Origin: Alphaproteobacteria bacterium
GTDB taxonomy: Bacteria; Pseudomonadota; Alphaproteobacteria; GCA-2731375
Assembly (NCBI GenBank): GCA_965225945.1
Contig: CBDDBZ010000010.1
Coordinates: 1 to 30,553 of the forward strand
Length of the DNA stretch: 30,553 nucleotides
Direction of reading: 5' to 3'
The notes beneath the pieces were generated by a model. That model did no database searches. It had not been told where the DNA came from and saw only the letters and a list, made by a program, of their open reading frames with translations. Of this stretch, positions 1 to 30,553 are shown in pieces. Each line of letters begins with the position of its first letter. Positions within the stretch are counted from its first letter, which is position 1. The position numbers and the translations under genes are program-made.

Positions 1-92
1 AGTCGATTTACCGCCCCGAGCGAACCACGCTGGCGCCCGGCGTGCTCGATCCTCTAGACTTGGGCTCCGGGCGGCGAGGGGAGGGAACACGA

Positions 93-1091
93 ATGGCGAT
101 CGGACCGCATAAGTTCGAATACGAGGTCCTCGAGGGTTGGGAGAGGCTGCCGGAGGGTTGGTCCTTCGTCGAGGTGGCGGGCGTCGCCGTCGATTCTCGA
201 GATCGCGTCTACGTCTTCAACCGGGGCGATCATCCGGTGATGGTGTTCGATCGGGAAGGCCGGTTCCTAGATGCCTGGGGCGAGGACATCTTCACCAACG
301 CCCATGGCATCTTCATCGACCGTGACGACCACCTCTGGGCTTGCGACAACTTCGACCACACGGTGCGCAAGTTCACCACCTCGGGCGAGCTGCTGATGAC
401 GCTGGGCGATAGCGAGAACCCGGCCGATACCGGCTTCAAGCTCGGGGAAAGTCCGGTGAAGAGGGCGGGCGGTCCCTTCAACATGGTGACCAACGTCGCC
501 ATCGGCTCCAAGGGCGAGCTCTTCATCTCGGATGGTTACGGCAATGCCCGGGTCCACCGGTTCTCGGCCGAGGGCGAGCTCGAGACCTCGTGGGGCGGGC
601 CGGGCAGCGCCATCGGCGAATTTAACCTGCCGCACGCCATCGCCGTCGATCGCTCGGGCCGGGTCTTCGTCGCCGACCGGGAAAATTCCCGCATTCAGAT
701 CTTCTCCGCCGACGGCGAGTTCCTGGACCTCTGGGATTGGGTCAACCGGCCGGACGACCTCTTTATCGACGAGCAGGAGAACCTCTATATCGCCGAATTG
801 GGCTGGATGGTGCCGCCGTCCGACGTGCCGCACTACAACCTGATGCAGTTGCCGCCGGTGGGCCACGCGCCGATCGCCCGGGTGACGATCTGCGATCTCG
901 ACGGCAACATCCAGGCGCAGATCGGCGGCTGGAACCCCCTGCTGCCGGGAAACTTCATCGTGCCGCACGGGATCTGGGCGGACAGCCGCGGCGACTTATA
1001 CGTCGGCGAAGTGGTCAAGGCCTCCGGTGCCATCGACCATTTCGCGCCGCTGACCTGCCACGCCTTCCAGAAATTCATTCGCGCCGGCTGA
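93..1091 (+). CDS. NHL-repeat beta-propeller protein, peptidyl-alpha-hydroxyglycine alpha-amidating lyase (PAL)-like
   Basis: ATG at 93 after GAGGGAA. Repeated NHL blades (GVAVDSRDRVYV, AHGIFID, PHAIAVD, PHGIWAD) with PAL-type motifs SDGYGN and ADRENSRIQ. No signal peptide visible. Confidence 0.85.
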   Translation: MAIGPHKFEYEVLEGWERLPEGWSFVEVAGVAVDSRDRVYVFNRGDHPVMVFDREGRFLDAWGEDIFTNAHGIFIDRDDHLWACDNFDHTVRKFTTSGELLMTLGDSENPADTGFKLGESPVKRAGGPFNMVTNVAIGSKGELFISDGYGNARVHRFSAEGELETSWGGPGSAIGEFNLPHAIAVDRSGRVFVADRENSRIQIFSADGEFLDLWDWVNRPDDLFIDEQENLYIAELGWMVPPSDVPHYNLMQLPPVGHAPIARVTICDLDGNIQAQIGGWNPLLPGNFIVPHGIWADSRGDLYVGEVVKASGAIDHFAPLTCHAFQKFIRAG

Positions 1092-1117
1092 GGCCACCAA
1101 GGAGGAGGAGAGAGATC

Positions 1118-2176
1118 ATGCGCGCCGTCGTTTTCATGGGGGACCGCGAGCTCGCGTTCATGGACTTCGAGGATCCCTCGCCCGGCCCGGGCGAGGTGGT
1201 GATCGAGATGAAGGCCTCCGGCATGTGCGGCAGCGACCTCAAGTTCTACCGCGCGCCCAAGGGCGGCGGCACCGCCGCGCTGGGGCTCGGCGATATCGAC
1301 GGCCCGATCATCGCCGGACACGAGCCCTCCGGCATCGTCGCCGAGATCGGCGAGGGCGTCTCGCAAGCCCAGATCCAGGTCGGCCAGCGGGTGATGGTGC
1401 ATCACTACAAGGGCTGCGGCCATTGCAAGCACTGCCGCGTCGGCTGGCAGCAGCTCTGCCGGGAAGGCGTCGTGGTCTACGGCGCCACCGGACACGGCGC
1501 GCATGCGAAATACATGGTGATCCCGGCGAGCACGCTGGTGGCGCTGCCGGGCGAGCTCAGCTTTGCCACCGGCGCCGCGATTTCCTGCGGCACCGGCACC
1601 GCCTATGGCGCGCTTCGGCGGATCAACCTCTCGGGCCGCGACACCATCGCCATCTTCGGCCAGGGACCGGTGGGGCTGAGCGCGACGCAGCTCGCCGCTT
1701 CCATGGGAGCGCGGGTGATCGCGCTGGACATCGGCTCGGAGCGCCGCGAATTGGCAGTTGAGTTCGGCGCCGACGCGGTGATCGATCCGAGCGCCAACGA
1801 CGTCGATTCCGTCGCGGCGATCCAGGACTTGACCCATGGCGAGGGCGCCGACCTGACCCTCGATTGCACCGGCATCGCGGAGGCCCGGATTAACGCCGTT
1901 CGCGCCGCCAAGACCTGGGGCACGGTCTGCTTCGTCGGCGAGGGCAACGACGTCACCATCAACGTCAGCCCCGACATGATCCGCAAGCAGCTCACCATCG
2001 TCGCCTCGTGGACCTTCTCGGCGATCGGCCAGGGCGAATGCGCGCGCTATATCGCCGATCGCGGCATCGACGTCGACCACCTGTTCAGCCATCACTATGT
2101 GCTGGATCAGGCGGAGGAGGCCTATTCGCTGTTCGATACCCAAACGACGGGCAAGGGGGTGTTCCTCTTCGATTAG
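1118..2176 (+). CDS. Zinc-dependent alcohol dehydrogenase (MDR family)
   Basis: Strong RBS AAGGAGGAGG before ATG 1118. MCGSD and AGHE catalytic-Zn motifs, CGHCKHC..C structural-Zn cluster, GQGPVG Rossmann motif. Confidence 0.92.
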   Translation: MRAVVFMGDRELAFMDFEDPSPGPGEVVIEMKASGMCGSDLKFYRAPKGGGTAALGLGDIDGPIIAGHEPSGIVAEIGEGVSQAQIQVGQRVMVHHYKGCGHCKHCRVGWQQLCREGVVVYGATGHGAHAKYMVIPASTLVALPGELSFATGAAISCGTGTAYGALRRINLSGRDTIAIFGQGPVGLSATQLAASMGARVIALDIGSERRELAVEFGADAVIDPSANDVDSVAAIQDLTHGEGADLTLDCTGIAEARINAVRAAKTWGTVCFVGEGNDVTINVSPDMIRKQLTIVASWTFSAIGQGECARYIADRGIDVDHLFSHHYVLDQAEEAYSLFDTQTTGKGVFLFD

Positions 2177-2189
2177 CCGCATTCCTTAC

Positions 2190-2302
2190 CGTCATCGCGA
2201 GCGAAGCGTCGCGATCCAGGGTGGCGCCCCGGATATCGACGTTGGCGATAGGCATCGACTCCCACTGGATCGCCGCGCTCGCTTCGCTCGCTCGCGATGA
2301 CG
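2190..2302. repeat. REP/RPE-like palindromic element
   Basis: CGTCATCGCGAGCGAAGCG..GCGATCCAG pairs with CTGGATCGC..CGCTTCGCTCGCTCGCGATGACG. Resembles the common alphaproteobacterial GTCATTGCGAGC...GCAATGAC intergenic element. Confidence 0.75.
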
Positions 2303-2348
2303 ATTCTCATCATATGGTAAGCATTCGGCGCGGCACCGGTGGCACGGC

Positions 2349-2686
2349 CTAGTGGATGAAATCCAACATATGGCACCCCTACGACGGTTTCCCGAGTTCG
2401 TCCGGAAAGGCGCCCGGTGCGCCATGATGCGGGCGCATCACAAGCGCCGGGCAACGCGTCCGGCGGGCTCGGGAAGCCGCCCTTCGGGTCCCATATCCTG
2501 GCTTCTCCCAAATCCTGGCTTCTCCCAAATCCTGGCTTCTCCCAAATCCTGGCTTCTCCCAAATCCTGGCTTCTCGCTGCGTCGGGCACCCTTGACGATG
2601 TGCCGGCATCGCCGGCGGGCGCCCTCCTGGCGAGAAACCAGGATATGGGATCGTAGGGGTACCATATGTTGGATTTCATCCACTAG
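2349..2686. mobile_element. Non-autonomous MITE with 36-bp terminal inverted repeats and CTAG ends (IS630-like)
   Basis: CTAGTGGATGAAATCCAACATATGGCACCCCTACGA (2349-2384) vs TCGTAGGGGTACCATATGTTGGATTTCATCCACTAG (2651-2686): one mismatch in 36. No transposase inside. Confidence 0.8.
2490..2574. repeat. 17-bp tandem repeat x5 (CCCAAATCCTGGCTTCT)
   Basis: Units start at 2490, 2507, 2524, 2541, 2558. The first unit is CCCATATCCTGGCTTCT; an inverted single copy lies at 2630-2650. Confidence 0.95.
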
Positions 2687-2699
2687 GGAGGGTTTCGAC

Positions 2700-3488
2700 A
2701 TGGAAGCGAGAATGGACGGCCGCAAGGCGCTGGTTACCGGCGGCAGCGCCGGCCTCGGCAAGGCGATGGCGCGCGCTTTCGCCGCCTCGGGCGCGGAGGT
2801 CGCGATTGTGGCCCGGCGGCCGGAGGTACTGGAAAGCGCCAAGGCCGAGATCGAGGCGGCGACGGGCGGGCGGGTGGTCGCAATATCCTGCGACGTCGCC
2901 GATGCGGGCGCGGTTGCCGACACCTTTGCGAAAGCAATCGCCGAGCTGGGCCGGATCGACATCCTGGTCAACAATGCCGGGACCTCGCGGACCGGCGCCT
3001 TCGTCGAAATCACCGACGAAATGTGGCAAGACGACCTCGAGCTCAAGCTCTTCGGCGCCATTCGCTTCGCCCGCCTCGCCTTTCCGGCCATGGCGGAACG
3101 GCAATGGGGACGTATCATCAACGTCCTCAACATCGGCGCCAAGGCGCCGCCTGGTGGCGGCGCGCCGACGGCGGTCAGCCGCGCCGCCGGCATGGCGCTC
3201 ACCAAGGTCCTGAGCCAGGAAGGTGCCGCCCACAACGTGCTGGTGAACGCGCTCCTGGTTGGCTTCATCGAGAGCGACCAGTGGGTCCGCTGGCACGAAA
3301 AGGTCGCCGACCAAATGACTTACGAGGAGTTCCTCGACGATATGGCGAAGCAGCGCGGCGTGCCGCTCGGCCGCGTCGGCACGGCGGAAGAGTTCGCCAA
3401 CATCGCCTGCTTCCTCGCCTCCGACGCCGGCTCCTACATCACCGGCACCGCCATCAACGTCGATGGCGGCCGCTCGCCGGTGGTCTGA
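2700..3488 (+). CDS. SDR family NAD(P)-dependent oxidoreductase (atypical active site)
   Basis: GGAGGG RBS then ATG 2700. TGGSAGLG, NNAG, C-terminal ITGTAINVDGG; the YxxxK position reads TAVSR. Confidence 0.9.
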   Translation: MEARMDGRKALVTGGSAGLGKAMARAFAASGAEVAIVARRPEVLESAKAEIEAATGGRVVAISCDVADAGAVADTFAKAIAELGRIDILVNNAGTSRTGAFVEITDEMWQDDLELKLFGAIRFARLAFPAMAERQWGRIINVLNIGAKAPPGGGAPTAVSRAAGMALTKVLSQEGAAHNVLVNALLVGFIESDQWVRWHEKVADQMTYEEFLDDMAKQRGVPLGRVGTAEEFANIACFLASDAGSYITGTAINVDGGRSPVV

Positions 3489-3497
3489 GGGCGGGCG

Positions 3498-3626
3498 TCA
3501 TGTCCCCTTGACTTCGGGCCCGCGCTTCTCGATGAAGGCCCGCCTCGCCTCGTCCCGATCGGCGGTGGCGTCGGGCGCCGCGTGGGTCCGCCGCTCGAAA
3601 TCGAAGCCGTGGGCATGCTCGAGCGG
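3498..3626 (-). pseudogene. C-terminal remnant of an enoyl-CoA hydratase/crotonase
   Basis: Minus-strand translation PLEHAHGFDFERRTHAAPDATADRDEARRAFIEKRGPEVKGT* matches the crotonase C-terminal pattern (T.D..E...AF.EKR.P.FKG). No upstream body. Confidence 0.6.
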
Positions 3627-3666
3627 CGGCGCGACGAGGACGGCGGGCGCGATGGGCCCGACCCGG

Positions 3667-3861
3667 GCGCAAGAAACATTACTGTTCGCGTTGATTCATT
3701 ACGTTTTCGTGCGTCGGGAGCCGAGAATCGGGCCTTGCGAGGCGAAAAGACGTGCTCATTCTGGCCTCATTTTTTTTCCAAATCGCTCCGAATCGGCCCA
3801 AAAAGAAGGTTTCTGAACATGCCGTTGTAAAATCACTTCCTCCGAGCTGTGGTTCGCGCGG
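3667..3861. repeat. Copy A of a diverged ~200-bp non-coding element (copy B at 10741-11997)
   Basis: Starts GCGCAAGAAACA..ACTGTTCGCGT, shares internal blocks CGTCGGGA.C.GAGAAT.GGG and AATCGG..C.AAA.A..GGTTT.TGA, and ends GAG.TGTG.TTCGCGCGG, as does copy B. Confidence 0.55.
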
Positions 3862-4387
3862 GCCTGGCGACCCGGTTCTCGGGTGTCGCCGGCGGCGGGG
3901 GCCGAGGGGCCGGCGGCGTGACCGGGGTCCGCCGAGAACCGCCCCTGGCCCCCCGGGTCGCCCTCCGGATCGCCCTCCCGGGTTGCCCCCCGGGTCGCGA
4001 CGTCGCCGATTCGAGACCGTGGGAACGTCCCCGAGAGGCGAGGCGCGGGAGGCGCCAATAAGCGAACACTTCTTCGAGGGGGTAGAGCCGCTTTATCTCT
4101 CCCCTCGGCATCGCCGGAAGCGATTTTCTTCCGGGCGGATGAGTCTTTAGCGGCAGCTACCGGGGCAGGCGTTCTTGATCTCGCTGTCAATCGGCGTTGA
4201 ACATTGACCCCCTATCGGCGTGCAATGTTGACCCCTTTGGGGATGCACGGCGGAGGTCGTACAGGTAGTCCATAGGAGGGGCCCGCGCGCGGGCCGACGC
4301 GCCCACCACGCGGCTGGCGGCGGACCGCGCGTGGGAGGTTCCTGTGGGCCCACCTGGGCGACCGGGCGGCAGGTGGATCGGTTGCCT

Positions 4388-5116
4388 TTAGGACCGATTC
4401 TTGAAGCGCCAGGAGTCGTTTCCGGTCTCGATGATCTCGCAGTGGTGCGTCAGACGATCGAGGAGCGCGGTGGTCATCTTGGCGTCGCCGAAGACGGACG
4501 GCCATTCGCCGAAGGTCAGGTTGGTGGTGACGATGATCGAGGTGCGCTCGTAGAGCCGGCTGACGAGGTGGAACAGCAGCTGGCCTCCGGTTTGGGCGAA
4601 GGGCAGGTAGCCGAGCTCGTCGAGGATGACGAGGTCGCGCCGGGCCAGCTGATCGGCGAGCCGGCCCTGGCGGCCGGCGCGGGCTTCGGCCTCGAGCCGG
4701 TTGACCAGGTCGACGACGTTGAAGAAGCGGCCCCGGGCGCCATCGCGGATGCAGGCCCGCGCGATGGCGACGGCGAGATGGCTCTTGCCGGTGCCGGTGC
4801 CGCCGATCAGCACGGCGTTGCGCTGGTTGGCCAGGAAGCCGCCGACCGCCAACTCGCGGACCAGCGGCTCGTTGACCGGGGTGTCGGTGAAGTCGAAGTC
4901 GGCCAGCTCCTTGGCCAGCGGCAGCTTGGCGCCACTCATCTGGTACTTGATGGATCGCGCCTGCTTGTCGGCGATCTCGGCCTTCAACAGCTCGCCGATG
5001 ATTCGCTGCATCGGATGCTGGCGCTTGAGGCCGTCGGCGAGCACCTCGTCGAACGCGTCGCGCATGCCGGCGAGCTTGAGTGCGGCCATCATCTCCAGGA
5101 CCTCATGGCGCTCCAT
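4388..5116 (-). CDS. istB: IS21 helper ATPase IstB
   Basis: Walker A GGTGTGKS, Walker [19 protein letters not shown] motif. Confidence 0.95.
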
Positions 5117-6614
5117 GGCCGACCCCCCTCAAGCGGTCGTAGCGGGTGCAATCGGCCACCGGCTCAAAGCGAAGACGCAGGTTCGCGGGCGTCGGGATCG
5201 GCGCCGTCTCGGACGGCTGGCGCCGACGATTGAGGATGTTGAGCACGACGTCGGCGCTGCACACGCCGCCAGCGAGCGCCTCGGCACAGGCGGCCTCCAC
5301 CGCCGCCAGCCCATCCGCCAGCACGGCGGTGAGGATCTCGACCATCTGCCTGTCGCCGTCGTCGTGGCCGGCGAGCCGGACGCGCACGCGACCCAGGGCG
5401 CCGGGCAGCGCCCAGTCCTTGAACGGCGCGCCGTTACGAAGCGCACCGGGCTTCCTCGCCAGCACGGGCACGTAGTGCCACGGGTCATAGACGGTCTGGT
5501 CGCGGCCGAAGCGCCGGGCATGCTCGGCGACGATCTCGCCGTCCTGGCGGATGACGATGCGATCGGCGTAGGCATGGACCTCGACCGGACGGCCGACGGC
5601 GCGCGCCGCCACGCTGTACTTGTTGCTGTCGAAGCGCACCAGGCAGGTCTTCGACACCGACGCCGGGACCGCGTGGAAGCCGTCGAACGGCCCGCGATAG
5701 CCGACCAGGGACGGACGCTCGTCCTCGAACACCTGCCAGACAGTCCTGTCCTTGAACACCGGGTGGGGATGACGCCGGGCGTAGGCGACGCACTGGTCCA
5801 AGAGCCAGGCGTTGAGCTCGTCGTAGGTCTTGAAGCGCAGCCGCGGGGTGAAGAACCGACCGCGGATGATCCCGACCTGGTTCTCGACCTGCCCCTTCTC
5901 CCATCCCGCTCCCGGCGTGCATGCTGTCGGTTCGACCAGGTAGTGGCCACACATCTGCACGAAGCGCCGGTTGAACGCGCGCTCCTTGCCGATGAGGACG
6001 GTCTGCACCGCCGTCTTCATGTTGTCGTAGATGCCTCGCCGGCAGGCACCCTGGAACAGCCGGAATGCCCGGTCGTGGGCGTCGAACACCATCTCCTGGC
6101 TCTCGCGCGGATAAGCGCGGACGAAGAACATTCGGCTGTGGCACAGCCGGACGTGCGCGACCTTGACCTTGGTCGTCACCCCCGCCAGCACCACGTACTC
6201 GTGGCTCCAGTCGAACTGATAGGCCTCGCCCGGCGAGAACACCAACGGCACATAGGTCTGCGCCGTCGATGCCGAACGGCGCCACCGCCACGCCTTGGCG
6301 TAGCGCCGCACCGCGTCGTAGCCGCCGCCATAGCCCAGACCCTCGAGGGCTTCGGAGATCCGTAGCAGCGTCAGCCGCTCCCGCTTCGACTTGGTCTCGT
6401 TGGCCTCCAGCATCCGCTCCAGCTCGGCCGTCCACGGCCCCAGCTTCGGCATCGGCTGGACCCGCCGGTCGTAGGTGAACGCCGTCGCCTGCGAACGGAT
6501 CACCTTGCGCACCGTGTTGCCCGAGACCTTCACGTCCCGCACGATCTCCTTGATCGGCTTCCCCTTGACGAAATACTCCCGCCGGATCCGCGCTATCGTC
6601 TCCACGACCAACAT
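5103..6614 (-). CDS. istA: IS21 transposase IstA
   Basis: N-terminal [27 protein letters not shown] motifs; overlaps the istB start. Confidence 0.95.
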
Positions 6615-6729
6615 CCCCCACCACCTCGTCCGCCCAAAAACGAGGTGACTTGGACTAGCCAGGCTCAGGGGGTCAAATTTGGACGCCGATCACCCCTCAA
6701 CAGGGGTCAACTTTGCACGCCGTTCCACA

Positions 6730-7420
6730 CCGGTTTGACGAACTTGCCCGCGCCTGCGTTCCAGCACTGCAAAACCTGTTGAGCGAAACGACAAGAGCCC
6801 CCGAGCTACCGCTTTTCACGGCGCGACCCGAAGGTGATGCGGAGAGCTTCTATTCGAAGGAGACGTTCGACAAACTGCCGGTGCGCGGCAAGAAGGCCGC
6901 GAAGGACGCGCTGGAACTCTACCGCTTTTTTGAGCGCAAGGAAGCCGCGCCGAATTTTGCGCCGGTCTTCAGCGCGCTGTTGGGGCCACTGGATGAAGCA
7001 TCCAAGACGGTCATCCTCAAACTGCTGCGCGATAAGGTACCGGGGAACCGGCATGAGCAGGATGCCTGGTTCGATCCGTATCTGGAAAACACGGAGCGCC
7101 GGATGCGCGATCACTACCAGAAGATGGCGAAGAACCTCAAACGCGGCCTGGTCTATGGCAATCCCCATTCGGTAATCGGCCTGCTGCGGTCTTGCTTTGA
7201 TTACGCCCTGAACGACAAGACAAAGCTCGATGGGGTTTTTGATGCGGTGCGGGAGTCCTTCCGCCTGCCGGGATCGCGAAAGCTGCTGGATCGCATCACA
7301 GCCGTGAACGATTTCCGCAACGGCTATATCGCCCACCCCGAACAAGAGCTGACCGACAAGGCGCTTACCGAGCGCAATTTGAAACATTGGGTCGCAACGC
7401 TGGCGCTCCTTCGGGTCTGA
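6730..7420 (+). pseudogene. 5'-truncated gene fragment (~229 aa) ending in a HEPN-like RNxxxxH motif; possibly the C-terminus of a type III restriction/DEAD-helicase-like protein
   Basis: The open frame begins exactly at the IS21 end and its annotated start lies inside the IS inverted repeat. Predicted helical, with FRNGYIAH near the C-terminus. The parent family is from recollection and unverified. Confidence 0.5.
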
Positions 7421-7539
7421 TCCCATGTGGGGACTGGGCGCGCGTGGTGGCTATGGCCAAGCTCTGGGATTTCGGGGGACAGTTTGCTGTTTTCACACCA
7501 CCTCGACGTCGAAGCGAACCACGACGAACCACCACCCCC

Positions 7540-7705
7540 TGCCCCACTTCCGCCAACACCATCGCCACCGCCTTCTCGCCGATAATGATCGCCGGCTGTT
7601 CGAGGCGTCCGCCACCCGCAAGCCGCCGACCCCATGCACGCGCAGGCGAGGGTCCACCACCGCGTCGGCGCCCCGGCCCATCCGGCAGGTGCCCACGGGG
7701 TAATC
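7540..7705 (-). pseudogene. GMC oxidoreductase (choline dehydrogenase-like) C-terminal remnant
   Basis: [34 protein letters not shown] then, after a frameshift/deletion, [15 protein letters not shown]: the diagnostic GMC C-terminus. Confidence 0.85.
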
Positions 7706-7729
7706 GTCGGCGATTCCCCGGCGCCGGCG

Positions 7730-8296
7730 CTCGCCCCTTCACACGGGGCGCGGATTGAAACGGCGTCTTGACCACCTTGGCGTCACCCTCGACGTGTCGC
7801 CCCCTCACATGGGGGCGCGGATTGAAACAGCCATGACACAAGCTCACGCTTGGTTCGCGCCGGTCGCCCCCTCACACGGGGGCGCGGATTGAAACTTCGT
7901 GACCTCGGCCGGTTTCGAGGGGGCCGAGGGTCGCCCCCTCACACGGGGGCGCGGATTGAAACGCCTCTTACGCTGCGGTGCAGGCGGGTAAGCTAGTCGC
8001 CCCCTCACACGGGGGCGCGGATTGAAACTCTATCCCAGTTCCGAACCCGCGCCGCTCGCGCGGTCGCCCCCTCACACGGGGGCGCGGATTGAAACGGCGT
8101 CTTGACCACCTTGGCGTCACCCTCGACGTGTCGCCCCCTCACACGGGGGCGCGGATTGAAACGGCGTCTTGACCACCTTGGCGTCACCCTCGACGTGTCG
8201 CCCCCTCACACGGGGGCGCGGATTGAAAGGATCGGGACACGACGAAGATCGTTTCCGGATCGCGTCGCCCCCTCACACGGGCGCGCGAATCGAATC
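7730..8296 (+). CRISPR. Orphan CRISPR array with type I-C-like 33-bp repeat; 9 repeats, 8 spacers of 33-34 bp
   Basis: Consensus GTCGCCCCCTCACACGGGGGCGCGGATTGAAAC at 7730 (degenerate), 7796, 7863, 7930, 7996, 8063, 8130, 8197, 8264 (degenerate). Internal GCCCCC/GGGGGC hairpin and ATTGAAAC 3' end. No cas gene in the window. Confidence 0.96.
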
Positions 8297-8489
8297 GACG
8301 ATAGGGCGCCGCGCTTCATCGATTCCCCCGCCGCCACCGGCTTCTCCAGGCCCGAAGCCGATGGCGCAACTCCTCGATGTTCATATCATGATCGCCGCCG
8401 CCGCCAAAACGAGCGCGGCGATCGACCCGCCGCATCGAGGCCCCACAACCCTATCGCCTCGATTCAATCGGCTGGTTACCATCCGTTTG

Positions 8490-8683
8490 AACTTCAATTT
8501 GCCAAGTGCAGGGAGTACATGGTTCGGGAGGTTGTCCTCATCAGTCTTGGCGCTGCTCCGCTCCTTCTTATGCCTGTAGGCATGCTCCGAGAGCTATCGA
8601 GCCCGATTACCCGCCGACGCTTGGGTTCACGGCGGTCCGTTTGACGACTGCGAGCGGGTGAACCGCCGGTCACTTACTCAAGG
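8490..8683 (-). pseudogene. Decayed tyrosine integrase fragment (arm-binding/core-binding linker region)
   Basis: Minus strand reads LE*VTGGSPARSRQTDRREP, then after a frameshift AR*LSEHAYRHKKERSSAKTDEDNLPNHVLPALGKLK, like the phage-integrase pattern G.DPA..R...R..PTV..L..RYL.EHA...KK..S...D...L.NHVLPALG. Two stops and a frameshift. Confidence 0.55.
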
Positions 8684-8725
8684 CTATGCAAGCGTCATGC
8701 ACGGCGCGGGACGCCGCTTGTGTAG

Positions 8726-9013
8726 CGCGAGAACTGGAAATACGTCCACTATGTGGGCGAGCGGGCACAGCTCTTCGACCTCGCCGGCGATCCGATGGAG
8801 GACGCCGATCTGGGTGCGGCGCCGCAACACAGCGCGACGCGCCGCGAGCTCGAGGGCGAGCTTCGGGCGATCGTGGATCCCGAGGCGGCGAACCGCCGCG
8901 CCTTCGCCGACCAGGCCCGCCGACTCGCCGCGCTCGGCGGGCGCGAGGCGGTTTTGGCGATGTCGGGGGTGCATTTCGGCTATACCCCCTTGGGCGAGGC
9001 GACGACAGGCTGA
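8726..9013 (+). pseudogene. 5'-truncated sulfatase (choline-sulfatase-like C-terminus)
   Basis: RENWKYVHYVGERAQLFDLAGDPME.. matches the sulfatase WKY..Y....QLFDL..DP.E motif. In-frame stop at 8723; the N-terminal catalytic domain is missing. Confidence 0.85.
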
Positions 9014-9023
9014 ACGGAGCGGC

Positions 9024-9196
9024 CAGGGCAATCGCGTGAACGCGATTGCCCCGGATTCTTCTTGTTCCCTCAGACGCCGGGCGCGCCCATCCGGGCGCTT
9101 GGCTTCGCTCGCATGGGCTCGCGGGGCCTCAATGGCCCATTCGCGGCGGTTGACGCGCTATCATGGCCGCGTCCATCACTTCACGCGATTGCCCTG
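9024..9196. mobile_element. 173-bp MITE with perfect 17-bp TIRs and 10-bp target-site duplication
   Basis: CAGGGCAATCGCGTGAA (9024-9040) / TTCACGCGATTGCCCTG (9180-9196), flanked by ACGGAGCGGC at 9014-9023 and 9197-9206. Confidence 0.88.
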
Positions 9197-9225
9197 ACGG
9201 AGCGGCCCGAGGGGAGGACGACGGC

Positions 9226-10722
9226 ATGGCGATTATCGCCCACGCGGGCTTCATGCACGAAACCAACACCTTCGCCCCGATCAAGGCGACGTGGCCGGAC
9301 TTCCTCCGCTCGGAGAGCTTCCCGGGGCTGATGCTGGGGGCCGCGGTGCTCGACCTGCTGGCCGAGACCAACATCGCCACCCGGGGTTTCGCCGAGGTTG
9401 CGCGGGCCGCCGGACACGAGCTGAAGCCGATCGCCTGGGCCAGCGCCGTGCCGTCGGCCGAAGTCACCGAAGACGCCTTCGAGCGGATGAGCGCGATCGT
9501 GCTCGAAGGCCTGAAGCCGCCGCTGGATGCCGTCTACCTCGACCTCCACGGCGCCATGGTGACGGAGCACCTGGAGGACGGCGAGGGCGAGCTGATCCGC
9601 CGCGTGCGCAATCGCGTCGGCGCCGACGTGGCGATCGTCGCCAGCCTCGACCTCCATTCCAACACGACGAGGCTGATGGCGGCGATGGCCGACGGGCTGG
9701 TCGCCTATCGCACCTATCCCCATGTCGACAGGGCCGATACCGGCAGGCGCGCCGCGCGCTACATGGCGCATCTCCTGACCGGCGCGCGCCCGGTCCTGGC
9801 GCGCCGCGTGGTGCCGTTCCTGATGCCGCTCACCGGGCAATGCACCATGGTGGAGCCGACCCTGGGCGTCTATGCCCGGCTCGCCGAGCTGGAGGCGGCG
9901 GCGGGGGTCCGCCACGTCTCCTTCACGCCCGGCTTTCCGCCCGCCGATATCCACGAATGCGGGCCGGTCGTCGTTGCTTACGGCGACGACGCGGCGGCGG
10001 CCGACGGCGCTGCCGATGCGCTGTTCGAGCACATCATGGACCGCGAGGCGGAATTCGAGGTGCCGTTCCTGGCGCCGGCGGCGGCGATCGGCAAGGCCAT
10101 GAACTCGAACGCGACCAAGCCCTTCGTCCTCGCCGACGTGCAGGACAATTGCGGCGCCGGCGCCACGTCGGATACCACGGGCGTGCTCAGGGCGCTGGTC
10201 GAGGCCGACGCGAGGGATGCCGTGCTCGGCCTGCTGGTCGATCCCGAGGCGGCGGCGGCGGCGCATGCGGCGGGCGAGGGCGCGGTGATCGAGATCGCCG
10301 TCGGCGGCAAGCTCTTTCCCGAGGGCGGCCCGCCCTTCGAGGGACGCTTCGAGGTCCGCCGCCTCGGCAACGGCAAGATCACCTGCACGGGCCCGATGTT
10401 CGGCGGCACGCGCGTCGATCTCGGCCCCATGGCCAGGCTCGCCATCGGCGGGGTCGAGGTGATCGTCTCGACCCATCGGATGCAGGCCGCCGATCAGGAG
10501 CTGTTCCGCCACCTGGGGGTCGAGCCCTCGGAGTGGCGGATCGTCGGGCTCAAGAGCTCGGTGCACTTCCGCGCCGATTTCCAGCCGATCGCCGAGGAGG
10601 TCTTGGTGGTGGAGGCGCCGGGCGCCTTCGTCGACCAGCCGGCGAAACTGCCCTACCGGAAGCTCCGCGCCGACGTCCGCCTGGGGCCGGGCGGCCCCCC
10701 GCATCGTCCTAAGGCACCGTGA
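9226..10722 (+). CDS. M81 family metallopeptidase (MlrC-like)
   Basis: GGAGG RBS. HETNTF, LDLHGAM, DLHSN, YRTYPHVD, DNCGAG and KSSVHFRADF motifs. Confidence 0.92.
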   Translation: MAIIAHAGFMHETNTFAPIKATWPDFLRSESFPGLMLGAAVLDLLAETNIATRGFAEVARAAGHELKPIAWASAVPSAEVTEDAFERMSAIVLEGLKPPLDAVYLDLHGAMVTEHLEDGEGELIRRVRNRVGADVAIVASLDLHSNTTRLMAAMADGLVAYRTYPHVDRADTGRRAARYMAHLLTGARPVLARRVVPFLMPLTGQCTMVEPTLGVYARLAELEAAAGVRHVSFTPGFPPADIHECGPVVVAYGDDAAAADGAADALFEHIMDREAEFEVPFLAPAAAIGKAMNSNATKPFVLADVQDNCGAGATSDTTGVLRALVEADARDAVLGLLVDPEAAAAAHAAGEGAVIEIAVGGKLFPEGGPPFEGRFEVRRLGNGKITCTGPMFGGTRVDLGPMARLAIGGVEVIVSTHRMQAADQELFRHLGVEPSEWRIVGLKSSVHFRADFQPIAEEVLVVEAPGAFVDQPAKLPYRKLRADVRLGPGGPPHRPKAP

Positions 10723-10894
10723 GCGGCTATCTGGGCGGCCGCGCAAGAAACAACACTGTTCGCGTAAATTTTGGTAGATTTTCTTGTCGATTGCTGTCAT
10801 CCGACAGGCTCGGTGGAGCACTGGTTTGGTTCGTCGGGATCGGAGAATTGGGGCTCTCGGGCCTCGAAATACGCATTCATAAGGCATTCATTTT

Positions 10895-11919
10895 GGCTCA
10901 ATTCGTGAATTGTATGCGTCACCTTGTTACGGCGGCGGCGAGGCAGGCTCGGTCATTGGCGCCGGGGGCGAGGCCGACGAGGTGGAACCAGCTCAGGTAG
11001 TTGTCCAGATAGCGGGTGGCGATGCCGCGGCGGGGACGCAGGAAGTCCTTCAACCGGCTGTGGCGGCTGTTCACCGTCTGCACATGCAGATCGCCCCGAA
11101 CCCGTTCCCCCATCGAGCGGTTGAGTGCTTCGTGGCTCACCCCGAGCGCGGCGGCGCACGGTGGGTAGCTCGCGCCGCCGTCGGAGACCAGCAGGGCGTC
11201 CTTCGCGACCACCGGGTCGAGGGCAGCCGTGAGCGCCGCCGCATCGACCCTGGGCAGCACCGCGCTGACCGTCGTTCCGCTCCGGTCCGCCGCCATGAGA
11301 ACCGGTACCTGCTCGCGCGAGAGGCCGCGCTTCTTCGCCTTGCCGCCCCGCCGCCGTGCCTTGCGCCCCAGCCCGCGCGCGCCCTTCCGGCTCTCCAGGA
11401 CGTAGGTCTCGTCCGCTTCCACGATCCCCTTGAGCACCTCCGAATCGCTCCGCGCCGCCGCCAGAAACCGGTGACGCCAGCGGAACGCCGTGCTCACCGC
11501 CACGTCGCAGCGCGCCGCCGAGGCCTTCACCGTCTCCCCCTTCGCCAGCGACGCCCCGAACGACAGCCAGCGTTCCTTGTGGTGCAAGCCCGACAGCGGC
11601 GTACCGCTCAGCGCGTTGAAGGTCTTGCCGCAGCCCTTGCACTGGTAGCGCCGCAGACCCCGCGCCATACCGCGCGAAACCGCCCCTTCGCTCACGCAGT
11701 GCGGACAGCGCCGGGCCTCGTCCACACCAAGCTCGATCGCGGCCTTCGATGCCTCGCCCTCGCTCCGGCCCGACAGCACCGCGAGCGCCTCGCGCCGCTG
11801 CGCGCGCGTCAGCCCGCGCGCCGCCGAAAGCCACACCTGGAAACCCTTGCCGTCCATAACCCAACCTCCTGACGTTCCAGGCACTCTATCACTAATGCAT
11901 ACAATTCGCGAATTGAGCC
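10895..11919 (-). mobile_element. IS1595-family insertion sequence, complete
   Basis: 23-bp TIR GGCTCAATTCG(T/C)GAATTGTATGC with one mismatch; 8-bp TSD TTCATTTT at 10887-10894 and 11920-11927. Confidence 0.95.
10919..11857 (-). CDS. IS1595-family transposase
   Basis: AGGAGG RBS. Zn finger CPHC..CKGC, HTH, VEADETY, VSDG, HVQTVNSRH, YLDNYL motifs. Confidence 0.93.
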   Translation of the reverse strand: MDGKGFQVWLSAARGLTRAQRREALAVLSGRSEGEASKAAIELGVDEARRCPHCVSEGAVSRGMARGLRRYQCKGCGKTFNALSGTPLSGLHHKERWLSFGASLAKGETVKASAARCDVAVSTAFRWRHRFLAAARSDSEVLKGIVEADETYVLESRKGARGLGRKARRRGGKAKKRGLSREQVPVLMAADRSGTTVSAVLPRVDAAALTAALDPVVAKDALLVSDGGASYPPCAAALGVSHEALNRSMGERVRGDLHVQTVNSRHSRLKDFLRPRRGIATRYLDNYLSWFHLVGLAPGANDRACLAAAVTR

Positions 11920-12023
11920 TTCATTTTCACTCGAAAATGAATGCTTTCGCTTTCAATCGGGGCCTAAATAACGGTTTTTGAGGTGTGTTTCGCGCGGCGC
12001 GTGGAAGAACGGGTCCCGCGGGC

Positions 12024-12743
12024 TCAGTGGATATCCGCCGAATCCGCCCAGGCTCGGCGCAGCGTCTCGATGGAGAAGCCGTCGCCCCGCGCCGCCTCCA
12101 GGATCACCGCCTCGCGGCGTTGCAGCAGGCCGGCGGCGGCCGGCACCTCGGCGACGATCGAAGCCGGGATCACCACCGCGCCGTGCCGGTCGGCGTGCAC
12201 GATGTCGCCCGCGCTCACGATCATGCCGGCGACGTTCACCTGCTTGCCGAATTCGACGACATGCACATGGGCATGGCTCGGGCCGACGCGGCCGGCGATC
12301 AACTGGAAGCCCGGCGCCAGATCGTCGAGATCGCGAATGGAGCCGTCGGTGACGCAGCCGATGCAGCCGAGGCCCTTGTGGACGGCGGTGTTGACCTCGC
12401 CCCAGAAGGCGCCGTAGCCGGCGCTCGGTTGGTCGAGATCCTGGATCACGGTGATCGCCGGCATCGGGCCGGCGGCGACGTGCTCATAATAGCCGAGACG
12501 CAGATCCTTCAGCGCGTCGCCGTCCAATTCGCTCGGCTGCTTGGCGCGGATGGTCGCGGTCCGGGCTATTCCGACGATGGGCGCCAGCTTGGGCCGGGCG
12601 CAGACCAGGGGCTCGGTGGTGAAGCCGAGGGCGCGGCGCTCGGGCGCCACGATCTCCAGCGCGTTGCAGATGGTCGGCGTGTCGAGCGCGCGGAGCGCTT
12701 CGATCAGCTCATCGGTCAGGGGGGTGGCGTCGTTTCCGCTCAT
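12024..12743 (-). CDS. RraA/HMG-aldolase family protein
   Basis: DTPTICNALE, WGEVN, TDGSIRD, GDIVHADRHGAVVIP motifs. Confidence 0.9.
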   Translation of the reverse strand: MSGNDATPLTDELIEALRALDTPTICNALEIVAPERRALGFTTEPLVCARPKLAPIVGIARTATIRAKQPSELDGDALKDLRLGYYEHVAAGPMPAITVIQDLDQPSAGYGAFWGEVNTAVHKGLGCIGCVTDGSIRDLDDLAPGFQLIAGRVGPSHAHVHVVEFGKQVNVAGMIVSAGDIVHADRHGAVVIPASIVAEVPAAAGLLQRREAVILEAARGDGFSIETLRRAWADSADIH

Positions 12744-12890
12744 GGGGGTGAAATCCTTCCGCTCCCGAATCATGCTCTAGGTGGGCGGCGGCACGATGCG
12801 ATAGCACGCGCCCGAGGGCAAGCCACGCGAATTTGCCTTGCCCGGCCGAATCGGCTTGGATGCGCGAGGCGAAGCCAGGGAGGGGACGGG

Positions 12891-13676
12891 ATGATCGACG
12901 TCGCGGGTTGGGTGGTGATCGTGACCGGTGCCGCCTCGGGCATCGGCGAGGCGACGGCCAAGATGCTGGCCAAGGGCGGCGCCAAGGTGGTCGTGAACTA
13001 CCGTGTCAACCAGGAGGGCGCCGAAGCGGTGGCGGCGGCCTGCCGGGCCGCCGGCGGCGGGGCCATCGTCCTGGGCGCCGACGTGGCCGAGGACTCGGCC
13101 TGCAAGGCGCTGGCGAAAGCCGCGCTCGACGAATGGGGGCGGATCGACGGGCTGGTCAACAACGCCGGGGCCACGAAGATCGTGCCGCACGACCAGCTCG
13201 ACGACCTGAGCGCGGAGGACTTCCTCCACATCTACCGGGTGAACGTGGTCGGCCCCTACCAGATGACGCGGGCGGTGGCGCCGACCATGTTGGCCCAGGG
13301 TGCCGGCTCGGTGGTCATGATCTCCTCGATCGCCGGCGTCATGGGGATCGGCAGTTCCGTCGCCTATGCCGCCTCCAAGGGCGCGCTCAACACCATGACC
13401 CTCTCGCTCGCCCGCGCGCTGGCGCCGGAAATCCGGGTGAACACGGTCTGTCCGGGCTTCGTGCAGGGCCGCTGGCAGCGGGAATGGCATGGCGACGGCT
13501 ATGAAGCCCAAGTCGAGCAGGTGCGTCGGACGATGCCGCTGCGCCGCGCCGGTTCGCCCGAGGACATGGCGGAGACGGCGATCATGCTGCTTGCCGCCAA
13601 TGCCAACGTCACCGGCGAGATCATCATGTGCGACAGCGGCCTGCATCTGGGGGCGGCGCTGGCCAAGGCACGGTGA
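12891..13676 (+). CDS. Classical SDR family oxidoreductase
   Basis: TGAASGIG, NNAG, SS, YAASK catalytic motifs; GGAGGGG RBS. Confidence 0.92.
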   Translation: MIDVAGWVVIVTGAASGIGEATAKMLAKGGAKVVVNYRVNQEGAEAVAAACRAAGGGAIVLGADVAEDSACKALAKAALDEWGRIDGLVNNAGATKIVPHDQLDDLSAEDFLHIYRVNVVGPYQMTRAVAPTMLAQGAGSVVMISSIAGVMGIGSSVAYAASKGALNTMTLSLARALAPEIRVNTVCPGFVQGRWQREWHGDGYEAQVEQVRRTMPLRRAGSPEDMAETAIMLLAANANVTGEIIMCDSGLHLGAALAKAR

Positions 13677-13697
13677 GCCGGGACCGGGCCAGCGGCG

Positions 13698-13958
13698 ATG
13701 CGACGATATCTCGGCCTCGGCCTGGTCGTGGTCCTGGTCGTCGTCGTGAGCCTACCGTTGAGCTTCGTGATCACCATCTTCCTGGTTCCGCTCTGGCGCT
13801 TGCTCGAGGCGCGTTGGGGGATCGAGGCCATCGGCCACTCCGGTCCGGCGGAATGGTGCTTCTATTCTGTCTGGGGGCTGATGCTGGCGGCGGCGGCGCT
13901 GGCCTGGTGGCTCGCTGCCCGCAGTGCGCGAAAGACCGCGCCGCCGCGCTCGGAATAG
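13698..13958 (+). CDS. Small membrane protein with two hydrophobic segments
   Basis: 86 aa, two long hydrophobic stretches flanking EAIGHSGPAEWC; follows the SDR in the same orientation. Confidence 0.65.
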   Translation: MRRYLGLGLVVVLVVVVSLPLSFVITIFLVPLWRLLEARWGIEAIGHSGPAEWCFYSVWGLMLAAAALAWWLAARSARKTAPPRSE

Positions 13959-14037
13959 CGCATGGACATAAACCTCGACCGCCCCGCGCCTCGCGATCGA
14001 CCGCGACGTGCCAGCGGTTCCCCTGGAGCGGGCGGCG

Positions 14038-14892
14038 CTACGCCACGACCGCGAGCTTGGTGATCCGATTGGGGCGCATTTCGGCGAGGAAGATGTCACC
14101 CTTGGCGTTGCAGGCGATACCGTGGGCGCCGTTCCAGACCGCGCGGCTCCGCCCCACCAGGGTGCCGTCGCCGTCCAGCATGGAGAGCCTGGGGATCTGA
14201 TCGGTGACCAGAATCCGGCCCTGGTCGTCCTCCGAGATGTCCATGGGGTGATAAAAATCGCCCCAGGCCCCGAGGAAGCCGCCGTCGCGATCGAACAGCT
14301 GTACCCGGTCGTTCTCCCGGTCCGCCACCAGGACCCGATCTCGGGTGTCGACCCAGACCGCGTGCGGCGTGGTGAACTCGCCTTCGCCCGCGCCCGGCCG
14401 GCCCCAGGTGGCGATATGTTCGCCCTCGGGCGAGAAGCGATGCACCACGGAGTTGCCGTAGCCGTCGGAGACGTAGATCTCCCCGTCGGCGGCGAGCGCC
14501 ACGTCGGTCGGGTGGTTGAAGGGGCCTTGGAAGTTCGCTTCGTGGCGCTCGCCGATCTCGCCGAGTGGCTCGCCCATGGTGGTGAAGATCAGGATCTGGT
14601 GGGCATCCCGGTCGACCAAGAACACCCGGTCGTCGCCCGAGACGAAGATCCCGTGCGCGTCGGCGATCCGACCCCGGCCCCAGGCGGCGTGGAAGGCGCC
14701 GTCGGGCTCGAACACGAGGACCGGCGGATCGGCGCGCTGAAAGGCGAGGACGCGGCCCTTCGAATCGACCGCGAGCTGGCTCAACGCCACCAGGTCCAGG
14801 TCGCCCGGCACCTCGCCCCAGGGCCGCTCCACCCGGTAGCGACGGCCGCCCATCGTGACCATCAGGCCGTCTTCGTGGCTCTTCATGCTCAT
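14038..14892 (-). CDS. Second PAL-like NHL-repeat protein
   Basis: AHGIFV, HPTDVAL, SDGYGN, PHAVWVD, ADRENDRVQ, AHGIAC; ATGA overlap with the upstream dehydrogenase. Confidence 0.85.
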   Translation of the reverse strand: MSMKSHEDGLMVTMGGRRYRVERPWGEVPGDLDLVALSQLAVDSKGRVLAFQRADPPVLVFEPDGAFHAAWGRGRIADAHGIFVSGDDRVFLVDRDAHQILIFTTMGEPLGEIGERHEANFQGPFNHPTDVALAADGEIYVSDGYGNSVVHRFSPEGEHIATWGRPGAGEGEFTTPHAVWVDTRDRVLVADRENDRVQLFDRDGGFLGAWGDFYHPMDISEDDQGRILVTDQIPRLSMLDGDGTLVGRSRAVWNGAHGIACNAKGDIFLAEMRPNRITKLAVVA

Positions 14893-15860
14893 GGCAGAAT
14901 CACATTCTCCAGTGTTTCGTCGCGGGCCAGGCGGTCGAGGTTGGCGGCGATGAAGCGGTAGCGGCGCGGCAGCAGACCCTCGGTCCAGCTCGCTGCGTGC
15001 GGCGTCATCACCACATTGTCGAGTTCGTGGAACGGCAGGCGCGATGGGCTGACCCGTGCCTCGCCGCGCTTGGGATAGCTGTACCAGGTATCGATCACCG
15101 CGGCGCCGATCCGTCGCTCGACAAGCGCCCGGTAAAGCGCCTCCTCGTCGACGATCGGGCCCCGCGCGACGTTGACCAGGATCGCCCCTTCCTTCATTCG
15201 GGCGAGCGCGGTGGCGTCGATCAGCCCTCGTGTCTCCTCGCTCAGGGGGCAGGTGACGACCACAACGTCGCTCGATTCCAGCATCCAGTCGAGCCGTTCC
15301 ATGCCGTGCACCGCGTCGGCCAGATCGTCGGCCTTCTCGGGCGTGCGGGTGCAGGCGAGTACGCGGGCGCCGAACGGGCCCAGGCGCTCGGCCAGCGCCC
15401 GGGCGATATGGCCGTAGCCGATGATCCCGACCGTGCGGCCGTGCAACTCAGCGTGCATCGGCCCGTCCGTCAGCAGGCTGTCGGACCAGTCGCCCTGGCG
15501 GAGATGGCGGTCCATCTCGGCGATCCGGGTCAGCCGCATCAGCACCGCGCCGATGACGAACTCGGCGACGCCGATCTCGTGTTCGAAGCAGTTGCAGACC
15601 GCGGCGCCCTTCGGCACCGAGGCGAAATCGATCGTGTCATGGCCCGCGCCCGGTAGATGCAGGAGCTTCAGTTTCGGTGCCGGCGGCGAGCCGGCGTTCC
15701 ACAGCATCGAGACCACGGCATCGGCCGTCGCCACCATCTCGCCATAGGCTTTGAGGCCGTCGGCCGGGTTCCAGATCTCGATCTCCCAGGGCGTCGTCAG
15801 GGCCTCGTCCAGGAGGCCCGCCTGTCCTTCCGCGAGGCTCAACTTGAGGACGATCTTCAT
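14889..15860 (-). CDS. D-2-hydroxyacid dehydrogenase family protein
   Basis: GIIGYGHIA Rossmann motif, VNVARG, DTW, TPHAAS. Confidence 0.9.
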   Translation of the reverse strand: MKIVLKLSLAEGQAGLLDEALTTPWEIEIWNPADGLKAYGEMVATADAVVSMLWNAGSPPAPKLKLLHLPGAGHDTIDFASVPKGAAVCNCFEHEIGVAEFVIGAVLMRLTRIAEMDRHLRQGDWSDSLLTDGPMHAELHGRTVGIIGYGHIARALAERLGPFGARVLACTRTPEKADDLADAVHGMERLDWMLESSDVVVVTCPLSEETRGLIDATALARMKEGAILVNVARGPIVDEEALYRALVERRIGAAVIDTWYSYPKRGEARVSPSRLPFHELDNVVMTPHAASWTEGLLPRRYRFIAANLDRLARDETLENVILP

Positions 15861-15867
15861 CGCCGGC

Positions 15868-16320
15868 CTATCCCGGTGCCTCGATGTATTCGATGGTGAT
15901 GCCGTCGGGATCTCGGCAATAGACCACCCGGCGGCCCGCGTTCGGCCCCTTGTCGACGACGTAGGGCGGGTTGATCGGCAGGACGCCATGGGGCGCCGAG
16001 GCGGCGATCGCCGCGTCGATGTCGTCGACGTCGTAGGCCACGTGCGCGAAGCCGGCATCGCAGGGGCGGGACTCGACCCGGCCGCGATCCTCGGGTCCGA
16101 GATATTCGATCAGCTCCAGGCTGTGTCCCGGTCCCCGGATATAGGCGACGACGATGTCGGCACCCTCGACGCCGGTGACGTGCTGAATCGCGCTGGGGTC
16201 GCGCGGCGCCTTCGAGGTCACCTGGAAGCCGAGCGCGTCCTGGAAGAAGGCGATGGACCGCTCCAGGTCCGAGACCGTGAAGGAGGTGTGATTGGTCGAC
16301 AGCACCTTGAAGTCGGGCAT
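15868..16320 (-). CDS. VOC/glyoxalase family protein
   Basis: HTSFTVSDLERSIAFF, LELIEY, HVAYDVDDID, RDPDGITIE metal-ligand pattern. Confidence 0.9.
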   Translation of the reverse strand: MPDFKVLSTNHTSFTVSDLERSIAFFQDALGFQVTSKAPRDPSAIQHVTGVEGADIVVAYIRGPGHSLELIEYLGPEDRGRVESRPCDAGFAHVAYDVDDIDAAIAASAPHGVLPINPPYVVDKGPNAGRRVVYCRDPDGITIEYIEAPG

Positions 16321-16451
16321 GGCTCCGCTCCCTTTCGCTGGTTCGGTATTCCGTCGTCTCCAGATCATAGCAGCGTTGGGCGCCGGGCGTGAGAGCCAGG
16401 TGATGCGCGATGTTGCCGTCGCTGGGCGGCGAGCCTAGGGTGGCGCTCCGC

Positions 16452-17378
16452 ATGCCCCGTTTCATCGCTCCCTTCCGCCGCGCCTATCTCCGGCTGCCCG
16501 GCGAGCTTCGCGGCATGCTCCTGATCCTGATCGCGACCTTCGCCTTCTCGGGCATGCACGTGGTGGCGCGGCAGTTGCAGAGCGATCTGCACGCCTTCGA
16601 GGTGGCGTTCTTCCGCAACCTCTTCGGCCTGCTGGCGATGGCGCCTTTCTTCGCTCGCCACGGCTTCGGCATGCTGAGGACGAGCAAGTTGCCGCTGCAT
16701 GCCCTTCGCGCCGCGCTTCAGGTAGCCGGCATGCTGATGTTCTTCATGGCACTCGGCATCACGCCCTTGGCCAAGGTCTCGGCGATGAGCTTCACGGCGC
16801 CCCTCTTCGCGACGCTCGGCGCCGTGCTGTTCCTGGGGGAGCGCATTCGCGGCCGGCGGATCACGGCGCTCGTCGCCGGCTTCATCGGCGCCATGATCCT
16901 CCTTCGTCCCGGCGTCGAGGCCCTGGACCTGGGGGCGATCTTGGTGCTCACCTCCTCGGCGAGCTGGGCCGTGGCGCTGCTCATCATCAAGCATTTGAGC
17001 CGCACGGAATCGAGCCTGACGCTCACCGCCTACATGGGGCTCTTCCTGACGCCGATCTCGTTGGCGGCCGCCGCCTTCCACTGGCAGTGGCCGGAGGCGA
17101 GCGATTATGCCTGGTTCGCGCTGATGGGCGGCTGCGGCACGCTCGGCCACCTCTGCACGGCGCAGGCGTTTCGCGAGGCCGACGCGACCGCCGTGCTGCC
17201 GCTCGATTTCACCCGGCTGCTCTGGGCGAGCCTGTTGGGCTATTTCATCTTCGCCGAGATCCCCTCGATCTGGACCTGGACCGGCGGCATGGTGATCTTC
17301 GCCTCGGCCATCTACATCGCCTTCCGCGAGGCCAAGGTGAAGGCGAGCCGGAGCGCGGCCGGCGACGAAGACGCTTGA
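16452..17378 (+). CDS. DMT/EamA family transporter
   Basis: About ten hydrophobic helices; FFRNLFG, FLGER, LRPG, FAEIP motifs. Start position uncertain. Confidence 0.88.
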   Translation: MPRFIAPFRRAYLRLPGELRGMLLILIATFAFSGMHVVARQLQSDLHAFEVAFFRNLFGLLAMAPFFARHGFGMLRTSKLPLHALRAALQVAGMLMFFMALGITPLAKVSAMSFTAPLFATLGAVLFLGERIRGRRITALVAGFIGAMILLRPGVEALDLGAILVLTSSASWAVALLIIKHLSRTESSLTLTAYMGLFLTPISLAAAAFHWQWPEASDYAWFALMGGCGTLGHLCTAQAFREADATAVLPLDFTRLLWASLLGYFIFAEIPSIWTWTGGMVIFASAIYIAFREAKVKASRSAAGDEDA

Positions 17379-17396
17379 AGCGGGAATTGTGCTACC

Positions 17397-17612
17397 ATGG
17401 CACCCATGGATGGCGATATCGAGACCATCGTCCTCGACGTTTACCCTTGGGCCGAGCCCACGGACGAGCAAAGGCGTTTGTTCGATGCGCTAACGCCCGA
17501 GGAAAAGCGCCGCTTGATCGATTCCGCCATCGAAGAGGGGTTTGCAAGCCCCATCTCCGAAAAATCCATGTCCGATGTCATTGCGGAGGCTAAAGCCGAC
17601 CGTCGCACATGA
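17397..17612 (+). CDS. Small ParD-like antitoxin candidate
   Basis: C-terminus LIDSAIEEGFASPISEKSMSDVIAEAKA resembles ParD toxin-binding tails. The stop overlaps ATGA of a downstream start (MNYRKT) that is cut by an IS fragment. Confidence 0.5.
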   Translation: MAPMDGDIETIVLDVYPWAEPTDEQRRLFDALTPEEKRRLIDSAIEEGFASPISEKSMSDVIAEAKADRRT

Positions 17613-17627
17613 ATTACAGGAAAACGC

Positions 17628-18077
17628 TTCGCCAGGTGGCGATAGCTTTTCGAGACCCAAAGCAACGGTCGTTCCGGATCGCCCCGCGTGGCCGGCGCCA
17701 CAAGACGCTCGAGCGCTTCCAGCAAACCCGGTTGCTTCGCCGTCTCCGGCTTGCGGCCACCGCCCGGACGCCGCAACCGACCGTCCCCGCACGACGGCCT
17801 CTTGCCGTCGAGTTCGGCGAGACCGCGCCCGATCCTCGAGCGGGCAATCCCGGTGATCTCGCTCACCAGCTCGATCCCGCCCCATCCCACCGTGCGGGCT
17901 TCTACCGCCGCGAAGAGCCGCCGTCCCTTCTCGTCGAGGTGCCGATGAAGCGCCTCGTAACGATATCTGATGGCTTCAGTATCCTGCATACACCATATAT
18001 AGCGCAAATCCGGGAAAACCGGAATCCCTTGCCAACAGACCGTGGCAATGCGATTCAACTGTTCTGTGACGGGCCCT
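17628..18077 (-). mobile_element. ISAzo13-family IS fragment (left end plus N-terminal third of the transposase, ATG 17989)
   Basis: LDEKGRRLFAAVEA..GWGGI, RRPGGGRK, TRGDPERPLLWVSKS motifs; putative end GGGCCCGTCACAGAAC near 18077. The 3' part is deleted. Confidence 0.85.
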
Positions 18078-18143
18078 TAGAGCGCTTGAGGGGGGTGCTG
18101 TCCTAAATCGGGGTGATGTGTCCTAATTTGAAGTTCCGGGACG

Positions 18144-18809
18144 CTATTCACCCAAAAGGCTCTCAACAGCGGCCAACCAATCTAGGTGCATATCCGTGGT
18201 TAGTGGTGCGGTTGAATAAAATCGATTACTTGCATAAGAAACGTCAAGCCTTCGTTCTATCGCGAATTGGGTATTGGTATAAGGAGGTAACGTCGTAGGG
18301 TCGGAGCTGAACGATAGATTCTGTACATTAAACATGACCTCATGGTTATATGATTTCTTCAACATCTCCGAAGACAAGTCGCTTATCGCACTAAAAGACC
18401 TAATTGCGCTATCTATTGGTTTGTCGAACTCGACCACCACCAAGCTAGTGTAGGTTTTCCGGTACGGCGTGATCAGTTCACGCAACTTAAAGTTTGTTGT
18501 TGCCCAGTTCATCAAATCATTCAAAATTGTGTCTGCGTAATGTGTATTTCGCGACGCAATTATGATGCCATCATTATACAGCCCCATTTCTTCAATTGTA
18601 ATTGTTTCTTCGCCTTCATACAGTAAGCCACCTTTAAATTCTACACCTTTGGTGACATCTTGTGAATAATTTAATGGGAATTGAGCGAACTGATATCGCG
18701 CCTTAATTGCTTCAACTAGGGAAGGCACATGGAAGCCCGACACTGGGCGCAATTCTTCCATTACCATTAGTTGGAGAATGCGACCTTGATCTGTGGCGAT
18801 CAACTTCAT
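18144..18809 (-). CDS. Hypothetical protein (221 aa), third gene of the toxin-HTH operon
   Basis: Long ORF in AT-richer DNA, ATGA overlap with the HTH gene stop, mixed alpha/beta pattern. No family recognised. Confidence 0.8.
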   Translation of the reverse strand: MKLIATDQGRILQLMVMEELRPVSGFHVPSLVEAIKARYQFAQFPLNYSQDVTKGVEFKGGLLYEGEETITIEEMGLYNDGIIIASRNTHYADTILNDLMNWATTNFKLRELITPYRKTYTSLVVVEFDKPIDSAIRSFSAISDLSSEMLKKSYNHEVMFNVQNLSFSSDPTTLPPYTNTQFAIERRLDVSYASNRFYSTAPLTTDMHLDWLAAVESLLGE

Positions 18810-19375
18810 CCAGCCACCCTCAATGCGCTCCCAGTCGCACTTCGACCCGTTTCCTTATGGCGTTGAACCGCAGATGCCTTGTGACTTTCTGGGCTCCTGT
18901 TGTGAAATTCACCACCGGATACAATCCTTTTCGTGTCGACAAAAAATGCCTTGAGTGCTCCATCGGCCAACTTCTGTCTTTCTTCTTCTGCTGCTTTATC
19001 AACGATTTCTTGTGAAAAAGCAGATGGATGGACCGCCGCATCTGACATATCGGACGTGAGGCGCAAAAATGTACCATGATCGACGAATCTGATGACAACA
19101 GCGACATCGCATTTTGCGGCCACATCAAAGGCAGTCTGTAGAGCCCACTTCCCATAGTTCGGGTCTTCAAGTCGAGAAATAACACTTTGAGGCTTTTCTA
19201 AAACCTTGCCGAACTGGTCTTGAGTCATGTCGCCACGAAGCGCGCGCACCTGTCGCGCTAGAAATTGTCGAGTATGTTGAGCAACGTAGGCATCACGATA
19301 CGTCTTGTCGACAAACTTCTCCGCAAGGCGTTTTCCTCTAGGGGAAGGTGCAGGGCGCTGCTCGTCGTGCATCAT
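18806..19375 (-). CDS. XRE-family HTH protein, HigA-like antitoxin with extended C-terminus
   Basis: GAGGAG RBS before ATG 19375. QVRALRGDMTQDQFGKVLEKPQSVISRLEDPNYG HTH, then DVAVVIRFV, then a long polar tail. Confidence 0.85.
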   Translation of the reverse strand: MMHDEQRPAPSPRGKRLAEKFVDKTYRDAYVAQHTRQFLARQVRALRGDMTQDQFGKVLEKPQSVISRLEDPNYGKWALQTAFDVAAKCDVAVVIRFVDHGTFLRLTSDMSDAAVHPSAFSQEIVDKAAEEERQKLADGALKAFFVDTKRIVSGGEFHNRSPESHKASAVQRHKETGRSATGSALRVAG

Positions 19376-19751
19376 GTTCAACTCCTCGTCGGCGATGGTG
19401 GGCCGTTACGCATGCGGCCCCATAGTCACGGCTACCCCTTGGCTTCTCGAACCCAAAGAGAAGCGTAAATGCGCCGCGCCACGGCCCTTCAAACCCAAGG
19501 ATTCGGAAATGACGATTCTCCACATCAACAAGGATCTCGGTCAGCCCTCGGCAGGCGCCGCGAAGACGCTTGACTTGAGGTAGATCATTCCAATCGTCCT
19601 CATATTCCAAGCTCTCAAGAGCGGCATCGATCGCCGCCCTGATCTGGCCTGGGAGGGAGTCGTACCAGACATGAAGGCCCCGACCAGATTTCGGTAGAGT
19701 ATAGCATCTCAAATCGGGAATGTCATCGCTTTTTTGCGATACAAGCTGCAT
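19338..19751 (-). CDS. RelE/HigB (Gp49-like) toxin candidate
   Basis: Pattern SGR....WYDSL....AAIDAALE.L.....VKRLRG..GLTEI......HFRILGF......FTLLFGFEK typical of the RelE/ParE superfamily; lies upstream of and overlaps the HTH gene. Start could be TTG 19712. Confidence 0.75.
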   Translation of the reverse strand: MQLVSQKSDDIPDLRCYTLPKSGRGLHVWYDSLPGQIRAAIDAALESLEYEDDWNDLPQVKRLRGACRGLTEILVDVENRHFRILGFEGPWRGAFTLLFGFEKPRGSRDYGAACVTAHHRRRGVEHDARRAAPCTFP

Positions 19752-19789
19752 TCGGACTTGACGCCTAATCGCAAATTTACGATATTAGG
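19725..19789. promoter_or_regulatory. Two operator-like palindromes overlapping a rightward sigma70-like promoter
   Basis: ATCGCTTTTTTGCGAT (19725-19740) and ATCGCAAATTTACGAT (19768-19783); TTGACG-N17-GATATT at 19758-19786. Confidence 0.55.
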
Positions 19790-19859
19790 ACACTCGGTAA
19801 ATGAAATGGCCCATCCCCCAGGGCTCAAAACCAAGGAAATGGGCCACTTCAGACCGAGT

Positions 19860-19932
19860 GCCCCGGTCGTCTACTGGCATAGGACGCCCGAATTACAATC
19901 GAGAAACGCGGGTTCAAGCCCCGTCCGGGGCG
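19860..19932 (+). tRNA. tRNA-like gene, 73 nt, anticodon TAC (Val) on a tRNA-Glu-type body; possibly a pseudo-tRNA
   Basis: Cloverleaf: acceptor GCCCCGG/CCGGGGC plus G73; D arm GTCT-ACTGGCATA-GGAC; anticodon arm CCCGA-ATTACAA-TCGAG (one C.A mismatch); variable AAAC; T arm GCGGG-TTCAAGC-CCCGT. No encoded CCA. Confidence 0.75.
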
Positions 19933-20020
19933 CTCAACAGAGTGGGGCTAACGCTGCTGGAACAGCGCCAGCCCCGGATCAAAACCCCAGGGATTGGCCC
20001 CCTAAAGTCATGATCGCGAT

Positions 20021-21267
20021 CACAGTACACGACTCGTTCATGCTGGCTTTGGCCTGGGCACCTGGACTGGTGGTTTTCCGGGGACGAGGAAACGAATCAG
20101 CTCAATGGCTTGACGCCTGTCGATAGGATTGACGAGCTGTCGCCTTATCCACTCGAAACCGTATCGGAAGATGGATTTTGCCATCCTTTTGTGGGTTTTG
20201 AGGCGGATCGGCTCGGCCTCGTGGAGCCAATCGCCGACTTTGTGCGCCCAGCAGAAGCCGACTTTGTGCGCCCAGCAGAAGGTGATGGAAAGGACGGCGG
20301 TGAGCTTGGAGATGCGCTCCGGGTCGGTCATGTGGGTGTCTTCGAGGTTGAAGCCACGGGTTTTCAAGGCGGCGAAGAGGGTCTCGATTTGCCAGCGCTG
20401 GGCGTAGATGGCCAAGGCCTCCTCGGGCGCGTCGTTGGTCACGACGATCAACAGTTCGCCGGTCTTGAGATGGAGCGCGGCGACGAAGACGGGCCTGGCC
20501 TTGGGTTTTCTGGCCTCCGAGAGGCGCCTGGCGTTGGAGAGGATGCGGCTTTCCCCGGGTTTGAGGTCGCGAAACAGCTCCCTCGCCTTGACCATGCGAC
20601 CACGCGTGTTGGCGATCTTGATGTTGGATCGGATGCGGATGTGAAAGGGGATGGCCTTTTCCTGCAACCATGCCAGCCAGGCGTCGCCGATGAATTCCCG
20701 GTCGGCCAGGAGGCTGGCGATCTTGTCGACCCCGAAGAGCCGGAGGACGTGTTCGAGGATCGCGATCCGCTCCTTGGTATTGGAATTGCCCGCCTTGTCG
20801 AGCACCCGCCAGCACACGGGAATGGCGATGGCGCGGTTGACGATGCCGATCATCAAGATGTTGACGTCGCGGCGACCCAGCCGCCAGTTGGTCCGGTCCA
20901 TGGTCAGCCGCCACGGCCCCGCCTGGAGCCCCATCATCGCGACCAGGAACTCGGCGAGGCGATCGTAATCGAAATCGACTTGCTCGAAAAACCGTTGCAG
21001 GCGCCGATAGTTGGAGCTGGATCGCGCGCGCCCCGGAAAGTGGCAGGCCAAGTGAGAGAGGTTCACCGTCCGGGCGACGAACACGCCGAAGACCAAGACG
21101 CAAAGGCTCTCCAGACGGCTCTTGCGAAAGGCGAAGCCGCATCGTAGCGTCTCACGCAGGGCGTTGATCGGGTTGTCTCGCATGATTTCCCTCTTGACTC
21201 GTCGTGGAGTGAATCGGGAATCCTACAACCTTTTCAACGTCCTACGTAAATGCCGTCGTGTACCATG
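20021..21267 (-). mobile_element. IS4-family insertion sequence
   Basis: TIR CACAGTACACGAC / CATGGTACACGAC; 9-bp TSD GATCGCGAT at 20012-20020 and 21268-21276. Confidence 0.92.
20038..21183 (-). CDS. IS4-family transposase with an in-frame 8-aa duplication
   Basis: MDRTNW, LADREFIG, YAQRWQIETLFAALK (YREK motif); 24-bp tandem duplication at 20233-20280. Confidence 0.92.
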   Translation of the reverse strand: MRDNPINALRETLRCGFAFRKSRLESLCVLVFGVFVARTVNLSHLACHFPGRARSSSNYRRLQRFFEQVDFDYDRLAEFLVAMMGLQAGPWRLTMDRTNWRLGRRDVNILMIGIVNRAIAIPVCWRVLDKAGNSNTKERIAILEHVLRLFGVDKIASLLADREFIGDAWLAWLQEKAIPFHIRIRSNIKIANTRGRMVKARELFRDLKPGESRILSNARRLSEARKPKARPVFVAALHLKTGELLIVVTNDAPEEALAIYAQRWQIETLFAALKTRGFNLEDTHMTDPERISKLTAVLSITFCWAHKVGFCWAHKVGDWLHEAEPIRLKTHKRMAKSIFRYGFEWIRRQLVNPIDRRQAIELIRFLVPGKPPVQVPRPKPA

Positions 21268-21332
21268 GATCGCGATAGTAAATATAGCGATTTTCGGAGT
21301 CAGGCGCCAGTCCCGCATTATGGATTGGCCCC

Positions 21333-21536
21333 ATGAACATCCTTCCATTCGAAAAACAGGTTGCCGCCATCGCCACCTTGACCGAGGGCGTGAGCATCCG
21401 CGCGACGGAGCGCCTGACCGACATTCACCGCGACACCATCATGCGCCTTAGCGTCCGTGTCGGCGAGGGCTGTGGTCGGCTGCATGACCATCTGATCCGT
21501 GACGTCCAGGTCGCGCATATCGAACTGGACGAGATT
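21333..21536 (+). pseudogene. IS1-family-like transposase, N-terminal fragment
   Basis: MNILPFEKQVAAIATLTEGVSIRATERLTDIHRDTIMRL...IELDEI (HTH plus first catalytic D), cut at the IS256 end. Confidence 0.8.
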
Positions 21537-22868
21537 GAGCAACCTGATGTGTGGAAATTCGGAACGCCGTTGATCAGTCATCCTCTGCTTTCCAAGTGAT
21601 GTAGGGTTTTTCGGTGGTTTCCCATTTCTCGTCGATTTCGACGAGGATGGCGGTGACCAGACGTTCGAGCGAGGCCTCGTTGGGAAAGACCCTGACCTTT
21701 ACGGTGCGGCGCTTGATCTCCTGCTGGATGGATCGCTCCATGGGGTTCGAGGTTCGCATGCGCTTTTGGTGGCGCTCGGGCAGGGCGAAGACGGCGAGGC
21801 CCTCGGGGATCGCCGTCTCCAGCCAATCGGCGAGCTTGGGGGCGCTGTCGCGGTAGGCCGCCACCAGATGGCCCAGCTCGGCCTCGGCGGCCTTGCCGTC
21901 GGCGGCGTTCCAGACCCGGCGCAGCTCCTTGCCGATGGCCTTTCGGATGGCGAGGTTGGGGGCGTGATGGATGGCGTTTTGAGCCAGATGGTACTGACAG
22001 CGCTGCCAGACGGCGCCGCCGAGGACGGCCTTGCGCGCGGCGCCGAGGCCTGGATGATCATCGGAAACGATATAGGCGACACCGCGCATGCCACCGGCAA
22101 CCAGGGTCTCCAGGAAGGCGCGCCAGTGCACTTCGGCCTCGGAGAGCGCACAGGAAACACCGAGCACCCGGCGGCGCTGGTCGGGGCCGATGCCGATCAC
22201 CGAGAGCACGGCGGCGTCGCGCACCACGCCACCCTCTCGGACTTTCTCATAGCGCGCGTCGAGGAGCAGGTAGCGGATCTCGCCCAGCGGCCGGTTGCAC
22301 CAGGCATCCAGCTCCCCATCCAAGAGCTTGGCGGCGCGGCTGACCTGGCTCGACGACAGGCTCTCCAGGCCGAACTCGCGCATCACCGCCTCGGCGTCAC
22401 GGGTGGAGACGCCTTTGATATACATCTCCGCCACGGCCAGCATGACAGCGCGGCAGGAGCGCCGTCCGCGCTCCAGGGCTTGGGGGTAAAAAGGCGCCTC
22501 ATGACCGGCGGTCTTGGGAACCTCGAGCCTCACCGTACCGGCCGGGGTGTCGATCTTCTTGGGTCTGGTGCCGTTGGCGTATCCCCGCCGCTCGGGCGTG
22601 CGCTCATAGTGGCCGGCGCCCAAGAACCTCTCCCGCTCGATCCGCATGGCGAGATTGAAAAGGCCGGCGAAGACCGTCGCCATGTTCTCGCTACCGCCTT
22701 CGATCAATTGTTCCACCAAAGCCTCGACAGCGCTATCCTGGTCTTTCCGCATACTGGTTCTCCATGTTTGTTTGGACGCTTTCATGGATAACCAAAATGA
22801 CGGATCGCCCCGCGCCGGGGTATACCCCGGCGCGGGGCGAAGCCAAATTTCCAGACCTCACGCTACAC
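21537..22868 (-). mobile_element. IS256-family insertion sequence
   Basis: Imperfect IRs GAGCAACCTGATGTGTGGAAATTCGG / GTGTAGCGTGAGGTCTGGAAATTTGG. No TSD; it replaces the middle of the host transposase. Confidence 0.85.
21574..22752 (-). CDS. IS256-family transposase
   Basis: MYIKGVSTR, LLDARYEKVR, VSDDHPGL, WQRCQYH, RTSNPMER motifs. Confidence 0.93.
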   Translation of the reverse strand: MRKDQDSAVEALVEQLIEGGSENMATVFAGLFNLAMRIERERFLGAGHYERTPERRGYANGTRPKKIDTPAGTVRLEVPKTAGHEAPFYPQALERGRRSCRAVMLAVAEMYIKGVSTRDAEAVMREFGLESLSSSQVSRAAKLLDGELDAWCNRPLGEIRYLLLDARYEKVREGGVVRDAAVLSVIGIGPDQRRRVLGVSCALSEAEVHWRAFLETLVAGGMRGVAYIVSDDHPGLGAARKAVLGGAVWQRCQYHLAQNAIHHAPNLAIRKAIGKELRRVWNAADGKAAEAELGHLVAAYRDSAPKLADWLETAIPEGLAVFALPERHQKRMRTSNPMERSIQQEIKRRTVKVRVFPNEASLERLVTAILVEIDEKWETTEKPYITWKAEDD

Positions 22869-23124
22869 AAGCTTCACCCGGCTCACCAATGGCTTTTCGA
22901 AGAAGCTACGGAACCACGAGGCGGCGATCTCGCTGTTTATCAGCCACTACAACCTATGCCGGGTTCACGAGACCATCCGCATGACTCCGGCCATGATGCT
23001 CGGCGTCACGGATCATATCTGGACCATTGCCGAGTTGATCGAAGCCGCGACCAGCCCGGATGCTCCCGCGCCCGTTGGCCGTCGTGTCGGGCGATTCCGC
23101 GTGATCGATGGTGGGCAGGCGTGA
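22869..23124 (+). pseudogene. IS1-family-like transposase, C-terminal fragment
   Basis: FTRLTNGFSKKLRNHEAAISLFISHYNLCRVHETIRMTPAMMLGVTDHIWTIAELI...RFRVIDGGQA*, in a frame not listed in the ORF track. Confidence 0.8.
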
Positions 23125-23187
23125 TATCATGACTGCCTTCGCGGCGCCTCGCTTTTCATGGCGTGGCTTCGCGACGTATCGCAACGC

Positions 23188-23223
23188 GACGCAGGGCCCC
23201 GCTTCGGCGGGGCTCTTTGCGTC
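23188..23223 (+). terminator. Stem-loop with CTTCGG tetraloop, putative terminator inside the element's right end
   Basis: GACGCAGGGCCCCG-CTTCGG-CGGGGCTCTTTGCGTC. Confidence 0.55.
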
Positions 23224-23270
23224 AAGGTGTCCTAGGTTCAGATTTTGTGTGCCCTAGTTCGGACAGTACC

Positions 23271-23391
23271 AATTGATGCGTTGGGCGGTATTATCTGCTC
23301 TAATGATGCAGTGGTAGCGGAAGTAAATGGGCATACTTCAAATCGAGGCTTGCAAACCAAAGTCATCAAGGGACCAAGGTGGTACGTGTGA
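23271..23391 (+). pseudogene. darT: darT (DUF4433 DNA ADP-ribosyltransferase toxin) 3' remnant
   Basis: [39 protein letters not shown] resembles the DarT C-terminus (P.WYF). TGATG overlap with the darG start; begins at the IS1-like element end. Confidence 0.7.
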
Positions 23392-23982
23392 TGATCACAT
23401 TTACTAAAGGTAACTTGTTAGAAGCGAACGTCGATGCGCTGGTGAACACTGTCAACACGGTTGGCGTGATGGGTAGGGGCGTCGCTCTCATGTTCAAGGA
23501 AGCATTCCCTGAGAATTTTGAAGCATATGCCGCTGCATGCAAGAATAAGGAAATGCAGCTTGGGCGAATGTTCGTGACCGAACAACTTGATCTTCTTGGT
23601 CCTAAATGGATTATCAACTTTCCAACAAAAAGGCATTGGCGCTACCCATCCAAGTTGGAATGGATCGAGGATGGTCTGAAAGATTTGAAGCGTGTGATCG
23701 ACGAGAAAAATATCCGATCAATCGTAATACCGCCCCTAGGTAGTGGAAACGGGAAGCTTAATTGGAACGAAGTTAGAGAATTAATTGAGGGAGTATTGAG
23801 TGATCTTATCGATACAGAAGTCATCGTGTATGAACCAACCGGCAAGTATCAGAATGTCGTAAAGCGTAAGGGCGTCCAACAATTAACACCACCACGTGCC
23901 TTGATCGCTGAACTTGTGCGCCAGTACTGGATGCTAGGCATAGAGTGCTCAATATTGGAAATCCAAAAACTAGCATATTTTC

Positions 23983-25578
23983 GTAACTGCCCAGGTAGCT
24001 GATTTCGATGAGGCTGCGGATTGGGTCTCTGGGGGCAGATTTTGTGGGTTTGGGGCGCTGACGGCCTAGATTTCGTTTGACAGAGGGTGGTTGGTCGATT
24101 CTAAGGATTCGATGGATAGGGATGTTCTTGCCTTTTTGTCGAAAGACGAGCTGATCGATGTGGTGCTGGCCCAAGGGTCGCGGCTCGCCGAGTTCGAACT
24201 CCGGCTTGGTGAACTCGAGCGCCGGCTTGGCCTGAACAGCACGAACAGCGGCAAGCCACCGTCGAGCGATGGATTGAACAAGCCACCGGCGGGTAAAAAG
24301 AAGCGCACCAGGAGCCTCCGTAAGAAATCGGCCCGCAAGCCGGGCGGGCAAAAGGGCCACAAGGGCGAGACCCTGCGCCAAGTCGCCGATCCCGACGCCA
24401 CCGTCGACCATTATCCCGAGACGTGCCAGTGGTGTGGTTCGGGATTGACGCCGGATATGGCTACCGGCCATGGGGCCCGCCAGGTTTTCGATCTACCCGA
24501 GCCCCGGCCCCTGGTGGTCACGGAGCATCGGGCGCATCGCTGCCGTTGCGGGCATTGCGGCACGTACACTCGGGCTTCTTTTCCCGTCGCCATCACCGGC
24601 CCGGTTCAATACGGCGCTCGGATCGGAGCCATGGTGGTCTACCTGTCGCACTACCAACTCCTGCCCGAGGACCGCCTGGCTGAATTGATGAAGGATCTGT
24701 TCGGGGCGGAACTGTCTCCGGCGAGCCTCGCGCGGAGGGGCGGGAACAGCGCCGAGTCCGTCCAAGGCGTCGTCGATGTGATCCGCGAACTGGTGAAATC
24801 GGCGCCGGTCAAGCACATGGACGAGACCGGCTTGCGGATCGCCGGGCGGACCCAATGGTTGCACGTCGCCTCGACCGCGCGGTTGACCTTCTATCGGGTC
24901 TCGGAGCGACGCGGCAGCCTGCTCGGCGGAGTCGGCGGCATCGTCGTCCATGACCACTGGAAGCCGTACTTTACGATGGAGGGCGTACGGCACGCGCTGT
25001 GCAACGCCCATCACCTGCGCGAGTTGCAAGCCCTGATCGAGATCGAGAAGGAGGGCTGGGCACGCAAGATGCAGAGACTATTGCGCCGCGCCTGCCACGC
25101 GGTAAATCTCGCCCGGGAGCGGGGCGTGGCGCTGAAACCAGGCCTCGTCGAGCGCTTCCGAGGGTGTTACGACGCGATCACGGCCGAGGGCATCGCCTTT
25201 CACGAGGCACAACCTCCTCTTGCGCCCAGATCGAGCAAGGCCAAGCGCCGGGGAAGCAAGCCGCGCCGCACCGGGCACAACCTTCTCCGGCGCCTTCAGA
25301 CACACAAGGAAGACGCGCTGCGCTTCCTCATCAATTTCGCCGTGCCGTTCACCAACAATCAGGCCGAGCAGGACGGGCGCATGATGAAGGTCAAGCAGAA
25401 AATCTCCGGCGGCTTCCGTAGCCAGAAAGGCGCCGAAGACTTTGCCACCGTCCGCGGCTTCATCTCGACCGCCAGAAAACAGGGCTGGAACATCATCCAG
25501 GCGCTCATGGAAAATCCCGAAACCCTGATCGAGCGTCTCCACGCCGCCTAAAAGGCCACCATGTACCTGGGCAGTTAC
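23983..25578 (+). mobile_element. IS66-family IS (single-ORF, ISBst12-type)
   Basis: Perfect 15-bp TIR GTAACTGCCCAGGTA; 8-bp TSD ATATTTTC at 23975-23982 and 25579-25586. Confidence 0.95.
24112..25551 (+). CDS. IS66-family transposase
   Basis: NSTNSGKPPSSD, KPGGQKGHKG, Zn finger, MDETG, HD, LCNAHHLREL, FTNNQAEQDGRMMKVKQKISGGFRS. Confidence 0.93.
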   Translation: MDRDVLAFLSKDELIDVVLAQGSRLAEFELRLGELERRLGLNSTNSGKPPSSDGLNKPPAGKKKRTRSLRKKSARKPGGQKGHKGETLRQVADPDATVDHYPETCQWCGSGLTPDMATGHGARQVFDLPEPRPLVVTEHRAHRCRCGHCGTYTRASFPVAITGPVQYGARIGAMVVYLSHYQLLPEDRLAELMKDLFGAELSPASLARRGGNSAESVQGVVDVIRELVKSAPVKHMDETGLRIAGRTQWLHVASTARLTFYRVSERRGSLLGGVGGIVVHDHWKPYFTMEGVRHALCNAHHLRELQALIEIEKEGWARKMQRLLRRACHAVNLARERGVALKPGLVERFRGCYDAITAEGIAFHEAQPPLAPRSSKAKRRGSKPRRTGHNLLRRLQTHKEDALRFLINFAVPFTNNQAEQDGRMMKVKQKISGGFRSQKGAEDFATVRGFISTARKQGWNIIQALMENPETLIERLHAA

Positions 25579-25993
25579 ATATTTTCTAGAGCGGAATATC
25601 GAGAAATTACAACTCAAAAACACGCTTGATCTCCAGTTCAACACGAACAAGTATGGACCATATGCGGACCGATTGAGGCACCTGCTCGATGCGCTGGATG
25701 GGAGCTACCTGCATTGTGACAAGCGACTAGCCGATGCGGGCCCAAATGACGCTATTTGGTTCGACGACGCGAGGAAAGACCGAGTTACGACATATCTCTC
25801 ATCCGCCGAAGCCAAAGAGTACCTTGCAGCCCTTGAGAACACCATCGAGACCATTGATGGATTCCAGTCGCCCCTCGGTATGGAATTGCTAGCGACGGTC
25901 GACTGGCTTCTTCGCAGACAGAACGTCGAGCCATCCATTGCGGGCGTAAGGGCTGGTCTTCGTGCGTGGCCCAGCGGCAAGCAAGCAGCGGAC

Positions 25994-26101
25994 CTTGCTT
26001 TGCAGAAGCTAGGACATCTGGAGCCCAGCGTAAACTTAAGCTATTTGATGATCGGCTCATAAATCTTGCTTTGCAGAAGCTAGGACATCTGGAGCCCAGC
26101 G
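25994..26101. repeat. 37-bp direct repeat separated by 34 bp within the darG 3' end
   Basis: CTTGCTTTGCAGAAGCTAGGACATCTGGAGCCCAGCG at 25994-26030 and 26065-26101. Confidence 0.95.
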
Positions 26102-26167
26102 CACAGATCGGCTCGACCGGCTGATAGCTGGTTGCGCGGACCAGGATTGACCTGTCAACCCCCGTCG

Positions 26168-26188
26168 ATTTCAAACTGAGACACTACC
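26168..26188. mobile_element. Probable orphan terminal IR of a second IS1-like element
   Basis: ATTTCAAACTGAGACACTACC (reverse complement GGTAGTGTCTCAG..) has the GGTNNTGTC start seen at 18094 and 23270, and coincides with the return to GC-rich DNA. Confidence 0.5.
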
Positions 26189-26343
26189 GCCGCGTTATTC
26201 ATGCCGCCCGGAGACGAGAACCGAGATGAAGGCGATCGTTTCCGCCCGCTGTCAAAGCGAGGTGGTCCCGGATATTGTCCCGAGAGCGGACCTCCTGGCC
26301 ATTCCCGGTCGGAACCGATCGGCCGAGATGCCTCCGCCCTCGC

Positions 26344-27387
26344 TCAGCCGCCGAGCTCGGCCCTGACGAGTCGCGCACCGGCGCCCAAGGCCTGGAGCTT
26401 CACCTTGGCCAGCCAGCGGGGGAGCGCCGAGAAGCCGCAATCGGTCGTCGCCATCAGCCGTTCGGGCGGAACGTGCTCCAGCACGCGGCGCAGGCGGTCT
26501 GCGACCTCCTCCGCCGTCTCCTGGTGGAAGGACTTGACGTCGATCACGCCGGCCGCGATCCGGCAGCCGTCGGGCAAATCCGCCAGCCTGTCGAGATCCG
26601 CCATCTCGCGATTGGCAAATTCCAGCAACAAGGTCCGACTCCCAAGCAGGTCCAGCCCGGGGAAGAGGCGAGCGAAGTCGCGCCGCACATAGGGCCGGCT
26701 GGCGTTGTTGCCGAAGCAGACATGGACCGCCGCCCGGTCCTCGAAGCCGTCCAGCACGCGGTTGACGATTCCAGCCCCCTCGGCGACGGAGAGCCCTTCC
26801 GGGGGGTTGGCGAAGCCGGGCTCGTCGAGCTGGATGAATTCCGCGCCCGCCGCTGCCAGCGCGGCCATCTCCGCCCGGGCGATGGCGACGAGATCGTCCA
26901 TCAACCCGTGCAGGCCCGCCTCGCCCTCGCCGTAGGCCGGCAGGGGATCGATATTACGGGCGAAGGTGAGGGGACCCGGAAAGGCGATCTTCAGCGGATG
27001 ATCGGGACAGAGCCGGGCGAGGAGCGCGTATTCCTCCACCAGACCCAGGCCGCCGGGCGCGGTGAGCTTCTCGACCGCAAAGAACTTGGGCGCCCGGTCG
27101 TAGCCGGCGAGGCCGAGGCGCCGCGTCGGCGGCCGGCGGTCCAGCCCATCGATCCGGTCGTACATTTCGTAGACGAAGCGCATCCGGCGCAATTCGCCGT
27201 CGGAGATGATGTCGATCCCGGCCTCGAGCTGATCGGCGATTGCCGCGCGGGTCGCGTCCTCGAAGGCCTCGTCGACATCGTCGGGGCCCAGGCGGCTGTC
27301 CCGCATCCGCTCGCGGAACAGGAAGAGCCAGCCGGGCGTCGCGTGGCTGCCGACGCCGAGCGTCGGGATCAGCGGTAGGTCGGCCAT
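26344..27387 (-). CDS. Cobalamin-independent methionine synthase II-like protein (single Zn domain)
   Basis: VGSH, GIDIISDGELRR, IQLDEP, HVCFGN, LEF, DCGF Zn-ligand motifs; ATG 27387. Confidence 0.88.
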   Translation of the reverse strand: MADLPLIPTLGVGSHATPGWLFLFRERMRDSRLGPDDVDEAFEDATRAAIADQLEAGIDIISDGELRRMRFVYEMYDRIDGLDRRPPTRRLGLAGYDRAPKFFAVEKLTAPGGLGLVEEYALLARLCPDHPLKIAFPGPLTFARNIDPLPAYGEGEAGLHGLMDDLVAIARAEMAALAAAGAEFIQLDEPGFANPPEGLSVAEGAGIVNRVLDGFEDRAAVHVCFGNNASRPYVRRDFARLFPGLDLLGSRTLLLEFANREMADLDRLADLPDGCRIAAGVIDVKSFHQETAEEVADRLRRVLEHVPPERLMATTDCGFSALPRWLAKVKLQALGAGARLVRAELGG

Positions 27388-27827
27388 GGCATCCTCGCGC
27401 GGTGGCTGTTGGGAAAAGCTTAGGCGGCCTCGCGCAATCTTGAAACGCTCAGCCGATCCGCCAGACCCGCGCGCCGCCGGTGACGACGAATGGCGGCCGG
27501 CGAGGGGACGGGAATTCTCTTCACGGCTGCTCACCGCGGGCGCATCATAGGTCGATCGTCGAGGCCGGCAACGGAGAGAAAAAAGGGTCATTGTACTTTT
27601 TTCGGCGGAACGGACCAAAAAGCAGAATGACCCCTTTTTCCCCCTTTCGGCGAGGGGACGGGAATTCTCTTCACGGCTGCTCACCGCGGGCGCATCATAA
27701 ATCGATCGTCAAGGCCGGCAACGAAACAAAGGGGTCATTGTACTTTTTTGACGGAACGGACCAAACAGCAGAATGACCCCTTTTTGCCTTTCGTCCCTAT
27801 CTGGTTAAAGCAGGATGGGCTCCGAAT

Positions 27828-27842
27828 GTTCTTGATATGTTC
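27828..27842 (+). promoter_or_regulatory. Alphaproteobacterial LexA box candidate (GTTC-N7-GTTC)
   Basis: GTTCTTGATATGTTC about 55 bp upstream of the transposase-fragment ATG. Confidence 0.55.
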
Positions 27843-27895
27843 TCCATAGAGGTGTAGGCTGATCGCATCGGCTGGAGCTTTTGGAGGACTATTCG

Positions 27896-28374
27896 ATGAG
27901 CGGGATATTGGAGTTCCTCGAACGCCATGGATCGGAGGCGGACTGCATCGAGGCGCTGGCTCGGCTGCGCTGGCCGCAAGGCTACGTCTGCGCGCGTTGC
28001 GGCGAGAGGCGGAACTACCAATTGAAGACGCGGCCGCGGGTCTTCGAATGCGCCGGTTGCGGCCATCAGGAATCGGTGACCGCGGGCACGGTTTCGGCGT
28101 TGCGCAAATGGTTCCTGGCGGCGTGGTGGATGGGGCGCGACAAGCGCGGGGTCTCGGCGCTGTTTCTGTCGCGAGAGTTGAGCCTGCTTCTGTCGCGAGA
28201 GTTGAGCCTGCGCTACGACACCGCCTGGCTGATGGAGCTGCGCCATGCCCTGACGGAGCGCCCGGAGTTCCCGCTGGAGGGCTTGGTCGAGGTCGACGAG
28301 AGCTATTACGGCGGGCGGGGCAAGCCGGAGAGCCGGGGGCGCGGGCTTTCCAACCCGAACAAGAGCCTGTTGGT
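27896..28374 (+). pseudogene. Truncated IS1595-family transposase
   Basis: LRWPQGYVCARC..ECAGCGHQESVTAGT, KWFLA, RYDTAWLM, GLVEVDESYYGG. Small deletions, a 24-bp duplication, and a 3' end replaced by a repeat copy. Confidence 0.85.
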
Positions 28375-28553
28375 GAGGGGACGGGAATTCTCTTCACGGC
28401 TGCTCACCGCGGGCGCATCATAAATCGATCGTCAAGGCCGGCAACGAAACAAAGGGGTCATTGTACTTTTTTGACGGAACGGACCAAACAGCAGAATGAC
28501 CCCTTTTTGCCTTTAGTCGCCGCCACGACGTACTTGGCCGCAGGTATGAGCCG

Positions 28554-29603
28554 TCATTCGGCGAAGGCGGGGGCGATCTCCTCGACGAAGCGGTGCATCT
28601 GTTCGCGCACCATGGCGTCCGGCTTGTTGCCGACGTTGAAGTAGAGGATCACCTCGGCGATTCCCACCGCCTCGACCCGCTTCAGGCTTTCGATGATCCG
28701 GCCGGGCGGGCCGATCAGGATCGAGCGCTCGCCGAGATCCGCCGCCTTCATCTCCTTCAGGATTCGGACGATGTCCATGAAGTAGCGCATGGTCGGCGGC
28801 GCCTTGTCGGGGTGGTCGGGGAAAGCCGGCAGGACGCAGTGGCGGAAATAGTCCATCTGGGCTTCCCGCCCCTGGGCCTCGCTTCGCTCGTCGTCGGCGA
28901 TGTGGATGAAATAGCTGCACATCGCGCGACCGGGTTCATGGCCCTTGGCGCGGCATTTATCGCTGTAGGTGGCGACGGCGGCGTCGAGACCGCCGAACAT
29001 CATCGCCGCCGCGAAGGGCGCGAAGATCACGTTCAGGCCCCGGGCCGCCGCGATGTCGAGGCTGGTTGCGGAGAAACTCGCGACATAAAAGGGGATCGGC
29101 GACTGCACGGGCCGCGGCGTGATCTCCATTTCGGGAATGTCGTAGAAGCGTCCCTTGTGCGACCAGGGACCCTCGCCCCAGGCCTTGCGAATCACGTCGA
29201 TCGTCTCCTCGAAGATCTCGGCCGAGTCCATGTAGGGCGCGCCGAAGGGATCGTATTCCCGCCGGTCGTAGCCCCGTCCGGCGGCGAAATCGACGCGCCC
29301 GCCCGACAGCAGGTCGAGGGTCGCCCATTCCTCCGCCAGGTGGATCGGGTGATGCAACGGCAGCACGCTCACCGCCGGGGCCAGCCGGATCGTGGTGGTC
29401 ACCGGCACGATGCTGGCCAGCAGCGTGCCGGGCCGCGAGTTGACCCCCAGGGAATCGAAGTGGTGCTCGCCGATCCAGGCCGAATGCATGCCCAACGAAT
29501 CGGCCAGGATCGCCTGCTCGCGGATCTCGCCGATCAACTGGTTGGCCGTGCGGGTGGTTCCCGGATAGGCGTTGTCGGAAAGCGTGAAGTAGCCGAATTT
29601 CAT
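28554..29603 (-). CDS. LLM-class flavin-dependent oxidoreductase (luciferase-like monooxygenase)
   Basis: MKFG, WIGEHHF, HHPIHLAEEWATLDLLSGGRVDFAAGRGY motifs. Confidence 0.92.
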   Translation of the reverse strand: MKFGYFTLSDNAYPGTTRTANQLIGEIREQAILADSLGMHSAWIGEHHFDSLGVNSRPGTLLASIVPVTTTIRLAPAVSVLPLHHPIHLAEEWATLDLLSGGRVDFAAGRGYDRREYDPFGAPYMDSAEIFEETIDVIRKAWGEGPWSHKGRFYDIPEMEITPRPVQSPIPFYVASFSATSLDIAAARGLNVIFAPFAAAMMFGGLDAAVATYSDKCRAKGHEPGRAMCSYFIHIADDERSEAQGREAQMDYFRHCVLPAFPDHPDKAPPTMRYFMDIVRILKEMKAADLGERSILIGPPGRIIESLKRVEAVGIAEVILYFNVGNKPDAMVREQMHRFVEEIAPAFAE

Positions 29604-29671
29604 CGCCTCGTCCCCTTGCGCGCGAGCGAAGCATCTTAGACCTTGTCGCCCGGTTTGCGAGGGAGGACCCC

Positions 29672-30553
29672 ATGGCCGAGGGCGAAACCAACGATCCGCT
29701 GTTGACGCCGATCTGTCGGCGGCTCGGCATCGACTATCCGGTGTTCCAGGCCGGCATGGGCATCGTCGCCCGGGCGGATTTGGCGGCGGCGGTCTCGGCG
29801 GCGGGAGGGCTGGGCGTGATCGGGGCCGGCTCGACCATGACGGCGGGCGAGCTTCAGGGCGAGATTCGCCAACTCCGGGCTCGGACCGACAAGCCCTTCG
29901 GCGTCGATATCCTGTTCGCCAGCGTGCCGGGCGAGGGGCGCGATGCCGCCCGTTATACCGACGCGGTGCAATCCATGGTCGACGTGGTGCTGGCGGAGCG
30001 GGTGGGGGTGCTGATCTCCGGCCTCGGCAGCCCGGCCGCCGTGGTCCCTCTGGCCCACGAGCGGGGAATCGTGGTGATGAGCGTGGTCGGCGCGGTGCGC
30101 CATGCGCTGAAGGCCGTCGCCGACGGGGTCGACGTCGTCATCGCCTCCGGCCGCGATGGCGGCGGCCATGTGGGCGAGATCGGGACCGCGGCGCTGGTGC
30201 CGGCGGTGGCGGACGCACTCGAGGTGCCGGTGCTGGCGGGCGGCGGCCTCGCCGATGGGCGAGGGCTGGTCGCCGCCCTCGCCCTCGGCGCCCAGGGCTG
30301 CTGGCTCGGCACCCGCTTCATCGCCACCTCCGAGGCCCGCGCGCACGACGCCTACAAGCTTCGGATCGTCGCCACCGACAGCGCCGGCACCGTGGTGACG
30401 CGGGCCCATTCCGGCAAGCCCTGCCGGCTGATCCAAAACGGCTTCACCGCGTCCTGGGCCGGCCGGGAGGCGGAGATCGAAGCCTTCCCCCTACAGCTCA
30501 TGCACGTCGGCAACCCGGCCTCGGAGTTGGGGCGGATCCAGGGCGACGTGGAG
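29672..30553 (+). CDS. Nitronate monooxygenase/FabK-like flavoprotein, runs off the window end
   Basis: GGAGG RBS, ATG 29672. LGIDYPVFQAGMG, AAVSAAGGLGVIG, DGGGHVG, AGGGLADGRG, LGTRFIAT; no stop before the window end. Confidence 0.9.
   Translation, partial: MAEGETNDPLLTPICRRLGIDYPVFQAGMGIVARADLAAAVSAAGGLGVIGAGSTMTAGELQGEIRQLRARTDKPFGVDILFASVPGEGRDAARYTDAVQSMVDVVLAERVGVLISGLGSPAAVVPLAHERGIVVMSVVGAVRHALKAVADGVDVVIASGRDGGGHVGEIGTAALVPAVADALEVPVLAGGGLADGRGLVAALALGAQGCWLGTRFIATSEARAHDAYKLRIVATDSAGTVVTRAHSGKPCRLIQNGFTASWAGREAEIEAFPLQLMHVGNPASELGRIQGDVE

Follow-up and report, generated by a model that had tools for sequence, protein, structure and literature searches.

What does the third gene of a toxin-antitoxin locus do when the protein that it encodes has no name? 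Accessory third genes make regulated switches out of simple toxin-antitoxin pairs, as in the TAC systems exemplified by M. tuberculosis HigB1-HigA1-SecB(TA), E. coli HigBAC and CmdTAC. The stretch of alphaproteobacterial DNA analysed here, which we call the window (30,553 nucleotides, contig CBDDBZ010000010.1), contains three genes in a similar arrangement, g1, g2 and g3, and raises the question of whether they form a TAC-like tripartite system in which g3 acts through the tail of the antitoxin. Our analyses show that a RelE-fold toxin and an HTH antitoxin form the core of a tripartite unit that is real and recurs, and that g3 represents a large unnamed protein family tied to the long tail of the antitoxin. 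To the TAC-like reading itself we give a probability of about 0.5.

The three genes are on the minus strand, overlap, and follow one another in the co-directional order g1, g2, g3. A sequence-only reading of the window had described them as three overlapping frames with a 38-nt and an ATGA overlap, and both overlaps were confirmed: g1 and g2 share 38 nt when g2 starts at ATG 19375, and the ATGA at 18806-18809 joins the stop of g2 to the start of g3. The cassette is situated in a low-GC patch (45-55% versus 63-72% on both flanks) and directly adjoins a tRNA-Val gene (19860-19933). On its flanks are an ISAzo13-like fragment and transposases of the IS4 type, the Mutator family and IS66; g3 is single-copy in the source genome. 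A repeat search detected a candidate operator of putative regulatory function (19733-19783, no strand assigned), composed of a 16-bp near-palindrome (19768-19783) and a third half-site (19733-19740), and placed 5' of g1 and inside the g1 5' end. Promoter-like sites numbered 5, versus 2.3 ± 1.6 in shuffled sequences, that is, within about two standard deviations, and the best of them falls within g1; a terminator scan of the cassette found none. RNA-library contigs from two studies cover parts of g3, with DNA carry-over possible, and one contig (19116-19670) spans the g1/g2 junction, a weak hint of expression given that contigs cannot prove a transcript. The region 18652-19115 is without coverage by such contigs, which is not proof of absence.

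Gene g1 (19338-19751, minus strand, 137 aa) codes for a putative toxin of the RelE superfamily, of Gp49/HigB1 type. Its match to the Pfam family Gp49 (PF05973; 23.2 bits, E 7.4e-5) is just below the cutoff of 23.9, and a profile built from 18 relatives (A3) aligns with almost the entire length of M. tuberculosis HigB1, with an E-value of 0.09. The question of the fold was settled by structural prediction. The AF2 model (pLDDT 88.7) has a RelE fold with a long C-terminal helix (residues 112-126), and its best Foldseek match in the PDB is the TAC toxin HigB1 (7nbu_Y; TM 0.63/0.71, rmsd 3.4 Å, 22% identity), followed by RelE, HigB2 and YoeB toxins, so that the RelE/HigB-like toxin proposed from the sequence alone holds at the level of predicted fold. 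In the available sections of PMC9098466, the key residues of HigB1 are given as E66, R68, N73, R77 and K95, and the mutation R68A is reported to abolish its toxicity. Four of these five residues are retained in g1 (E72, N79, R83 and K103, equivalent to E66, N73, R77 and K95 in an alignment made by eye), and L74 occupies the position of R68; considering the effect of R68A on HigB1, the copy of g1 in the window may be weakened in its activity. The true start of g1 may be TTG 19712, since its close homologues begin there, about 13 residues further in.

Gene g2 (18806-19381, minus strand) codes for 191 aa if it starts at TTG 19381 or 189 aa if it starts at ATG 19375, and its profile matches identify it as an XRE/HipB-type HTH protein, the putative antitoxin. 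As a single sequence it produces weak Pfam matches (HTH_31/HTH_3) and a match to phrog_1373 (transcriptional regulator) at 2e-7, and a profile of 32 sequences (A4) matches HipB chains with an E-value of 2e-8 over positions 36-92, other XRE-type HTH antitoxins being matched too. Pfam and profile matches place the HTH domain at residues about 41-93 (19103-19261, minus strand) and alignments of relatives of the same type, called type A below, delimit a C-terminal extension at residues 101-191 (18809-19081, minus strand). The protein has 91 residues past the end of the HTH core, in agreement with the sequence-only reading, which had announced a long-tailed HTH antitoxin with some 90 additional residues. 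Among type-A antitoxins, conservation covers the first 30-35 residues of the extension, where aromatic and hydrophobic residues form a pattern; further on, A, S, P and Q abound, and both length and sequence vary. Beyond these first 30-35 residues, alignments found no motif common to the extensions across the different partner types of g3.

Gene g3 (18144-18809, minus strand, 221 aa) codes for an acidic protein, the proposed accessory partner of the g2 tail. It had been called unrecognisable on the basis of its sequence, and database searches agree: no family match was found in Pfam, NCBIfam, PADLOC or PHROGs. Even at E<=1, NCBIfam yielded a chance match to RomY only and PADLOC-DB 2.0.0 yielded 0 families for g1, g2 and g3, and comparison of g3 with PDB chains, by single sequence and by profile, retrieved nothing. 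A word-indexed search recovered 2 proteins only. By exhaustive HMMER search against clusters of 50% identity we recovered 1255 of them at E<=1e-3; a threshold of 1e-10 leaves 699 and one of 1e-30 leaves 73. The best 150 of the 1255 are 130-238 aa long, mostly near 220. The source names of these relatives are ‘hypothetical protein’ (e.g. WP_141382411.1 from Nitrobacter winogradskyi), as are the three nearest clusters of g3 in the ESM Atlas, which have no common Pfam family; the sole named cluster listed there, DUF2113, has a score of 0.85 (below 0.9) and is a lead only.

The AF2 model of g3 (pLDDT 96.1, pTM 0.89) is made of two beta-alpha-beta(3)-alpha repeats, and the family has many near-invariant residues, among them the polar E19, D80, T89, S122, D170, E185, R187, R196, H208 and E216. 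The number of clusters, the quality of the model and these polar residues indicate that g3 is a real protein family. The two halves of the protein are unalike in sequence, and a search for an internal duplication ended with an hhalign probability of 0.2%. Foldseek gives as best PDB matches TATA-binding proteins (probability 1.0, E about 3e-4, TM 0.41-0.50, rmsd about 10 Å, 7-12% identity), and giant-virus TBP-like proteins match at a similar level in BFVD; weaker matches were obtained with AdoMetDC (E 2e-4) and McsB (E 1e-2), with TM of 0.23-0.33. Three identities were rejected. The sequence-only reading had named a SecB-like and a TIGR04255-like identity as candidates to check for g3: SecB is absent from the Foldseek top 50 and its Pfam family is shared by 0 of the 122 aligned family members, which have no common Pfam family at E<=1, and TIGR04255 did not appear in the NCBIfam scan at the same threshold. 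A DNA-binding TBP was discarded because of the loose fold fit and the acidic charge, with a pI of 4.97 and a net charge of -9 for g3 in the window and, for the family, a median pI of 5.4 and values below 7 in 117 of 122 members.

The same cassette recurs in many soil and water bacteria. Its distribution is sporadic: of 400 other genomes sampled from the same phylum, a single one, G389, has g3, and there all three genes and their overlaps are reproduced at roughly 30% identity. To sample related loci, we turned the C-terminal motif that is best conserved in g3 into a degenerate DNA pattern, which is blind to the neighbouring genes and captures an estimated third of the family. It matched 32 loci in genome contigs, 1 in viral contigs and at least 120 in metagenome contigs, and a profile detected a g3 homologue in all 153 loci listed. 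Gene order was counted in the 87 of them in which 1300 nt or more precede g3, and among these matches 74 of 87 show the order toxin, HTH antitoxin, g3. The sequence-only reading had staked itself on the co-occurrence of gene 3 with HigBA-like pairs, and this co-occurrence holds. That the same order is seen in the distant G389 and in these 74 loci indicates that the layout is above chance. In Alphaproteobacteria, Gammaproteobacteria and Acidobacteriota alike, both the gene order and the stop/start overlap persist where sequence identity is down to 30-40%. Of 103 loci, 61 have an antitoxin stop that overlaps the g3 start by 4 nt and 8 have a 1-nt overlap; these counts use the longest possible ORF starts, such that the remaining loci may include artefacts. 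Among phage records, 0 of 50,697 carry g3, and the single viral contig with g3, from IMG/VR, has no phage structural genes beside the cassette.

The partners of g3 are diverse, with at least four kinds of toxin in the 87 loci. Classification by jackhmmer divided the 87 loci into 48 of type A, 19 of type B and 20 others (38, 12 and 17, respectively, of the 67 clusters obtained at 90% identity). After re-reading the 20 others by eye and with Pfam/NCBIfam, type A, a Gp49-like toxin with an XRE HTH protein, accounts for 50 of the 87 loci and type B, a protein of 175-212 aa with the motif ‘WEIRS..P.G.RVFGRF’ followed by an HTH protein, for 21. One locus has a B-like variant, one TumE (PF20126) with HVO_A0114 (PF25212), and one DUF6932 (PF22014) with HTH_3; four have an HTH antitoxin with a toxin that is unrecognised or displaced by an IS (L037, L054, L156, L103), three have unrecognised upstream partners (L010, L014, L031) and six are g3 fragments. 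A shorter contig outside the 87 (L095) adds a fifth kind, a DUF4160/DhiT-like toxin with HTH and g3, and a Bradyrhizobium plasmid carries an HTH gene and a split g3 adjoining IS701. The shared motif hints that type B toxins may also be of RelE nature, a profile comparison with type A toxins reaching a probability of 33% only.

The length of the antitoxin tail follows the presence of g3. In the 74 type-A antitoxins linked to g3, g2 of the window included and without de-duplication, the extension past the HTH core measures 80-249 residues, with a median of 116. For comparison, a profile of toxin A found related toxins in 35 of the 400 other genomes of the phylum, and we inspected 28 loci from 27 of these 35 genomes. 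Neither the 28 loci nor their genomes have g3; in 26 of the loci an ORF of 84-120 aa follows the toxin, and the HTH core is matched by 24 of these 26 ORFs. The 24 two-gene HTH antitoxins end between -10 and +21 residues after the core (median 2), although these relatives are more distant (E 1e-6 to 1e-13) and tail length may partly reflect subfamily. The long antitoxin tail thus goes with g3, and two-gene relatives lack it.

Toxin-antitoxin pairs have been exchanged around g3. In a quick maximum-likelihood tree built from 88 g3 sequences, partner type A requires 13 changes, of which at least 8 are forced by well-supported branches, and partner type B requires 6, at least 5 of them forced; g3 sequences whose partners are TumE, DUF6932, DUF4160 or B-like fall among those of type A or type B. 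Where loci have closely related g3 but belong to different partner types, no common tail motifs were found except for L014 and L101, whose tails share one 24-residue stretch with 71% identity. This partner swapping mirrors what the available sections of PMC5105189 describe for SecB-like chaperones, which serve three antitoxin families, those of HigBA, MqsRA and HicAB pairs, via ChAD tails. According to the same sections, these extensions are variable in length and sequence, their removal makes the antitoxin independent of the chaperone, and the ChAD regions that were swapped correspond to residue ranges 119-159, 136-176 and 86-115, roughly 30-40 residues. In the part of the preprint bioRxiv 10.1101/2024.02.24.581848 available to us, the TAC SecB-like chaperone has two roles, control of the antitoxin and detection of a phage protein, HigC recognising a phage tail protein via a ChAD-like aromatic pattern.

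By analogy, the system of the window might work as follows. The product of g1 would most likely be a ribosome-dependent mRNA endonuclease, and that of g2 would serve, as its family suggests, as antitoxin and autorepressor of the module. Translated off the same message as g2 by means of the stop/start overlap, g3 would bind the g2 extension and keep the antitoxin soluble, stable or competent, and its loss or titration, for example by a phage protein, would free the toxin. Although more speculative, and with a confidence that remains somewhat short of even, we propose that g3 founds a widespread family of dedicated toxin-antitoxin accessory proteins, a second, independent ‘chaperone addiction’ on a non-SecB, TBP-like scaffold, which couples to five or more unrelated toxin families via long antitoxin tails and acts perhaps as a trigger or sensor that releases the toxin, e.g. 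on phage infection. Several observations argue against the TAC-like reading: g3 is not SecB-like, the tails are much longer than ChADs and without a common motif across partner types, g1 has L74 at the position of HigB1 R68, PADLOC has no model for any of the three proteins, and g3 occurs in just 1 viral contig and none of the phage records. A joint prediction of the complex of g1, g2 and g3 scored 0.20 (mark 0.32), a value that carries no weight either way on binding.

The conservation of g3 opens a different possibility. Its near-invariant polar residues look more like a specific ligand-binding or catalytic site than like a generic chaperone surface, and g3 might be an enzyme or second effector instead of a passive holder of the tail. 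It would then process or modify that tail, or modify the toxin or some target of the cell or of a phage. We regard this as unlikely. The polar set, including S122, H208, D80/D170, E185, R187 and R196, and the weaker Foldseek matches to the related alpha/beta-sandwich enzymes AdoMetDC and McsB are compatible with it, but the TM-scores of these matches are low, S122 and H208 are not strictly invariant (present in 113 and 112 of 122 members, respectively), no catalytic family was matched in Pfam or NCBIfam, and enzymatic activity by itself leaves the constant pairing of tail and g3 unexplained. Slightly less credible in our view is a role of g3 as a co-antitoxin in direct contact with the toxin, where the tail of the HTH protein would be a tether or regulator only. 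A division between regulator and neutraliser is known from paaR-paaA-parE (PMC8832971, available sections), and g3 is constant where the toxins vary; yet this would require one conserved g3 to bind five or more unrelated toxin folds (Gp49-like, type B, TumE, DUF6932 and DUF4160), and short HTH antitoxins stand alone by related toxins in the two-gene loci.

Two further explanations seem very improbable. Given its best fold matches and the palindrome upstream of g1, g3 could be conceived as a TBP-like nucleic-acid-binding co-regulator of the operon, but the acidity of the whole family argues against TBP-like DNA binding, the structural superposition is poor (TM at most 0.50 with an rmsd of about 10 Å), and the g3 halves have no sequence similarity to each other. 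Similarly, the location of the cassette among IS elements, beside a tRNA gene and in a low-GC patch, the score of g1 just below the Pfam cutoff and the uniform ‘hypothetical protein’ source names might suggest that g3 is an unrelated passenger, or that the cassette is a regulatory unit of a mobile element and not a toxin-antitoxin system. To this we accord hardly any weight, as order and overlap persist at 30-40% identity in the three bacterial groups named above, the predicted g1 fold is RelE-like, and the partner toxins include named families such as TumE and DUF4160/DhiT-like. The TAC-like reading, with g3 acting through the antitoxin tail, is the one that we retain for the comparisons below.

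The recurrence of the cassette in many bacteria makes g3 look like a new kind of helper for toxin-antitoxin systems. In the available portions of the literature on tripartite toxin-antitoxin systems, accessory third genes, TumE/TumA and NetFlax, a g3-type protein is not described; this includes the available text of PMC11980606, PMC8832971 and PMC10440598, and the g3 family might already appear in the supplementary datasets of PMC10440598, of PMC5105189 or of PMC8832971, the last with 25 ‘accessory’ third-gene clusters. Being absent from Pfam, NCBIfam and PADLOC, the family is missed by current annotation and defence-finding pipelines. If g3 works in a TAC-like manner with a fold other than that of SecB, control of antitoxins in the manner of a chaperone would be a general solution that has evolved repeatedly, and a family of more than 1000 sequence clusters would gain a function. 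The tail and g3 would then constitute a portable unit that might render other toxin-antitoxin pairs conditional.

Compared with known systems, the cassette shares with two-gene HigBA systems of Gp49/HigB type a RelE-fold toxin gene placed first, an XRE-type HTH antitoxin gene placed next, and the overlap between genes. By contrast, the antitoxins of those systems are 84-120 aa long, end right after the HTH core and are not accompanied by g3. The g3 protein and TBP are both made of two tandem beta-alpha-beta(3)-alpha repeats; however, g3 is acidic instead of basic, the fit is loose and no sequence relation is detectable. With respect to TAC systems, the sequence-only reading had proposed that gene 3 may be a novel chaperone or sensor in a TAC-like antiphage system, and of this proposal the gene order, the toxin type and the long tail accompanied by gene 3 stand. 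Since g3, a protein of about 220 aa, acidic and with two alpha/beta repeats, is not SecB-like, the cassette is outside the TAC family as currently defined. It differs also in the extensions linked to g3, much longer than the ChAD regions delimited in the available sections of PMC5105189 (80-249 versus roughly 30-40 residues), and in toxin partners that include TumE, DUF6932 and DUF4160. What it has in common with TAC systems is the order of toxin, antitoxin and third gene, a g1 of the same Gp49/HigB1 type as the TAC toxin HigB1, a C-terminal extension of the antitoxin that is absent from two-gene relatives and whose length and sequence are as variable as described for ChAD regions, and a third gene that, like the SecB-like chaperones in the portions of the literature available, is common to several toxin-antitoxin families.

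Positions 17441-26000 of the window form an IS-rich mosaic that holds an ISAzo13-like fragment, transposases of the IS4-type, Mutator-family and IS66 kinds, and a tRNA-Val gene, and that is flanked by housekeeping genes (coding for an EamA transporter, a 2-hydroxyacid dehydrogenase, a methionine-synthase-like protein and a luciferase-like monooxygenase). GC content drops a second time within this mosaic (44% at 23501-24000), and this patch harbors a gene for a Macro-domain protein (23379-24002, forward strand; PF01661, E-value 1.9e-24), with the Mutator-family transposase on one side and the IS66 transposase on the other; the ORFs adjoining it showed no family match.

The stretch 19733-19783, between g1, the gene for the RelE-fold putative toxin, and tRNA-Val, contains a 16-bp near-palindrome at 19768-19783, and a further half-site that matches it, the third, lies at 19733-19740. 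These elements could be an operator for the HTH protein encoded by g2, or part of the tRNA promoter. Inside g1 itself, one RNA-library contig (run X11, depth 8.5) carries a 22-nt insertion behind position 19437 that duplicates adjoining sequence. Given this insertion, the frame would shift directly after K103, the residue aligned to K95 of HigB1, and therefore, judging from that single contig, a related strain may have an inactivated toxin. The genome of the window also contains a second, distant match to the profile of g1-like toxins (G000:C35:189984-190313, plus strand; E-value 3.4e-7), which contains one in-frame TGA, and no further homologue of g3, the 221-aa third gene, was found in it outside the cassette.

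On a conjugative Bradyrhizobium plasmid (L004; NZ_CP100605.1, 278043-279237), an HTH gene is followed by a g3 homologue broken into two ORFs, and an IS701 transposase occupies the expected position of the toxin. In two other loci, L031 (6877-7239) and L014 (1103-1663), an ORF without HTH overlaps the start of g3 by 4 nt. The product of the former is 120 aa long and includes a segment resembling a coiled coil, and the likeness of the latter to an antitoxin of partner type B is limited to a 24-residue tail segment; these ORFs may represent either new partners or remnants that keep only the tail. Many antitoxin tails from one region of the g3 tree bear, close to their C-terminal end, a short helix with a heptad-like pattern (L006, L036, L037, L060, L084, L115, L134 and L138), and the tail of L060 weakly matches DUF1192 (E-value 0.001).

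Follow-up and report, generated by a model that had tools for sequence, protein, structure and literature searches.

The 73-nt cloverleaf of this stretch is probably, at a rough probability of 0.6, a tRNA-like gene belonging to a decayed transposon of the IS1 family at 18094-23270, in which it forms a fixed part of the core and the adjoining toxin-antitoxin (TA) cassette is cargo. The window, by which we mean the whole 30,553-nt stretch that was analysed, contains one of twelve loci of a family; the eleven related loci are referred to here by handles such as G019 and L190. In this family, the tRNA-like gene always lies upstream of, and co-oriented with, an IS1-family transposase, and the transposon that contains both has GGTGCTGTCCTAATTAGG-type inverted repeats at its ends. 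The constants of the family are the tRNA-like gene, a structured leader and the co-oriented IS1-type DDE transposase, placed between terminal inverted repeats of about 20 bp (18-22 bp), and the left end is 0.7-1.7 kb away with variable cargo in the interval.

ARAGORN called only one tRNA in the window, at 19860-19933 on the forward strand, with valine as its amino acid and tac as its anticodon. Rfam model RF00005 matched 19860-19932 over the full length with 47.1 bits (gathering score 29, E 3e-07) and one non-standard pair, in the anticodon stem, and other family members passed the same threshold with 45-55 bits. Both tools agree on the place of the gene, and the cloverleaf reported in the preliminary description is real. 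In a direct parse, the acceptor stem GCCCCGG/CCGGGGC is followed by U8 and C9, the D stem GUCU/GGAC consists of G10-C25, U11-A24, C12-G23 and U13.G22 with the D loop ACUGGCAUA, and G26 comes next after the D arm. The anticodon stem CCCGA/UCGAG has the mismatch C28.A42, and the loop AUUACAA is composed of A32, U33, the anticodon UAC, A37 and a final A. The variable loop AAAC has 4 nt and contains A46, the T arm is GCGGG-UUCAAGC-CCCGU, and the 3' end has G73 followed by CUC in place of CCA. All structural features that had been listed for this gene (D arm, variable loop, G73, A32, stem mismatch, TAC anticodon and missing CCA) are present in this parse. U8, A14, G18G19, U33, a purine at position 37, U54-U55-C56 and A58 are near-universal in bacterial elongator tRNAs, and all of them are found in the window copy.

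This cloverleaf is beyond chance, yet it is a weak tRNA: of the 45 tRNA matches that Rfam gives in this genome, it ranks 44th. A CCA end is encoded by 44 of the 52 ARAGORN calls in the genome; the window gene is among the 8 exceptions, and the other 7 are without Rfam support. The host genome has its own canonical tRNA-Val(TAC) and tRNA-Glu(TTC) elsewhere.

The features of the window element are listed in Table 1. Terminal repeats are present at both ends in G019, L268, L269, L270 and the window. Target duplications of 8 bp are perfect in L268, L269 and L270, which are complete elements, and imperfect in G019 (7/8); around the window element no target duplication is visible. At the left end of the window element, G+C content falls from 0.64 to 0.46. 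In the window, an internal deletion and the insertion of IS4 and IS256 elements have destroyed the transposase. The IS4 element is multi-copy, with an end sequence that matches 16 other places in the genome, and depth jumps and loose ends occur at its edges near 20021 and 21268. Full-length transposases are known from L190, L269, L275 and L277, and the intact protein of L190 matched Pfam DDE_Tnp_IS1 with 45.4 bits (cut-off 24.1) and NCBIfam transpos_IS1 with 62.8 bits, under the cut-off of 100. Broken elements have transposase remnants (window, G019, L192 and L237) or frameshifts (L268 and L270).

Table 1. Features of the decayed transposon in the window, in window coordinates
Feature	Position	Strand	Description
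Left terminal inverted repeat	18094-18111	+	GGTGCTGTCCTAAATCGG; 2 differences from the 18-nt repeat of G019
Subterminal GTGTCCTAATT motif	18118-18128		After the left repeat
Third cargo gene	18144-18809	-	221 aa; without family
HigA-like XRE helix-turn-helix antitoxin (putative)	18806-19381	-	191 aa; weak Pfam HTH_31 match, E 0.02
HigB/RelE-fold toxin (predicted)	19338-19751	-	137 aa; Pfam Gp49 23.2 bits, cut-off 23.9
Sigma-70-like promoter facing the tRNA-like gene	19758-19786	+	TTGACG, 17 nt, GATATT
Palindrome	19768-19783		ATCG-N8-CGAT, between the two promoter hexamers
tRNA-like gene	19860-19932	+	Glu/Gln-type body, anticodon loop AUUACAA, G73, without CCA
Conserved hairpin 1	19943-19976	+	13-14 pairs, loop CUGGAA, no U tract after it
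Leader, first part	19977-20019	+	GGATCA, GGGATTGGCCCCC at 19990-20002, ATGATCGC; cut by the IS4 insertion; from alignments and motif search
IS4-family insertion	20020-21268	-	Transposase 20038-21183; Pfam DDE_Tnp_1; approximate boundaries
Leader, rest	21269-21332	+	AATATAGC; second GGATTGGCCCC motif at 21321-21333, just before ATG
IS1-family transposase, N-terminal remnant	21333-21536	+	aa 1-68; tblastn 69% identity to intact L190
IS256 (Mutator) insertion	21533-22871	-	Transposase 21574-22785; Pfam Transposase_mut E 1e-86; from depth and loose ends, approximate boundaries
IS1-family transposase, C-terminal remnant	22872-23123	+	About aa 215-293; frame 0 = FTRLTNGFSKKLRNH...; 54-58% identical to L190
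Right terminal inverted repeat	23253-23270	-	GGTACTGTCCGAACTAGG read inward; 3 differences from the repeat

Other arrangements were considered and discarded. A pair of sites in L190 (602-618 and 1570-1586) that would have been element ends with the tRNA outside was ruled out by the true end repeats with their 8-bp duplications. Since the tRNA-like gene was proved to be inside the element, the idea of an IS inserting beside tRNA genes is needless. Integration of a genomic island at a tRNA site was rejected as well: the downstream 381-aa gene is an IS4 DDE transposase and not an integrase, and the host keeps its tRNA-Val(TAC) and tRNA-Glu(TTC).

The family was collected by several searches. The homologue in G019 is 72% identical over the tRNA and its 3' flank and has TAC as well, and three metagenome contigs with the tRNA-like gene were obtained by a query that demanded TTAC. 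An end-repeat search, in which the tRNA was unused, gave six elements with transposase, five of them with the tRNA-like gene upstream (L268, L269, L270, L275 and L277); L274, picked by its end repeats, has the transposase and no tRNA-like gene. The end-repeat pattern with three mismatches matched 71 of 401 genomes, about as often as its reversed control; hits were kept when they had at most two mismatches or were paired, 14 stretches from 12 genomes were examined, and the rest were dropped. A toxin-profile search, again without the tRNA, added three more loci, two with the tRNA-like gene and one with a degenerate remnant. Members scored 45-132 bits with the covariance model R1. Among the 33 genomes of the host's family, which are also the genomes of its order, only G000 and G019 exceeded 120 bits and the next best had 63.

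UUAC, A73 and C74C75 are conserved in the family. UUAC occurs in the anticodon loop of 10 of the 12 loci, A73 is found in 9, C74C75 in 9 and a CCA or CCG 3' end in 8, and these counts over all twelve overstate conservation since five loci came from queries containing the tRNA itself, three of which demanded TTAC; for queries not specifying the anticodon, UUAC is found in 6 of 8 loci. No TTC-bearing copy of the module was found in the 33 family genomes with the anticodon-blind covariance model or with a pattern allowing three mismatches. The homologues carry TAC and not TTC, and the suggestion of a dead tRNA-Glu whose anticodon privately mutated from TTC to TAC is thereby refuted. The C28.A42 mismatch is found only in the window and G019 and is not a family feature; an anticodon-free pattern requiring it had no matches in the metagenome scan or in viral contigs.

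Many members depart from canonical tRNA positions. Position 55 is C in 8 of the 12 loci, with the canonical U55 in the window, L190 and L268, and position 37 is a pyrimidine in three and a purine in four of the seven regular UUAC loops. Anticodon loops are of 8 nt or irregular in L268, L275, L277 and L235, yet L275 and L277 have full-length transposases. In L237, the tRNA body in front of the same leader is another one and has a UUU loop; bodies can therefore be exchanged.

No plasmid or phage matched the module in BLAST. A look-alike of the 5' half in a phage tRNA cluster (viral contigs L162 and L163) was rejected, being called by neither ARAGORN nor Rfam and having 22-31 bits with R1. Class-wide BLAST gave just ordinary tRNA-Glu genes (4 loci) and matches of 19-35 nt that were read as chance. 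Distant IS1-like transposases, 39-49% identical, were found in 16 of the 400 other genomes of the phylum that were searched, and none of them has the tRNA-like module beside it. Two of these transposases have other odd tRNAs upstream.

Compensatory changes keep both the cloverleaf and hairpin 1. For the cloverleaf in the first five loci, 92.6% of cells pair and seven pairs are changed on both sides; none of 500 shuffles reached this pairing and covariation, and slid controls gave 0-1. Pair 1:72 is G-C, U-A or C-G across the loci, pair 49:65 appears in four forms, and D-stem pair 12:23 has changed from C-G to G-C in L269 and L270. The window and G019 are 72% identical, and in four pairs both bases have changed with pairing retained; no pair is newly broken. 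The family leader of about 170-240 nt consists of hairpin 1, GGAUCA, a small GGG..CCC hairpin and AUAUAGC. RNAalifold on five loci gave 15 pairs for hairpin 1, three of them with compensatory changes, and both-side changes were found in 6 of 13 pairs in a wider set. This wider alignment was fitted to the model and includes two rows whose bodies do not belong to the family (an ordinary tRNA-Gly in L192 and the tRNA-like gene of L237); its cloverleaf counts are therefore inflated, and it was used for hairpin 1 only.

Elements differ in their cargo, of which the HigB/HigA-like three-gene cassette represents one type. The AlphaFold model of the toxin (pLDDT 74, built on 3 sequences) had its best Foldseek matches to the HigB structures 6af4, 7awk and 7nbu (TM 0.61-0.65), including Mtb HigB1. 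A RelE/HigB fold is thus predicted; a sequence profile of three toxins found no solved relative. In L191 and L192, the antitoxin homologues are 36-41% identical and match HTH_3 with E 1e-9 and 5e-7. The third gene had no Pfam, NCBIfam or PADLOC match, and the cargo proteins together gave nothing against NCBIfam and PADLOC. Homologues of the third gene follow the antitoxin in L191 (43% identity), L236 and L237, and it is conserved in four loci.

The TA cassette is divergent beside the tRNA-like gene in the window, L191, L192, L235 and L237, and L236 has a degenerate RNA remnant at the place of the tRNA-like gene beside its cassette. Seven loci (G019, L190, L268, L269, L270, L275 and L277) have the tRNA-like gene without the cassette. 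The link to the toxin operon that had been drawn from the window is thus supported in part. The constant partners are the transposase and the transposon ends, so that the cassette and the tRNA-like gene are joined through the transposon they share, and a joint working of the two is hypothetical.

Similar promoters with a palindrome were found in L191, L192, L235 and L237, and their -10 hexamers end 53-73 nt before the tRNA-like gene. The palindrome is a candidate operator. A promoter-like site on the minus strand (19726-19698) is inside the toxin reading frame and was taken as spurious. In metatranscriptome X17, a 249-nt contig covers 19801-20050 with a depth of 19.3, compared with 3.5-3.8 for contigs of the TA cassette. 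This contig includes about 30 nt of the multi-copy IS, and DNA carry-over is possible in such assembled contigs, so that it is a weak hint of transcription of the tRNA-like gene. The RNA run X14 covers the TA cassette with no contig over the tRNA and is uninformative either way. Sponge metagenomes are among the runs containing the window stretch.

The D arm and variable loop had been regarded as determinants of tRNA-Glu, and the D arm with U11-A24 and U13.G22 proved not to be exclusive to this tRNA. In the genome collection, a pattern of this D arm with TTAC matched at least 118 stretches, and all titles were archaeal among the matches listed; ARAGORN called tRNA-Val(TAC) in 53 of 80 listed archaeal loci with the D-arm pattern. 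The tRNA-Gln(CUG) of the host has a D arm of this type too. In two comparison sets, both picked by similarity, the cloverleaf body is about as close to bacterial tRNA-Glu as to archaeal tRNA-Val(TAC), and its origin is ambiguous between the two.

Passages of PMC9976931 give A35, C36 and A73 as valine identity elements and G20 and G45 as minor ValRS elements. In the same passages, U35 is among the strong GluRS determinants, A73 is a determinant for valine that is needless for glutamate identity, and charging by one bacterial GluRS1 is reported to be confined to tRNAs that have an augmented D stem and lack residue 47. The window copy has A35 and C36 and has G73 instead of A73; the minor elements are also absent, with C20 and A45 in our own numbering of the parse. 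For GluRS, the augmented D helix is present (U11-A24 and U13.G22 with A46, without residue 47), and so are U34, C36 and A37 of the anticodon-loop set, with A35 where U35 is required; of the weak acceptor elements, G1-C72 is present and C2-G71 replaces U2-A71. The host genome has three GluRS-family genes, all on other contigs, and no synthetase domain was found among the neighbour genes scanned at the window and the family loci.

The conserved UUAC, A73 and CC(A/G) are also what is expected of a real, if odd, tRNA-Val, and the gene could be a working passenger tRNA-Val(UAC), whose body came from tRNA-Glu/Gln, through a shift of anticodon or alloacceptor, or from an archaeal-type tRNA-Val and which ValRS charges via A35, C36 and A73, supplying GUA decoding for low-G+C mobile DNA in a high-G+C host. 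Kept positions that coincide with the valine identity elements given in PMC9976931, a D arm shared with archaeal tRNA-Val(TAC) and compensatory changes that preserve the cloverleaf fit such a tRNA, as do the counts given above for UUAC, A73 and the CCA or CCG end. In four genes, namely the three cargo genes and a darG fragment just outside the right end repeat, 10 of 56 Val codons (17.9%) are GTA, compared with 7.2% in 2419 long ORFs of the genome, but this count is small and is explained by G+C content alone. We nevertheless consider this explanation unlikely, given the C55 of most loci, the pyrimidine 37 of three regular loops, the 8-nt or irregular loops of L275 and L277 despite their full-length transposases, and a host that already owns a canonical tRNA-Val(TAC); the window copy itself lacks G20, G45 and CCA and has G73. 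A functionless relic, acquired by the transposon on one occasion as a tRNA gene and retained since, would suit the many members that break tRNA rules and the fact that most elements are broken. We give it very little credence: the window and G019 differ by double compensatory changes with no newly broken pair, hairpin 1 changes in sequence and keeps its pairing across the family, and UUAC and A73-CC stay while cargo turns over.

The gene might instead be an RNA partner of the HigB/HigA-like module, as a decoy, RNA antitoxin or regulator, with the transposon merely carrying both. In two of the three loci from the tRNA-blind toxin search, a divergent tRNA-like gene stands 75-125 nt from the toxin start (the third has the remnant), this arrangement is kept though the toxins are just 26-40% identical, and a palindrome lies in the promoter facing the tRNA-like gene in 5 of 5 loci where a TA cassette is beside a called tRNA-like gene. 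Such a palindrome may, however, be just the operator of a divergent TA promoter, and the seven loci without the cassette, together with solved HigB-type toxins of the kind resembled here, which according to the 7nbu title act on ribosome-bound mRNA and not on tRNA, make a partnership improbable. Still further from likely is a missense tRNA that has a UAC anticodon and is loaded with Glu by GluRS, which would recognize its augmented D helix and its lack of residue 47, in parallel with tRNA-ProX of Streptomyces. The window copy does have U11-A24, U13.G22, A46, the 4-nt variable loop, C36 and A37; a GluRS1 limited to this kind of D stem is described in passages of PMC9976931 and bacterial dual-identity tRNAs in those of PMC10404621, and the host has both the D arm in tRNA-Gln(CUG) and the three GluRS-family genes. 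According to the same passages of PMC9976931, however, GluRS wants U35 where A35 stands, and the A73 kept by the family along with A35-C36 is a valine determinant unneeded for Glu identity. U2-A71 is absent, replacement of Val by Glu would be harmful, and no synthetase gene was found in or beside any element, whereas tRNA-ProX adjoins ProRSx in the parts of PMC10404621 concerned; the proposal of a Glu-at-Val missense tRNA is therefore not supported.

On the preferred reading, that of a tRNA-like gene fixed in the transposon core, the RNA would be made from its own promoter, cut by tRNA-processing enzymes, and used by the transposon in a structural or regulatory capacity, as a tRNA-like RNA and not as a standard decoder. 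We give this role slightly better than an even chance, and the likeliest action of the RNA would be on expression of the downstream transposase. The RNA may be valylated, because the kept positions are those that ValRS reads. With the family deviating at positions 55 and 37, a tRNA mimic is plausible rather than an ordinary tRNA. The fixed position by the transposase is no proof of a role in transposition; alternatively, a tRNA gene might be favoured as a passenger. In the window copy, G73 and CUC replace the A73 and CC of the family, and the transposase of its element is destroyed; this copy is therefore most likely decaying and at best weakly active. Of the decaying tRNA-Glu that had been suggested, the decay stands, as a worn family member whose end repeats have degenerated, whose transposase is dead and which has G73 and CUC, and the origin from tRNA-Glu by private mutation does not. 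A bolder proposal is that IS1-type transposons of this kind need their own tRNA-like RNA, a cloverleaf with a Glu/Gln-type body in which only UUAC, A73 and CC, as read by ValRS and the end-processing enzymes, are kept, followed by a covarying hairpin leader, as a bacterial counterpart of the plant-virus Val TLS, so that processing or charging would control expression of the transposase and, where carried, of the TA cassette; we regard it as tentative and, on balance, doubtful.

Comparison with known systems places the element near the IS1 family, with which it shares a DDE_Tnp_IS1 transposase, terminal inverted repeats of about 18-22 bp and 8-bp target duplications. IS1 makes duplications of 8-9 bp, and a longer IS1 subgroup is listed in ISfinder. 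Unlike the IS1 family, these elements have a fixed arrangement upstream of the transposase, namely a tRNA-like gene with a structured leader of about 170-240 nt, the left end is 0.7-1.7 kb off with variable cargo, and the NCBIfam IS1 model remains below its cut-off. A search of the main texts in one literature collection found no description of an IS with a tRNA-like core. The cassette resembles HigB/HigA systems in the predicted toxin fold, in the XRE antitoxin after the toxin gene and in a third gene conserved in four loci. HigB1-HigA1 of M. tuberculosis is a three-gene form with a chaperone as the third gene; unlike it, the third gene here has no SecB or other family match, and the toxin is putative.

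As with the IS110 bridge RNA (described in sections of PMC11208160), a structured non-coding RNA lies beside a recombinase gene and is conserved with it. In those sections, the enzyme of IS110 is an RNA-guided DEDD recombinase, in contrast to the DDE transposase, ordinary inverted repeats and cloverleaf found here; no guide role was indicated for the tRNA-like RNA, complementarity to ends and targets having been checked by eye only. The tRNA-ProX genes (ProA, ProN and ProT) of Streptomyces and Kitasatospora, in the passages of PMC10404621 that describe them, likewise join the body of one acceptor to the anticodon of another, are named by tools according to the anticodon, and depart from canonical tRNA positions. 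They differ in adjoining a dedicated ProRSx, with no synthetase near the loci here, and in keeping the identity pair C1:G72 of the body and lacking the elements of the synthetase that matches the anticodon, whereas the present family keeps A35, C36 and A73. The likeness to alloacceptor remolding or anticodon shift, as presented in parts of PMC3923123 and PMC4783518, is that a tRNA is closer to another acceptor family than to the host tRNA-Val. The remolding cases in those parts are eukaryotic nuclear or mitochondrial; here the gene is in a bacterial transposon, its core positions are non-canonical, and the host tRNA-Val is kept. TLS-Val of the plant virus TYMV, in the account given in passages of PMC9976931, is also a tRNA-like RNA of a selfish element that has A35, C36 and a discriminator of A or C and is not a decoder. 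Unlike the viral structures, which in the same account are pseudoknotted 3' ends of RNA genomes, the present one is a plain cloverleaf gene in DNA, and its charging is hypothetical.

Automatic annotation would call this gene a second tRNA-Val, and a reader could see a mutated tRNA-Glu in it; it is neither. It should be left out of the decoding set of the host, and 18094-23270 should be annotated as a dead composite of one IS1-type transposon and two later IS insertions. The gene marks a transposon family with an invariant core, recognized by the UUAC loop and the A73-CC end, in which passengers come and go. Should the RNA take part in transposition or in controlling it, a tRNA mimic would join the short list of IS-encoded RNAs, and if it is charged, it would be a mobile non-standard acceptor of valine (or glutamate) that bears on tRNA identity shifts in bacteria. 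If these transposons need this RNA, transposition would be tied to the translational state of the cell, and the RNA would represent a new class of IS-encoded RNA.

The only tRNA called by ARAGORN in the window lies at 19860-19933 (+) and has the Val anticodon TAC, and the Rfam tRNA model scores 47.1 bits over 19860-19932, which ranks 44th of the 45 Rfam tRNA matches of its own genome. Every detail of the cloverleaf in the preliminary description was found correct by direct reading, ARAGORN and Rfam. The host genome also has canonical tRNA-Val(TAC) and tRNA-Glu(TTC) genes, and CCA is encoded in 44 tRNA calls.

Features of the window and passenger genes of the transposon family
Feature	Position	Strand	Detail
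D arm of tRNA-like gene			GUCU/GGAC, U11-A24, U13.G22; Glu-type
Anticodon stem of tRNA-like gene			C28.A42 mismatch
Anticodon loop of tRNA-like gene			AUUACAA
Variable loop of tRNA-like gene			AAAC, 4 nt
T loop of tRNA-like gene			canonical
3' end of tRNA-like gene			G73 then CUC, without CCA
Toxin gene	19338-19751	-	RelE/HigB fold (predicted structure)
Left end repeat	18094-18111	+	
IS4-family insertion	~20020-21268		between transposase remnant parts
IS1-family transposase remnant	21333-21536		aa 1-68, 69% identical to L190
IS256-family insertion	~21533-22871		between transposase remnant parts
Second IS1-family transposase remnant	~22872-23123		
Right end repeat	23253-23270	-	
Frame left of transposon end	17441-18058	-	
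Frame left of transposon end	17609-18106	+	
DarG-type antitoxin fragment	23379-24002	+	N-terminal macrodomain
IS66-family transposase	24091-25551		
Passenger			toxin-antitoxin three-gene cassette
Passenger			~280-350 aa protein family, no known domain
Passenger			small proteins
Passenger			frame with NPPF motif, methyltransferase-like (by eye)
Passenger			frame resembling HNH nuclease (by eye)

A copy in another genus of the same family (G019) is 72% identical across the tRNA and ~75 nt further, and carries TAC, A73 and CCA. The module of tRNA-like gene and 3' extension was found in just two of 33 family genomes, both by a pattern allowing 3 mismatches and by an anticodon-blind covariance model, which gave two matches above 120 bits and a next best of 63. 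Three further copies with the same 3' extension (L190, L191 and L192) were obtained by a metagenome scan that required TTAC. In these five loci 92.6% of stem cells pair and seven pairs are altered on both sides; this was matched by 0 of 500 shuffles, and slid controls gave counts of 0-1. Between the window and G019 copies, four pairs have changed on both sides and no additional pair is broken. The earlier suggestion of a decaying, dead tRNA-Glu is contradicted by the homologue with TAC and by compensatory changes that keep the stems, and the pattern is not one of neutral decay of a dead gene.

The copies are carried by a transposon. An intact 293-aa transposase, matching Pfam DDE_Tnp_IS1, lies 3' of the L190 tRNA-like gene in the same orientation, and remnants were found in G019, L192 and L237 as well as in the window. 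The 2.5-kb block of G019 is flanked by an 18-nt inverted repeat (94% complementary), and this family end repeat is also present at the expected right ends of L190 and L192. Because the end-repeat search of 401 class genomes was noisy at 3 mismatches, 14 stretches were taken from low-mismatch or paired matches; of these, L268, L269 and L270 each form a complete element (2.3-2.9 kb) flanked by a perfect 8-bp target duplication. A near-full-length transposase is present in six of the 14, and five of these six have the co-oriented tRNA-like gene 150-240 nt upstream of it; the sixth, L274, has a transposase without the tRNA-like gene and, by eye, only a leader remnant. An extra end-repeat copy with one mismatch lies elsewhere in the host genome (C35:282058-282075, +); neither an IS1-like transposase nor a tRNA was found in searches of that contig, and this copy may be a lone end.

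The passenger genes vary between elements, so the core consists of the tRNA-like gene, leader and transposase, and the toxin-antitoxin cassette is cargo. In five cassette-free elements (G019, L190, L270, L275 and L277), a common ~140-nt leader is seen by eye 5' of the tRNA-like gene, composed of a AGGAGGGU motif, a hairpin with covarying arms (GCCGCUACC/GGUAGCGGC versus GCCGCUUCC/GGAAGCGGC) and then AAUCGGCU. Within the cassette the toxin gene comes first, ahead of an XRE antitoxin and a third, conserved gene. Three further loci were obtained with a three-toxin profile from 400 other class genomes: a divergent tRNA-like gene adjoins the toxin in L235 and L237, and L236 has a degenerate remnant in that place. 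In L237 the tRNA body is a different one, with a UUU loop, and is followed by the same leader and by a remnant of the transposase. All five loci that have the cassette beside a called tRNA-like gene also have, pointing towards that gene, a sigma-70-like promoter that contains a palindrome. The proposed linkage to the toxin is thus real as an association, and common carriage on one transposon family explains it, since the RNA gene occurs at seven loci that lack the cassette. An ordinary tRNA-Gly(UCC) is present at L192 2143-2216 (-), its 3' end ~100 nt from the cassette side of the transposon.

The closest host tRNA to the window gene is tRNA-Glu(TTC), identical at 54 of 74 positions, and BLAST of the module against 401 class genomes gave four tRNA matches, all ordinary tRNA-Glu(TTC), with the NAAC variable loop in common, as well as the T arm GCGGGUUC..CCCGC. 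A pattern of the D arm plus TTAC also gave archaeal contigs among the matches listed from the genome collection, with tRNA-Val(TAC) called at 53 of 80 loci among the archaeal matches listed; the D arm, previously taken as a tRNA-Glu determinant, is therefore Glu-type but not exclusive to Glu. When the anticodon is ignored, the family is about equally similar to archaeal tRNA-Val (5' half 0.70-0.74, 3' half 0.60-0.64) and to bacterial tRNA-Glu (0.69-0.72 and 0.62-0.74), two sets that were themselves chosen by similarity, and is clearly less similar to host tRNA-Val genes (0.53-0.62). The covariance model scored bacterial Glu at 60-62 bits and archaeal Val at 52-53 bits, and because of these scores and the missing residue 47 we lean towards a Glu/Gln-type origin of the body.

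The host tRNA-Gln(CUG) (C33:273191-273264) has a Glu-type augmented D arm and U1-A72, and tRNA-Gln(UUG) is without them. The GluRS/GlnRS catalytic family is represented in the host by three genes (C36/C34, L216-L218; frames of 575, 484 and 291 aa), which together with that D arm may hint at a GluRS that reads the D helix. On two viral contigs (L162 7423-7455 and L163 305-337), a sequence resembling the 5' half (GUCGUCUA..AGGACGCCCGAGUUACAA) lies in a phage tRNA cluster, with the same CCCGA stem arm and then an insert; no complete tRNA was called there by ARAGORN or Rfam.

The surrounding ~8 kb is a mobile-element pile-up (ISAZ013-type frame, IS4, IS256 and IS66) with lower G+C (0.46-0.54 at 18-20 kb and 0.50 at 23-24 kb). 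To the left of the transposon end, a reading frame gives a weak, sub-threshold match (17.5 bits) to the beginning of an ISAZ013-type DDE transposase. Just beyond the right end, the DarG-type fragment (NCBIfam antitoxin_DarG, 314 bits; Pfam Macro) covers ~200 of 338 profile positions and is apparently cut where the IS66-family element starts, and no darT was seen beside it. At 20233, the IS4 copy of the window has 24 bases missing from the IS4 copies of all four runs compared.

Odd tRNAs were observed near other IS1-like transposases. At L202 1298-1373 (G770:C14), a tRNA with a short variable arm, anticodon GCU (Ser), C33, C55, A73 and CCA (Rfam 59.4 bits) lies directly 3' of a GGGGATTGGCG hairpin and ~130 nt upstream of a more distant transposase of this kind (39% identical), in the same orientation. 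At L201 2917-3011, from genome G785, which is flagged unpublished and needs the depositors' permission for publication, a long-variable-arm tRNA with anticodon GCG (Arg) lies ~590 nt upstream of another IS1-like transposase, likewise in the same orientation. G785 enters this observation alone, and a second genome flagged in that way, G270, underlies none of the statements made.

In the literature searched, no published transposon was found to have a core that includes a tRNA-like gene. Insertion-sequence-encoded RNAs are described for IS110 (PMC11208160), and anticodon shifts have been reported for eukaryotes and mitochondria (PMC3923123, PMC4783518). The nearest case of disagreement between body and anticodon is that of the dual-identity tRNA-ProX, described as having a dedicated synthetase and keeping its body identity (PMC10404621), whereas the transposon family has neither.

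The window copy differs from the family in G73 and CUC against A73 and CC, its end repeats are two and three positions off the family repeat, its transposase is destroyed and no target duplication is visible around the element; judged by these features, it is a decaying member of the family. One metatranscriptome run gave a contig over 19801-20050 at a depth above its cassette contigs, evidence that cannot prove transcription and may reflect DNA carry-over.

In an alignment of 12 loci, five of which were retrieved through the tRNA itself, UUAC is present in the anticodon loop of ten (six of the eight retrieved with no anticodon specified), A73 in nine and C74C75 in nine (CCA 4, CCG 4, CCU 1). 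Eight of the 12 have C55 in place of U55, which is near-universal in tRNAs. Position 37 is A, U, A, A, C, C and G across seven regular loops, the L268 loop has 8 nt, and the anticodon arms of L275 and L277 are irregular despite full-length transposases; the L235 copy, homologous to these two, has the loop CUCCCAAG. Positions 37 and 55 and loop geometry are among those important for modification and decoding. Hairpin 1 varies in sequence across the family and keeps its pairing. A35, C36 and A73 are described as valine identity elements (PMC9976931). Because the family keeps these and the CC after the discriminator while positions 37 and 55 and the loop geometry drift, we infer from the 12 loci, as the favoured reading over an ordinary passenger tRNA-Val, a tRNA-like RNA that would serve the element and is possibly valylated.
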